A stretch of 64,000 bases of DNA, taken from IMG/VR virus record IMGVR_UViG_3300025723_000013. One strand, 5' to 3'. Below the pieces are notes generated by a model. It did not search any database and was not told where the DNA came from. It was given only the letters and a program-made list of their open reading frames with translations. The translations under genes and the position numbers were made by a program. Shown piece by piece: positions 1 to 64,000 of this stretch. Numbering within the stretch: position 1 is the first letter of the stretch; each line of letters begins with the position of its first letter. This DNA is from a virus (Duplodnaviria; Caudoviricetes).

Positions 1-1
1 A

Positions 2-2056
2 TTCATTGATAGGATCGTCTGGCGAAATGTATGCATCTGCAACATCGGATTTGTCAATATTTTCCGAGGTGATTTTATACTGTTTTAGAAATCTCTGCGA
101 TTCGTTGAGTATATTTTTTCCTTTATCACTTTGTGCGGTATCTTCCGACATGCCTTGATTTTTGGGTTTTTTATGATGCTTTTTCATATTGATAGCAATC
201 GCAGCCTGCTGTGCCGGACTGCTGGCTTCTTTGGTGGCAACGTTAATTGCTTTACCCTTGCGCTCAGGATTGGGATCTTGGTCACGTTTTCTCTTAGCAG
301 CGGATGCACGCCCTTTTGGCCCCAAACTGTGTGCCTTGCTTTGGGGCAGACATTTGGGCTTGCCTTCGCTGCTGCTGCCTCTAGCGCAGTCACCGCGAAT
401 TTTTCCATCGGGTCCAAATCGGACCCATTTGTCTTTGAACCATTGATGCAAATTTTCATCTAAATTTTTACGATTAATTTCTGTACTTTCGTTTTTGGTT
501 CCCCAGTTTTTAGCGCCTTTCTTGCGGCACTTGACCAAAGCACCGCTGGCATACGCACTGGGCCAAACTTTGTATCGACTTTTGACCTTGTAATAGCAGG
601 CATCTTGTTTTTCATGCAGCATTGTTTCGGGATACATAGCATCCCCGCACTCTGGACATTGTTCCACTTTATGCAGTGTTGTGTTGCCGTGTGTTTCGCA
701 CATGCCACAATCGGGACAAGTCATTTCCATTTCTATGCTTTCCGAGTGTTTTTTCTTACCTGCACAATGAGCTTTTTGACTGAATCCTTTGGGATGACTG
801 CAATTGATACTGCGTTTGTATTTTTGACTCCATTTTTCTTCAAGTGTTTCTACATTTTCATTATAGTGATCATATTTGTCGCGTATATTATCTAATCGCT
901 TTTCACTTGCACCTTCTCTGCCAGCTTTGGCCAATGCCTTCATGCCTTTCTTGCCGTATTTCATTATGCCTTTAGCAGCTCGACTCATGGATCCTTCGTC
1001 GACTTCTTTTTTGTCGGTTAAAGGACCGCCAGTTACCCAGGCATCGCATGTTCTACGACTGGCGCATTTGAATTTTAAAAATCTGCAATAGCCCAAATCG
1101 CCTGCATCTATGGTGGGATCTTTGGATCCTTGAGTTGATCCTATGCCTTTGGCGATACAATCTAGGGTGGCTTTGCGTTGATCAAATGCTGCGCAGTTGC
1201 CGCATAAACTTTGCTTGGCTTCATCTGGTGAATCCAAATTCCACTCTTCCACTTTCATCATCCAAAATTTCTTGTTAGGAAGATCTGGATTGAGCGGACC
1301 ATAACCGTATTGATCTATGGCTTTTTGTCTATTCTCAAGATTAATGGATATATCCTGTGTGGCAGGAGGACATTTATTTTCAGTGGCCTCGGTTACCTTT
1401 TGCTGTTTAATCCAGTTGTCTGGAACTGCATGATGCTTTTTGACAAAATCGTCATGCAATTTATCTCCAGTGAGATGGTATTTGTGACATATATTTTGCA
1501 TTATCTTATCTATTCTACTATAGCTTAGTTTTTCATTTGCATCTTTAGCTGCTAATAATGCTTTTTCTAATGCATTAACAGCTCCGGGCTTTTCTGCTCC
1601 TGATGCATGTTTAGGATTCATGATATCTTCATCTCTATCCTCTGGGATTCCCTTGGATAGATCTACATATTTGTTTTTTTTACTTTGACCCATGACGTTG
1701 ACTTTGTTAGGAAATTTGTCTGAAAATTCATCTTTAACAGGAAACCAAAACATCCTTGCAGGGTGAGGATCTCCTCGTGTAGCTTCAGCAGGATCTCCTT
1801 CGTCAAGTGCTTGAGACATTTCAGCGGTTTTCTTTTCTAACAATGCGATCATTTTGGCCATTTCTACCTCTAATGATTCCTCAAGATTGACATAACGATC
1901 AGGAGTTTTGGCATTTTCTAAACGATAATGGCCGCCGTTGACTGGTCCTCTATTGTACGGACTATCTGGCATGGAAGGAGGAGACATTTGAGACTGACCA
2001 ACTTCCTTGATCTTTTTTTCTTTTTTTGTTCTGTTTTTTTGAGATTTATTACTCAT
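2..2056 (-). CDS. Large cassette-like phage protein (>685 aa, 3' end beyond window); string of short Cys/Lys-rich modules separated by (L/V)xE motifs
   Basis: Hand-translated open frame from ATG at 2056 (MSNKSQKNR...) to the window edge; absent from the ORF track because there is no stop. Modules include KCPPATQDI...CGNCAAF...CDAW, KWSQKYKRSINCSHPKGFSQKAHCAG, KQDACYYKVKSRYKVWPSAYASGALVKCRKKGAKNWG and NLHQWFKDKWVRFGPDGKIRGDCARG. Confidence 0.85.
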   Translation of the reverse strand, partial: MSNKSQKNRTKKEKKIKEVGQSQMSPPSMPDSPYNRGPVNGGHYRLENAKTPDRYVNLEESLEVEMAKMIALLEKKTAEMSQALDEGDPAEATRGDPHPARMFWFPVKDEFSDKFPNKVNVMGQSKKNKYVDLSKGIPEDRDEDIMNPKHASGAEKPGAVNALEKALLAAKDANEKLSYSRIDKIMQNICHKYHLTGDKLHDDFVKKHHAVPDNWIKQQKVTEATENKCPPATQDISINLENRQKAIDQYGYGPLNPDLPNKKFWMMKVEEWNLDSPDEAKQSLCGNCAAFDQRKATLDCIAKGIGSTQGSKDPTIDAGDLGYCRFLKFKCASRRTCDAWVTGGPLTDKKEVDEGSMSRAAKGIMKYGKKGMKALAKAGREGASEKRLDNIRDKYDHYNENVETLEEKWSQKYKRSINCSHPKGFSQKAHCAGKKKHSESIEMEMTCPDCGMCETHGNTTLHKVEQCPECGDAMYPETMLHEKQDACYYKVKSRYKVWPSAYASGALVKCRKKGAKNWGTKNESTEINRKNLDENLHQWFKDKWVRFGPDGKIRGDCARGSSSEGKPKCLPQSKAHSLGPKGRASAAKRKRDQDPNPERKGKAINVATKEASSPAQQAAIAINMKKHHKKPKNQGMSEDTAQSDKGKNILNESQRFLKQYKITSENIDKSDVADAYISPDDPINE

Positions 2057-2059
2057 TTT

Positions 2060-2476
2060 TTATAATCCTAGATCGTATTCGCCTTTGGCGATATCTTCGT
2101 GATGTTGATCAGCTAATCTTTTGCAAAGTTCCAATCGCATTTCTCGAGTGAACAAATCATCCGGATGTCCTTGCAATTGACTTTTTTTATAAAATTCTTT
2201 GCAGCCTGCCTTGACCATGGGCATCCATTTTTTGACATAATCGCCGTGATTGAATTCTTTGTTTTTTTGTTTACTATAGATTTCTTGTGCCAGCGGCATA
2301 AAATGTTCTTTATGTAAGTCGTCGTTATCCAAAATAAACCAATATAGTTCATCCATAAGATGTTCGTCGGCAATTTTGGTTTTTCCGTTTAGATCATCAC
2401 GTGGATCGTGGTTATCTTTGGATTTTTTAACTTGATGCTTGGTATCTATATTACCAAAAAATTCATTTAGATTCAT
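2060..2476 (-). CDS. Hypothetical protein (MNLNEFFG... start)
   Basis: ORF 2060..2569; ATG at 2476 follows the stop of the upstream gene (2484) and avoids an 85-bp overlap. Confidence 0.75.
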   Translation of the reverse strand: MNLNEFFGNIDTKHQVKKSKDNHDPRDDLNGKTKIADEHLMDELYWFILDNDDLHKEHFMPLAQEIYSKQKNKEFNHGDYVKKWMPMVKAGCKEFYKKSQLQGHPDDLFTREMRLELCKRLADQHHEDIAKGEYDLGL

Positions 2477-2483
2477 ATAGTTC

Positions 2484-2906
2484 TCACTTGTCACATTTTC
2501 CGCAGCACTGTGGAGTTCCGCAATTTTCATGCACACTTTCGCGAAGATCTGTGTCGTGTAATTGTTCAAGTTGATTGTGTATTTCTCTCAGTTCTTCTTT
2601 GAAAACCTCGTCCAATCTATATATTTCCGCTTCCAAACTGTTAGTGATATTTCTTATTTGATCAGATTGATCGATAAATTTATATTCTTCTAGTCCAACT
2701 TGTGCACCAATTTTTTTAACATTGGCAACAATGTCTGTTGGAACGGTATAATATCTAATTTCTTTAATAACAGATTTAGCGCGATTTCTAGCATCGGTTA
2801 TATCGCTAACTCTTTTTTCTAATTCTCTAATCTGTTTTTTAGTTTCGGAAAGAGCCTCGGAAACGACAGGTTTTGATTCTTTTAATTTTAAATCACGCAT
2901 CTTCAT
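2484..2906 (-). CDS. Hypothetical coiled-coil protein, late-expressed
   Basis: ORF; ATG at 2906; CATAAATA late-promoter motif at 2930-2937. Confidence 0.7.
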   Translation of the reverse strand: MKMRDLKLKESKPVVSEALSETKKQIRELEKRVSDITDARNRAKSVIKEIRYYTVPTDIVANVKKIGAQVGLEEYKFIDQSDQIRNITNSLEAEIYRLDEVFKEELREIHNQLEQLHDTDLRESVHENCGTPQCCGKCDK

Positions 2907-2957
2907 AAAATACTCCAACGATTTTGTAGTATTTATGTGATTAGATTGGTTAGCAAA

Positions 2958-3410
2958 CTAGTGATTGTAATTGATAAATTCTACCGTACCATTGGGTTGA
3001 TCGGTAGTTCGATTGACCACAGCGCGTACCCAAACAAAATTGCCTGTAAAATTAACATAATTGGTAGTGGTGGTAGCGGGAATAATGGGATAAAGATAGG
3101 TCACAGCGGTATTTGTAACCGGAAACCAATCACTGGGACCAGGCAAAGTGGCCAATGTGGCCTGCATACTCAATGTGCCTGCAAAGTTGGGAGTAACGGT
3201 GTATGTTACGGTGTGTAATCCGTCAGCCATGCTGTAGTATCCGTCGCCGTGTTGCGGAATCGAATAAAAATTGGTTGAACCGTCAGCAGCATAGTATGCA
3301 GAAGGAATAGCTACAGAAGTAGCTGTCAAATATGAAGGCTGCATGGGAGGAACACAGGTTGCTGTTCCTAGCATAATCACAAATTGAAATTGAGAACTTA
3401 GTGCTGTCAT
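2958..3410 (-). CDS. Conserved hypothetical, probably structural beta-rich protein
   Basis: 150 aa ORF with GDGYY..DGLHTV...QATLA...DWF...NFTGNFVWVRA pattern; late promoter directly upstream. Confidence 0.7.
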   Translation of the reverse strand: MTALSSQFQFVIMLGTATCVPPMQPSYLTATSVAIPSAYYAADGSTNFYSIPQHGDGYYSMADGLHTVTYTVTPNFAGTLSMQATLATLPGPSDWFPVTNTAVTYLYPIIPATTTTNYVNFTGNFVWVRAVVNRTTDQPNGTVEFINYNH

Positions 3411-3411
3411 G

Positions 3412-4053
3412 TCAAGTATTTATGCTACTTCTCAGTATATACTCTTCAATTTTTTTAAGATTGTCCCCTAGATACATACTTACTAGTGACAGCATGGCTC
3501 CGTCGCTGACATATAAAAAAGGATTTTGAGTCCAAAAAACACTACCTTGAAGCCATTGTTCACTGATTCTTGATACATTTAATTTGCTTTGATCATAACG
3601 ATTCAACCATTCTAAAAATAAACGTCTGGTCTCCAATTTCATATTAATTTTAATATATATTTTATACTGATAGATATTTTTAGGATATCTATCGCATACA
3701 ATTTTTTTAGTTCCATTGGCCAATAAAAAATCAAATTCTTTTTGACTATTGGGTCTATGAACCGTTAGGATATAAGTATTCAAATCTCTAATAATTTTTT
3801 CAAGTAAGGATTCATCGTTGCAAAAAATACTGCAAAAATGTCCTTCATTGCGGATTTGCACGTCTTTGTTGATAAATTTATCCAATAGAAATCTAAATTT
3901 AATCAAATACGGAGTTTTATTGGCAGTAGACGAAGACAGTAAAAGTTTTTCGTAACCAATGCTCTGGCGTAGTTCTTGAAGCTTATAACATTCCACTTTA
4001 TAAACCCATTTTTTATAAAATAGCTTATTGGTTTTCAGATTCTTGATCGTCAT
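3412..4053 (-). CDS. Hypothetical protein
   Basis: 213 aa ORF overlapping the end of clpA. Confidence 0.75.
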   Translation of the reverse strand: MTIKNLKTNKLFYKKWVYKVECYKLQELRQSIGYEKLLLSSSTANKTPYLIKFRFLLDKFINKDVQIRNEGHFCSIFCNDESLLEKIIRDLNTYILTVHRPNSQKEFDFLLANGTKKIVCDRYPKNIYQYKIYIKINMKLETRRLFLEWLNRYDQSKLNVSRISEQWLQGSVFWTQNPFLYVSDGAMLSLVSMYLGDNLKKIEEYILRSSINT

Positions 4054-6301
4054 TGGCCTCTACTTGTTTAACTAAAAGAACATCAACATATTTCAGGATT
4101 AATTCATCTTCCGCAGAATCTACCTCAACCACTCCTCCGTTGGTTAATTTTCCAAACAAAATTTCCTTGCTGAGCGGCTTCTTGATATGCTCGTCGATCA
4201 CACGCTGCAATGGTCTAGCACCCATTTTACTGTTAAATCCTTTCTTGACAAGAAATTCAGTTGCTTCATTAGTGAGTTGTACAAAAACATTACGATCTTT
4301 GATCAAACTATTAAGATCATTAATAAACTTCTTGATGACCTTGATCATGGTGGCATGATCCAACTTACCAAATTTGATTATACCATCTAACCGATTACGG
4401 AATTCGGGTGCAAAAAATCTATTGACAGCATCTTTAGGATCACTGTCTCGTTCTAGACTACCGAAGCCTACTGAATTTTTCTCCGCGTCTGCTGCTCCTA
4501 AATTGCTGGTCATGATGATAATAGCGTTTCTTCCATCGGCCTTCTTGCCATTGCTGCCGGTTACAAATCCATTATCCATCAGCTGAAGTAGTACTGTCAA
4601 CACACCGGGATGAGCCTTTTCAACTTCGTCAAACAACAAAATGCCATTTGGATGCTCTTGTAACTTGGTAATCAATTGACCTGCATTGTCCTCAAAGCCC
4701 ACATATCCTGGAGGACTGCCTATAAATTTTGCCACAGAATGCTGTTCTTGGTATTCGCTCATGTCAAATCGTATTAATTCAACACCCATATTGGCAGACA
4801 ATTGTTTGGCTGCCTCGGTTTTACCTACTCCGGTTGGACCAACAAACAAAAAATTACCCACTGGACGATTGATAGATTTTAATCCAGCCTGGGCTATAAA
4901 AATCTTATCCAAAAGTGCTTCAATGGCGCTTTCTTGTCCGTAAACCTTTGATCTCATATTTTTTTCAAGATCTCTTAGATTGTTGTTTTCCTTGGCAGCG
5001 ATTTGATCTAATGGTAAACCTGTAGCTTTAGCCACTTCGAACACGATTTCGTCATGATCCACTAAACCGTTTTCTTCGTCTCGCAACTTAAATCTTGCAC
5101 TGGCACAGTCAATAAGATCCAGCGCCTTATCGGGCAATTTCTTATCACTGATGTATTTGATACTGTACTTGACACTGTCTATGACAGCTTGCTTGGTAAT
5201 TTTTACATTGTGATGTTTTTCGTAGTATTTTTTCACTCCGCTTACAATTTTGATAGCTGTAGATTCGTCGGGTTCGTTTATAACCACACGCTGGAATCGG
5301 CGCATCAAGGCACGATCTTTTTCAAAATGCTTACGAAACTCTTCCCAAGTAGTACTAGCAATTACCTTGATACCGCCTTTGGACAACGCCGGCTTGAGCA
5401 TGTTGCTCATGTCATTGCTGCCGCCACTGACCGCACCAGCACCGCTCATCATATGTGCTTCGTCAATGAACAAAATACAGTTTTTCTTCTTTTCAAGAGC
5501 AGCTAGAACATTTTTTAAACGTTCCTCAAAGTCGCCGCGATATTTGCTTCCAGCCAACATTGAAGAAATATCCAAAGAATATACCGAATGATTTTGTATG
5601 AATTTGGGAACATTACCTTCAACTATTTTTTTAGCAACTCCTTCAGCAATGGCAGTTTTTCCCACGCCCGGATCACCAATTAGCATCACGTTGCTTTTGG
5701 TTCGGCGCGCTAAAATAAGTGTGAGATCTTCGATTTCTTTTTCTCGACCAATAACTGGATCAATTTGTTTGTTTTTGGCCTTAGAAGTTAGATTCACACA
5801 ATACTGCACTAGAAACTTTTCCAGCTGTCGTTCATTTGATTCAATGGCTTCTTTTTCTTCGATAATGCTGCCATCTTTCACGATAAATTCTAAAAACTTG
5901 TCTTTTTCGATGCCGGCTTTGCGCATAAAATAATTTGCATGACTGTTTTTTTCCGAAAACAAACTTATCAAGCAATCTACCGGTTCAATCTGCTGCCGGC
6001 CACTGAACAACACCTGTGTAAATGCTCGATTTAACATTCTTTCTACAGTATTGGTCTTTCTTGGTTTTTCACCTCCAACCAATGTGGAAATCTCTAAAAG
6101 TTCACTGGTGATATATTTTTCTAAATTGGATCTTAGATCCACAACATCGGCACCATATGTAATCAACATATCGGAAAAAGCTTCGTTAGAAATCATGCCG
6201 TATAAAAAGTGCTCGAGAGTGATGTATTCATGATTATTTTGAACAGCCAGCAAAATTGATTGCTCAAACATCTCAGATAAATCTTTATTTGGTTCTAGCA
6301 T
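4025..6301 (-). CDS. clpA: ATP-dependent Clp protease ATP-binding subunit ClpA
   Basis: Clp N-domain, two AAA+ modules (GDPGVGKT/FIDEAH and GPTGVGKT/LFDEVEKAH), VGF ClpP-docking loop, MGARPLQR. Confidence 0.95.
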   Translation of the reverse strand: MLEPNKDLSEMFEQSILLAVQNNHEYITLEHFLYGMISNEAFSDMLITYGADVVDLRSNLEKYITSELLEISTLVGGEKPRKTNTVERMLNRAFTQVLFSGRQQIEPVDCLISLFSEKNSHANYFMRKAGIEKDKFLEFIVKDGSIIEEKEAIESNERQLEKFLVQYCVNLTSKAKNKQIDPVIGREKEIEDLTLILARRTKSNVMLIGDPGVGKTAIAEGVAKKIVEGNVPKFIQNHSVYSLDISSMLAGSKYRGDFEERLKNVLAALEKKKNCILFIDEAHMMSGAGAVSGGSNDMSNMLKPALSKGGIKVIASTTWEEFRKHFEKDRALMRRFQRVVINEPDESTAIKIVSGVKKYYEKHHNVKITKQAVIDSVKYSIKYISDKKLPDKALDLIDCASARFKLRDEENGLVDHDEIVFEVAKATGLPLDQIAAKENNNLRDLEKNMRSKVYGQESAIEALLDKIFIAQAGLKSINRPVGNFLFVGPTGVGKTEAAKQLSANMGVELIRFDMSEYQEQHSVAKFIGSPPGYVGFEDNAGQLITKLQEHPNGILLFDEVEKAHPGVLTVLLQLMDNGFVTGSNGKKADGRNAIIIMTSNLGAADAEKNSVGFGSLERDSDPKDAVNRFFAPEFRNRLDGIIKFGKLDHATMIKVIKKFINDLNSLIKDRNVFVQLTNEATEFLVKKGFNSKMGARPLQRVIDEHIKKPLSKEILFGKLTNGGVVEVDSAEDELILKYVDVLLVKQVEANDDQESENQ

Positions 6302-6798
6302 TATCCCATCCTTTGTAAACGTTTTTTAACGGCCAACGACCATTTGAGATCACTTGCACGATCTTGAAATGTTATACCTTCCAAGTGATCTAATTCATGA
6401 AGAAAGCATTTACAATCGTAATTGCGGAATTCACTTTCTTCCCATTCTCCTTTGACATTTTGCCAGCGTGCCTTGATGGCCACTGGTCTTTTAATTTTAA
6501 CATAGATATCAGGAAAGCTCAAACATCCTTCATCCAGGTCCGCTATGTCGTCGGTATTGGCAATTACCAAGGGATTAAACAAGGCAAAACCTTTGTCCGG
6601 TGCTGACGGATTGCCCATCACAAACATTCTTATGCGTTTTCCAACTTGATTGGCGCTGAGTCCGATACCTTCGTGCGCGTACATGGTTTCCAACATTGCT
6701 TTTTCCAATTGAACAGGATCTTCTGTGGGATTGGAGAAATCAAATTCTGGCATTTTTTCCCTTAGGATAGGATCTGGAAATTTTATTATTTTTAACAT
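6301..6798 (-). CDS. def: Peptide deformylase
   Basis: GIGLSANQVG, EGCLS and HELDHLEG motifs. Confidence 0.97.
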   Translation of the reverse strand: MLKIIKFPDPILREKMPEFDFSNPTEDPVQLEKAMLETMYAHEGIGLSANQVGKRIRMFVMGNPSAPDKGFALFNPLVIANTDDIADLDEGCLSFPDIYVKIKRPVAIKARWQNVKGEWEESEFRNYDCKCFLHELDHLEGITFQDRASDLKWSLAVKKRLQRMG

Positions 6799-6806
6799 AC
6801 TGATAT

Positions 6807-7631
6807 TTAATTCCTTAGCTGTCTAACCAATTCCTTTTGATCATCAGTCAAATTGGTAGGAACCGTGAGATTAATTTTCAAAATCAAACGTCCCTTGAAT
6901 CTTTGATCATTGATGTTGGGCATGCCCTGGCCCTGAGCACTGAGTAAAGTGCCATGCTGTGTGCCAGGAGCGATGTTGATGTTTAAGATTCTATCATCAA
7001 TTGTGTTCACAGGCATGATTGTACCTAGAATGGCGTCAAATACCGATATGTTGACTTCTTTGATCAAATCATCGCCTTGACGGGCGAACACTGGGTGAGG
7101 TTGTACCTGCACAGTGAGATGTACATCTCCTCTAGGAAGATGTTGGAACATGTCATCACCTATTTCCTTCAATCTCAGAGTATTCCCGTCATTTACTCCG
7201 GCAGGAATTTTTACGTTTATAATTTGCTCTCGTCCGCTAGGTAGAGAGATATTGGCCACTAATTCTTTGCCTCTATAAGCTTCTTCCAGCGTGATGCTGG
7301 TTTGTAAATTCAATGTTCTATTGCGTTGTGGCTGCTGCTGTTGACCAAACATGTTTCCAAATGGACTATGACCACCAAAGGCATGAGAAAAAATATCCTC
7401 AAAGCCTGGTGGAAATCCGCCTCTTTGAAACTGAGGTTGCGGATTATCATATTGTTGTCTTTTTTGTGGGTCACTGAGAACTGCATAAGCCTCTTGGACC
7501 TTTTGAAATTCAGATTGATCGCCGCCTCTGTCAGGATGGTGCCTCATGGCCAGTTTACGATAGGCTTTTTTTATATCCTCTTCTGAGGCGTTTTTTTCAA
7601 CACCCAATGTCTGATAATGACTCATACTCAC
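6807..7631 (-). CDS. dnaJ: DnaJ-class (CbpA-like, no zinc finger) co-chaperone
   Basis: J domain with HPD, G/F-rich linker, C-terminal DnaJ_C (VKIPAGV, GDVHLTV, GQGMP). Confidence 0.93.
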   Translation of the reverse strand: MSMSHYQTLGVEKNASEEDIKKAYRKLAMRHHPDRGGDQSEFQKVQEAYAVLSDPQKRQQYDNPQPQFQRGGFPPGFEDIFSHAFGGHSPFGNMFGQQQQPQRNRTLNLQTSITLEEAYRGKELVANISLPSGREQIINVKIPAGVNDGNTLRLKEIGDDMFQHLPRGDVHLTVQVQPHPVFARQGDDLIKEVNISVFDAILGTIMPVNTIDDRILNINIAPGTQHGTLLSAQGQGMPNINDQRFKGRLILKINLTVPTNLTDDQKELVRQLRN

Positions 7632-7653
7632 CTATAATATTGTTATGATAACA

Positions 7654-7682
7654 ATTATAATTTATTTTAGAATAAATGTCAA
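7654..7682 (-). promoter_or_regulatory. sigma70 promoter for dnaJ-def-clpA
   Basis: TTGACA-17 nt-TATAAT perfect consensus. Confidence 0.85.
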
Positions 7683-7687
7683 ATCAG

Positions 7688-8212
7688 TTATTGCGGATGA
7701 TCAAACGACGGCGGTGGAGCTTTTTTTCCATTAAACCCGATCACAACCGTTGCCGATGATGTGGTTACTGTGGCAAGTGGAGGGGTGACTGTAGGCGGCT
7801 CAGGCGCCGCTGCTGGAGCAGGTGTATTAGGTGGCGTAGGCACAGTGGCAGTGATTGGCTGCGTGGGAGGTTGATAGGCGGTTCCTACTCCTGGTCCATA
7901 TCCTGGACCAAAAATTGCTGACGGATTGGTCGGTGGCAAATCTGTAGGATCTATTCCACTTATTTTTTCTCTGGTTCGCCCATATGATGTAACACCCACA
8001 ATGGCTCCCATCGCCAAATGGAATAATCCTGCTCCTTGGAGAGTCAAAGGTTGCCACTGAGAGTTGATAGCTCCTTTAAAATATGCTTGTAAACCACTCC
8101 AAAATATGGGAGCTATTATAAAATCAAAAATGCAAACCCCAAAGTACATCCACCCCATCATGGGTCGCCAGTGCGAATGTACCCAGTGTGTTTTTTTTGC
8201 TTTGTCGTCCAT
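7688..8212 (-). CDS. Holin-like membrane protein (3TM holin type) with Pro/Thr-rich tail
   Basis: WRPMMGWMY..CIFDF..WQPLTLQGAGLFHLAMGA pattern, hydrophobic helices, adjacent to endolysin. Confidence 0.7.
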   Translation of the reverse strand: MDDKAKKTHWVHSHWRPMMGWMYFGVCIFDFIIAPIFWSGLQAYFKGAINSQWQPLTLQGAGLFHLAMGAIVGVTSYGRTREKISGIDPTDLPPTNPSAIFGPGYGPGVGTAYQPPTQPITATVPTPPNTPAPAAAPEPPTVTPPLATVTTSSATVVIGFNGKKAPPPSFDHPQ

Positions 8213-8215
8213 ATT

Positions 8216-8836
8216 TTATGATAGTATCGACATTGCTCGCTGATACCTTTCGGTACGATCGGCTATACCGATAATTCCTCCATTTATAAGTTTTGTCATT
8301 TTTTCTACATTGCCTGCATCTGCGGCGCTATTGATATTGCGTGTTTTCCAAAACCAACAAGCGCTTTGTAGGGCTCCTTCAAAAGTAGCAAGATATTCGG
8401 GCATGTCATCAATATTCATTTTGAGACTATCTGCCAATGATTGATAATTTGATCGACCTGTTATCTGTATAAGGCCTCTGCCACAGAATCTATATCCGTC
8501 ACCGCTGTTTTCGGAACCATTTCCCAAACGATTGGCATAAACGTTATTGGCAATGGCTTGAGCATTGTGTGCATACTGTGTGGCAATTTCCATGTTAGGA
8601 AAATGTCTAGGCCACACTTTGATCAAGGTAGCAGCTTTATAATTTAAATTTTCTTTTATTAAATTAAACTCACTGCTTTCATGAGCACACTGTGATAAAA
8701 AACCAGCCAATCGCAATGGCGAGTTGATCTCATAAGATGGCAATAGTTGAGTCATGACTTCGTACCATTCATGTACAAATTTGTTACTAGGAATGATTTG
8801 AGCCAACTGATCTTGACTTAAAATTAGATCATCCAT
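8216..8836 (-). CDS. Glycoside hydrolase family 19 endolysin
   Basis: FLSQCAHES, ENLNY, GDGYRFCGRGLIQITGRSNY, TKLINGG motifs; TAAATAC upstream. Confidence 0.92.
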   Translation of the reverse strand: MDDLILSQDQLAQIIPSNKFVHEWYEVMTQLLPSYEINSPLRLAGFLSQCAHESSEFNLIKENLNYKAATLIKVWPRHFPNMEIATQYAHNAQAIANNVYANRLGNGSENSGDGYRFCGRGLIQITGRSNYQSLADSLKMNIDDMPEYLATFEGALQSACWFWKTRNINSAADAGNVEKMTKLINGGIIGIADRTERYQRAMSILS

Positions 8837-8894
8837 ATGAATACCTTATTAACAAAGTATTTAATGGATTGTTTTTGCTTATTAAGTAGTCAGT

Positions 8895-9170
8895 TTAAGG
8901 TAAAACACCGTATATTGCTATAATGGTATTGAGAATGCTGTTGACCTTTAACACTTCGGAGATTTCATCGGCATCATGTTGAATGTTTAGTTTTCTCTGT
9001 GTATCTTTTACCAATTCTAAATATTCAGCGGCAGTAATCGAGCCTGCATTAACCATGTCCGTGTACTGTTTCAACGACTGAGCCACACTGACTATATTGG
9101 GATTTTGACTGGATACATCGGACAGCAAGTTTTGAATAGTTTGTGTATTTTTTAAATCTTGTATACTCAT
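8895..9170 (-). CDS. Hypothetical protein in lysis cassette
   Basis: 91 aa ORF, overlap-coupled to upstream lipoprotein. Confidence 0.7.
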   Translation of the reverse strand: MSIQDLKNTQTIQNLLSDVSSQNPNIVSVAQSLKQYTDMVNAGSITAAEYLELVKDTQRKLNIQHDADEISEVLKVNSILNTIIAIYGVLP

Positions 9171-9562
9171 TTTGGTTCACTTCCGATAATTTTTTGTATT
9201 ATTTCTGCACTTTGCTGGATATTTTCAAATTTTATCCTGCAAAATGTTGTACTTACTTTTCCTGTTTGATATTGATCATTAAGCCCTTTTGCTATACTGG
9301 ACAATTCAGACGAAGCATCTGCAATTTTTCCAACATGAGGAAGATATTGTACATAGTTTTTAAAGGACACAGTGTTAGCATATATCTGATTTGCTTGCGC
9401 CGCAGCATAAGACGTATCTTCACATTTTGTCTTGGCTATTTCAGCAGAAGTCCTGATGTCGGATATGGAACGATATTGATTCAAATCAAATTTTATTTGA
9501 TATTCGTCGATCAGTGTGCATGCGTTTACAAAAAAAACCAATAAAAAAATTATTTTTTTCAT
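9167..9562 (-). CDS. Lipoprotein in lysis cassette
   Basis: MKK + hydrophobic stretch + VNAC lipobox. Confidence 0.7.
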   Translation of the reverse strand: MKKIIFLLVFFVNACTLIDEYQIKFDLNQYRSISDIRTSAEIAKTKCEDTSYAAAQANQIYANTVSFKNYVQYLPHVGKIADASSELSSIAKGLNDQYQTGKVSTTFCRIKFENIQQSAEIIQKIIGSEPK

Positions 9563-9825
9563 TTGACTGACTCAAATATTTTCTTTTGACTAGAATACCA
9601 ATCGATCCATTCATTTAATTTGATTTGACATTCGTGATATTGTCCATAATTGCCTGACACCACAACAAGCACATCGCTTAATTTGGTAGTTTTTGTGTCC
9701 AATGATTGTAAATCCGGGCAAGGCTGCATTAGTATCGACGGAGCTTCAGGGAATTTTCTTTCAATGGGCACAAATTGAGCGCATCCGGTCAACCCTACAA
9801 ATAGAAATAAAATAAGTTTTTTCAT
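9559..9825 (-). CDS. o-spanin (Rz1-like) outer-membrane lipoprotein
   Basis: LTGC lipobox, Pro-rich FPEAP..LMQPCPDL, Y..YHEC, follows i-spanin. Confidence 0.8.
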   Translation of the reverse strand: MKKLILFLFVGLTGCAQFVPIERKFPEAPSILMQPCPDLQSLDTKTTKLSDVLVVVSGNYGQYHECQIKLNEWIDWYSSQKKIFESVK

Positions 9826-10283
9826 TTGTTGTTGCTCACTGTGTTGGTAGCTGCTTCGTTTAATATGTTGATTGCTTCAGGATCAACAGTGCAGTCCTTA
9901 TCTATTGTGGGTTCAGCTGTTTGTATCTGAGTTTTAATCACAGTTTGAACATCATGCACCACCTGCGTTTCTTTATCAACCTGGGTAACTATTTGAACGT
10001 TGACGTGATTGCTTTTTTCTACTGCGTCTGCTATTTTGATTTTGAGATCGGCAATTTCATTTTTTATTATAGATTGCGAATAACTGAATCCTTCTAGATA
10101 TGAGCCCGAAAGCAACAATATCATGCTTAATAGTCCCAAAGCTAGTCCATAATTGGCAATGGGCGGAATTCTTTTAGCCACTATTCCTAAAACAAATAAT
10201 ACAACGCCGGATATCATAACACCGTGCGTAATAAACTGAAATATCCCGGGTGGAATGATGCCTAGCACATCCATGATCCACAT
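9822..10283 (-). CDS. i-spanin (Rz-like)
   Basis: N-terminal TM helices, coiled coil, C-terminal DKDCTVDPEAINILNEAA. Confidence 0.75.
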   Translation of the reverse strand: MWIMDVLGIIPPGIFQFITHGVMISGVVLFVLGIVAKRIPPIANYGLALGLLSMILLLSGSYLEGFSYSQSIIKNEIADLKIKIADAVEKSNHVNVQIVTQVDKETQVVHDVQTVIKTQIQTAEPTIDKDCTVDPEAINILNEAATNTVSNNK

Positions 10284-10285
10284 GT

Positions 10286-11209
10286 TTAACTACCTCTGCT
10301 TACTATAATCGCCTTGATTCCATTCTTTATTAAAAATTTATTGTTAATTTTATAGATATCTGTATTGCCCAGATATTTCTCTAAAAATAAAATTTCACTA
10401 TTTGAAGTTTCGTCCAGTTGTATTGCACCAGGCAGCTGATTTATCACATCTGTATAAAAACCCAATGATTCCAATTTGAGATTGAGAGATCCTGCAAATG
10501 GTTTGGTCAAGATCAAATTGTTGCTCTCGTCAATGTCCGCCACTTTGACGGTGCCTTGATTAAGAATATCTCCAACTTCGGTCATCTTTTTTTCTTTGAT
10601 TCTAAGTTTATAGGAATCTTGATCCAATGGAACAAATTTCTTAATTGATTCTTTTGAAAATTGATGACTGTCGATGTCCTTGAAATAGGTAAAACGCCAG
10701 TTATCAAAGTCACACAATTGTGATAAATCCTTGAGTATTTCATCCAACTCATCGGGCACGCGGCGATTACGTTCCAGTTCTACAAATACAGAATATTGCC
10801 CGTCGTTTTCCTCTCCGGTGCTCATGGCCGAATCCAACACAAATAGATAACCTTTCTCAATAAACTCCATTAAGTCAGTGGCAGGAAATTTATCTTTGAC
10901 CTTGAACGCAATAACCATGATATCTTCGTCATTGCCCATTTTGCTTTTGTATTGATCAATGGTGAATCTATTAGATACCATGTCTTTGAGATCATGGGAT
11001 CTTAAACCTTCGTATAGTCTGCCTTCTTTGACTTTTTTAGGAGCATGATCATACGGGTTATATCCTTTATTGGTGTCTTGAGCAGAATCTTTATTTTTTT
11101 TACCTAATACTTTATCAGCAACTGACAGCTGATCCGGAGTCAAGGTTTTATCCTTACGCAGCATCATTGCTGCCTCGCGTTCATTTCTAGGATTCTTAGG
11201 TTGGCGCAT
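10286..11209 (-). CDS. Conserved hypothetical phage protein with basic N-terminal extension
   Basis: 307 aa ORF; core begins LYEGLRSHDL...IDQYKSKMG. Confidence 0.8.
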   Translation of the reverse strand: MRQPKNPRNEREAAMMLRKDKTLTPDQLSVADKVLGKKNKDSAQDTNKGYNPYDHAPKKVKEGRLYEGLRSHDLKDMVSNRFTIDQYKSKMGNDEDIMVIAFKVKDKFPATDLMEFIEKGYLFVLDSAMSTGEENDGQYSVFVELERNRRVPDELDEILKDLSQLCDFDNWRFTYFKDIDSHQFSKESIKKFVPLDQDSYKLRIKEKKMTEVGDILNQGTVKVADIDESNNLILTKPFAGSLNLKLESLGFYTDVINQLPGAIQLDETSNSEILFLEKYLGNTDIYKINNKFLIKNGIKAIIVSRGS

Positions 11210-11717
11210 TGGGTTCAGTCTCTGGAGTTATCTGAGCAGGAGTCATTTCACCTGCTTCTTTTTCAAATCTCATTAGATCAGCTATACGTATGTTGTCTCT
11301 TTCTTCATATCCGTTGTAGATATCTTGCATTAACTTTTTAGGCATTTCGATAGTGACCACCCAGACAGGGTGCGCATCAATCTTGCCTTTTTTAGTGCCT
11401 GGTCTGAAATCGCTGGGTTTGTGAACCTTGCGGGGAATCATGATGTGAGTTTTATCATATTTGATATTGCAACCATAGTCGTCCAATCTTTTAGCAGCAG
11501 CTGGATCAGGCATGTGTTTGTAAGGCCACATAAATTTGCAGGTGACAAAATATCTGCCTACATCGGGTCCTGCTAGCAATTCTCCATCGATCCAATTTTT
11601 ATATACATAGATATCTAACTCGTCGATAACTCGTTCAAAATCTTTTAGTATTTTAAACGCCGAATCGTCTACAGTCAGTGTTTGTAGGTTTTTAATAATG
11701 TCAACAATGTCGTGCAT
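11196..11717 (-). CDS. Conserved hypothetical phage protein (late)
   Basis: 173 aa ORF, SD GAGAAGAG, TATAAATA upstream. Confidence 0.8.
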   Translation of the reverse strand: MHDIVDIIKNLQTLTVDDSAFKILKDFERVIDELDIYVYKNWIDGELLAGPDVGRYFVTCKFMWPYKHMPDPAAAKRLDDYGCNIKYDKTHIMIPRKVHKPSDFRPGTKKGKIDAHPVWVVTIEMPKKLMQDIYNGYEERDNIRIADLMRFEKEAGEMTPAQITPETEPNAPT

Positions 11718-11736
11718 GATGGTTCTCTTCTCAATA

Positions 11737-11744
11737 TATTTATA
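11737..11744 (-). promoter_or_regulatory. T4-type late promoter
   Basis: Exact TATAAATA; exact copies also at 17352-17359 and 58394-58401; TAAATA cores upstream of many structural and lysis genes. Confidence 0.8.
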
Positions 11745-11836
11745 CGATCCAAAATAAAGGCATTTGAATAGCTTTTTAAGATTAGTACTTAAATATTTGG
11801 CAGGTGTAGTAATTATTGTTCCATAAGGAGTATAAT

Positions 11837-12589
11837 TTGCCTAGAACAAGAAGAAGAGACCGTGCAAATCGACAGGAACACGATCCAAGATTTGCTCAAG
11901 AAAGTAGAAGTTTATTAGAATTTAAACCAAAATCTCGTAAAAATGCACAAGTAAACATCGTCCCCCGCAATTTAAGCCAGGAAAAATACCTAGATTTACT
12001 AAAAAATCCCAAAAAATATATTATTTTTGCTGTTGGACCGGCAGGCACTGGTAAAACCATGCTTGGAGTTCAAATGGCAATTAAGATGTATAAAGAAGGA
12101 ATGATTAGCAAAATAGTTATCACACGTCCTGCCGTCAGTGTTGATGAAGAACATGGATTTTTGCCTGGTGACTTAAATCAAAAGATGGCACCGTGGACTC
12201 GTCCAATAATGGATGTGTTTGAGGAATACTACCATCCTCGAGAAATTAAAGATATGTTAGATGACGGAGTTATTGAAATCAGTCCTCTCGCTTACATGAG
12301 AGGAAGGAATTTCAAAAATTCTTTCATTGTGGCAGATGAAATGCAAAATGCTACACCTAGTCAAATGAAAATGTTGTTAACTAGATTGGCAGAAGGCAGC
12401 AGAATGGTGGTTACAGGAGACTTAAATCAAGCAGATCGACCTAGAGAAAATGGACTTCTTGATTTTGTCACACTTTACGAAGCATTTAAAAACAATCGTC
12501 TGATAGATATGATCTGGTTTGAGGCCAGAGATATCGAAAGACATCCGGTAGTCAAGGAAGTTTTATCGATTTATAAAGAAACAGAATAA
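11837..12589 (+). CDS. phoH: PhoH-family ATPase
   Basis: GPAGTGKT, RPAV, GFLPGD, YMRGR, DEMQN, GDLNQAD; TTG start 6 nt after AAGGAG. Confidence 0.95.
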   Translation: MPRTRRRDRANRQEHDPRFAQESRSLLEFKPKSRKNAQVNIVPRNLSQEKYLDLLKNPKKYIIFAVGPAGTGKTMLGVQMAIKMYKEGMISKIVITRPAVSVDEEHGFLPGDLNQKMAPWTRPIMDVFEEYYHPREIKDMLDDGVIEISPLAYMRGRNFKNSFIVADEMQNATPSQMKMLLTRLAEGSRMVVTGDLNQADRPRENGLLDFVTLYEAFKNNRLIDMIWFEARDIERHPVVKEVLSIYKETE

Positions 12590-12594
12590 AAAAC

Positions 12595-12634
12595 AAGCGG
12601 TGCAGGATTCACCTGCGCCCAAGCTGCACCGCTT
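12595..12634. terminator. Hairpin between convergent phoH and clamp loader (probable bidirectional terminator)
   Basis: Perfect 11-bp inverted repeat AAGCGGTGCAG/CTGCACCGCTT flanked by A- and T-tracts. Confidence 0.7.
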
Positions 12635-13556
12635 ATTTTTGAAGTCTGGCTAATTTTACGCAAACCGCAGCAAGATTGATTTCTGGATCAGCTATGATGG
12701 CGTGATCCACTAGTCCTTGTTTAATGATCAACAAAGCACTATCTTTGGTATCATCATCATCGCCGAACAAATCCAAATTATCATACATCCAGCGATATAT
12801 ATCTTCAATTTCTTCCGGCCGTGCCTGACTACAGAGCAATATCCTTGCATTTAAGATATCACGCTTTTTAAACAATTCAACCATTTGTATTCGATAGTCG
12901 GATCCACTGGCATCTGACATGACTGGAGGAACCAATTTTCCTTCAGATGTATTTTGTTGTACCGTGTTGATACACTTGCGTAAATCTGGATAAGTGACCT
13001 TGACGTAGGTGTCTAAATCATCAAGATCAAAATCAATGTTTTCTGATACCAAAATAGTGGCCACTCGGGCAGTGAACTCAATCTGATCTGTCTTGTCAAC
13101 ATGAAAAGTTTGGCATCGACTGTGTATGGCCGGCATGATCCTGTTAGGAAGATTACAGGTCAAGATAAATCTCGCAGTTTCGTGATACTGTTCCATCACT
13201 CCTCTAAGTGCAGCCTGCGCGTTGTGTGTCAAGTAATCTGCTTCGTCAAGTAGCACAACCTTGAATGGTCCAAACGGAATCATGCTGACAAAATTTGTAA
13301 TAAGATCTCTAACTTCTTCCACTCCGTTGGTTCTACTGGCATTGATTTCCAACAAATCGTAGGGTTCAATTCCAATCTCGTTCAGCAACACTTTGGCCAG
13401 AGTGGTCTTGCCGATGCCAGGACTGCCACTCAGTAGCAAATGCGGAATGGATTTTTCATCAATCCATTGGGTAATTTGCCGACGTTGCTGCTCGTCACGG
13501 AATACGTATCCGTCTATGCTGGCTGGTCGATAGGCCTCAACCCATAATTTCTTCAT
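12633..13556 (-). CDS. Sliding clamp loader ATPase subunit (T4 gp44/RFC-small-like)
   Basis: WVEAYRP, GSPGIGKT, EINAS, LDEADYLT..AQAALR, SRC motif. Confidence 0.93.
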   Translation of the reverse strand: MKKLWVEAYRPASIDGYVFRDEQQRRQITQWIDEKSIPHLLLSGSPGIGKTTLAKVLLNEIGIEPYDLLEINASRTNGVEEVRDLITNFVSMIPFGPFKVVLLDEADYLTHNAQAALRGVMEQYHETARFILTCNLPNRIMPAIHSRCQTFHVDKTDQIEFTARVATILVSENIDFDLDDLDTYVKVTYPDLRKCINTVQQNTSEGKLVPPVMSDASGSDYRIQMVELFKKRDILNARILLCSQARPEEIEDIYRWMYDNLDLFGDDDDTKDSALLIIKQGLVDHAIIADPEINLAAVCVKLARLQK

Positions 13557-13594
13557 ATTTTAACCTTTTTTTTTTGATTTAACACTAGTACTAC

Positions 13595-13624
13595 ATTATA
13601 GCATTGATTCAAACATGCAGTCAA
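13595..13624 (-). promoter_or_regulatory. sigma70 promoter for clamp loader
   Basis: TTGACT-18-TATAAT with TGn extended -10. Confidence 0.7.
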
Positions 13625-13664
13625 TTTTGAATAGTTTACACAATCACCGTATAAATTACTTGAT

Positions 13665-13898
13665 TCAAGGTGGATCGTTTTTTAATATATTGATAATGCG
13701 CTGTTGTTCTTTGAACTTGAGCCACTCGTCCTCGTCCTCAAACTTGGGAATCTTTTTTAACTTATCTTCAATAAGCCACTTTAGAATGTACAAATCCTGT
13801 TTTGATCCCCATCCATAACACTGATTGTGTGTTTTTGCAGTTCTAGCTATATCCTCGATCGCGCTTATGATCGTTGAAATGTCTGGAATAGGATGCAT
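13665..13898 (-). CDS. Hypothetical protein
   Basis: 77 aa ORF in operon context. Confidence 0.7.
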   Translation of the reverse strand: MHPIPDISTIISAIEDIARTAKTHNQCYGWGSKQDLYILKWLIEDKLKKIPKFEDEDEWLKFKEQQRIINILKNDPP

Positions 13899-13907
13899 AC
13901 AGGATTG

Positions 13908-14276
13908 TTAGTTTTTTGACATATAAGGCTTGAGATCAGGAGGTGTCCATCCTAGGGGTTTTAATACTTTACCATCTTCACGCTTGCGCACCTTGCCAGT
14001 CTCGCGATCAATTTTGGCAAAATTGGTAGACATCACTTCCTTCCATGCGCCTTCGGCATCTGCTCCCATACTATGGATAGCACCGATTGTAACAACCAAG
14101 ATGTCGATCAATGCATCCAGCTGTTCCACATTATCTTTATTTTTTACCGCTGCTTGCAGTTCTTGTGTTTCTTCATTGATTAAATTTAAGTAAAGCTCAT
14201 ATTGATCGGCATTTAATCGATCTACTGTTTGATCACATGATTTCATAAATTTAGATTGATCTCGAAAAGGATTCAT
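13908..14276 (-). CDS. MazG-like NTP pyrophosphohydrolase
   Basis: LINEETQEL...EQLDALIDILVV...EVMSTNFAK...REDGKVLKP. Confidence 0.85.
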   Translation of the reverse strand: MNPFRDQSKFMKSCDQTVDRLNADQYELYLNLINEETQELQAAVKNKDNVEQLDALIDILVVTIGAIHSMGADAEGAWKEVMSTNFAKIDRETGKVRKREDGKVLKPLGWTPPDLKPYMSKN

Positions 14277-14659
14277 TAGGCACCTGGAATGTTAAAGTTG
14301 AAGTTTGAGCCGGGACCAACCGGAGTTGCTCTCATAGCACCGTCTGGTTTTTCATCGCTTACCAATAGAATAGCATCTTTGTCAGCGATTCGTATGGCAA
14401 GTTCTTGGCCATCGGGCGAAACATAATCAATACCACGACTCCAACGACCGTGTTCTAGTAAAATCCAGTCTCCTGGTTTGATATGTTTCTGATCTTTGCC
14501 TACCGCGTATACCCGAGCCCATCTGGGATGTATTCCTTCGCTTTTACCATCGTCTGATCGCAATAGGATTCCGCCGGCAGTTTTTTCCATGCCAAATTCC
14601 ATATCACAAACAATAATTTTATCACCTAACGGATGAAATTCACCTGTTATTTTGTTCAT
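14276..14659 (-). CDS. groES: Co-chaperonin GroES (gp31 analogue)
   Basis: PLGDKIIV, TAGGILL, VYAVG, IKPGDWIL. Confidence 0.88.
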   Translation of the reverse strand: MNKITGEFHPLGDKIIVCDMEFGMEKTAGGILLRSDDGKSEGIHPRWARVYAVGKDQKHIKPGDWILLEHGRWSRGIDYVSPDGQELAIRIADKDAILLVSDEKPDGAMRATPVGPGSNFNFNIPGA

Positions 14660-14982
14660 GACTTTTTCTTAACCTCGATCCTGGAATCATGAGATACAGG
14701 TTCTGGCACTTTATTTGTCATAGAAGACACTGTATTTTCCACGGAGTCATTTACTGGAGTGGCAGTTTCAGTGTGCGCTGAGTAATTAGATGATTTAGCA
14801 GGACCTTGGTAATATTCCGCGGCTGTTTCTTCTCTTTTCTTGGCTATTTTACCGCCCGGTCCTAATAAATCCCCGCGAGCATTCATTTTAACATTTCCTA
14901 CGGCTAAAACTAACTCGTTTTTAGTTTTTAAAGCCTCCATATCAATAGTTTTTCCTCGAGCGGTCTCATACTGTTTCTTCAT
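14656..14982 (-). CDS. Hypothetical protein
   Basis: 108 aa ORF (YETARGKTIDM...GNVKMNARGD). Confidence 0.75.
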   Translation of the reverse strand: MKKQYETARGKTIDMEALKTKNELVLAVGNVKMNARGDLLGPGGKIAKKREETAAEYYQGPAKSSNYSAHTETATPVNDSVENTVSSMTNKVPEPVSHDSRIEVKKKS

Positions 14983-15512
14983 TGTTTTTCTCCTTTAAGG
15001 AATTCTCGTATATCTAACGAAAATTTTATTGAATTGATTTTGTGTACTCCGATTAGATACAAACAATAGCTGGCAACTGAACTACCTCGGCCTAATCCCC
15101 AAACTATGTTATTTGATCTCATAAAATCTACCAAGTATTTAAGGCAAACCAAAATGTTGATCATTTCATATTGAACAAACAATTGTAATTCGTCTAGAAC
15201 TCTGTCGGTCTCGATTTGTGTTCGACACTGTGATAATAACCAACTGGAAATGTCAAAATCTTTATATGTGTCAGGAATGTACCATTCTGCTTGATTGTGT
15301 TTATCAAATTGTTGTATGCTGCAATCGGGCTCCGCATATAAAGACAACTTGTCTATATTGTCAGCATTGGATTCCACATGTTGATTAAATTGGGAAACTA
15401 GCGTTTGATCTGTTACATTTATATTTTTGAAAGATGTTATCTTTCCGGCATACAGTGCTTCAAAAATATCTTTACTGTCTAGTACAGTTTCACCAAATTT
15501 GTTTACTATCAT
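14979..15512 (-). CDS. Stand-alone fragment of DNA polymerase III alpha (DnaE) NTPase region, lacking catalytic DxD
   Basis: DRVLDELQL...WGLGRGSSVASYCLYLIGVHKI...DIREFL then stop. Confidence 0.75.
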   Translation of the reverse strand: MIVNKFGETVLDSKDIFEALYAGKITSFKNINVTDQTLVSQFNQHVESNADNIDKLSLYAEPDCSIQQFDKHNQAEWYIPDTYKDFDISSWLLSQCRTQIETDRVLDELQLFVQYEMINILVCLKYLVDFMRSNNIVWGLGRGSSVASYCLYLIGVHKINSIKFSLDIREFLKGEKQ

Positions 15513-16056
15513 CTCGCCCACCTTTTAGCAGTTTAGGGGAGAATTTGTTTGCACCGGGTATGTTGAGATCCTCCCAACTGGGAAAATAGTCGCAATCATT
15601 GGTTCGCACATTGTCTTGATTCCACCATTTCGAAGAATCTGAAATTTCTGTTTGTGTTTCATTTATCTTATATAATAAACGATCGCCCAGTGTACTGTCA
15701 ATAGTCAGCTGGTATATTGAAAAATAGTTTGACGAAATTGAATTGAGTTTTTGAAATAGAATTGATCCAAACAGATAATCATTGGGTTCTTCTGGAATCT
15801 GTATGGTGTTGGTTTTGAGTTTGATCAATTGCGTAAGGAATTTGTGATTTTGATTAAGTATGATGGAATTTTGTATAAATCTATTTACAAATTCTTTTAT
15901 TTTCTTTAGTCCGACCGAGGTTAACCCATTTTCAAACTTGTTTGGCATCATGCTAATGGTCAAATGATAGTCATTGGGTAAGATTGTGTCATCAATCAAC
16001 AGCACGCATGTGAAATTGGTTGGCCATGTGAAATGATCCGTGGTATCAATTGACAT
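15490..16056 (-). CDS. Hypothetical protein
   Basis: 188 aa ORF overlapping neighbours. Confidence 0.75.
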   Translation of the reverse strand: MSIDTTDHFTWPTNFTCVLLIDDTILPNDYHLTISMMPNKFENGLTSVGLKKIKEFVNRFIQNSIILNQNHKFLTQLIKLKTNTIQIPEEPNDYLFGSILFQKLNSISSNYFSIYQLTIDSTLGDRLLYKINETQTEISDSSKWWNQDNVRTNDCDYFPSWEDLNIPGANKFSPKLLKGGRDDSKQIW

Positions 16057-16291
16057 TTATTAAATCATCTAAATCTTTATCTTGATCTCTTACAGTGACT
16101 TTCTTGGATTTTTCATGGGATCTTCGGCGCTGTTCGTCTTTGTATTGCTCCAAAGTCATGGCTATTTGGCTGCATAATCCTCCGTTACCGGAACGCGCTG
16201 CCATAAAATATTTGTTTGACAGTTCATTGATTTTGGCCTCAATGTCAGCATCTTTGACTTCATTTAGACTGGGTAATAATGGATGGAACAT
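16046..16291 (-). CDS. Hypothetical protein
   Basis: 81 aa ORF (MFHPL...L..K..EL..KYF.A). Confidence 0.75.
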   Translation of the reverse strand: MFHPLLPSLNEVKDADIEAKINELSNKYFMAARSGNGGLCSQIAMTLEQYKDEQRRRSHEKSKKVTVRDQDKDLDDLINVN

Positions 16292-16294
16292 GTT

Positions 16295-17332
16295 TTATAC
16301 CAAACTGTAGCTAATGACAGCCCCGCCGTATAGTCCAGAGGTACCGGTAAATGCTCCTCTCTGATTTATGGACGGGTACAATCTAATATTGCCTGCGGTT
16401 GCACCTGCGCTATTGCTCGGCCCGTACACAAACATTTCGCCCAAGACCACGGTTCCACTGTTGAGGCAAGTGACCACAGCACTTTCTGTAGCACCAAATC
16501 CTCCTACCAATGTGGCCGCGGGCCAAAGATAGCTAGGAAGACCGGTATATTCAATATAATTGTTGGTATCGGTAGTATCCCAGGTTCCGTACAAGGCTTT
16601 GAAATCGATGGTTACAATATTATTTACCACGGACCATACTATGCCCCCTGAACCAGAGATAATTCCAGTTAAGCCAGAAACCACAGTGAGTCCATTAACT
16701 CCCAAGTTGATTCCTGAAGATACCGAAGTATTGGCCACATTGACTGAGCCATAATTTAGGCCCACTGTGGAAACAAATACATTGGCTCCACCGTCGGAAC
16801 TGAACAAATCCCATGCGATAGTGGCAGTGGAAGTGCTGCTGTAGGAAATTGGTGAAATGTCATTTCGTATGGTTCCGGGAGGAGAGCTTTGGCTTGCATC
16901 AAATGATATCATGGTACCTGTATTTTTGGGTGAAACCAAAATCCTCAAGGCACCGTAATTGCCTGCAGGAGGCCAATTGGAAACCGACAGCAATGTATCT
17001 TTGCTTACTGATAATTGTTGTAATGATCCTGCAGTGTAGTCAACAACGGTTACTCCGTTGTTGGTAGATGTGGATGCACTGTTGTTTGCCACCAATGCAC
17101 TGTTCTGCAGTACAACTCCGTTAAGGGTGACGTTAAAGTTATAGTTGGGATTGGGATTGTTAATGGGATCTATACTGTATAACTGTAGGTTTGAAATTTC
17201 ATTGGCAGCAACACCAAATGCATTTTGTATGCTGGCAGAGTTGGTCCTAAAAGTTTTACTGTCATTGTCAGCACCTGCTACTGGAAATGCTGTATTAATT
17301 TGATTGCTGTAATTGGTTATTGTGCTGGCCAT
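16295..17332 (-). CDS. Virion structural (tail/baseplate-associated) protein
   Basis: N-terminal FPVAGADNDS..FR.N...I......EI..LQ motif of fibre-anchoring proteins; TATAAATA at 17352. Confidence 0.7.
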   Translation of the reverse strand: MASTITNYSNQINTAFPVAGADNDSKTFRTNSASIQNAFGVAANEISNLQLYSIDPINNPNPNYNFNVTLNGVVLQNSALVANNSASTSTNNGVTVVDYTAGSLQQLSVSKDTLLSVSNWPPAGNYGALRILVSPKNTGTMISFDASQSSPPGTIRNDISPISYSSTSTATIAWDLFSSDGGANVFVSTVGLNYGSVNVANTSVSSGINLGVNGLTVVSGLTGIISGSGGIVWSVVNNIVTIDFKALYGTWDTTDTNNYIEYTGLPSYLWPAATLVGGFGATESAVVTCLNSGTVVLGEMFVYGPSNSAGATAGNIRLYPSINQRGAFTGTSGLYGGAVISYSLV

Positions 17333-17376
17333 GCTGGTTCTCTCTTTTTCTTATTTATAATTAATATATGCGTACA

Positions 17377-20300
17377 TTAATTTATTGTAAAGGTTGAGGT
17401 AGTTGACGGGTACACTGCTCCTGGGCTGGTCAATGTAATGGCCGCAGTGCCTGCTGATGCCAAATATGTTGATGGTATCACCGCGGTCACCTGTGTAGAA
17501 CTGTTATAGGTGGTAGATAGTGCAACGCCGTTCCAGTTTACAGTTGTGCCAGGTGGACCAGACACGAAAAATTTGCCAGTCACTGTGAGAGTGATATTGG
17601 TACTTCCATGTGCTATATTAGTCGGTGATATGCCAAGCAGTTGCGGCGTTGGTACAGTAGCGGTTGTGTGATTGGTTAACCAGTTGTACACTGCAACGCC
17701 TGCTCCCTGTCCAGGAATATAGTTGCCCGATGCATCATACTGAGTTAGGCCAAAATTTACATTGTAGGCTGGGTTTTGTGGACTTGTCCAATTCCATGCA
17801 ACATATGAAGCATTGTTTTGATCCGCCCATTTGGTCATAAAATCTATATGAGGTTCGCCCTGCGTGGCTTGTGGACCAATAAGTCCTCCATCCTCAGTCA
17901 TGATCACAGGAATGTTGGCTGCTTGTAGTTGTTTGTACCAATAATCAAAATTACTAGTTCCTTGATACGCATCGCCGCCGGTTTTCCCATATATCCAAGA
18001 AGGATCGGCTGTATATGGATAACTCTGAGTTGGAAACCCACCACCGGGATAAGCATGCCATCCATGTGCCAATTGCGGATTAGATGCCACCTGTAAATTG
18101 CCTCCAACTAATATCTTATCGGTTGGGAACCATCCTTTGTAATTTTGAGCTTGTTGGGTAAATGTTGGTCCGTTTATAACACACACATTTTGAGCGCCCG
18201 TGGTTCGAATAGCATCAATAACTTGTTGATATCCTAAAACATTTATTGGAGCTTGAGAAACAACAGTTGCGGCAGTGTCAATGTCATATCCCCATTGGGT
18301 ATTCGCTGGCCAGCTGCCACCGTTAAGCATTAGATTTCTAACAAAAGGTTGATTACTAGAATTGCTATCCAAATATGGTTCATTGAATATTTCAAATATG
18401 ATTCCGTCGTTTTGAATTCCCGGAGCCACAGGAGGAGCCTGTGTGCCAAACGTGTTTGCTATGGATTTCCAAAAATCAAGATCCGTGTCAGCGTTCATGA
18501 AAGCCGATTGACCTATCGGGGTCGCCAACCGTCTCGATGGAGTTCCGGTCACTGGATCAGTCAATGTCAAATATGGAGCGCTCCAATGAATCTCTAGGAT
18601 CACTCGGCATCCCAAGGCCTGTGCTGCTTGAACAGCAGCAATAGTTGCTGCACGAGTAGATCCGTAAAGATCTGCGTTCCTAGAAGGTGCATTTGCCCAT
18701 TGTGTAAAGAAGCCTTGACTGTTCCTAACTGTGGTATCAACATCCCAACATGTTATGCCCAACCAGGAACCTGCGTTCATAGGAATTCTCACTATGCTGC
18801 ATTTCCATTTGGCCAATACTGCGTATCGAGGAACAATGCCCTCCCATATGATTTCATTATTATTTCGAACTGCGTACTGTAATCCGCCCAAATTTACTCC
18901 GCGTAACTGTAGATAGTTATTGTTTGCGTCAACAAATATGCCACCGCTGCTGGCCACTTTTACAGTCAATGATGCTGTTGTTACTGGCTGAGCAACAAAA
19001 GTTTGTATAGGATAAATTTGAGGAATTTGTCCAATGCCATAAGCCCCAACTTGAATATCGACCGAGATAGGCGCGGCATTGGGTACCGAAAGCAAGTGGG
19101 CAGGTATTATTGCTTGTATTTGAGTAGGACTAATTTGCGTGCTAGATAAACTATGGGATTGATCTAGGGTATCGCCCGACCCATTCCAGGTTACACCTCT
19201 ATATGATGGAAATACTGTACCAGGTATGGATTGCAGTGTAACAGTGATGTCCGGAGATCCTACCGCTGCGCTGAGGCGTGACAGATAGTAACTGGAATAA
19301 ACGTTGCCGCTAACTGTAAATGTCAAGGGCAAAGACACTGTAGTGGCGCCCGGGGTAGATACAGTAACAGGAAAACTGCCAGGATTTATCAAATTGGTAG
19401 CAGTTACCGTCGCAGTTAGCCCAGTTGAACTTCCAAAGAATGTGGGCAATGCCACTCCATTCCAATTAATTACCGAATTTGAAGTGAAATTAGTTCCTGT
19501 TACAGTCAGCGTTATAGAGCTTAAAGTGCTAGCAGTCTGAGTAGGCGACATGCTGAGCAATCTTGGGGTGGGCGCTGTGGGGTTGACGTGATTTTTCGTC
19601 CAATTGTAGACAGCTACTCCTGCTCCTTGGATAGGAACAACAGACGGAGGTGATGTGTTAGCAGCAGTTGCGTACTGTGTTAGATAATATTGGCAACTGG
19701 CAATATTGTAATTTTGATTTGCGGTATATTGCGAGGCAATATAAGATACATTATTTTGATCTGACCAGTTTTCCATAAATGTAATATGAGGTTCACCTTG
19801 TGAAGCACTGGTTCCACCTAAGCCTCCGTCCTCGGTAATAAGTACGGGAATTCCTGCATTTAAAATCTGTTGATACCAATGATCCCATCCCTGGCTGGTA
19901 TCATCTGTTCCTGTCTTTCCGTATATGCTACCTGTTATTGTATAAGGGTAGGCCGATTGTGGATTTCCTACTGGATACGCATGCCATCCATGGGCTAGTT
20001 GAGAACCGGAAGTGCCTGTTGATAATGAATCAGTAGGGAACCAGCTTGTGTAATTTTGTGCTGATTGTGTGCGGTAAGCTCCATTAATTATGCATACATT
20101 GTTGGCTCCATTGGCTCGAATGGCATTCACTACCTGTGTGTATCCTAAAATACCAATTGAAGTTGATGAGATTATTGAAATTCCATTATCGACGTCTACA
20201 CCAAATGGTAGATTCGGTGGGAATGATCCACCTTGCAACATCAATGAATATGCTGTGGCTGTGCTAACAGAACCATTGATATCAAGATATGGTTCATTGA

Positions 20301-23300
20301 AAATTTCAAATAGCACTGCTGCATTTGTAATACCAGGATACGGAGAAGGATTGTTTGTTCCAAAAGTTTGCGCCATGGATATCCAAAAGGATAGATCTGT
20401 ATTGGTATTCATAAATTCGGATTTACCAGTAGGAGTGAGTAAATGAGTCACTCCTCCTAATGTAATACTAGGAGCACTGCAATGCAAATCAAGTATTACA
20501 TAGCATCCTACAGCCTGCGCCGCTGCGATGGCTGTGTATACTGTTTGTTTATAATTTCCCCAGTAATCGCAGTTAAATGAATTAGCCCATGCTCCGTTGT
20601 TTTGATTGTAAGTTGTTAATCCCAACCACGCTGCGGCGTTGAGAGAGATTCTTGCAACGTTGGGTTTCCAGGTTTGGAATACGGACCAATCTGGTATTTG
20701 CCCGCCCCATTGTGATACGTAATTTGCAGTTGCAGTTGTTAACGCAGATACAGGCGCAAATGCCAAACTGGAAAAGTTAGCGCCGCGTAGCTGTACAAAA
20801 TTTCCATTTTGATCAACTAGAGTATTACCGGAAACCTTTGTACTTATTCCGTTTATGTATAAAGGCACTGCTGAACTTATGCCACCCCCCAATCCGGGAC
20901 TCAGCACAGTAATGTTCAACACAGTGGCCGAGGACAAACTACTGGTAGGCAGTGCGAAAGTTAACTTATTTGTACTTGCGAAGTTAGTAGTTACTGGAAC
21001 TCCGTTAATGCGGACTACAGAATTGGAAACAAAATTAGAGCCATTCACTGTCACTGTAGCAGTTGTACTACCTTGCAGCGCATTTGAAGGAGATAGATTA
21101 TTAATAACCGGAGATGCAACACTGGTCATTTGGAAAGGACCCAGTATGGCCGAATCTCCTTGTCTGCTCCACGGTGGTAATCTATAGTGTAGATATACAG
21201 CGCGGCCATCTTCAAACCTTCCACCGTTAACCTGTATGGTTATACTGGTACTGGTCCAGTTAATCCACGGCTGTATCTCGCGTATGGTGCTGTTTGACCA
21301 TGATGTGTTATCTGTTAAGTAGATGTCACCGTCGCCGACGTCTACAAAGCAATTGGCAAAATAGCGCCATGAGTTGCTGTTGAGAGGAGTACGATTGTAT
21401 CCCCCCAACATCACCGCAGTGGACTGCGTATTGAGATTGGTTGCAGAAGTAATCACAGGCAAATAATTTGTCAACGAGTCGCCGTCGTAGGCCACTATGG
21501 TTCCACCGGCTCCTGTAAATTTAATATAAACTGTTTTCTGAGACCAACCAGATAATGTAGTACTCTGAGAAGGTATTGGAGTACCATAAGCACTGCCAGG
21601 CAGTGTTAAACTTGGATTGGGATAACTCTCGTCATTCACTGTCCATGATGTTGTGGTACTGTATTGTCCGTTAAATGGCGTTGCATATGCAAAATAAAAA
21701 CCAGTTCCCCCTTGGTTATTATAAAAGGAATTATTATAAACACCAAAATATTTGTAATTGTTATCGCTGGTTAAAATACCAACAGTGCCTGCGCTGCTGG
21801 ACGAAGCAGTAGAACTCACGGTAACTGTGCCTGCAGCCTGATTTATGTTGGTTATATAGGTATTTTGTGGGAAATACCCGTTGGAATTAGATATATAAAG
21901 TCCCGGATTAGCAAAAATAAATTGACTACAATTAGTGATAGTACTGCTATTATAGGTGATTTGTCCGCCAAATGTGGCTTGATAGAGCACAGCATTTGTT
22001 CCGTTGTTCAGTGCTTTGTTACTCAAAGTAAGTGTAGCAGTTGATCCGGATATGGCTATATTGGTAATGGTGGTACCTGATGGGAATAGGTTGCTTACAA
22101 TGTAAGATCCTGTGGTGTATCCGGAAGGAAGTGCACTGCTTGATACAAAGTTTACTGTGCTGGTGTTAGCAAAAACCAGTCCAACATACGACCCATTACT
22201 GATGCCGCTGGATGAAGACCAATATGGATCTGCTCTTTCCCACCAAGTGGCCATCAAGGTGTGTGGAACTCCTAGATAGGGATATTTCACTGACAATAAT
22301 TGATCATAGCCTCTATTGCCAGATCCAATACCCAATCCACCTATAATATTTTGGACTCTGTTATTTGGCCCATAAATTGTTGTTGGCGTGTCCACTGTCC
22401 CTGCAGGATAGTTGATTGATGGACGCACAAATGGCACGGCTCTGTAAGCCATGGCAGCTGATGTATTTGCTGCAATAACAGGATCTGATAGGTCTGGAAG
22501 AGCAGCATCTGTCCAAGTAGCAGTCAACACGCTGTTGATAGACCCATTATCCCATGCCACTGGCGACGATAACAGTTTGTTGGTAAACGTCATTCCTGTG
22601 GCTGTGCTGGTTATAACAAAAGTCTGATTGTGTGCCAATAGCGTCATAGACGCAGTCGACAATATGTTTACAGGAGTTGAATAAATTACACGTTCATTTT
22701 GATCGTACACATACAGTGTTCGATTGGTTCCGGTACTTAGTTGCCCTTGATTGAACACGTATGAAATAGCAGTTCCGGACCAAGATACCAGGCACTGCGG
22801 CTCTGAATAGGTGCCGTCGCTGATTTCAACCCTAGCAGCGGTAAAGTCATAATAGATGTCGGCAAAGTTTGCGGTATAGGGATTGGTAAAGTAAACTTGG
22901 TTTTGACCATTCACGTTGAATAATTTTCCAAGGTAAGCCGAACTGTCCATTTCGCTGCCTAGGGTCATGCCTGCATTATTTTGATTTCCACTGGCGTCAG
23001 TATAAGGAGCGTTCCACACGGGATTGATATCAAGCAGTCCGGCTGGATCTATAGCAGGAAGCACACTAAGGGGAGGTTTAATTGTGCTGTTGCCAAAATA
23101 CAGTGTTCCTGCTCCGGTAGCAGCATTGCCATTCACTCGGCTGAGCACAGTGCCAGTACTGCCCACTCGCCACTTTACTGCGTGTTCCCAACGATTCCAC
23201 TGTGTAACATCGGGCACTTGATTAGAGGTTGATGTGCTCAGTGACCCGCTCACATTGCTGGCATTGTTATAACCCGGCCAATTTAAATTGGTCGCGCCAG

Positions 23301-26300
23301 TTAATCCTCCCGGCATGATAAAGCCAGCAGCGTTGTTGTAGGGCTTTTGTGTAAAATTAGTAGAATCAGTCAGTATTGTTTCAGTATCGTTGTTACTACC
23401 GAAATGATATGATCTACGAGTTCGTTTCTGGTCCGAGATCACATTGTTTACGCCGCCTTGACTTTGAAACTTGTATGACAAGTATTCTCCGGTGTAGCTT
23501 GCAGTGGTAATACCATTCACTGATACCACCAAACCTCCGCAATATCTATCGGTATACATGGTAGGATTGCCCATACCTCTCTGGAAATAATATCCCGATT
23601 GTGACACGCCTCCTGCCACTAGCCCAAAGCCTGTGAATGGAAAGCCATTCCAGATAGTGGCTGTGAATGGAGGACAAGTAATGTGTTTGGTTGAATTTGA
23701 ATAGAACGCAGTCATGCCGCCCAGTACTCGATTCCAGTCGGCGTCGGTATATGTGGTAGGCAAGCCCTGATCCATTTGTGCCCACACTAGATGCATGTGG
23801 TTATAGCCCTTCCAGCTATAGTTGCCAAAGTTGTAATTGGCTCTTGTGCCAAAATTGATACCACTAGGTGCCGACACTGATGCCAATTGACCATGCACCA
23901 AATTGCTTGGCGGATTATTCTGCACCAGTGCTGAAAAGATCGCTCCAAGGGTAAGATAACTTGGATTTTGAGCCCCGCCTTCGATGGGATTAAATGTGGC
24001 CGTAAATGTGCCAACGGTTCCTACGGATTTGTATTCTGCAGTGGCTGCATTTTGATTGGGCTTATAGTAAAAATTCCACATGGCACCGTTTATCAAAGGC
24101 GCAGTGACAGAAGCGGTACCTTGGAAAAAAGTAGTTGAACTTGATAGTGTTAATCCGGTAAATCCTGTGCCTGGAGTCGGTGTGGTTGGAACCGTGGCAT
24201 CGACTTCGTCAAATGTTACCGCTACAAATAATCCGTTGTTAGAAAGATTACTGGTTAATGTATTATTAGACACTGTGACGCTGATGGCATTGGTATTGGT
24301 ACCAGATGGCACGTTTCTTTGTAAATTTATAGCAGATGCAACTACAGGATTAGCAGCTACTCCTGTTATTTCAAACACACTAAAAGCAACCCAGTCTTCA
24401 AAAGCTCCCGATGTCGGGGCCATATTGACAGTATAGGTTCCGCTGGACACATTACTTGCTGCCCAATGTCCGACTGATTGAGTTCCTTGTATGCCTAAGT
24501 TAAGTCCGACAAGATCATCATATCTACCAAGAAAATTATAATTATTAACTCCGTCAGTAGCAGTCATAGTTGGATACAAACTATAATAATTTGGCCAAGT
24601 TCCTACCACATACAAAGTGCTGCCTGCCTGCACATTGTTTAGTGTCACGTTCCAGTTTGAACTGATAGCCCCTCCTTGCGGGTAATATCCATTGTACTGT
24701 GACATCTGTCTTATTGTGGGATTATTATTGGCAACAACAACAAATGCGAAGAGAGACGTACCACCGCCGGGAGCAGGATTTACTACATCAAGTGAAATAG
24801 TGTTAGGCTGTGCCACAAATGAACTGGGAAGTACACAATTCAATGTTGAACTGCTGACATAGGTGGTTGCAGTCAGCAGTGTTGCATTGGCATAAATCTG
24901 AGATCCGGGGATGAATCCGCTGCCGAATAATGTCAAGTTAATAGAATTGCTACTGGTTGTGATGATACTGGGCGAAACTTGTGAAATACTTGGAAAAGGA
25001 TTTCCGCTGGGAATTGTGGATGTGGTAACATTAAAGACAGATGCGGCCGATACTCCCCCGCCGGGTGCAGGATTTGTCACGGTAATGGCCAGCGCGGCCA
25101 CATTGGTCAATAGCAACGACGCCAATGTGGCTGTGAATAGACTGTTACCAACATAGGTGCTGGGAATATTGGATCCATTGACTTGCACAGTGGAACTAGA
25201 CACATATCCATTACCGGTCAATGTTATAATGGTTGTAGAAGTACCTGCAACCACAGTGGATGGGTTGATACTGCTGATAGACGGAACTGGATTTACTGCA
25301 ACAACAGTAAAGATTGTTCCGTTGGATGTACCTCCGCCAGGTGATGGATTGACCACCGTGACGGTTGCGGTCGCTGCGTTGCTCAGTTGACCTGCAGGGA
25401 TCGTGGCCTGGATTTGTGTAGAAGTGTTAACATTAATTGCTAACGAACTGCTGTTATAATAAACTAAAGAACCGGCAACAAAACCTGTTCCTGATATGGT
25501 CAGTGTGGCGCCGGAAGCTCCGGCTATGGCTGTCAATGGAACTATAGAGCTTACCGAAGGAGTTGGATTTACTCCGCTAGATCCATTGATTGACAACGGT
25601 TCGTTGTAGAAATAGTAAGCACCCGCCGGTCCTAGGTTGCTGTAGATGACCGGCACGGTGCCCGAAGCGCCACCCGTGGCTCCCTGAACCACTTGATAGG
25701 CCTGGGTCACAGTGGATCCAGACCATGAACCATTTACCCAGTTATTGCCAAGGAATGTGGCATATGTTGGGACATTGCTATTCAAGGTTCCTGTTTGTGA
25801 AGGGGTTCCGGTAGTGGTTGAAACATAAGTTAAATCAGTACTGCCCACGTGCAGTATCGTGGCCGTTCCTTGGAACACTCCATTAAACCCAGTTCCTCCA
25901 GTGATGCCAGAAATATTAACGGTGGCCAGATATCCCGGCAAAAAACTTCCCTTGGTATATCCCACGGTCACTGTATTACCTGACACCTTGACACTGGTGA
26001 TTGGATTTATGATAGTGCCAACATACGCATCATTGCGGAAAGCTGCGTAGTTTAGAGGGGTTCCTTGTATTTCAATGTTGTTATTCTGTAGTGTGGCACC
26101 GCCTGTGCCCACGTCATATCCATAAACATCGCCAATCCAAAAATGCACTCTATTAGTGATCAATCTATTCCCGGTAAAACTCAGCCCTGTGCCGTTATTT
26201 GATAAACCCAACACATAGCACAATGCCGTGGCATCTACGCCAGTAGCTGCAAACAAATTGCTGTTGTATGTGTTGTTGGTCACTGTGTTGGTAGCACCTT

Positions 26301-28530
26301 GATAATACAATCCACGTGCTGTGCTATTTTGATAGGAGTTGCTCACAGGATTGAACACAGTGCCTTGCATGGCGTGTGTCCAAATAGTGTTGGTAGAAAT
26401 GGTATTGTTTTGCGGATTGCCAAATTTCATGGTGAATCCGTCGGCATAGTTTTCATAATCGTCTAATTGACCGGTAGGCGACGGGAATTGATTTCCAATT
26501 CTAGTATACATGCCTTCAAACCAATTGTGATACACAGTGGTTGGCTGCCCTGCAGGACTGCTAACATTCATAAAACAAGACTGCGGATGGCAGCCGGTAA
26601 AGTACATGTTGTTGTTATAAATTTTTTGACTGTATGGTACCACCAATCGTCCACTAGTGGTACTGATCCAGGTAGCACTGGATGAGCCAATGAGCGGCAT
26701 TATTGATCCATTGGTCCACCAGGTGTCATGCCAAAATTCATTTTCGTATACGTTGGCCGAGATACCATTAATGGCAACATCTCTACCGGATATAAATCTA
26801 TTCCATCTAATTATTGGCCAACCTTCTTGTCCCACTATATTGGCCTGGAATTGACGATCTTGCACGGTCCACCCGTGATCTTCAAATGTGCAATATTCGA
26901 TCATGCTGGTGTAGGGATATGGAGTACCTTTGGTATTTTGATTATCGGTCAACAACACGCATTGTGCATCACAAATTGCTCCGCAGGAATAGGTATTCCA
27001 ATAGAAATACAGTCCTCGCAGTTGCAAGAACATGTAATAAGCATAGAATTTGATCGGAGAAGGACCAGTTCCATATAGTCCCTGTCGCATATTGGTCGAG
27101 CGACCTGCTCCGTTGCGAATTGTTCCATTGATAATTTCAATAAAGCCGTTGTACTGATATGATCCATATCCGCCAATGCCATATGCTTCTGCCGAATTGT
27201 CGCCGGTGGCAAATGTGTTGCTGGTTCCATACGTGACAGTGTGACCGTTGAGATCAATAACGATGTTACTGACACTGAGCGGAATGTTGATGCACCATGT
27301 TGGGCTGGTCAAATCGCAAGTTAGGGTATAATAGCAATTGCTGGCAGTACACACATATTGTTGACCATTGGTGTATCCGCCGTCCACGGCGTTGGAATTG
27401 GTATTTTGTATGGTGATTGAACGGGCTAGCCCGGTATTGAGAGCCGTTACTGTTTGCTTCCCTGCTGGTAATCTTAGTGGGCCCACTGCAGATAGATCAT
27501 TTGGCGCGGCCAATCCTACCGATGTACCGGTAATCCATGCAGGAATGGCGGGGAAAAACCATGGTCTCAAACTGGTTTTATAGTATGTGGAACTGGTGAG
27601 TCCGGTGCCTACTCCGGACGGTGATACTCCCAATGCAAATCGACTCTGTATGGTTTGACCTTGTGAATCTCTAACTTGCACATACAATAAATTTCCTTCA
27701 GTGACTCCCGGAGTACCACTGACCATGCCGGTCGAACTGTTAATGGTCCACACATTTTGCGGAATAGCAGGCACAGTGGTGCCAGTGGTCCAAAAATTAA
27801 TAGGAACACCTGTATAATTACTGCTGGCAGTGGTAGTAGCCAATGGAGGCTGGTAAAACGAGTAATTGTACGGCGGGTATCCACCTTGAACCTGCACAGC
27901 GGCAGAAAATGCTGTGTTTTGCACAGGACTATTTCCATTTGCATCGGATAGCACATAGCAGTCAACTATGGTGGCCAGTGCATTGGATGAGAATGTGATT
28001 GGGGAGTTGGTATATCCTGAATTTGGAAATGGCTGTGATATTTGAACAGTGGAACTGTCGAGGATGGCTGTAACGTAAACTCCATTTATTGTGTATACCA
28101 ATACATTATTGAGATTGGGATCGGTTGAAGTAAGGAATTGACCCACTACTATTCCGGTAGTGGTTGTTAAATTGGTTATGGTTATACTGTTTTTGGTAAA
28201 TGTGCCCGAAGTAACAGTTTTAAATGAAGGTATTCCGCCTGTTTGGTTGGTATATTGGATGGTTCCTGATGCGCTTGATCCGCCGGTTATAATGAAAGTG
28301 CCATTGTAACCGATTAGGCCATTTCCTAGCATGCCAGTAACTACAACAGTGTTGCCGATTTTGGGATTTATTGGATTGAAAGGTTTAACGGTAATAGTCA
28401 CGGTGGTTCCGCTAACAGTTGCGGATGTTATGGAGTTTGTAGAACCGTTTTGTAGGTCATAGACCTGTTGGAATACCAACGGTCCTGGAACCGTTGTAGG
28501 AGACCCCATCATCATGTTGAGTAAACTCAT
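17377..28530 (-). CDS. Giant (3717 aa) tail fibre/adhesin: Ig-like + beta-helix region + 7 IPT/TIG-like repeats + two GH5 glycoside hydrolase domains
   Basis: IPT repeats (P.I..ISP....G...LT..G.NF...S....NG); GH5 motifs twice (LRG.N, R, VILD/EIH, FEIFNEPY, AHGWHAYP, TEDGG); located in tail module. Confidence 0.85.
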   Translation of the reverse strand: MSLLNMMMGSPTTVPGPLVFQQVYDLQNGSTNSITSATVSGTTVTITVKPFNPINPKIGNTVVVTGMLGNGLIGYNGTFIITGGSSASGTIQYTNQTGGIPSFKTVTSGTFTKNSITITNLTTTTGIVVGQFLTSTDPNLNNVLVYTINGVYVTAILDSSTVQISQPFPNSGYTNSPITFSSNALATIVDCYVLSDANGNSPVQNTAFSAAVQVQGGYPPYNYSFYQPPLATTTASSNYTGVPINFWTTGTTVPAIPQNVWTINSSTGMVSGTPGVTEGNLLYVQVRDSQGQTIQSRFALGVSPSGVGTGLTSSTYYKTSLRPWFFPAIPAWITGTSVGLAAPNDLSAVGPLRLPAGKQTVTALNTGLARSITIQNTNSNAVDGGYTNGQQYVCTASNCYYTLTCDLTSPTWCINIPLSVSNIVIDLNGHTVTYGTSNTFATGDNSAEAYGIGGYGSYQYNGFIEIINGTIRNGAGRSTNMRQGLYGTGPSPIKFYAYYMFLQLRGLYFYWNTYSCGAICDAQCVLLTDNQNTKGTPYPYTSMIEYCTFEDHGWTVQDRQFQANIVGQEGWPIIRWNRFISGRDVAINGISANVYENEFWHDTWWTNGSIMPLIGSSSATWISTTSGRLVVPYSQKIYNNNMYFTGCHPQSCFMNVSSPAGQPTTVYHNWFEGMYTRIGNQFPSPTGQLDDYENYADGFTMKFGNPQNNTISTNTIWTHAMQGTVFNPVSNSYQNSTARGLYYQGATNTVTNNTYNSNLFAATGVDATALCYVLGLSNNGTGLSFTGNRLITNRVHFWIGDVYGYDVGTGGATLQNNNIEIQGTPLNYAAFRNDAYVGTIINPITSVKVSGNTVTVGYTKGSFLPGYLATVNISGITGGTGFNGVFQGTATILHVGSTDLTYVSTTTGTPSQTGTLNSNVPTYATFLGNNWVNGSWSGSTVTQAYQVVQGATGGASGTVPVIYSNLGPAGAYYFYNEPLSINGSSGVNPTPSVSSIVPLTAIAGASGATLTISGTGFVAGSLVYYNSSSLAINVNTSTQIQATIPAGQLSNAATATVTVVNPSPGGGTSNGTIFTVVAVNPVPSISSINPSTVVAGTSTTIITLTGNGYVSSSTVQVNGSNIPSTYVGNSLFTATLASLLLTNVAALAITVTNPAPGGGVSAASVFNVTTSTIPSGNPFPSISQVSPSIITTSSNSINLTLFGSGFIPGSQIYANATLLTATTYVSSSTLNCVLPSSFVAQPNTISLDVVNPAPGGGTSLFAFVVVANNNPTIRQMSQYNGYYPQGGAISSNWNVTLNNVQAGSTLYVVGTWPNYYSLYPTMTATDGVNNYNFLGRYDDLVGLNLGIQGTQSVGHWAASNVSSGTYTVNMAPTSGAFEDWVAFSVFEITGVAANPVVASAINLQRNVPSGTNTNAISVTVSNNTLTSNLSNNGLFVAVTFDEVDATVPTTPTPGTGFTGLTLSSSTTFFQGTASVTAPLINGAMWNFYYKPNQNAATAEYKSVGTVGTFTATFNPIEGGAQNPSYLTLGAIFSALVQNNPPSNLVHGQLASVSAPSGINFGTRANYNFGNYSWKGYNHMHLVWAQMDQGLPTTYTDADWNRVLGGMTAFYSNSTKHITCPPFTATIWNGFPFTGFGLVAGGVSQSGYYFQRGMGNPTMYTDRYCGGLVVSVNGITTASYTGEYLSYKFQSQGGVNNVISDQKRTRRSYHFGSNNDTETILTDSTNFTQKPYNNAAGFIMPGGLTGATNLNWPGYNNASNVSGSLSTSTSNQVPDVTQWNRWEHAVKWRVGSTGTVLSRVNGNAATGAGTLYFGNSTIKPPLSVLPAIDPAGLLDINPVWNAPYTDASGNQNNAGMTLGSEMDSSAYLGKLFNVNGQNQVYFTNPYTANFADIYYDFTAARVEISDGTYSEPQCLVSWSGTAISYVFNQGQLSTGTNRTLYVYDQNERVIYSTPVNILSTASMTLLAHNQTFVITSTATGMTFTNKLLSSPVAWDNGSINSVLTATWTDAALPDLSDPVIAANTSAAMAYRAVPFVRPSINYPAGTVDTPTTIYGPNNRVQNIIGGLGIGSGNRGYDQLLSVKYPYLGVPHTLMATWWERADPYWSSSSGISNGSYVGLVFANTSTVNFVSSSALPSGYTTGSYIVSNLFPSGTTITNIAISGSTATLTLSNKALNNGTNAVLYQATFGGQITYNSSTITNCSQFIFANPGLYISNSNGYFPQNTYITNINQAAGTVTVSSTASSSSAGTVGILTSDNNYKYFGVYNNSFYNNQGGTGFYFAYATPFNGQYSTTTSWTVNDESYPNPSLTLPGSAYGTPIPSQSTTLSGWSQKTVYIKFTGAGGTIVAYDGDSLTNYLPVITSATNLNTQSTAVMLGGYNRTPLNSNSWRYFANCFVDVGDGDIYLTDNTSWSNSTIREIQPWINWTSTSITIQVNGGRFEDGRAVYLHYRLPPWSRQGDSAILGPFQMTSVASPVINNLSPSNALQGSTTATVTVNGSNFVSNSVVRINGVPVTTNFASTNKLTFALPTSSLSSATVLNITVLSPGLGGGISSAVPLYINGISTKVSGNTLVDQNGNFVQLRGANFSSLAFAPVSALTTATANYVSQWGGQIPDWSVFQTWKPNVARISLNAAAWLGLTTYNQNNGAWANSFNCDYWGNYKQTVYTAIAAAQAVGCYVILDLHCSAPSITLGGVTHLLTPTGKSEFMNTNTDLSFWISMAQTFGTNNPSPYPGITNAAVLFEIFNEPYLDINGSVSTATAYSLMLQGGSFPPNLPFGVDVDNGISIISSTSIGILGYTQVVNAIRANGANNVCIINGAYRTQSAQNYTSWFPTDSLSTGTSGSQLAHGWHAYPVGNPQSAYPYTITGSIYGKTGTDDTSQGWDHWYQQILNAGIPVLITEDGGLGGTSASQGEPHITFMENWSDQNNVSYIASQYTANQNYNIASCQYYLTQYATAANTSPPSVVPIQGAGVAVYNWTKNHVNPTAPTPRLLSMSPTQTASTLSSITLTVTGTNFTSNSVINWNGVALPTFFGSSTGLTATVTATNLINPGSFPVTVSTPGATTVSLPLTFTVSGNVYSSYYLSRLSAAVGSPDITVTLQSIPGTVFPSYRGVTWNGSGDTLDQSHSLSSTQISPTQIQAIIPAHLLSVPNAAPISVDIQVGAYGIGQIPQIYPIQTFVAQPVTTASLTVKVASSGGIFVDANNNYLQLRGVNLGGLQYAVRNNNEIIWEGIVPRYAVLAKWKCSIVRIPMNAGSWLGITCWDVDTTVRNSQGFFTQWANAPSRNADLYGSTRAATIAAVQAAQALGCRVILEIHWSAPYLTLTDPVTGTPSRRLATPIGQSAFMNADTDLDFWKSIANTFGTQAPPVAPGIQNDGIIFEIFNEPYLDSNSSNQPFVRNLMLNGGSWPANTQWGYDIDTAATVVSQAPINVLGYQQVIDAIRTTGAQNVCVINGPTFTQQAQNYKGWFPTDKILVGGNLQVASNPQLAHGWHAYPGGGFPTQSYPYTADPSWIYGKTGGDAYQGTSNFDYWYKQLQAANIPVIMTEDGGLIGPQATQGEPHIDFMTKWADQNNASYVAWNWTSPQNPAYNVNFGLTQYDASGNYIPGQGAGVAVYNWLTNHTTATVPTPQLLGISPTNIAHGSTNITLTVTGKFFVSGPPGTTVNWNGVALSTTYNSSTQVTAVIPSTYLASAGTAAITLTSPGAVYPSTTSTFTIN

Positions 28531-28532
28531 TC

Positions 28533-29573
28533 TTAACTCAACCCTGCTCCGGACGCTATTCCTTCGGAGCCAGAATTAAACCAAATGGTACACAATCCAT
28601 ATGCAGCCAGCGTCCGTGTACCAGTGCTGGCAGTACCCGCTAGGCGTAAAGTATTAATGCCCGAAGCAATAGCAATTGATGCAGTGGACACATTGTATAT
28701 ACTGACAACATTTCCTTGACTAAACACTGCATTTGGAACAGTAATTGTGCCAGAGGCAACAACGCATTTGCCATTGTCGGTCAACGACAGTGTTGTACTT
28801 GTAGAAGCAGGTACCGAGTTTGATGCAGCGCTACCGATATAACCAAGAGATCCGGAATAACCAGTGGGAGGACCTTGAGATCCAGCATAACCTATGCCTG
28901 TAGATCCTATATATCCATAACTACCTACAAATCCAGTAGTACCTGTAGAACCCACTGAGCCAATGTATCCTGCACTGCCTACAAACCCAGATGCAGTGCT
29001 AGCTGATCCTGTATAGCCGACTGATCCTGTGTAGCCGATACTGCCTGTATAACCTGTTGCTGTGCTAGCTGATCCAGTATAACCAGTTGATCCGGTATAA
29101 CCGCGTGATCCTGTGTAGCCTGTAGCGGTACTAGCTGATCCAGTATAGCCGCCTGCAGGACCAAGAGATCCGGTATATCCAGTACTGCCGCTTCCAGTAT
29201 AGCCAGTTGACCCAGCATATCCTATAGAACCAAGATATCCTGATGCTGTACTGGCTGATCCTGTGTATCCTATTGATCCCGCATAGCCAATTGAACCGGC
29301 AAATCCTAAGGATCCTGTGTATCCCGAGGCAGTGCTGGCAGATCCTGTATATCCTGCACTTCCTGCATATCCAACCGATCCAATATACCCCGAGGCAGTG
29401 CTGGCCGATCCTGTATAACCATTTCCATTAAATGTGGATCCTCTTGCTAATATATCGGCTACGGTGGCACGTTTGGTAACAGGAACATTGCCTGTTAAAT
29501 CTACAACGGGCATAATGACATTTTGTAGATTAGTGCTTGTAGATAATCCAGGTAAATTTTCAATAGTTGGCAT
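28533..29573 (-). CDS. Collagen-like tail fibre protein with GY(T/A/I)GS repeats
   Basis: More than 20 G-Y-x-G-S units; C-terminal TLRLAGT..G.RTLAAYGLCTI...SGAGLS. Confidence 0.85.
   Translation of the reverse strand: MPTIENLPGLSTSTNLQNVIMPVVDLTGNVPVTKRATVADILARGSTFNGNGYTGSASTASGYIGSVGYAGSAGYTGSASTASGYTGSLGFAGSIGYAGSIGYTGSASTASGYLGSIGYAGSTGYTGSGSTGYTGSLGPAGGYTGSASTATGYTGSRGYTGSTGYTGSASTATGYTGSIGYTGSVGYTGSASTASGFVGSAGYIGSVGSTGTTGFVGSYGYIGSTGIGYAGSQGPPTGYSGSLGYIGSAASNSVPASTSTTLSLTDNGKCVVASGTITVPNAVFSQGNVVSIYNVSTASIAIASGINTLRLAGTASTGTRTLAAYGLCTIWFNSGSEGIASGAGLS
28850..29420 (-). repeat. Degenerate coding tandem repeats (GYTGS / GYTGSASTASG)
   Basis: Recurrent ggatcct/tata(a/g)cc/gtgctggc(a/t)gatcc blocks; boundaries approximate. 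Confidence 0.8.
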
Positions 29574-29589
29574 TCAAATTCTCCATAAT

Positions 29590-31302
29590 TTAACTGAAAA
29601 GAGGAGTTCCGTCTTCGGTTAATAGATCTCCCGAAACTCCCAACACCGAACTGGTGAGAATTAGCGATGGACCATTTTCAATATTTATATTAGAACTGGT
29701 AGTTGAGGCAAATATTAGATAATTGGTTCCTGTGGTGGTAAGATTGTCATTGACAATCAATCTATCAATTTGGAAATTTATATTGGTAAAATCAAAATTG
29801 CTAGAATTAATATTGTTTAGAATCATAGATCCACTACCAGGCAAAGTGTAGCATAATGGAACCGCTAGTGTGTATCCAGGAGGAACCCCTCGGGAATCTT
29901 GTATAGTTCTCATCCATCTTGGCAATTGATAAAAATCAGTGTTGGCAAGATTATTTCCAATTTGATCAGATTCAAATGCTTTACGCATGTTAGCGATACT
30001 GTTAGGGTAGGTGACAATATTGCCTATGTCCACTGCCGAAAGAAAATATCCGGATGCATTTTCTAAAGGATCTATGATTTGAGCATATATCACATCATAA
30101 ACATGATTTCCGTAGTCATCATTTCCTTGACCAATCATGATATCGCCAAAAAATAATTGTTTTTTATAAAAACATTGGCTCATAACATAGGCGTATTGCA
30201 GCAACGTATCCTGTTGTATTCCATATTCTAGATATAATTTTATATTTTGTTGTATCCCAAAGTTTGGATCCGAAATTCGATATATTAATGCAGGATTAAA
30301 AATTGAGAAATCATTTATAAATGAAGAATAATTATATCTTGTATTAAGACCCAAAAACGGCTGTGCATATATCTGGGTGTATAAACTGGTATCATACGCT
30401 GTTACTTCTATATAAAAATCTTTAGAAATAGACTGTTGATATTGATCAGTGGCAGTGACCACAAAATTGTATTGCCCTAGTGCTGATCCGTATAAAACTC
30501 TGCCTATAATTGATCCATCTAAACCCATTGTAAGACCAGGAGGAAGAGATCCTCCGGTTATATTGTATCTTATTGAAAGATTTCCACTGGAATGTGATGC
30601 CTGAACTGCTATCTCGCTTAGATAGCCTAAATTCAAATTGCCTAAATTTTGTGGAGATGTAAATGCTATTGTGTTATCAATAGATCCTTTAATGGTAAGA
30701 CTAAAATCTTGATTAATATATGAACTTATCGCATGTAAAACATCTTGTTTATCTATTCTGATGGTGAAATTATATGTGTTACTGTATATAGGCAAATATG
30801 GCAGATTACTGTAAAATACTCCTGACTGATTATCTAAATTAAAATACGGAGGCAGCTGATTTTGTCTCCAATAAGACGCTGTAAATGTTGCTGTGGATTG
30901 ATGAGCTGTTGTGCATATGTAGCTTATGCCGCTGCCTTGGATCCTACTCCAAGTTGATCCGTTATACACAACAAGATCACCCAATTGAAAATTGACCGGG
31001 CCGGCTCCTAGATTTTGTTTACCCGGAACATTTACAATATACATGGTATTGGTATTGAGAAATTGTCCATTGCTTAATTTTGGAATATTAGATAGAGCGT
31101 TCCATCCGCCATTGAAATTGAAATTTTGCGGGGAATAAACCACCCAGTCGCCGAGATTATAGCTAGTGAAAGGAGACCATAAATTTTCGCCAGCACAAGA
31201 GTAATTTGTAGGTCCAATAGCAGGATAAGGATCATAGCTTTTTAACTGAAAAATATGTTTATTGGCAGCTCTAATGGATCCTAAATTTATTGTAGATGAC
31301 AT
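29590..31302 (-). CDS. Baseplate/structural protein, C-terminal part (Ig-like repeat, wedge-like C-terminus)
   Basis: GGSLPPGL..GLDGSIIG Ig repeat; YRISDPNFG; LPRWMRTIQ...GYTLAVPLCY..PG; IDRLIV. Confidence 0.75.
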   Translation of the reverse strand: MSSTINLGSIRAANKHIFQLKSYDPYPAIGPTNYSCAGENLWSPFTSYNLGDWVVYSPQNFNFNGGWNALSNIPKLSNGQFLNTNTMYIVNVPGKQNLGAGPVNFQLGDLVVYNGSTWSRIQGSGISYICTTAHQSTATFTASYWRQNQLPPYFNLDNQSGVFYSNLPYLPIYSNTYNFTIRIDKQDVLHAISSYINQDFSLTIKGSIDNTIAFTSPQNLGNLNLGYLSEIAVQASHSSGNLSIRYNITGGSLPPGLTMGLDGSIIGRVLYGSALGQYNFVVTATDQYQQSISKDFYIEVTAYDTSLYTQIYAQPFLGLNTRYNYSSFINDFSIFNPALIYRISDPNFGIQQNIKLYLEYGIQQDTLLQYAYVMSQCFYKKQLFFGDIMIGQGNDDYGNHVYDVIYAQIIDPLENASGYFLSAVDIGNIVTYPNSIANMRKAFESDQIGNNLANTDFYQLPRWMRTIQDSRGVPPGYTLAVPLCYTLPGSGSMILNNINSSNFDFTNINFQIDRLIVNDNLTTTGTNYLIFASTTSSNINIENGPSLILTSSVLGVSGDLLTEDGTPLFS

Positions 31303-31303
31303 A

Positions 31304-32362
31304 TTAATCTCCTAGCCAAACGGGTCTAACCAGATAGCTTGATTCTGCCGCAGACGGACCCGATGCATCTAGATAACTTGTGTCTGTTACTAGATTTGAA
31401 GGATCCACCACAAGTATTTTAAAATTTTGATTAGTAAAAGTAGTTCCATCAGTTGCAGTTACCGTAAATTGATATATTTTTGGAATATATTTTTCAATTA
31501 TTTGCACATACTGACCGTTAAATAATATGCCGTGATCATAGGGATAACCGTCATATGATTCTTCGTCATAACCTCCATTAGATGATATCAGTAGATCAAC
31601 TCCTAAATTATCATCCACAGTGCCACTAAGCAATCCAGTGGATGATAAAGTTAATTTTGGAGGCAATTGTCCACTACCGTCGGCTAGATAATACCTAATA
31701 CTATTGCCAGGCGGTAAAGAATCGTAAAATATTATTTGAGATCCTGTTGATAAATTGGACATCAAAGGCAAACTAATTCCAACTGCATAACCTTGGAATG
31801 TAGGATTGTAAATGCTCGATACACTGGTAACAGTTGTGCCTGGCTGTATTCCAACACCGCCGATGGTTCTCCATATACCGGGCTGTCCTGGGTCGATATT
31901 ATTTAAGTTACTGAAATAAAGCGTATTGGATTCATAAAATGCGCTAGATGATATGGTAGAAGTGGTTTGACCCGGGCTTGCTTGCATTTGGAAATTGACA
32001 GATTCATAATTGATCACATATTTTTCATTACCAAATCCCACATTCAAATATCCAGGAGGGGTTATCCAATTTAAATTGCTCAATCCTTGAGTATCTATTG
32101 TAAAAGTTTGATCGGTGACTCCGTATGAATTTTTAGCTCTGATAACAAACTGCGCGGTTACAGTTTTACCTGTGCTTGCAGGAGTGCCTGATATAGTTCC
32201 GGTTGGTACTGTGTACGACAGCGATAGTCCGGTAGGCAGTTCTCCGCTTATTAAATATAAATTATCAGCATTTATGGCAGTTAATAAAATGACAGCATAT
32301 GTTCTTTCCGTTACAGTGCCTAAAAATCCTGCAGGAGTTACCCAAACCGGAACGCTCATCAC
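31304..32362 (-). CDS. Baseplate/structural protein, N-terminal part with Ig-like repeats
   Basis: PVWVTPAGFLG start, GELPTGL..SGTP and GQLPPKL.LSSTGLLSG repeats. Confidence 0.75.
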   Translation of the reverse strand: MMSVPVWVTPAGFLGTVTERTYAVILLTAINADNLYLISGELPTGLSLSYTVPTGTISGTPASTGKTVTAQFVIRAKNSYGVTDQTFTIDTQGLSNLNWITPPGYLNVGFGNEKYVINYESVNFQMQASPGQTTSTISSSAFYESNTLYFSNLNNIDPGQPGIWRTIGGVGIQPGTTVTSVSSIYNPTFQGYAVGISLPLMSNLSTGSQIIFYDSLPPGNSIRYYLADGSGQLPPKLTLSSTGLLSGTVDDNLGVDLLISSNGGYDEESYDGYPYDHGILFNGQYVQIIEKYIPKIYQFTVTATDGTTFTNQNFKILVVDPSNLVTDTSYLDASGPSAAESSYLVRPVWLGD

Positions 32363-33720
32363 CGGGCTCCGGAAAGATCGTCAACTTTTTTATTAAGTTC
32401 TTTGATGGCCTCGATAAGTATGGGAATAAGTTTGTCGTATTTTACAGATAAATTGCCTTCACTATCTTCATTGACCGCTTCGGGAGCGACGGATTTAATC
32501 TCTTGTGCCAATACTCCCAGTTGCAAACTTGTGTCGTTGATTCCTTTTTGTTTGGCTGTTTCATTCCAATAAAAATTAACGCCATTTATTGAACTGACCT
32601 TTGCCAAAGCATCAGACACAGTGCCCACCACATTCTTTAATTTTGAATCAGAAGTGGCAGCAAAGTCAGTGGAATATACCACACCATTGTTGTAATAAAA
32701 TGGAGTACTCAATACCTGTGGTTGAACACCTGTACCAGCTGCCATGGTTGGATAATAATTGCCTATACTATATGTACCAACACTAAGCCCGCTTACACTG
32801 CCGGCAGACACAGCGAAAGTGGCGGTGTTGGCATAAAAAACCGGAGTATTGCCCAGAGTAGCAGTGATTTGACCTGGAAATAAATTTGCAACCGAAAGGG
32901 CCTGTCCTGCATTGTTAGCATACGCTGCGTTAAGAGCCAATGTAGCAGTACCAATAAATTGATTGGCAGTAATGTTGCCGGCGCTGTCTCTTGCAGCCAC
33001 TGTATTAGCTGTGGCAGCAGTTGATCCGGGTTCAAAAGTGGTTCCATTGACCAACAGTGCCGACGAAGATGTAGAATTTCCACCACCACCGCTGCCGGGT
33101 ATATTGCCGTTAATGTCTCTTATTACTATGCTGTTAGGAGTGCTGCCTGTGCTTGGAGTATAGATGTTGCCATTAAGAACTAATGCGGTAGCATAAGTAG
33201 CACTGGTGGCTAGAGAAGCAAATTGTGCAGTGGTAGCTAGTCCGTTAAATGTGTTGGCACTCAAATTACCATTGTTATCTCTGGCAGCGATTGTATTGGG
33301 GTTAGGATTTGTTGATGCAGATTCATAATTAGTGCCTACTAGCACAGTTGTTGCGGATCCTGCACTGCCGGTATTGGTAGTTGTGTTACTGCTTATTAAG
33401 ATAGTACCCTGTTGCGGAACAGTGATGGAAATACCAGGGCCAGGAACCAACAAACTGTTAATCATGCCATTACCGGCACTGTTGACTCCGGTAATTATGG
33501 GATAGTTGCTGTAATTAGAAGTTCCAGTGGTGTAATTATTGGGAGTATCCAGCAGGTTTATAAACTTAAACCCAACACTGCCTGTGGTTCCAAAAACCCA
33601 CTGATATAATGCTTGGAAATTAAGGTTAACGGTGTTAAATGCATCACGGATATTATTTCCGGTTCCGTCGTTGGGAGCCGAGCCAATATTGATCTGTGTA
33701 AAAGTAGAAGAAGTTGCCAT
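32359..33720 (-). CDS. Tail fibre with T4 gp9/10-like N-terminus and C-terminal peptidase S74 intramolecular chaperone
   Basis: INIGSAPNDGTG..IRDAF..VN.NF; SDSKLK.V...LAKV..INGV.FYW...GVLAQE...V.YDKLIPILIEAIKEL. Confidence 0.88.
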   Translation of the reverse strand: MATSSTFTQINIGSAPNDGTGNNIRDAFNTVNLNFQALYQWVFGTTGSVGFKFINLLDTPNNYTTGTSNYSNYPIITGVNSAGNGMINSLLVPGPGISITVPQQGTILISSNTTTNTGSAGSATTVLVGTNYESASTNPNPNTIAARDNNGNLSANTFNGLATTAQFASLATSATYATALVLNGNIYTPSTGSTPNSIVIRDINGNIPGSGGGGNSTSSSALLVNGTTFEPGSTAATANTVAARDSAGNITANQFIGTATLALNAAYANNAGQALSVANLFPGQITATLGNTPVFYANTATFAVSAGSVSGLSVGTYSIGNYYPTMAAGTGVQPQVLSTPFYYNNGVVYSTDFAATSDSKLKNVVGTVSDALAKVSSINGVNFYWNETAKQKGINDTSLQLGVLAQEIKSVAPEAVNEDSEGNLSVKYDKLIPILIEAIKELNKKVDDLSGAR

Positions 33721-33739
33721 ATCCGTTCCTTATTAGCCG

Positions 33740-33781
33740 TATTTACCTGTAATTCGGCCTTTATTGGGTACGGGGTATTTA
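33740..33781 (-). promoter_or_regulatory. Tandem late promoters for tail module
   Basis: Two GGTAAATAC copies (cores 33740-33745 and 33776-33781). Confidence 0.65.
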
Positions 33782-33821
33782 CCTAAAAAACTGATCCTGT
33801 ATGGAGGGCAACTTTTTATAA

Positions 33822-34646
33822 CTAATCGGTGTACATTTCTTTAATTTCTTCTCTGATAGAGGATTGATTGACTAAATTGATGGATTGATTTCTAAAACTT
33901 GATACTATGAGGTTTTTAGCTGACTCTTCGGAAATACCTTTACTTTGTAAATATCCTATTTTTTCAGCACTTATGGTAGTAGTTTCCGAACCCAAACCAG
34001 AAGAAGAGTAATTGGAGTCTATGTATATCTCTGGTTTTGAGAAACATCTCCCTCCTTCGCCCACTATTAAATTGGAATTTTCAATTCCAATTTGGCTGAT
34101 CTCGGCTACCGGTTCTGTTACCACTGCACCTTGAAACACCGTTTGACTTTCTTTTCCTGCTATTCCCAAGAAAAATTGATTACTAAGCGTGTCAGCACCA
34201 TTATGTATAACTTTGGTTATGACCTCGGAATCTCCTTTTACATTATTAGATATCAGTCCATAACCAGAAAATGTCGAAGTTTCTTCTTGGAATATTTGAA
34301 CTATATGTTTGTTCAATTTGCCATTTTTAATAAACATGCCCAGGGACAATGTTGAGCCTGTTTTTAAATGCACATCATACAAAAATACCTGTTGTATGCG
34401 CGAATCCACATCATTCAATATGACAAGATCCAACACGGAATTTTTTTGCAAAGTGATGCTTAAATGTTTGGCCAAAAGATCTTTTTCTGTGGGATTTTGT
34501 CTCAGCACAACACGATCATTTTCATCCTCATCCAGCTCAATCATGTTGGCATCGATTACCTTGAATTCCTTTCCAAAATATTCTTCTGGGGTAAATTGCC
34601 AATCAGGATCGCCCTTTTCTGCCTTAAGAAATGTATGAATCGTCAT
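33822..34646 (-). CDS. Degenerate SufB/SufD-family beta-helix protein
   Basis: TVFQG, KPEI, YLQSKGISEESAKNLIV..F resemble SufBD C-terminus; coupled to SufC-like gene. Confidence 0.7.
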   Translation of the reverse strand: MTIHTFLKAEKGDPDWQFTPEEYFGKEFKVIDANMIELDEDENDRVVLRQNPTEKDLLAKHLSITLQKNSVLDLVILNDVDSRIQQVFLYDVHLKTGSTLSLGMFIKNGKLNKHIVQIFQEETSTFSGYGLISNNVKGDSEVITKVIHNGADTLSNQFFLGIAGKESQTVFQGAVVTEPVAEISQIGIENSNLIVGEGGRCFSKPEIYIDSNYSSSGLGSETTTISAEKIGYLQSKGISEESAKNLIVSSFRNQSINLVNQSSIREEIKEMYTD

Positions 34647-35349
34647 CTTTTATAATCCTTTTGTATAGAGTAGGATCGTGTTGCGATTGCAGTTGTCCAT
34701 TGATCAGTATGCTAACATGAGTCGGCATCAGTTTGTCCAAAAAGTCAGTATTATTTGTGAACACTATGGCAGCCTTATTTTCACGACCAACAAACTCCAC
34801 GATATTGGACGCTACTGATTCAAGCTCGTCCGATTCTATATCTTTGTCTAATTCGTCAAGCACAATCAAATTTGGATCTAGCAAAAACATGTGTAGGAGT
34901 TCATTTTTTTTACATTCGGTAGCGGTCATGGTTTCGTCGTTGACAATTTTATGTCCGTGATTGGAACTGAGGCCTAATTTTTTAACGTAAAATTTGTAAT
35001 CTTTTTCAAATTCATTATTATTTCTAGAGTCATTATGTGATTTTAGCATGACCTTGGTCAATTCAAAATTTGTGATTCCATCCACCAACGGAAGGAATTG
35101 GAATGTTGTAAATATTCCCAATACACATCTTTCTTCAATTGTTTTTTTGATGATGGATTTTTTATCAAAAGCAATGGATCCGCTGATGTCCAATATACTG
35201 TTTCCTAAAATAGCATGTACTAGACTTGATTTTCCGGAATGCCTAGGACCCATGATAGCATGTATTTGTCCTTTTTTTACTTCTAGATTTACATCGTCCA
35301 GTAACACACTGTCTTTTATTGATATTTTTAAATTTTTGATTTTTAACAT
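34624..35349 (-). CDS. sufC: Degenerate SufC-like ABC ATPase
   Basis: MLKIKNL...VKKGQIHAIMGPRHSGKS, R..LGIF..FQ, LIVLDE, P.HV.ILING. Confidence 0.75.
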   Translation of the reverse strand: MLKIKNLKISIKDSVLLDDVNLEVKKGQIHAIMGPRHSGKSSLVHAILGNSILDISGSIAFDKKSIIKKTIEERCVLGIFTTFQFLPLVDGITNFELTKVMLKSHNDSRNNNEFEKDYKFYVKKLGLSSNHGHKIVNDETMTATECKKNELLHMFLLDPNLIVLDELDKDIESDELESVASNIVEFVGRENKAAIVFTNNTDFLDKLMPTHVSILINGQLQSQHDPTLYKRIIKDDDSYIS

Positions 35350-35449
35350 GTTGTTATTTTACAATAGATCAGTGATGAAAACAATAAATTTTATCATGGT
35401 ATTTATTGAGATTAAATATGCTATATATTTTTACCATAGGAGATGTAAA

Positions 35450-35731
35450 ATGGATATAGTAGTAGCAGTGTCTGTAATATTTGTAGTATTGATACTAGTA
35501 GTGGGTGTATTAGCCCTGACCAGTAGATCAGCCGAAAAGAAAGCAGAAGAGTACTTTAAGGAAAATGTTTTTATTGCCCCGTTGAAAGAAGAATCAGTTG
35601 TGGTCAGCGAGGATGCAGTGGTGCCAGCCAAGAAAGAGCGTAAACCTCGTACGACCAAGGCCACCGTCAAGCCCGCTGTGAAAAAAACAAAAACTACGTC
35701 AAAAAAACGTAGCACTTTAAAGAAGATTTAA
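35450..35731 (+). CDS. Small single-pass membrane protein with Lys-rich tail
   Basis: AGGAG SD, ATG 35450, N-terminal TM helix, KKERKPRTTKATVKPAVKK tail; TAAATA upstream. Confidence 0.75.
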   Translation: MDIVVAVSVIFVVLILVVGVLALTSRSAEKKAEEYFKENVFIAPLKEESVVVSEDAVVPAKKERKPRTTKATVKPAVKKTKTTSKKRSTLKKI

Positions 35732-36745
35732 TTCTTTTGCCTGATTGGCCAGTGCAAAACTGGCCAAGTTCTTGCCTTTTGCTTCACAGATGAGATCAAA
35801 GTTTTCTACAAAACTCAAAGCCCACTGATTGACAGCGTTGTTCCAATAAAAATCACTGTGAGCTCGCATTTTTTGTTTCTTGTATCCCTGTTCCAGCAGT
35901 AAAGCATGATTAGGAGCAATCTCTGCATCATGGCCCACAAGCACCTCTTCTCTGCTGACAGAATAGTGACAAACAGGTCGAACACCTCGCCATGAATCAA
36001 TCATGCGCATCACTCTATCGTCCTTGGCGGAAATGTATTCACCCGTGCGGATCCAGTGATGATGTAGATCCAGTACCAAAGCACAGTCGTTGACCAGTTC
36101 AATGCTGGCATCCACTCCCCAGGACATCTCATCATTTTCGATAGTGATACAATTTCTCGCCTCGGGAGAAAGGCGTTGGAGAGCAGCACGAATACCTTGA
36201 GGACCTTTTTTACCTGAGATATGAACATTTATCTTGAAGTCCTGAAAAGTTTGTCCGTAGCCCATCCATCTCACCATGTCTGCATGATATTCAAACTCTT
36301 CAATGCTTCGGTTGACAATATCTTCAGAGTGGCTAGCTAAAACGCAGAATTGTCCAGGATGGAAACTGAGACGCACATCCAGTCGCCTAGCTGTCTCACC
36401 TATAGGAGCAAATATTTTGGCACAGTGATCCTGTACGTCCTGACGTTGCCACCAATCTTTCCAATCTTTTTCAGTATAACCCTGCAGCATTTCTGAACCA
36501 AGTCGTACCATGCGTAGATGAGCAGGCAAAGATCCCACACGTTCAATCATTTTGACAGCGGCAGCGCAGTTGTGATTCATGATATCCCATTGACGCTGTT
36601 CAGCTTCAAGCGGATGCTCTCGTAACCATCGCATGGTGGTACTGCGTCCGTTCAGTTCACGATCAGCTGCATTAATCTTCATGCCTTTTACTTCACTAGG
36701 ATCATTCAACCACTTGCAAGCAAATCCTAGACGCTTAATAGTCAT
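35717..36745 (-). CDS. uvsE: UV damage endonuclease (UvdE/UvsE)
   Basis: RLGFACK, RLSFHPGQF, INVHISG, ITIENDE, VLDLHHHW, H.S.S, RAHSDF, CEAKGK. Confidence 0.93.
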   Translation of the reverse strand: MTIKRLGFACKWLNDPSEVKGMKINAADRELNGRSTTMRWLREHPLEAEQRQWDIMNHNCAAAVKMIERVGSLPAHLRMVRLGSEMLQGYTEKDWKDWWQRQDVQDHCAKIFAPIGETARRLDVRLSFHPGQFCVLASHSEDIVNRSIEEFEYHADMVRWMGYGQTFQDFKINVHISGKKGPQGIRAALQRLSPEARNCITIENDEMSWGVDASIELVNDCALVLDLHHHWIRTGEYISAKDDRVMRMIDSWRGVRPVCHYSVSREEVLVGHDAEIAPNHALLLEQGYKKQKMRAHSDFYWNNAVNQWALSFVENFDLICEAKGKNLASFALANQAKELNLL

Positions 36746-36776
36746 GTTCACCTCAATAAGAACGAGTTAATACAGG

Positions 36777-36884
36777 TCACAATTTAAATTGTTTAAAAGC
36801 ATTGTACACGCTTTTAGCTTCTTCGTCATCCTCAAAAACCTTATGCCCAGGCTTATAGAATACGTACTCAGCGACTTTGAGCAT
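36777..36884 (-). CDS. Small hypothetical protein (35 aa)
   Basis: Hand-translated MLKVAEYVFYKPGHKVFEDDEEAKSVYNAFKQFKL. Confidence 0.45.
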   Translation of the reverse strand: MLKVAEYVFYKPGHKVFEDDEEAKSVYNAFKQFKL

Positions 36885-36946
36885 TTATCGAGAACCAACA
36901 TAGAAAGTAATTGCTACAGGTTTTTCTACTGTAAAAATATCAGATC

Positions 36947-37126
36947 TTATTCTGAAATCTTTTTTTCAAGTGTCAAGGATCCGTCATCATGCATCTTCCA
37001 TTTTAACGTATCACCTTCCTGCCACCCCACCTGCGCTATCAAATCTGGAGGAAAAGTAATAACAAGTTCGCCTGTTTCGGGATCTTCTTCTGGAGTAATG
37101 GTCCAAATTTTAGATTGTTCAGTCAT
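36947..37126 (-). CDS. AbrB/MazE/SpoVT-like small protein (59 aa)
   Basis: Hand-translated MTEQSKIWTITPEEDPETGELVITFPPDLIAQVGWQEGDTLKW..HDDGSLTL. Confidence 0.75.
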   Translation of the reverse strand: MTEQSKIWTITPEEDPETGELVITFPPDLIAQVGWQEGDTLKWKMHDDGSLTLEKKISE

Positions 37127-37221
37127 TTTTTATAACCTTAGGTAAATGAAGTTGGGTATTTGTCAGACTGTGCTATTATAAAATAAAATCAAAATCTTAG
37201 CAAAAGTTTTTTTGCCTGGGC

Positions 37222-37608
37222 TTACAGCGAATCACCCCAAGTTTGATCTTTCATTCTATCAGCTGCCGACTGCTGTTTTCTAATATTGGGAGTATTTCCT
37301 GTTCCGATGTCTTTGTGCCTAAAAAGTCCGTACAATTTTATAATTGTGGGATCTCGACCAGAAAGTGAATACACAATGCAAATATCTTGAGTGAGATGTG
37401 CATGTCTAGCACGTTCACCTAGCGCTTTGGCGATGGGGCCTTCGCCGTGAAACATATAATCGCTGGCGCCAAATGCAGCAATGGGATTTTGTTTTTTAAA
37501 ATCTCTAAAACTTTTAATTTTTTCAGCTAATTTTCTATCATTTGACAACAACATGGCTGCTGTTTCACTCCACAAAGGGCACACTTGAAATTTAACTACG
37601 TTGGGCAT
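37222..37608 (-). CDS. YafQ/RelE-family mRNA interferase-like toxin
   Basis: DYMFHG...RHAHLTQDICIVY...IKLYGLFRH pattern parallels YafQ (DHxLxG...HxxxDxxLIY...LxxxGxH). Confidence 0.65.
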   Translation of the reverse strand: MPNVVKFQVCPLWSETAAMLLSNDRKLAEKIKSFRDFKKQNPIAAFGASDYMFHGEGPIAKALGERARHAHLTQDICIVYSLSGRDPTIIKLYGLFRHKDIGTGNTPNIRKQQSAADRMKDQTWGDSL

Positions 37609-37813
37609 CTTTATTACCTACCAATGAATCGATATATGCATCAAATTCCGAATCATCCGCAGGTAATTCTTGCCATTGATTAGATTGACTGGTCTTAATA
37701 ACTTTTACCAAATCTTGTGTTGAAATTGGGCTATCGTTAACAGGTTCGATATGTTCAAACAGCTGAGATTCGGTAAGATTGTTATAATAATTTTCAATTT
37801 CTTTAAATTTCAT
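37592..37813 (-). CDS. Small acidic protein, candidate antitoxin
   Basis: 73 aa, acidic C-terminus, 17-bp overlap with toxin gene, TAAATA 5 nt before ATG. Confidence 0.6.
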   Translation of the reverse strand: MKFKEIENYYNNLTESQLFEHIEPVNDSPISTQDLVKVIKTSQSNQWQELPADDSEFDAYIDSLVGNKDAQRS

Positions 37814-37875
37814 AAAATTATTTATCCTTCCAAATAAATGTAACACATGCAGTATAAATTGCTTTTACTTCAAAG

Positions 37876-38802
37876 TCAAACTACAGTTTTGAAATACTTA
37901 ATAGTTTCTTTGAGGCCTTGTTCCAATTGTATTTCCGGATTCCAATCCAGCAATACCTGTGCTCGTGTGATATCAGGTTTACGCTGCTTTGGATCATCTT
38001 GTGGCAACGGATTATAAATGATTCGGCTCTTGGAGTGTGTCAGTTCAATAACCTTTTCTGCTAGTTCTTTGACAGTGAACTCATGAGGGTTACCGATATT
38101 GATCGGATTGGTATATTGAGAATTCATTAGAGACATCATGCCGTTTAATAGATCATCCACATAACAAAAACTGCGTGTTTGAGATCCATCGCCATACACT
38201 GTGATATCTTGATGTCGCAAAGCCTGCAAGACAAAATTACTCACAACTCGACCGTCGTTGGCTGCCATTCTTGGGCCGTAGGTATTAAAAATACGCATGA
38301 TACGTATATCAACTCCATGTGTGCGATGATAATCCATAAAAAGAGTTTCCGCTGCTCTTTTTCCTTCATCATAACAGCTACGTATGCCAATGGGATTTAC
38401 GTTGCCCCAGTATTCTTCTCGCTGAGGATGTTCTTTGGGATCCCCGTATACTTCGCTGGTACTGGTGTGTAGAATTTTGGCTCCTGTACGTTTGGCCAAC
38501 CCCAACATATTAAATGCGCCCAGTACTGATGTTTTCATGGTTTGTATAGGATCATGTTGATAGTGTACAGGACTTGCCGGACAGGCAAGATTATAAATCT
38601 CATCTACTTCTACATAAAGAGGAATACAGATATCCTGCCGCATGATTTCAAAATTTGGATGTTTTAAAAGATGTTCAATATTTTTTTTACTGCCTGTAAA
38701 ATAATTATCCACACATAAAACATGATGACCGGCTGATACCAAGCGATCACAAAGATGACTGCCTAAAAATCCGGCACCGCCTGTAACCAATATTTTTTTC
38801 AT
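37876..38802 (-). CDS. uxs: UDP-glucuronate decarboxylase (UDP-xylose synthase), extended SDR
   Basis: [62 protein letters not shown]. Confidence 0.93.
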
Positions 38803-39329
38803 TATAGATCCTTGAATTCGATTTTGCCAGCTTCGGCTTCCATATCTGCATTGAGCTGTTTGAGTTCGCTGTAGCACAAACGTTCGTCGTTATTTATAAG
38901 TGTATAAATGGCGCTGTTCTTTTCTGCTTCAATCATTTCGCAGCTGACCACCCAATTTCGACCGCCATTTTTTTCACGAAGCATGTCATCCACATACTCG
39001 CCCACAAATTGGGCCAATCCTTCACAACTGATAAGTGGAAACGTCTGCAATTTACAGTGACCTTTAACAGTCAGCTGCCTAAAAGTATGCACCAGTGGAT
39101 CATCGGCCTGCAGGATCACTGTGTGATCAAACCAATCTTCCAGTTGGCGCTTGATCATTTTTAGTCCGCCAAAATCTACCACAAAGCCCTGTTTGTCTAG
39201 ATGGCTAGCACCAAAAACAAATTTGAAACTGCGATCATAACCATGCAGCAGATAGCAGTCGGTATCACTTTTCCAATTGCGATAAGCGCAGGGACCAATT
39301 TCTTTAAAAAACTTTGTGCTAGTATACAT
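38802..39329 (-). CDS. queD: 6-carboxy-tetrahydropterin synthase (QueD/PTPS family)
   Basis: C.YR.W...[28 protein letters not shown]. Confidence 0.85.
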
Positions 39330-39350
39330 ATTTTATTCTCCTATGCACAA

Positions 39351-39379
39351 ACTTTAGCATAGAGCATAAAATCAGTCAA
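39351..39379 (-). promoter_or_regulatory. sigma70 promoter for queD-uxs
   Basis: TTGACT-17-TAAAGT with TGn. Confidence 0.7.
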
Positions 39380-39381
39380 GT

Positions 39382-39558
39382 TTATTTTTTCAAATGCTGT
39401 ATTTTTTCTTTGATAACTTTGATTTCATTGATTATTTCTCTCAACATGCTGTTTTCTTTTTTTCTGTGTTTGTAAAGATCGCGGAGATGCATCAAGACCC
39501 AAAACCAGAGGGTCAAGAGAGAAAATATATAAAATATTGGTAGATTAAAAAAAGACAT
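39382..39558 (-). CDS. Small membrane protein (58 aa; TM + basic coiled coil)
   Basis: Hand-translated MSFFNLPIFYIFSLLTLWFWVLMHLRDLYKHRKKENSMLREIINEIKVIKEKIQHLKK; GGGGA SD. Confidence 0.6.
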   Translation of the reverse strand: MSFFNLPIFYIFSLLTLWFWVLMHLRDLYKHRKKENSMLREIINEIKVIKEKIQHLKK

Positions 39559-39561
39559 GAT

Positions 39562-39597
39562 TTCCCCGACGACTCAAATATTTAATCGTTGAGGGAA
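39562..39597 (-). promoter_or_regulatory. SD-sequestering hairpin with late promoter in loop
   Basis: TTCCCTCAACGA-TTAAATATTTGAG-TCGTCGGGGAA-ATC-ATG. Confidence 0.55.
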
Positions 39598-39615
39598 CGA
39601 AATTATAATATGTTT

Positions 39616-40653
39616 TTAAGGATCGATTAGGCCAAATCCTCTCCATCCACCTGGAGCGCCGGTACTGATGCAAATCCAGCCTACATGAGAATTTGGTCTC
39701 GGATTGGTATTCCACACAATATCACCTATTTGATATTGACCTGATTCCGGAGGACAATTGCCATTTGTAAACAAACGATTTCCCAATCTTACATCGCCTG
39801 CTACTTCAAATTGAGCAGTGGGATTTTTGACACCTACTGAGAATTTTCCGTATGTGCGTACTATGGTACTGTCCTTTAGTTCCTGACCCAACGTGATATT
39901 TCCATTTTCGGAGATGGTGATTCTGGCAGTATCGTCGGTTACAATGGAAAATCCTTTGGTACTAAATGTACCAATTTTTCCATATCCGGTGGATTTATCG
40001 CTGTCTATAATGATTTCTACATTATTCACATAATCTAAAATGCTGACCAATCCGCTTGGAATGTCTGTGCCTATGCCCAATCTTTGTGAAATACAGTTAT
40101 AGTGTATAAAATTATCGAGCACAAAATCGCCCGAAGTTCGGAAATTCTTTAGCGTACCTACTGATTCTAAATTGCTTTTGACAATGCCTACCCCAAGTGA
40201 ATCCTGGGTAATGACTGGAATTTCATTGATTAGGTAACTTTTATCTGCAGGAATATCAAAATGTTCCGAAGACCAAAATCTATCTGGACTAGTTCTTAGC
40301 ACAAATTGCTTGCTGTTTCCGCTGTTCCATAACAATCCGCAGCCTACCGAACTGCCCTCTTGATTGGAAAATTCAAGATATTGTTTTTCGTAACGCTGAT
40401 TAGCGATAACTTCTGTGGTTCTAATGTATCCGGCATCCAAGATGCCGTATATTTTGACATCGCCTCTAATTACGGTATTGCCTTCCACTGTGCCCACGCT
40501 AATGGCAGGAACAGACAGTTTGCCGTCTGTGACTGTTAATGTAGGAGTTGAAGCAAAATCTTGTATGCCTGTGCTGGAAAAATTCTTGATAATTCCGCCG
40601 GAAATTTGATCTCCGCTAAATGAGGTAGGAGCTTCTTCAAATACTTTTACCAT
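39616..40653 (-). CDS. Putative virion structural protein
   Basis: 345 aa; C-terminal PP.SG.Y..GDIVWN..P.....GW.C...G.PG.W..FG cap motif; late promoter upstream. Confidence 0.7.
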   Translation of the reverse strand: MVKVFEEAPTSFSGDQISGGIIKNFSSTGIQDFASTPTLTVTDGKLSVPAISVGTVEGNTVIRGDVKIYGILDAGYIRTTEVIANQRYEKQYLEFSNQEGSSVGCGLLWNSGNSKQFVLRTSPDRFWSSEHFDIPADKSYLINEIPVITQDSLGVGIVKSNLESVGTLKNFRTSGDFVLDNFIHYNCISQRLGIGTDIPSGLVSILDYVNNVEIIIDSDKSTGYGKIGTFSTKGFSIVTDDTARITISENGNITLGQELKDSTIVRTYGKFSVGVKNPTAQFEVAGDVRLGNRLFTNGNCPPESGQYQIGDIVWNTNPRPNSHVGWICISTGAPGGWRGFGLIDP

Positions 40654-40664
40654 AACATAATCCT

Positions 40665-40700
40665 AATAGTAGAAACACAACAGCGTGTTTCTACTATTTA
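40665..40700. promoter_or_regulatory. Perfect 14-bp inverted repeat overlapping late promoter
   Basis: AATAGTAGAAACAC-aacagc-GTGTTTCTACTATT; TAAATA (minus) at 40695-40700. Confidence 0.65.
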
Positions 40701-40712
40701 GCAGGACTATGA

Positions 40713-41315
40713 TTAGTTTTGGGATCTACTTTCCACGATTTTATCAGCCAATCCGTATTCGATTGCATCTTGGGCGTTCATGAATGTATCACGATCCATG
40801 TCTTTTTCAAACTCTTTATAGGTTTTTCCAGCGCTATTATGTTTGACATAAAGTTCTGTCAGGCGCTTTTTGAGATACATGATTTCTTTATAAGAAATTT
40901 CAATGTCTGACGCCATTCCTCGAGCTCCGCCGCTGGGCTGATGGATCATGGTACGCGCATTGGGCAAGATATAGCGCTTGCCTTTAGCTCCAGCTTGGGC
41001 TAAAAAACTTCCCATACTGCAGGCCTGTCCCATAACAAAAGTTGCCACATCGGGTTTGATAAACTGCATTACGTCGTAAATTCCCAGTCCTGCGGTAATA
41101 AGGCCACCTGGGCTATTGATATAAAGGTTGATGTCTTTCTCGCTATCAACACTTTCAAGATGCAGCATTTGTGCAATTACAAGATTGGCGCTGTGATCGT
41201 CCACAGGACCATTTAAAAACACAATGCGTTCATTTAATAATCTGGAAAAAATATCAAAGGCACGCTCGCCTTGTCCAGTTTTTTCCACCACCATCGGTAC
41301 CAATTGATTCATCAT
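40713..41315 (-). CDS. clpP: ATP-dependent Clp protease proteolytic subunit
   Basis: [28 protein letters not shown] (catalytic Ser), MIHQP (His), MDRD (Asp). Confidence 0.97.
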
Positions 41316-41731
41316 TAATGATATTCCTTATCTAATTTAATATTTACAAGTCCTGCCACGGTTTGAAAATGTTCCCAGGCCTTTTTGGCAGCAGGGTTGA
41401 GTTCTAGTTCACTGGGCGGAAGCACAGTTTCTAACCAGATCTGGGAACGGCGTATTGGATATGATGATCCAAACTGCTTGGGCTGATGCAGTTTACCACA
41501 ATTATAAAGATCCTTTGCTAATTTACGGAAATTGTCTTCTTGATCATCATATCCTCTCCACTCGTCATAGCCCAGACCACCATACAAGTAACCGTCCCAA
41601 ATATTTTGCCAATGAGTATCATTATTGGGATTGAAATTTGTACGAGAGATAATGACCAAGACATCGTCCAAATTCACACGATTTTTGATAATGTCCAGCA
41701 TGCAGCGACTAAATGATAGACCAATTTTCAC
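41315..41731 (-). CDS. Conserved hypothetical phage protein
   Basis: 138 aa ORF ([12 protein letters not shown]....V..DDVLVII.RT.F.P). Confidence 0.75.
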
Positions 41732-42120
41732 TGATTTTCTCTATATTGAAAGCGAGGAACTGCTTCTCCGCAATTGGAACAATGCAACAAACTTTGCCAA
41801 ATATCCGAGATATCAATTTCTTTGTAGACTCCATTTTTACAAGTGTTACAAATCTTATAGGTTTGATCAATTTCTTTGGACAATCTCAACTCGTGTTCTT
41901 TGACTATTCTATACAAAGGCTCCATTCTTTCTTGTATAACGTTTGGAGCCAAATCCTCGATCTGCTTGAGATCCCAACTGCCTGGATAATGCTTCAGTAT
42001 GCTCCTGGCGCGTTTCCTAACAGTTTTAGGCAGCCGAGGAGTTTTTTTTGGATCCATTAAATCTCGCAAGAATTCTTCTGCCGCCACTATAGCACGATAT
42101 CGTTCATCTGGTAAAGTCAT
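41728..42120 (-). CDS. Hypothetical protein with C-terminal CxxC...CxxC zinc ribbon
   Basis: MTLPDERYRA...TPRLPK.VR...HYP; CNTC...CSNC. Confidence 0.75.
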   Translation of the reverse strand: MTLPDERYRAIVAAEEFLRDLMDPKKTPRLPKTVRKRARSILKHYPGSWDLKQIEDLAPNVIQERMEPLYRIVKEHELRLSKEIDQTYKICNTCKNGVYKEIDISDIWQSLLHCSNCGEAVPRFQYRENQ

Positions 42121-42121
42121 T

Positions 42122-42733
42122 TCAAAAATTCTCCTCAGCTCCGTGTGCAGAACAAAGAGTTTGCAGCCATGAGCCGCCTACTGTTTTTCCAGGATTACCA
42201 CACACTTCGCAGATAACAGAGCTCATGGATTCTGCCATGGTGACAAGACCAGCAATATATGCATCACCACCTTCATAATAAAACCGAAGTGTTCCATACT
42301 TTTCTTTGACCTGAATCGCAACGGGCGATTCCATATATTCATGATCTTTACGCCAATCGGCGATATCAGATATGAGGCATTTCATCATGTACTCACGATG
42401 TTCTTTGGCCTTTTCCTCAGTCCAATACTTATTGTTGTCAATTAGACGGGATGGATAAAGTCTTTCATGGTTTTCATCAAAGAGCGACCAATCACCATTT
42501 AGAGCTGCATCTCGAATTTTTTGATGTTTAATATTACTCTCAATCATACGATTATGATTATCCACGTGCACTTCAATATTGGCACACAGTCGATCAATAA
42601 TATTGTACCAACCATCCCCGCATTCAAAGCCAAATAAACTTATAGGAAGAGACGGCGTAACCCCTGTATTTGTCATCATAGTGAAAATTTTGGGGTATTT
42701 TTCGCATAATGCTTTATCTAGTTCTTCTTTCAT
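42122..42733 (-). CDS. Conserved hypothetical phage protein
   Basis: FECGDGW..II..LC, QVKEKYGTLRFYY, CEVCG.PG...LC..H. Confidence 0.8.
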   Translation of the reverse strand: MKEELDKALCEKYPKIFTMMTNTGVTPSLPISLFGFECGDGWYNIIDRLCANIEVHVDNHNRMIESNIKHQKIRDAALNGDWSLFDENHERLYPSRLIDNNKYWTEEKAKEHREYMMKCLISDIADWRKDHEYMESPVAIQVKEKYGTLRFYYEGGDAYIAGLVTMAESMSSVICEVCGNPGKTVGGSWLQTLCSAHGAEENF

Positions 42734-42747
42734 GGACTATCCTGTTA

Positions 42748-43917
42748 TCATTTAAATACTTTTAAAATTATAATATCTTGATTTAAACGACCATTGAGTG
42801 CAGTTTCTGTTGTTTTGATATTTTTACCGAACCATGCTTCAAAACGTTTTTGTGTGTTCTGTTCCTTGAATTCTTTAATTTGTTCAGGAGGTTTACGCAG
42901 TGTTTTTTGAACACTTGCGGTATTAAATTCCGCTATGCTGGTTCCTTTGACCAACAATCCGGCACCGCTGTTGGCAGTGTAGTATCCAATTTTGCGATTT
43001 TTAGTGTTGTATACTACTACACCTTGCGCTCCGATAATTTGCGTAGATGGTACGCTGGTGATGCCCAATTTGTCGTCGCTGAGTTTAAACTTAATTTTCT
43101 TTACTTGCTCTTCGGCCGATCGAGACTTTTTCTTGCGTGGCTTTTTAAGTACCTTGGCTTCGGCAATGATTTGATCACACGCTGACATCACATGCTCGTA
43201 AAAATCCACGATCTTGCGTAGATTTTTCTTGGCAAAATGCTTGTAACCTTCCTTGAGTGCAGCGTCGGCCTCGCCGGCCGCTACCAATTTAAGATCGTTA
43301 TAATTAGACTCATAAAACCCTTTTACATATCGAGCCTGTGGGCCTTTGGCTCCTTTTCCGCGAAGTAAGTTGGCCACATTGTATTTTTTGACTTCAAACG
43401 CATCAGGATCAGTAATAAAATTGTCAATGGCTCCGTCGATGTCATCGCACATTGATACTGCTTGATCTCGTATTCGATCTTGGATACTTACAACCGGAGC
43501 GGAAACAGCGGCAGCTGTTTCTTGTGATTCGTTATCTGCTTTACCATCGGCTATGATTTGCGCGATTTGCTCACGCAGCCATGCTGCTGCATTAGTGCCA
43601 TTGTTCCAACCAGGATGTGCTTCGGGCATGCCCTTCAACAGGTTGGCAGCTATTGATCCGGTAGCGGCACTGGTACGCCAATCTTTGGTATTTTTAAATT
43701 GATTGATAGTTGCACGATCATAGCCATTACGGCCCATCCAGTCAATTACCTTGGGTTTAAGATCCTTGGTATAATCCACCCGATAATAGGTCATTGAATC
43801 ATGAAAGTGTTGGTTAAACTTTTCAACATCCCATTTTTCTACTCCATCCCATTTAGGAGCATGATCATGTTTTGCAGTTTCGCGTATGCTGTCTTTGGTC
43901 ACACGAGTTTTAGTCAT
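42748..43917 (-). CDS. Conserved hypothetical early protein
   Basis: 389 aa from ATG 43917 with GGAG SD; sigma70 promoter just upstream. Confidence 0.8.
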   Translation of the reverse strand: MTKTRVTKDSIRETAKHDHAPKWDGVEKWDVEKFNQHFHDSMTYYRVDYTKDLKPKVIDWMGRNGYDRATINQFKNTKDWRTSAATGSIAANLLKGMPEAHPGWNNGTNAAAWLREQIAQIIADGKADNESQETAAAVSAPVVSIQDRIRDQAVSMCDDIDGAIDNFITDPDAFEVKKYNVANLLRGKGAKGPQARYVKGFYESNYNDLKLVAAGEADAALKEGYKHFAKKNLRKIVDFYEHVMSACDQIIAEAKVLKKPRKKKSRSAEEQVKKIKFKLSDDKLGITSVPSTQIIGAQGVVVYNTKNRKIGYYTANSGAGLLVKGTSIAEFNTASVQKTLRKPPEQIKEFKEQNTQKRFEAWFGKNIKTTETALNGRLNQDIIILKVFK

Positions 43918-43945
43918 CAATTTCTCCAACAACGTAATATACTTA

Positions 43946-43974
43946 ATTGTATAGTATATAGAATCAAGAGTCAA
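43946..43974 (-). promoter_or_regulatory. sigma70 promoter
   Basis: TTGACT-17-TACAAT. Confidence 0.7.
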
Positions 43975-43978
43975 GAAA

Positions 43979-44458
43979 TTATTTCAATATGGCCCATCCA
44001 ATTTTTTTAAGATCCTCGCGTATTTCGCCTGTAATAAAACCTTCGCCAACATATCCGTATCCAGGACTGTCAGAAAGGCCATATCCACGATTATTATTTC
44101 CTATTCCTGAACAATACCAATCAATATAATCGCCTTCGCCGCGTAGATCGGCAACAATATCCCCTGCTTTGCGCCAACTACAGCTCCATTTTTCATCTTT
44201 GAGTATTGTAACAACTTCTAATTTTTGAAAGTCATTGTTGCATAATGCAGCATATAAATTTTGAGCATAGCTGGCACATGCTTGAACTTTTTCAATCAGC
44301 CAGGCCGCATTATTCATGTCGTATATGAGATCATTAGCGGTCACAGTTGCTCTTTTTTCTGTATCTAATTTTTCTACAGACCAGTTATCATAAAAGTCTA
44401 ACACTTCCTGAAGATAATCAATTTTTTCCGATTTTTTACTGTCAGTGGCTTTTGTCAT
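43979..44458 (-). CDS. Conserved hypothetical phage protein
   Basis: YAQNLYAALCNN.F...WSCSWR.AG.IVAD...GDY.DWYCSG; start at 44458 chosen by overlap with upstream gene. Confidence 0.75.
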   Translation of the reverse strand: MTKATDSKKSEKIDYLQEVLDFYDNWSVEKLDTEKRATVTANDLIYDMNNAAWLIEKVQACASYAQNLYAALCNNDFQKLEVVTILKDEKWSCSWRKAGDIVADLRGEGDYIDWYCSGIGNNNRGYGLSDSPGYGYVGEGFITGEIREDLKKIGWAILK

Positions 44459-44612
44459 GATTTTTCTTATATTTTTGCACAAGCCATGATTTGTACATTT
44501 TCCAATAATCTTCACGAGACAAGGATTTCAATCGTAAATTGGATCTTTCGATCTGATGTTCAGACCACATAAGATTAAGCCATGCACGGAACGCAGTAAT
44601 TTTTTTTGACAT
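44442..44612 (-). CDS. Small hypothetical protein (56 aa)
   Basis: Hand-translated MSKKITAFRAWLNLMWSEHQIER...YW..YK.WL..KY; fills gap between genes. Confidence 0.65.
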   Translation of the reverse strand: MSKKITAFRAWLNLMWSEHQIERSNLRLKSLSREDYWKMYKSWLVQKYKKNHDKSH

Positions 44613-44614
44613 GA

Positions 44615-44854
44615 TTAGTGTAATTTTTTTGGATCTCTACCAAATTCTCGATCAATCATTTCCACCGTCAATGCTGATTGATCTAGAATTACAAAATCAA
44701 GATCATCAGCGGATTCTGTGTTGTCAAAAAGTTCTCCAGTTTCGGCTAATCGAGTGATCTCAGACACCAACTGATCCAGTTCTTCTTGAGTTCCTTCAAA
44801 CTCATCAAACAAACCGGGCATGAAAGTCACTTTGATATTTCTTTCAACGGTCAT
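44615..44854 (-). CDS. Small acidic hypothetical protein
   Basis: F.PG.FDEFEGTQEELD.L..EI. Confidence 0.7.
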   Translation of the reverse strand: MTVERNIKVTFMPGLFDEFEGTQEELDQLVSEITRLAETGELFDNTESADDLDFVILDQSALTVEMIDREFGRDPKKLH

Positions 44855-45074
44855 TTATAGTTCCTCGAAGCGCAGGCAAGGGCGCAAACGCATTGGCTCG
44901 ATCTACCAACGATTGCAAATATTTGTCATATCCTGCTGCTATTTCTGGATCTTCGACCAACACTCCATTTTCGTCAACAGCCGAAGTTTTCTTAAGGATG
45001 GTGAGACACTTAGCGGTTGTGTCAAGTAGTTCTACCAATAGTTCTTTCATGTCTAAAATAGTTTCTTCTTTCAT
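44844..45074 (-). CDS. Hypothetical protein
   Basis: 76 aa ORF in operon. Confidence 0.6.
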   Translation of the reverse strand: MKEETILDMKELLVELLDTTAKCLTILKKTSAVDENGVLVEDPEIAAGYDKYLQSLVDRANAFAPLPALRGTINDR

Positions 45075-45112
45075 AAATTAATCTGCCAATTTAATAAAAT
45101 ATTTACCACAAT

Positions 45113-45754
45113 TTAGTCCCACAAGCCTTGATAATACTTTCCAAAAAGTACAAGACCATTCTTAATTCGCTCATGATGTTTTGTATAAGCTTCTTTATCA
45201 AACACATGAGTATCTTTTGGGCCTTTGACCATCTCACTCATTCCATCTCTGAACGGTATAAATTCCATATCGATTTCACCGGTATGAAACTGCTCATCAT
45301 TATTATCATCAGTCAATTGAGTGAATGTCCAAATCAACTCGTCCATGACCCACTCCCAACGTTTATGATGTGTGCTATCAACATAGCCATTTTTAGCTGA
45401 GGCTTTTTTCTCGGGGCGAAGATGCTCGGGTACATCTTCAACTTCAACAAATGGACTACCATGTTTGGTGGCGTTAAGCTGCTTGAGCATGGGAAGAATG
45501 ATTAACGCAAGAGTGTTATCCATGCTCCATGTATCCCATGGATCAATATGAATCTCTACTTTGCGCTTCTTTTTGGAATTAATCCACTGACAGAGCTTGG
45601 TCAACCAAGAATCATTTCCATAACGATCTCGAGCTAACCAATCTCCCAATTTATATACAACAGGATCTTCACGATGGTCTTTCCAGAATAAAATCTTTTC
45701 AGCAATCTGATAAGGACCAATCCAAGAACGATATTTGCCTATTTGAACTTTCAA
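45113..45754 (-). CDS. Conserved hypothetical T4-like phage protein
   Basis: DTWSMD.TLA.IILPMLKQL...HGSP.V..EDVP...RW.WV.DE.IW.F...FGKYY..LWD; TTG start. Confidence 0.8.
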   Translation of the reverse strand: MKVQIGKYRSWIGPYQIAEKILFWKDHREDPVVYKLGDWLARDRYGNDSWLTKLCQWINSKKKRKVEIHIDPWDTWSMDNTLALIILPMLKQLNATKHGSPFVEVEDVPEHLRPEKKASAKNGYVDSTHHKRWEWVMDELIWTFTQLTDDNNDEQFHTGEIDMEFIPFRDGMSEMVKGPKDTHVFDKEAYTKHHERIKNGLVLFGKYYQGLWD

Positions 45755-46164
45755 GCTGGCTCCTTGACTTCTTCGTTGAGATATCTAATTAGTTCTTTGT
45801 CTTTTGGCTGTACACCGTAGTTATTTTTAAAAAATATCTCATAACTGTCGCTGCCATATTTGCCAATTCCGTACAGCACTGTAGCATCATTCCCATCCCA
45901 TGTCAAAAAATCATGGCTCATCTTTATCAGGCGACGATATCGCAGATTTACCATACCCAAAGGTCTTATGATGTCTTTTACAATAGTTTCGTCGGCATTG
46001 ATCAAGGTATGGGGATCAGGAAACCAATACAAGAATTCCGGCAGCACAGTTTTTACTGTCTTTCTACCAGTTTGATTGAGCATGATAACGCCTACCATGT
46101 GCTGCCATGGTCCTGATATTTGCTGTTGAACCATGAGATCATCTCGTAACGCATTAAAAAACAT
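45751..46164 (-). CDS. HhH-GPD DNA glycosylase, MBD4-like
   Basis: PW..MVG.I.LNQT...LP.FL..FP...IRPLG....R...LYGIGKYGSDSY.IF. Confidence 0.8.
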   Translation of the reverse strand: MFFNALRDDLMVQQQISGPWQHMVGVIMLNQTGRKTVKTVLPEFLYWFPDPHTLINADETIVKDIIRPLGMVNLRYRRLIKMSHDFLTWDGNDATVLYGIGKYGSDSYEIFFKNNYGVQPKDKELIRYLNEEVKEPA

Positions 46165-46185
46165 AATATTTCCTTTGGGGTTATA

Positions 46186-46449
46186 TCAGTTGTTGGTGAA
46201 TTTTAAATAATATTCTGTTAACTTTTTTGATTCAAATTCAGCCAGTATTTTGTATACAAACCCAAACGATGACATATCTAATGTTCTATCCCAACACACG
46301 TTTGAACTATTTTCCATAACAAACTTGCCCTTTGCTGTTTGTTGCCAACGATGTATGGGTTCGGCTACACATAAATCTGGATCTTCATTTTCGTTTAAGT
46401 GTATGGTATGTACTACCACACGATGAAAATGATATAGATCACTAGCCAT
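46186..46449 (-). CDS. Hypothetical protein
   Basis: 87 aa from ATG 46449 (EDPDL..A.PI..WQQT.KG.FVME). Confidence 0.7.
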   Translation of the reverse strand: MASDLYHFHRVVVHTIHLNENEDPDLCVAEPIHRWQQTAKGKFVMENSSNVCWDRTLDMSSFGFVYKILAEFESKKLTEYYLKFTNN

Positions 46450-46828
46450 TGCGATTCTTTTTGTGCTTGTAATAGCGACGTTTGGGTTTGTTAGATTGTG
46501 CCTCTTCGTCCGGTGCAGTGGCTGTTGCAGCATTATCAGGCAGTTTCACTCCTACCTTTTTTAACAATCTATTGGTTGCTGTAACCCCTTGTAGATTACG
46601 ATAAAGCATGATTGGTCCAGCTGCATCTGGGCTAATTTGATTATACTGACGAACTTCATAAACTGGTTCAATCGGTGTTGAAATTTCAATCACGTACAAT
46701 TCATGATCTTTAGCATGGTTTTCGTTCAAGTGTTCTAGATCAATGATCTCTACCACTCGTCCTTCCACAAGAGACTGCTCTCCGATATGTATCCAGACCT
46801 TGTCTTTGATATTGTATTCAGTTTTCAT
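46442..46828 (-). CDS. Hypothetical protein
   Basis: 128 aa ORF. Confidence 0.75.
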   Translation of the reverse strand: MKTEYNIKDKVWIHIGEQSLVEGRVVEIIDLEHLNENHAKDHELYVIEISTPIEPVYEVRQYNQISPDAAGPIMLYRNLQGVTATNRLLKKVGVKLPDNAATATAPDEEAQSNKPKRRYYKHKKNRNG

Positions 46829-46989
46829 TTTATTGACTTATGATCCGAGGTTCTGTATTCCAAAAGTTCTTTGATGAATTTGATCGCCTTACGATCTGTG
46901 TCGTAAACATATTCGGAATCCTCGTCATCGTTACGCAGGGTAACGATGACACCATTTTTTACTTTGCGGATTTCAATGCTGTCAAACAT
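46825..46989 (-). CDS. Small hypothetical protein (54 aa)
   Basis: Hand-translated MFDSIEIRKVKNGVIVTL...EYVYDTDRKAIKFIKELLE; overlap-coupled on both sides. Confidence 0.7.
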   Translation of the reverse strand: MFDSIEIRKVKNGVIVTLRNDDEDSEYVYDTDRKAIKFIKELLEYRTSDHKSIK

Positions 46990-47714
46990 TATTTTTGTAC
47001 ACTGAGATTGTAATTAAAATGGAAGATACCAATGTGTGCCACTTCTCGACTAAGTTCCTGATCACACCATACCTGATATCCAGCTTTTTGTGCCTGTTGA
47101 CAGAAGAAAATATCTTCGCCAATTTCTAAATTAAGTTCTGGAATAAATTCCTGTAGATAGTGTGGCTGAGGCATCTTTTCATAGACCGAACGCTTGACCA
47201 GTACGCAGCCATGTGGGAGAACATCAATTAGCTCCATTGCAGGGCTGTTATCAGTAGTAACGAATTCGGTATATGAGCCCGGCTTGCCGCTCATTCCGGT
47301 AAAGTTTGCATTTGGAAAACGACGACGACGATAGTTTACTCCCACAATGTCTTTATTTCGTTTTAGTAAACGAATTGGTGCATCGATAGGAAACTTCATG
47401 TCACTGTCAACCCACCAGATATAATCAAAACTACTCTGAAGAAAAATTTCTACTAGATTACGTCGAGCGATGGTGATTACCGATCCGATATTAAATGCAC
47501 AGTTGACTTGAATGCCATGTGCTACCAAGTTAGCTGCGGCCATGGTTAGATGTTGTGCGAATTCTGCGTTTACCATTTCCATTGCAGGCACAGCAATCAT
47601 GATTGACGGAGGACGACCTCCTGGCGGCATTTGAAACTGGGGAGACATCTGTGGTGTTGTTTGTGTGGCTGCCTGCGTACGGGTTGGAATATTCAGCTTA
47701 CCTTTATTTTTCAT
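46989..47714 (-). CDS. GT-A fold glycosyltransferase-like protein
   Basis: IAVPA, ARRNLV, WWVDSDM (DxD), DIVGVNY, GCVLVK..V, GEDIFFC..A...G. Confidence 0.75.
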   Translation of the reverse strand: MKNKGKLNIPTRTQAATQTTPQMSPQFQMPPGGRPPSIMIAVPAMEMVNAEFAQHLTMAAANLVAHGIQVNCAFNIGSVITIARRNLVEIFLQSSFDYIWWVDSDMKFPIDAPIRLLKRNKDIVGVNYRRRRFPNANFTGMSGKPGSYTEFVTTDNSPAMELIDVLPHGCVLVKRSVYEKMPQPHYLQEFIPELNLEIGEDIFFCQQAQKAGYQVWCDQELSREVAHIGIFHFNYNLSVQK

Positions 47715-47804
47715 AAATTTCCTTTTGTTGTAGGTATTGTCTATTAATTATCTGAATTAACTGGTAGGTTAATGAAATACTGATTATCTATATAACATGT
47801 TAAA

Positions 47805-47833
47805 AATATAACAGGAACCGTATCAATTGTCAA
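47805..47833 (-). promoter_or_regulatory. sigma70 promoter
   Basis: TTGACA-17-TATATT with TGn. Confidence 0.75.
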
Positions 47834-48535
47834 TCAATGATTATAATTTATAATCTTTTTATAGACTTTTTTCAAAAGTCTTTTGATACATGGATGATCT
47901 ACATTTTGCTCAAATGTATTCATATATATCCAAAGATTAAAACTGGTTTCGAGTGTAATAGCTGTAGGATTTTTTAAAAATTGCTGTATATCTGTATACT
48001 CGCAAGATTCTACTAACTGGTCCACAATATTATATGCGTAGGCATCTATCTCGTCTCGATTACCAAGATAATGCTGCGCATGCTCTATATCTGTTTGGAA
48101 ATCTTCAATTTCATTGAACAAACACTTAAAATTCCTAGATCTAGCCTGATGCATGTGTGCTAATTCATGGATCAATGTGTCTACTATTTTAATGCTTAAT
48201 GTGTTGACTGTTTCTTGATCCCAAAGATAAGAATTATCCACAGGATAGGTTATTAAAATTAATTGTACAGCCACTTGATCTTGTTGATCGTTTTCTTGGT
48301 CGTATTCGGCATCGACATTCATAAGTCCTGGACACACATGAGGATTTTGTGCATGCAATACATTCACTCCAAATCTTTTACTGATGTAAAGTGCTACCTT
48401 ATCAATCATTTCATCTACAGGAAGAACGATATCAACTATTTGTTTGGATAAATCTTCTATAATAGGCAACAATTCATTTCTGGTAGGGACATAAAACTTT
48501 TGGGCTAATCTGGGACTGCAATTAAAAAACTTCAA
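47834..48535 (-). CDS. HExxH zinc metallopeptidase-like protein (paralog 2)
   Basis: DTLIHELAHMHQ.R.R.FK...YLG..DEIDAYAYNI. Confidence 0.7.
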   Translation of the reverse strand: MKFFNCSPRLAQKFYVPTRNELLPIIEDLSKQIVDIVLPVDEMIDKVALYISKRFGVNVLHAQNPHVCPGLMNVDAEYDQENDQQDQVAVQLILITYPVDNSYLWDQETVNTLSIKIVDTLIHELAHMHQARSRNFKCLFNEIEDFQTDIEHAQHYLGNRDEIDAYAYNIVDQLVESCEYTDIQQFLKNPTAITLETSFNLWIYMNTFEQNVDHPCIKRLLKKVYKKIINYNH

Positions 48536-49266
48536 TTCTTCAGCCAGTCCGACGTTTTGTAGGGTTTGCCCAATTCTGCATAGGGAAGATAATAGATTAT
48601 TTTCTTTTTTAATTTTTTAATTATTTTATGATTATGATCAAAGTCAAATGCTTTTAAAAATTTCCTATAAACTGTTTTCTTTAATCTGTCATCTCTAAGA
48701 TCGCTATTGATGTATCTCACTATTTCTTTTTTATTTCCGGCAAAATCCTCTCTCAAAGCACAAGCTATATTGAACGAGTGTGCATCGAGTTCGTCGTTGT
48801 GTCCATAATATTCTTGATCTATCCTTGCTCTGGCAGATTCTGCAAAACTATTGTATCCTGGAATATATTTAAAATTTCTTCTTCGATATTGTCTTATATG
48901 CATGATCTCATGTAAAACAGTGTCTGCGATGCCATAGGCTATTTGTTTGAATTTATCCCATGAACAACGTATATGTTTTTCATTGATATTATAATGCATG
49001 ATAATATTGATGCATCTTTGATTTTTTTTATCTTTAAAACTCCAATATTCTCCACCAATATAGGCCCAATTTTTTTCTGTATCTGTATCATAAATTGTTT
49101 TTACATTGATCGGAATCTTGGATTCGCGGATACATCTTCTAATTTTTTTAGTGAATTCAGTAGGGGTAAGACGTTTTCCAACAATTTCTTGCTTTAAAGG
49201 AAAAAATATTGATGCTAGGATTTTGCGATCTAATGCAAACCAGTCGTAGGACCTAATATCAGTCAT
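48532..49266 (-). CDS. HExxH zinc metallopeptidase-like protein (paralog 1)
   Basis: DTVLHEIMHIRQYRRR.FK...YYG..DELDAHSFNI. Confidence 0.7.
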   Translation of the reverse strand: MTDIRSYDWFALDRKILASIFFPLKQEIVGKRLTPTEFTKKIRRCIRESKIPINVKTIYDTDTEKNWAYIGGEYWSFKDKKNQRCINIIMHYNINEKHIRCSWDKFKQIAYGIADTVLHEIMHIRQYRRRNFKYIPGYNSFAESARARIDQEYYGHNDELDAHSFNIACALREDFAGNKKEIVRYINSDLRDDRLKKTVYRKFLKAFDFDHNHKIIKKLKKKIIYYLPYAELGKPYKTSDWLKN

Positions 49267-49338
49267 TTAACTCTCCTATACATATTGTAATTATCAAAAA
49301 AACGTGTGATTTTTATATATGCAGTTTATGCAGTAATA

Positions 49339-57534: not shown

Positions 57535-57629
57535 TGGTACCTCCGGGTGGATTCGAACCACCGACGCTCCCTAATCTGGGGACATGTGCCGTGTATAAGA
57601 CGGGTGTTTTACCGCTAAACTACGGAGGT
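57535..57629 (-). tRNA. tRNA-Ile(TAT) with 25-nt variable arm
   Basis: ACCTCCG/CGGAGGT, CCCGT-CTTATAC-ACGGC, V arm TCCC-CAGATTA-GGGA, A-CCA. Confidence 0.8.
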
Positions 57630-57639
57630 ATTGATTAAA

Positions 57640-57778
57640 TTAGATATTGATAAACCAGTTTACTATTCATTTGCTGCCTGATGTGGAGCTTACAGCTCTT
57701 TTACCGGTATCACAGGCTATGGCGCTGAACAAGGTTAGTCTTGTACTTTGTCTAACGAGCTAGATTATCAATATCTAA
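57640..57778 (-). ncRNA. Unidentified 139-nt structured RNA
   Basis: Perfect 14-bp terminal stem TTAGATATTGATAA/TTATCAATATCTAA, inner hairpins (ACAAG/CTTGT, GCCTG/CAGGC, GAGC/GCTC); starts at predicted +1 of promoter 57785-57813. Confidence 0.7.
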
Positions 57779-57784
57779 GACTTA

Positions 57785-57813
57785 ACTTTACAGTGTTTTC
57801 TGAACAAAGTCAA
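57785..57813 (-). promoter_or_regulatory. sigma70 promoter for ncRNA-tRNA-Ile(UAU)
   Basis: TTGACT-17-TAAAGT. Confidence 0.75.
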
Positions 57814-58388
57814 CCCCAACTAATACCAGCGTCGTTTTCTTGAGCAAATTTTATTATTTCAATTAATTGATCAATATAATGATTGATTTGATTCTTGCTG
57901 CGACCCACATCAATCATTCTAGGACCTCTAGGGCCAATGTGCGTAACTCCTTGATCATCGGTGTATTGTCGACCCATTGGTCCACTTATATCGCTAGGTT
58001 CTTGAGTATACCGATCGGTACTTTGATTCTTTAGTTGAATAAGTCTACGCATGAATTTGGGTAGATCATTGTGATGTATTATTCCTGAATAATCTTGTTT
58101 ATGTGAAGGAACGCCTAACATCTTTTGTATTTCAAAACCGTTGGTATTGCTAACGTTTAATTCAGGAGCATCGGTGCTCCATTCTTCTGTTTCGCCCTTA
58201 CCATCACATCGTCTGCAAGGGAACTCTCCATTTCCAAAATCTTCCTTGCCTGTACCATTACAAACAAAACACGGTTCTTTTACTTTTTTTTGCCAATCAA
58301 TAACGGACCAAACTCTTTCTCCATCGTGGATTTTTTCTTTAACAGGGCTAAAAGTCATGCCTTCTAATATTAATTCTCGTATACGCAT
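57810..58388 (-). CDS. Late protein with DnaJ-type CxxCxGxG zinc-finger repeats
   Basis: CFVCNGTG and CRRCDGKG; TATAAATA 5 nt before ATG; MRIRELILE leader. Confidence 0.75.
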   Translation of the reverse strand: MRIRELILEGMTFSPVKEKIHDGERVWSVIDWQKKVKEPCFVCNGTGKEDFGNGEFPCRRCDGKGETEEWSTDAPELNVSNTNGFEIQKMLGVPSHKQDYSGIIHHNDLPKFMRRLIQLKNQSTDRYTQEPSDISGPMGRQYTDDQGVTHIGPRGPRMIDVGRSKNQINHYIDQLIEIIKFAQENDAGISWG

Positions 58389-58406
58389 CACTTTATTTAT
58401 AAAAAT

Positions 58407-58496
58407 TGGCGGAAGCGATAGGATTCGAACCTATGGTGAGTTTCCCCACGTCAGTTTTCAAGACTGATGCAATAAACCAGACTCTGCCACGCTTCC
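58407..58496 (-). tRNA. tRNA-Ser(TGA)
   Basis: GGAAGCG/CGCTTCC, TCAGT-CTTGAAA-ACTGA, long V arm, G-CCA. Confidence 0.94.
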
Positions 58497-58505
58497 GCAA
58501 TCCAA

Positions 58506-58775
58506 TTATGCCGTACGCTTGATCAAATGATAACCAAACTGGGTCTGCACAGGATCACTTACTGATCCTACCGCGGTGGCACGCGCAGCATCATCAAATG
58601 GTTTGACCATCATGCCTGGGCCAAACATTCCAAGGTCGCCGCCTTGTTTACCGCTCGGGCATTTGCTGTGAGTCGAGGCCAACTCTGCAAAGTCTTGACC
58701 TTGATCGATCTGACCTCTGAGGGCAACTGCCTCGTCCAATGTTGCTACTAAAATATGACTGGCTCTAATTTGCAT
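58506..58775 (-). CDS. ppiC: Parvulin-type peptidyl-prolyl isomerase
   Basis: IRASHILV, FAELA..HS.CPSG..GGDLG.F..G.MV..FD, PVQTQFGYHLI. Confidence 0.95.
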   Translation of the reverse strand: MQIRASHILVATLDEAVALRGQIDQGQDFAELASTHSKCPSGKQGGDLGMFGPGMMVKPFDDAARATAVGSVSDPVQTQFGYHLIKRTA

Positions 58776-58795
58776 TTTGTTTCCTTTTAAAAAAA

Positions 58796-58871
58796 TGGTG
58801 GGCCCCCGGGGATTCGAACCCCGAACCAAAAGATTATGAGTCTTCTGCTCTAACCGTTGAGCTAGAGGCCC
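58796..58871 (-). tRNA. tRNA-CAT (likely Ile2/lysidine type; elongator Met not excluded)
   Basis: GGGCCTC/GGGGCCC paired G1-C72, GAAGA-CTCATAA-TCTTT, A-CCA. Confidence 0.85.
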
Positions 58872-58881
58872 TACATCACTT

Positions 58882-58910
58882 AATATACTACCTTTGCAAA
58901 TGAATTGCAA
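58882..58910 (-). promoter_or_regulatory. sigma70 promoter upstream of tRNA-CAT
   Basis: TTGCAA-17-TATATT. Confidence 0.65.
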
Positions 58911-58914
58911 GATA

Positions 58915-59325
58915 TCAATAAGTGATTGTTACCCCAACTGCAGGACTGTTAGGTACTGCTTGGCTGTTTCCACTGTTGTTGGTGACTGCCATCTGTTTGC
59001 CAAGGCTGCTGCATCCGTTGATATTACAGGCTTTGGCACGAACATATATGGTCACTCCGGGTTGAACCCCGGGGTAGTTATGCTTGGTTGGCATCACTCC
59101 ATTTTCCGGATACAGTATCACCGATGGTCTGGTAAACGCGGTATCAGGGATTGGACCTTGTGAAATAAACAGTTCAACACTGGTCAACGCATATGTGCCC
59201 GACAACGGACTATTGTCCGTTGCCGTTGTGGGCAAACCCAATGTGATTACTGCTGTTCCCACTCGTTGTGCGTATGCTGTGATTGCCATCAGGCACAAAA
59301 AACCAGTCAGTATGAATTTTTTCAT
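58915..59325 (-). CDS. Secreted fibronectin type III-like protein
   Basis: Signal peptide (..TAYA), PTTATDNSPL, IYVRAKACN..GCS. Confidence 0.65.
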   Translation of the reverse strand: MKKFILTGFLCLMAITAYAQRVGTAVITLGLPTTATDNSPLSGTYALTSVELFISQGPIPDTAFTRPSVILYPENGVMPTKHNYPGVQPGVTIYVRAKACNINGCSSLGKQMAVTNNSGNSQAVPNSPAVGVTITY

Positions 59326-59334
59326 GATTGATCC

Positions 59335-59832
59335 TTATTTGGTTGAGGGCACAGGTGTCTTGACCGAACCAGAGTTTACAGTGGGCAATGACTGTGTCTT
59401 GTTCACAACTGCGGGTACTGTTGCAGGAGCAATCTGGAAAGTGATGCTCAACAAGGTTGGAGCATTGGGCGCAGCCAAAGTGGTAGGAATATATTTTGAT
59501 ACTTCGCTGCTATATGCAGATGTCAATCCATTTGTGGTACTCACAGTTACAGCAAAATAATATGTGAGATTGGGAGTGAGCCCTGTGATAGTGACAGTGG
59601 TAGGAGTAACACCGCCGGCAGACGGCACCGCCACACTAGAAGTATAATTTCCACTCGAGGTTCCATACCATACAGTGTATCCTGTGATCTGTCCCACAGT
59701 TAATGGAGTATTGTCAGTGTATGCAGTAGGGGGAGTCCAACTGGCAGTGGCCTGATTGATTGGTGTTTGTGCGGCCGATGCAAATGAGATCAAGGGCAAG
59801 GTCAATGCAATTAACGATAGAATTTTTTTCAT
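59335..59832 (-). CDS. Secreted fibronectin type III-domain protein
   Basis: Signal peptide (..ASAA), ASWTPP, GYTVWYGT.SG.Y, ITGL.P..TYYFAVT, S.YSSEV. Confidence 0.8.
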   Translation of the reverse strand: MKKILSLIALTLPLISFASAAQTPINQATASWTPPTAYTDNTPLTVGQITGYTVWYGTSSGNYTSSVAVPSAGGVTPTTVTITGLTPNLTYYFAVTVSTTNGLTSAYSSEVSKYIPTTLAAPNAPTLLSITFQIAPATVPAVVNKTQSLPTVNSGSVKTPVPSTK

Positions 59833-59852
59833 GATATTTCCTTTAGGGTGAA

Positions 59853-59902
59853 GATATCATAAAATGTAAAGCTCTGATACTTTATGATATCAGGGATATT
59901 TA
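59853..59902 (-). promoter_or_regulatory. Late promoter followed by 5'-terminal 11-bp hairpin
   Basis: TAAATA-tccct-GATATCATAAA...TTTATGATATC then AAGGA SD. Confidence 0.6.
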
Positions 59903-59937
59903 CTTTATTTAATTTTGGTCAGGTTGTGATTTGAGTA

Positions 59938-60012
59938 TGGCTGGGGAGGAAAGATTCGAACTTCCGAATGGCGGAATCAAAATCCGCTGCCTTACCGCTT
60001 GGCGACACCCCA
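59938..60012 (-). tRNA. tRNA-Gln(TTG)
   Basis: TGGGGTG/CTCCCCA, GCGGA-TTTTGAT-TCCGC, G-CCA. Confidence 0.92.
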
Positions 60013-60053
60013 ATATTTCTCAATTAATAAATACTATTATATAGGAGTTTAAA

Positions 60054-60572
60054 ATGAAAGTAAAATCTTTTTTGTTTTTATCAATGGTGTTATTGATTTC
60101 TTGTTCGCAAAAACCACAACCTTTGCCACAGGCCTCTGTATCATCTGACTCCACAGCCTACTACAGCGAAGAAACCTGTGCCATTGCTGCACTGGTCGCG
60201 GTCATGAATTTGAATCAGGGCATTGAGTACGGTGGATTTATAGTGGAGGAAAATGGCAAATTCTACTATTCACGTCCTGTTACCAACAACTCGTCTGAAG
60301 AAATACAGTATGATGCCATCGTGCCTAAAAATGCAAAATTTGTAGCTGTGTACCATACTCATCCCGATTATCCGGAATCCAATGTTTATTCATCTGCGGA
60401 TGTAAGATTTGCTGAAACCAACAAAGTAAATTCCTATCTAGGGGTACAGCAGGACGATACCATTCGTGTATTCGAACCCGGAAAATCCTATGTTTACACC
60501 ACTGATTCAAACAGCAGCGCCGTGGATTCCACAGTATCCGACGGCGTTGTTATTAAAAGTTTGATCCGTTGA
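60054..60572 (+). CDS. Lipoprotein with JAB/MPN-like (DUF4329-type) domain
   Basis: LISC lipobox; EYGG...YHTHP......YSSAD; AGGAG SD; TAAATAC upstream. Confidence 0.7.
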   Translation: MKVKSFLFLSMVLLISCSQKPQPLPQASVSSDSTAYYSEETCAIAALVAVMNLNQGIEYGGFIVEENGKFYYSRPVTNNSSEEIQYDAIVPKNAKFVAVYHTHPDYPESNVYSSADVRFAETNKVNSYLGVQQDDTIRVFEPGKSYVYTTDSNSSAVDSTVSDGVVIKSLIR

Positions 60573-60573
60573 A

Positions 60574-61632
60574 TTAAGATGATATATTATGAATATGCGT
60601 CCATGATTCTGGAATAGCAGCACTACGCCCCCATACCGGAGCACGACTTAAATTTACATAATGTTGATTTCTCGCAGCTATCATTTTATCATGATCGATA
60701 TTAGAAGCTATTATTATTTCTTTGATATAGGGTTTCCAAAAAAGAGGTATATCAGCCAATGTCCATTTATAGTCGGTGCCGTTAATATCAACAGAATATA
60801 AATTTTGTTTCATAGGATTGATATTTACGCAGGCGGGATCTCTATCTTCAAAACCATATCGAATAATGATTTTTTTTTCAAAAAATCCTTTAGGGATTTC
60901 TAAAGGAGGACATATATTTAAGTCCATATGCACATGAGTATAACCGTCGTAATGCCTTGACACTTCTTTAGTTGCCATATAAAGTGTTTGAGGCCAAAAT
61001 ATCTTAAAATCTTCTATACGGAAAAAGAATTTATTTGGATCATTATTATATTCTAGATATTTGTGGAAAAGATCTTTTTTCAATATAAAATTAGATGAAA
61101 GTTCGTGATCGTAAGGAAAACAATATGTAAATTTTCCACAATCGGACAATGTTGATCCTCTGACAATACAATTACTTAACATTTCAGGATAATGTGAGAT
61201 ATTGTAAACGGCAGCAAAATTGCTATCTTTTCTTATGAGATCTAACCCTCTTTTCCAAAGATCGATAGTGCTGTCCATAAAGATATGATCTTCTGCTCCC
61301 GGTATATATAAAGTATCATCATTTATAGAATCTATTTCTTCCTGTACTTTTTTCCATTGCTCTAGATTATTACATCTATACCAAGATATTGTTCCAAGTT
61401 TTTCTGCAGGGAATAAGGAAGAAATCCATTCTTTTAATTCCGGACCTTTATTATTATAAGGTTCTTCTAATTCTATATTGACTAATAATTTACTAATAAT
61501 TGGTGATAACGCAGAAAGACTTGCAAAAAAATATTTAGCGATGTCTAATCGATTATCAGTTTTTAGGTTTCCTTTGTTTCCAATTGGCGTCCATCTTTTA
61601 TCAGAAATCTTACAATTTATCCAGACAATCAT
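60574..61632 (-). CDS. Hypothetical protein in glycan cluster (possible glycosyltransferase fold)
   Basis: GGAGG SD before ATG 61632; EDHIFMD; .SHYPE; RHYDGY.HV. Confidence 0.7.
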   Translation of the reverse strand: MIVWINCKISDKRWTPIGNKGNLKTDNRLDIAKYFFASLSALSPIISKLLVNIELEEPYNNKGPELKEWISSLFPAEKLGTISWYRCNNLEQWKKVQEEIDSINDDTLYIPGAEDHIFMDSTIDLWKRGLDLIRKDSNFAAVYNISHYPEMLSNCIVRGSTLSDCGKFTYCFPYDHELSSNFILKKDLFHKYLEYNNDPNKFFFRIEDFKIFWPQTLYMATKEVSRHYDGYTHVHMDLNICPPLEIPKGFFEKKIIIRYGFEDRDPACVNINPMKQNLYSVDINGTDYKWTLADIPLFWKPYIKEIIIASNIDHDKMIAARNQHYVNLSRAPVWGRSAAIPESWTHIHNISS

Positions 61633-61648
61633 GCCTCCTCTCCTTTTT

Positions 61649-62353
61649 TTAATGTTCATACCGAATATTGTCTAATACATACGGCACATTGCAGTATCGT
61701 GAAAGATAAATTCCCAACATTTCATCTGCATGAGCAATATTAACATTGTCATTGACGTACATGGGTTTGATATGATCAAAAAAATTGCAATATTTTTCCA
61801 TGAGTTCAGGAGGTCCATATGCCATATGATCACACACTGAATGAGTACCATTTACTTCAGTATCTGGTAAAACTAGTTTTCCTATATTCTTGAGATCTAA
61901 TTTAATTAATTTCGTATCAGTTCTTAGTCTAAAAACAAGATCATATTGATTTGGATTTTCTATCAATTCCCAACCTTTTTTGATCATATACCATTGATCT
62001 CTTTGTCTTTCTACCCAAAAACTTCCATGACGAATCGCATGATCATTTATTTTAAAAATGTCATCTGGTCTGGTGGCCGACGTGATATCTACATTAGGAA
62101 ATCTATTAGAATAGAAATTGTGATAATCTTCTAGATGTAACTTATGTGGATTTATTTTTTCTAATAGTGCAGGTAAATCTAAAGGAGTTGGCTCATACCA
62201 ATCGGGTGCTCCGTATCTTCTTCCAGGATTATCAATTGACCATGTAGACAAGTATACATCAACATTGTGCACATTGATGAGATTTTCTTTGACACTGTCA
62301 TAAGTTGACTGATATCTTCTGGCATGTCCAGTTAATATAAGGGCTATTTTCAT
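61649..62353 (-). CDS. Putative glycosyltransferase
   Basis: MKIALILTGH.R, DVYLSTW, YD.V.R.R.D, D..AYG....M..Y. Confidence 0.65.
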   Translation of the reverse strand: MKIALILTGHARRYQSTYDSVKENLINVHNVDVYLSTWSIDNPGRRYGAPDWYEPTPLDLPALLEKINPHKLHLEDYHNFYSNRFPNVDITSATRPDDIFKINDHAIRHGSFWVERQRDQWYMIKKGWELIENPNQYDLVFRLRTDTKLIKLDLKNIGKLVLPDTEVNGTHSVCDHMAYGPPELMEKYCNFFDHIKPMYVNDNVNIAHADEMLGIYLSRYCNVPYVLDNIRYEH

Positions 62354-62685
62354 TATTTTTCCTGTGTTTTAATAATTTTTTTATCGTTTTCGCTAGGAAC
62401 TTTTACACAGATAATTTCACAATCTTCTAAAAAGATTGGATCTGTAATTTCCCAAGGTTCGATTATAAAAATATCTCCGCTATTTAATTCTTGATTTTGC
62501 ATAGTCATCTTACCTTTGATCAATAAATTAATTTCGGTTACTTTGGTATGATAATGAGTATCCCAATTTTGTCCTGCAGGATGAAGTCTATAATTTACTT
62601 CAAAATCTTTTGTGTAAAATGCTGTAGGTTCAAAACCGCCAACAAACCATCCGCTATGCATGTCTGTTAATTTTTTAATTATCAT
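62353..62685 (-). CDS. Cupin-like protein
   Basis: GWFVG.FEP.A..T.DFEV, HYH...EIN..I.G.M, GDIF.I.P. Confidence 0.7.
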   Translation of the reverse strand: MIIKKLTDMHSGWFVGGFEPTAFYTKDFEVNYRLHPAGQNWDTHYHTKVTEINLLIKGKMTMQNQELNSGDIFIIEPWEITDPIFLEDCEIICVKVPSENDKKIIKTQEK

Positions 62686-62695
62686 AATATATTTC

Positions 62696-62985
62696 TCAAT
62701 AAGAATAAGTTTGAGAGGAATTCATATCAACAATTTTGAATTTATCTAAAACTGTCTCGGTTCCTGTATCAAGTATTAAATGCTTGTATTTTGTTTTATT
62801 ATTTAAAATCGCCTTAGGAAAATAATCATCTAAAATAACTGGTTCAAATTTTGAGTCATTGAGTGAGTTTTATTTGCTTCGGAAATTACAAAATAATCTA
62901 CATGGTCATATAATTCTTGTAATCGTATTTCCAAAAGATCTAATTCATTAAAAAAACTAAAACAATCGTAAATCTTTCTTTTCAT
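62696..62985 (-). pseudogene. GT17 (MGAT3-like) glycosyltransferase with large internal deletion and frameshift
   Basis: MKRKIYDCFSFFNELDLLEIRLQELYDHVDYFVISEANKTHS then stop at 62830; C-terminal-like frame ..FEPVILDDYFPKAILNNKTKYKHLI.. continues out of frame. Confidence 0.75.
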
Positions 62986-64000
62986 AGCCCATATTCCTTC
63001 CAATTTGTTTTTTTAAATCCGTCGTTTGTAATTACATTGATTCCTAAAGCACGATCCGGGTCGTTGGAAGAGAGTTTGTCATTAATGAGATATCGAGTTC
63101 CGCCTATACCCATGATTAAATAATCCCATGCTATTCCAAATTTTCTAAGTTGTTTTTCTGTATGCTCTCGAGTACTTTCTTTTCTTGCAGTAGTTAAAAC
63201 AATTTTATAATTTTGGCTGTCCCATTCATTTAATTTTTCAATAACTCCAGGAAGTATTTCTTCTTGTTCTTTGTAAACATCGGAAATGGTATGAGCATGC
63301 TTTAAAATAGTTCCGTCTATATCGATAAAAATAGTTTTAACACTGGTGTTGTTAAATTCTTTTAATTTGCCTACATATTTAGACACATCGTCGGGAGTGC
63401 CTAAAGGAATATATACATTTTTACCAACGTGAAACGGTAATACTGTTTTATCTTTAAGATAGTTAAATGTTTCGCTAATATAACATTCTAACTTTCCTTC
63501 CGATCTAAAATTATCTATAAGATTTTCTGCACTGTTAACAAAATCCTTTCCGTGAGCCCAATAATGAAATCCGATTAATGCATCATCAGATATAGGATTT
63601 TTTTCTGCTAATTTAACAATTTCTCCATCTATAATTTCTGCAAAACTATTTTTTAAATCGTTACTTTTATATATAATCAATGCTGCATCGGGTTTCTTTT
63701 TTGTTATAAATTTTAAAAATTCTTCTGGATCCCAATTAATTAATTGATCGCAGTTATAAATCACTAAAGGTTCGTCATTATTAATTAACTCTTTCGCTGC
63801 TAGTGCAGATTCTGTAGCTCCGCTGGTTAATCTTTTTAATTTTATTTCTTTAGATTCTGGGCGTTTCTTCTTCAAAACTGAAGAAAGCACTTTGTTATGC
63901 TCTGCATTATGAAAGTCTCTAGTAATAAAAATAAATTTACCCGGCACATTAAAGCTATCGATACTATGTTCTATCAGTGTTTTCCTGCGACCTCGATCAA
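62982..64000 (-). CDS. Sugar nucleotidyltransferase (GT-A/NTP_transferase) fused to C-terminal HAD phosphatase; 5' end beyond window, apparent frameshift near 63980
   Basis: LIEVAGK/TLIEHS, LTSGATES.L.A, YNCDQ, IFIDIDGTI, LTTAR. Confidence 0.8.
   Translation of the reverse strand, partial: DRGRRKTLIEHSIDSFNVPGKFIFITRDFHNAEHNKVLSSVLKKKRPESKEIKLKRLTSGATESALAAKELINNDEPLVIYNCDQLINWDPEEFLKFITKKKPDAALIIYKSNDLKNSFAEIIDGEIVKLAEKNPISDDALIGFHYWAHGKDFVNSAENLIDNFRSEGKLECYISETFNYLKDKTVLPFHVGKNVYIPLGTPDDVSKYVGKLKEFNNTSVKTIFIDIDGTILKHAHTISDVYKEQEEILPGVIEKLNEWDSQNYKIVLTTARKESTREHTEKQLRKFGIAWDYLIMGIGGTRYLINDKLSSNDPDRALGINVITNDGFKKTNWKEYGL

Follow-up and report, generated by a model that had tools for sequence, protein, structure and literature searches.

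What is the 139-nt element, bounded by an inverted repeat, that fills the gap in front of a tRNA-Ile(UAU) gene in a phage tRNA array, and does it specify an RNA with a role of its own? The stretch of DNA analysed here (hereafter the window; 64,000 nt, IMG/VR record IMGVR_UViG_3300025723_000013) belongs to an uncultured jumbo phage and encodes tail-fibre and baseplate-like proteins, a ClpA-like ATPase with 41-44% identity to jumbo phage counterparts, and the 3717-aa product of a single minus-strand ORF (17377-28530) that adjoins the tail-fibre-like genes. The same DNA recurs on one ENA metagenome contig, 284 kb long, and several from JGI, and no GenBank phage shared DNA with this region, except for a tRNA-Gly. 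All 11 tRNA genes of the window (51854-60012) lie on the minus strand, and the RNA of the element is therefore the reverse complement of the plus-strand text.

The initial annotation of this locus proposed an unidentified structured RNA, closed by a perfect 14-bp stem and placed 10 nt upstream of the tRNA-Ile(UAU) gene. Stem and position are exactly as described: TTAGATATTGATAA at 57640-57653 has its exact reverse complement at 57765-57778, and the gap to the tRNA (57629..57535, minus strand) is exactly 10 nt. Taken alone, the repeat is weak evidence, since at least one such 14-bp repeat is present in 37 of 200 shuffled windows; in the real window, three perfect inverted repeats within 400 nt reach 14 bp or more, compared with a mean of 0.29 in dinucleotide shuffles. 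The other two are found at 61770-61783/61976-61989, rich in A/T runs, and at 40665/40685. The minimum free energy of the element on the minus strand is -35.1 kcal/mol, with a z-score of -3.0, and what places the element beyond chance is conservation together with compensatory change in 56 distinct homologues.

A strand-specific folded RNA family in phage tRNA arrays

In ten contigs with an identical 193-aa protein, the region was 100% identical, save for one with 2 mismatches, and these contigs therefore offered no useful variation for comparison. Synteny based on this protein, encoded by the ORF upstream of the element, yielded no homologous elements near its homologues (45-71% identity), because these lie in other contexts (gp13/gp15-like genes, SOD, ClpS) with no tRNAs; a search of viral contigs for relatives through the 193-aa and 138-aa neighbour proteins found none. 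A pattern derived from the long-armed tRNA-Ile(UAU) retrieved nine IMG/VR loci, four of which carry an obvious homologue just upstream of tRNA-Ile genes. Covariance models R1 and then R2 were built from the homologues found upstream of tRNA-Ile genes, and collections were scanned with the conserved blocks ACCTTG(TT)...GARTAGTAAACTG, candidates being confirmed by the covariance models; the pattern ACCTTG-N-ARTAGTAAAC was too loose, returning at least 115 mostly chance loci and three true ones. We thereby gathered 56 distinct homologues of 120-145 nt from uncultured viral and metagenome contigs (individual loci are given below by L numbers). The carriers are large uncultured phages, mostly from lake metagenomes, and the homologues lie almost always within tRNA arrays, on the tRNA strand. 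The 185,579 species genomes contained one true match, on a 2.8-kb contig made up nearly entirely of tRNA genes and binned to a Polynucleobacter MAG.

Blastn of the element and of a consensus-like member against 50,697 GenBank phage records gave no match. Rfam 15 matched no family on the window element at E values up to 10, nor on homologues at E up to 1 (seven loci) or at the gathering threshold (ten more loci), and a literature search found no description of this RNA motif. The family is new, in that no description of it was found in Rfam 15 or the searchable literature. Its kind is already known: structured RNAs of phage tRNA islands that probably self-associate.

The consensus fold was obtained with RNAalifold on independent MAFFT alignments. 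Across the 56 sequences, 93.5% of the cells at paired positions of the MAFFT alignment form standard pairs, compared with 30-48% when the partners are slid by 1-3 columns. Compensatory changes were found in 26 of 43 pairs (28 of 43 in a 20-sequence set), and none of 500 shuffles reached the observed values. The structured RNA proposed in the initial annotation thus exists as a family, conserved in 56 homologues with a covarying fold. The inverted repeat is clearly conserved in relatives, where the closing helix P1 is kept by compensatory changes in 11 of its 16 pairs; its length is conserved and its sequence is not. The same annotation counted at least three hairpins. Hairpins are indeed present, but in the conserved fold a single short hairpin and a long, hairpin-capped arm extend from a three-way junction (Table 1).

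Three parts meet at the junction: P1 (16-19 bp), the hairpin P2 and the long arm P3-P4-P5. The strands that link them, CUC, C and UAAA, are invariant or nearly so, the single C standing between P2 and the long arm, and about 50 nucleotides are invariant or near-invariant overall. In the window, P1 consists of 14 perfect pairs, a U.U mismatch and four further inward pairs, about 19 positions in all. The P2 stem includes a conserved N.A mismatch and a G.U pair. P3 is paired in 100% of the 56 sequences, with one compensatory change from U-A to C-G (L024), and is followed by a 2-bp GC/GC step that separates it from P4, for which the compensatory variants CCUA/UAGG, CCGA/UCGG and CCCA/UGGG were found. 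Further along the long arm lies a large asymmetric internal loop, with UGAU, a hexamer and AA on its 5' side and ACAU on its 3' side. The P5 loop is a GUA triloop in the window and in many homologues, AUA or CUA in others, and a 6-nt loop in the L020 group.

Read from the opposite strand, the conserved U.G and G.U pairs would turn into mismatches. The many U.G pairs, together with models that score the tRNA strand only (110.7 bits with R1 and 115.9 bits with R2 for the window element, minus strand only), fix the orientation of the RNA. We conclude that the window element is one copy of a strongly conserved, strand-specific folded RNA family.

Table 1. Coordinates in the window of the RNA element, its parts and its flanking signals; features described by sequence analysis and alignment.
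Feature	Position	Strand	Remarks
Sigma70-like promoter (predicted)	57785..57813	minus	-35 TTGACT 57813-57808, 17-nt spacer, -10 TAAAGT 57790-57785
Whole 139-nt RNA, three-way junction	57640..57778	minus	RNA position n = 57779 - n; alignments A4, A6
P1 5' strand (RNA 1-19)	57760..57778	minus	14 pairs, U.U, 4 pairs; in the family, 11/16 pairs compensatory
Junction strand CUC (RNA 20-22), nearly invariant	57757..57759	minus	alignment A6 columns
P2 hairpin (RNA 23-45), 7-position stem	57734..57756	minus	4/6 stem pairs covary
P2 9-nt loop AAAGUACAA	57741-57749	minus	self-complementary core GUAC at 57743-57746
P3 5' strand UUGUUC (RNA 47-52), invariant, with U.G and G.U pairs	57727..57732	minus	pairs with GAAUAG
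P4 5' strand GCCUG (RNA 62-66)	57713..57717	minus	pairs with CAGGC 57676-57680
Hexamer ACCGGU (RNA 71-76), self-complementary, internal loop	57703..57708	minus	palindrome in 56/56
P5 terminal hairpin GAGCU-GUA-AGCUC (RNA 81-93)	57686..57698	minus	8/8 predicted pairs covary (A4)
P4 3' strand CAGGC (RNA 99-103)	57676..57680	minus	pairs with GCCUG
P3 3' strand GAAUAG (RNA 111-116)	57663..57668	minus	pairs with UUGUUC
Junction strand UAAA (RNA 117-120), invariant, leads into P1	57659..57662	minus	alignment A6
P1 3' strand (RNA 121-139)	57640..57658	minus	family U.G pairs mark minus as the RNA strand
tRNA-Ile(UAU), long extra arm, 10 nt downstream	57535..57629	minus	ARAGORN; Rfam 58.6 bits

Genomic context and probable release of the RNA

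Across the loci, 673 tRNA genes lie on the element strand and a single one on the opposite strand. According to ARAGORN, the 3' end of the upstream tRNA, most often tRNA-Glu(UUC), falls 0 nt before the element in 21 of the 56 loci, and in at least seven further loci (L308, L333, L211, L300, L273, L270 and L274) the last A of its CCA is the first base of the element. A downstream tRNA begins within 20 nt in 32 of the 56 loci, often at a distance of 1, 7, 10 or 16 nt. The identities of the flanking tRNAs vary (Glu, Leu, Cys and Lys upstream; Leu, Tyr, Met, Ser, Ile and Ala downstream). In many loci the flanks follow the arrangement (UA)CCA, element, UGG(UA), such that the upstream CCA can extend P1 by 3-7 pairs; in these relatives the 16 bp of P1 and the 3-7 bp of the extension form a near-continuous duplex of 19-23 bp. 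The extension is zero in the window copy.

At this locus, the initial annotation had the 5' end of the RNA coincide with the +1 position of a promoter, and the sequence supports this placement. The sigma70-like promoter upstream of the element scores 9 out of 12 in a consensus scan, and its -10 box ends 6 nt before the first base of the RNA (TTGACT-17-TAAAGT-6 nt). The same geometry recurs in loci that have no upstream tRNA, as TTGACC-17-TATAAT-6 nt in L268, L296 and L169, and as TGGTATAAT-7 nt in L267. As read from these signals, the predicted 5' end of the RNA is either the promoter +1 (in the window and in three other lineages) or the base after the CCA of the upstream tRNA, and its 3' side is set by the next tRNA.

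In the maturation of tRNA operons, RNase P cuts the 5' ends of the tRNAs, and their 3' ends are then trimmed endo- and exonucleolytically. Because a tRNA usually lies within 1-17 nt downstream, tRNA processing probably releases the RNA, which would thus be excised as a discrete stable species by tRNA-processing enzymes. In the scheme that we propose, the tRNAs and the element would share a transcript, from which the element would emerge as a discrete stable RNA. For the window copy, transcription would start from its own sigma70-like promoter at the first base of the element, RNase P would cut the 5' end of tRNA-Ile(UAU) 10 nt downstream, freeing the 3' side of the element, and the remaining tail would then be shortened as far as P1. 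Most relatives would instead have their 5' end at the base that directly follows the CCA of an upstream tRNA.

Self-complementary loops and the nature of the RNA

The six nucleotides that follow UGAU in the internal loop form a perfect palindrome in all 56 sequences: ACUAGU in 44, CCUAGG in eight, UCUAGA in three and ACCGGU in one, the window copy. UCUAGA belongs to the three 120-nt variants, in which P5 is missing and the palindrome forms part of a hairpin loop. A maximum-likelihood tree computed with the palindrome columns masked requires four changes of the hexamer label, and well-supported branches force two origins of CCUAGG. All of these changes are double substitutions after which the hexamer is again self-complementary; a simple count puts the chance that two random substitutions in a hexamer restore a palindrome at about 1/15.

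The P2 loop follows a similar rule. Its sequences across the family include AAUGUACAC, AAAGUACAA, CAUGAUCAG and UAUGAUCAA, among others, and its core is GUAC in 38 of 56 sequences and GAUC in 12 of 56 (centre UA versus AU), the remaining six having UCGA. These six (the L020 group) carry a longer, different P2 without GUAC or GAUC. In the 50 sequences that have this loop, its centre is never non-complementary. The three-state label of the loop core (GUAC, GAUC, UCGA) requires nine changes on the tree, with at least four GUAC/GAUC switches separated by well-supported clades. The palindrome of the window P2 loop spans just 4 nt (GUAC).

An all-against-all scan of column covariation gave no convincing intramolecular or pseudoknot partner for the hexamer or the P2 loop. 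In single-sequence folding, the two palindromes are moderately accessible, with a mean unpaired probability of 0.65-0.67 versus 0.39 for all positions. Because neighbouring nucleotides within a single chain are unable to base-pair with one another, the covariation of the palindromes points to pairing between two copies of the RNA. The same kind of palindrome covariation supported the symmetric intermolecular kissing loops of OLE and GOLLD that were seen by cryo-EM (PMC12286853). That the RNA forms homodimers or larger assemblies through symmetric kissing loops is a prediction from these patterns to which we give roughly even odds, and the 6-bp self-duplexes would be weak (-4.8 to -8.3 kcal/mol).

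How does this RNA compare with known phage RNAs? The species 1 and 2 RNAs of T4 (rnaC and rnaD) are likewise small stable RNAs in a phage tRNA cluster, on the tRNA strand and a few nucleotides from tRNAs, and rnaC has the length of the window element, 139 nt. T4 species 1 and 2 are released by tRNA-processing enzymes. However, the T4 RNAs show no sequence or structure similarity to the new RNA: alignment gave scattered identities only, and model R1 found no match in the T4 tRNA region (L018) at E up to 1. A clear tRNA-like T-arm, GGGUUCGAAUCCC, is present in rnaC and absent from the new RNA, whereas palindromic loops and a 16-19-bp closing helix set the new RNA apart. The pRNA of phi29 is about 120-170 nt long, folds around a three-way junction with its 5' and 3' ends paired, and forms multimers through loop-loop pairing between molecules. 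Its two loops complement each other and are not palindromes, and its gene lies close to the genome end in small podoviruses. In our RNA, which recalls pRNA as a phage RNA of similar size with paired ends and a three-way junction, the loops are by contrast palindromic and the genes lie in tRNA islands, and Rfam gave no pRNA match on the element.

The dimer loop of the HIV-1 DIS is AAGCGCGCA. Like the kissing-loop dimer sites of HIV-1 DIS, OLE (L9.3) and GOLLD (L21a), the P2 hairpin presents a 9-nt loop in which a 5' purine precedes a self-complementary tetramer or hexamer at the centre, as in AAUGUACAC. OLE and GOLLD also resemble the new RNA in that their palindromes switch between alternative palindromes in evolution (PMC12286853). 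With the hexamer and the P2 loop, the new RNA shows the covarying loop palindromes by which symmetric kissing-loop RNAs are recognised. In contrast to these sites, its second palindrome is in an internal loop and not in a hairpin, except in the 120-nt variants, and its AU-rich palindromes are weaker, the dimers being predicted here from sequence.

GOLLD (RF02032) and ROOL have a similar setting, being phage-encoded and typically found beside tRNA islands. Both assemble from RNA alone into homo-oligomers through kissing loops, and palindrome covariation revealed some of these loops (PMC12286853). They are much larger, with many helices (about 500 nt or more for ROOL, more than 800 nt for GOLLD), than the five-helix, 120-145-nt RNA described here, with which they share no covariance-model similarity and whose oligomerisation is predicted from its sequence. 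Of the 17 scanned loci, two have GOLLD in the array that carries the new RNA, on its strand (L170:5164-5628 and L092:1-458, both minus), with scores of 198 bits in L170, where a tRNA is embedded in it, and 191 bits in L092; GOLLD was not found in the window or in ten other scanned loci.

Several other readings were discarded by eye, as the sequences do not fit: pairing of the P2 loop with the hexamer, a GNRA receptor formed by CCUAAC, a box C/D motif or k-turn at UGAU, and a 5S rRNA-like fold; nor did any family in Rfam match the element. A bacterial Y RNA (YrlA, RF02553), which combines a tRNA-like T-arm/D-arm module with a Ro-binding stem, was also rejected, with no YrlA match on the element and no T-loop motif in the consensus.

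The explanation that we favour for the whole, with a probability of about 0.6, is that of a tRNA-island phage RNA, released with the tRNAs, that would self-associate and act in trans. The free RNA would expose two self-complementary sequences, the internal-loop hexamer and the GUAC or GAUC of the P2 loop; symmetric kissing contacts between copies would then build a dimer or a larger assembly, which would act in trans during infection, in the manner of GOLLD or ROOL on a smaller scale. A host or phage partner would probably dock at the invariant junction and P3. The invariant junctions, the invariant wobble-paired P3, the purine-rich internal loops, the two self-pairing loops and the restriction to phage tRNA islands argue for a trans-acting particle with a specific partner over a processing spacer or a terminator. 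A fuller version, which we advance tentatively and hold somewhat short of even, is that a ~137-nt RNA excised from tRNA-island transcripts self-assembles by two independent symmetric kissing contacts into a dimer, ring or filament, and acts on a host or phage factor through the invariant junction. On balance, a small self-associating tRNA-island RNA with a role analogous to that of GOLLD and ROOL appears to be the best reading.

Four other explanations were weighed against this one, the first of which concerns release alone. As with rRNA precursors, the stable RNA might be freed by RNase III cleavage within the long AU-rich P1, as the initial annotation had suggested, and not by tRNA-processing enzymes. 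The 19 positions of P1 in the window, the 19-23 bp reached in relatives with the CCA/UGG extension, and a helix conserved in length and not in sequence are consistent with this, and a double-strand-specific nuclease would account for the lengthening of P1 by CCA/UGG pairing no less well than RNase P or 3' processing would. Substrates of RNase III offer about two turns, roughly 20 bp or more, of near-continuous dsRNA, which compares with 14 bp, a U.U mismatch and 4 bp in the window. However, the ends of the element coincide with tRNA ends or with the promoter +1, so release is already explained without RNase III; moreover, the window copy has no flank extension, and a staggered cut inside P1 would leave a 3' extension on the upstream tRNA. 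We therefore consider release by RNase III unlikely, although the extended helices are compatible with it. Less likely still is a purely cis-acting element of the tRNA operon, be it a processing insulator, a stabiliser or a terminator hairpin, with no trans function. Its constant embedding in tRNA arrays, the many loci in which P1 pairs with the CCA of an upstream tRNA and the U-rich sequence after P1 in some stand-alone copies (L268, L279) would suit such a role, but a stabiliser or terminator needs a hairpin alone, and here there are some 50 near-invariant nucleotides, a junction, five helices and two self-complementary loops. The neighbouring tRNAs also differ between loci, and thus no particular tRNA is served.

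A degenerate or derived tRNA-like molecule of the T4 species 1 type, serving as a tRNA mimic, for example as a decoy for tRNA-targeting host nucleases or tRNA-binding enzymes, is marginally less probable than the cis-acting element. The RNA does occupy a tRNA slot in the arrays, with spacers of 0-1 nt, the UAGCUCG at the boundary of P1 and the junction resembles, to the eye, the U8-A9-D-stem start of tRNAs, and T4 rnaC in the T4 tRNA cluster is also 139 nt long. Against this, the RNA has neither a T-arm (GTTCRANNC) nor an anticodon arm, its junction is three-way and not four-way, Rfam gave no tRNA (RF00005) match at E up to 10 and ARAGORN no tRNA within 57640-57778, and neither alignment nor covariance model likens it to rnaC or rnaD. 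At the far end of the scale, a chance inverted repeat or a DNA-level mobile element (a MITE with 14-bp TIRs) could be imagined from terminal repeats that look like TIRs and from the frequency of perfect 14-bp repeats in shuffled windows (37/200, as above). The comparative data exclude both: the element is single-copy in the window and present once per locus in homologues, its flanks show no target-site duplication, its terminal repeats vary between homologues yet stay complementary, with G.U pairs that fit RNA of one strand only, and its internal core is conserved across 56 sequences.

To our knowledge, none of the RNAs of phage tRNA islands, GOLLD, ROOL and T4 species 1 and 2, has a known function. 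The present family adds to them a small, covariation-rich member, with 56 sequences, five helices and palindrome covariation at two loops, whose short length of ~137 nt could make self-associating RNAs among phage tRNAs experimentally tractable. If the two kissing contacts exist, it would be among the smallest natural RNA-only quaternary assemblies and a minimal functional relative of the GOLLD and ROOL cages. The family also provides a covariance model with which to annotate a recurrent unannotated gap in jumbo phage tRNA arrays.

Other features of the tRNA arrays

Six loci (L160, L322, L298, L310, L266 and L170) carry a second conserved non-coding block of about 215 nt immediately upstream of the element. 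It mostly begins after the stop codon of an ORF, contains GGACAGGGUAACAACUCAGUCUAGGGC and ends with GUAGCUAGACACU, which abuts the element and whose last bases pair with the 3' flank of the element. The block is absent from the window, and no Rfam family was found in it in L160 and L170, the two that were scanned. In two of the 120-nt variants (L288 and L316), a perfect 12-bp palindrome, CCCTTATGCTTC...GAAGCATAAGGG, is followed by AACCA directly before the element; the arrangement recalls a minihelix made of an acceptor stem ending in NCCA, but a promoter match (TTGACA-17-TATGCT) overlaps it. The element-bearing tRNA array of L168 also contains, at 1980-2097 on the minus strand, a weak match to the Y RNA-like YrlA, scoring 27 bits where the gathering score is 69.

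The tRNAs themselves show some peculiarities. The extra arm of the window tRNA-Ile(UAU) reads UCCC-CAGAUUA-GGGA. In the nine IMG/VR loci (L019-L027), retrieved by a pattern that places no constraint on the extra arm, its stem covaries (GCAC/GUGC, GCGG/CCGC, GCGA/UCGC and GCGC/GCGC, among others), and the loop CAGAUUA is retained in most, L019 having CAGAUUG with a longer stem; the extra arm is thus conserved in phage tRNA-Ile(UAU). Although tRNA-Thr and tRNA-Asn normally have short variable loops, ARAGORN reports long versions of both on the minus strand of the window, tRNA-Thr(UGU) at 51854-51938 (85 nt) and tRNA-Asn(GUU) at 55207-55295 (89 nt). An extra weak Rfam tRNA match (55538-55607, minus, 35.4 bits) is absent from the ARAGORN list. 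Finally, in L169 the element is followed, about 80 nt downstream, by a match to a group I intron (5845-6030, minus, 64 bits).
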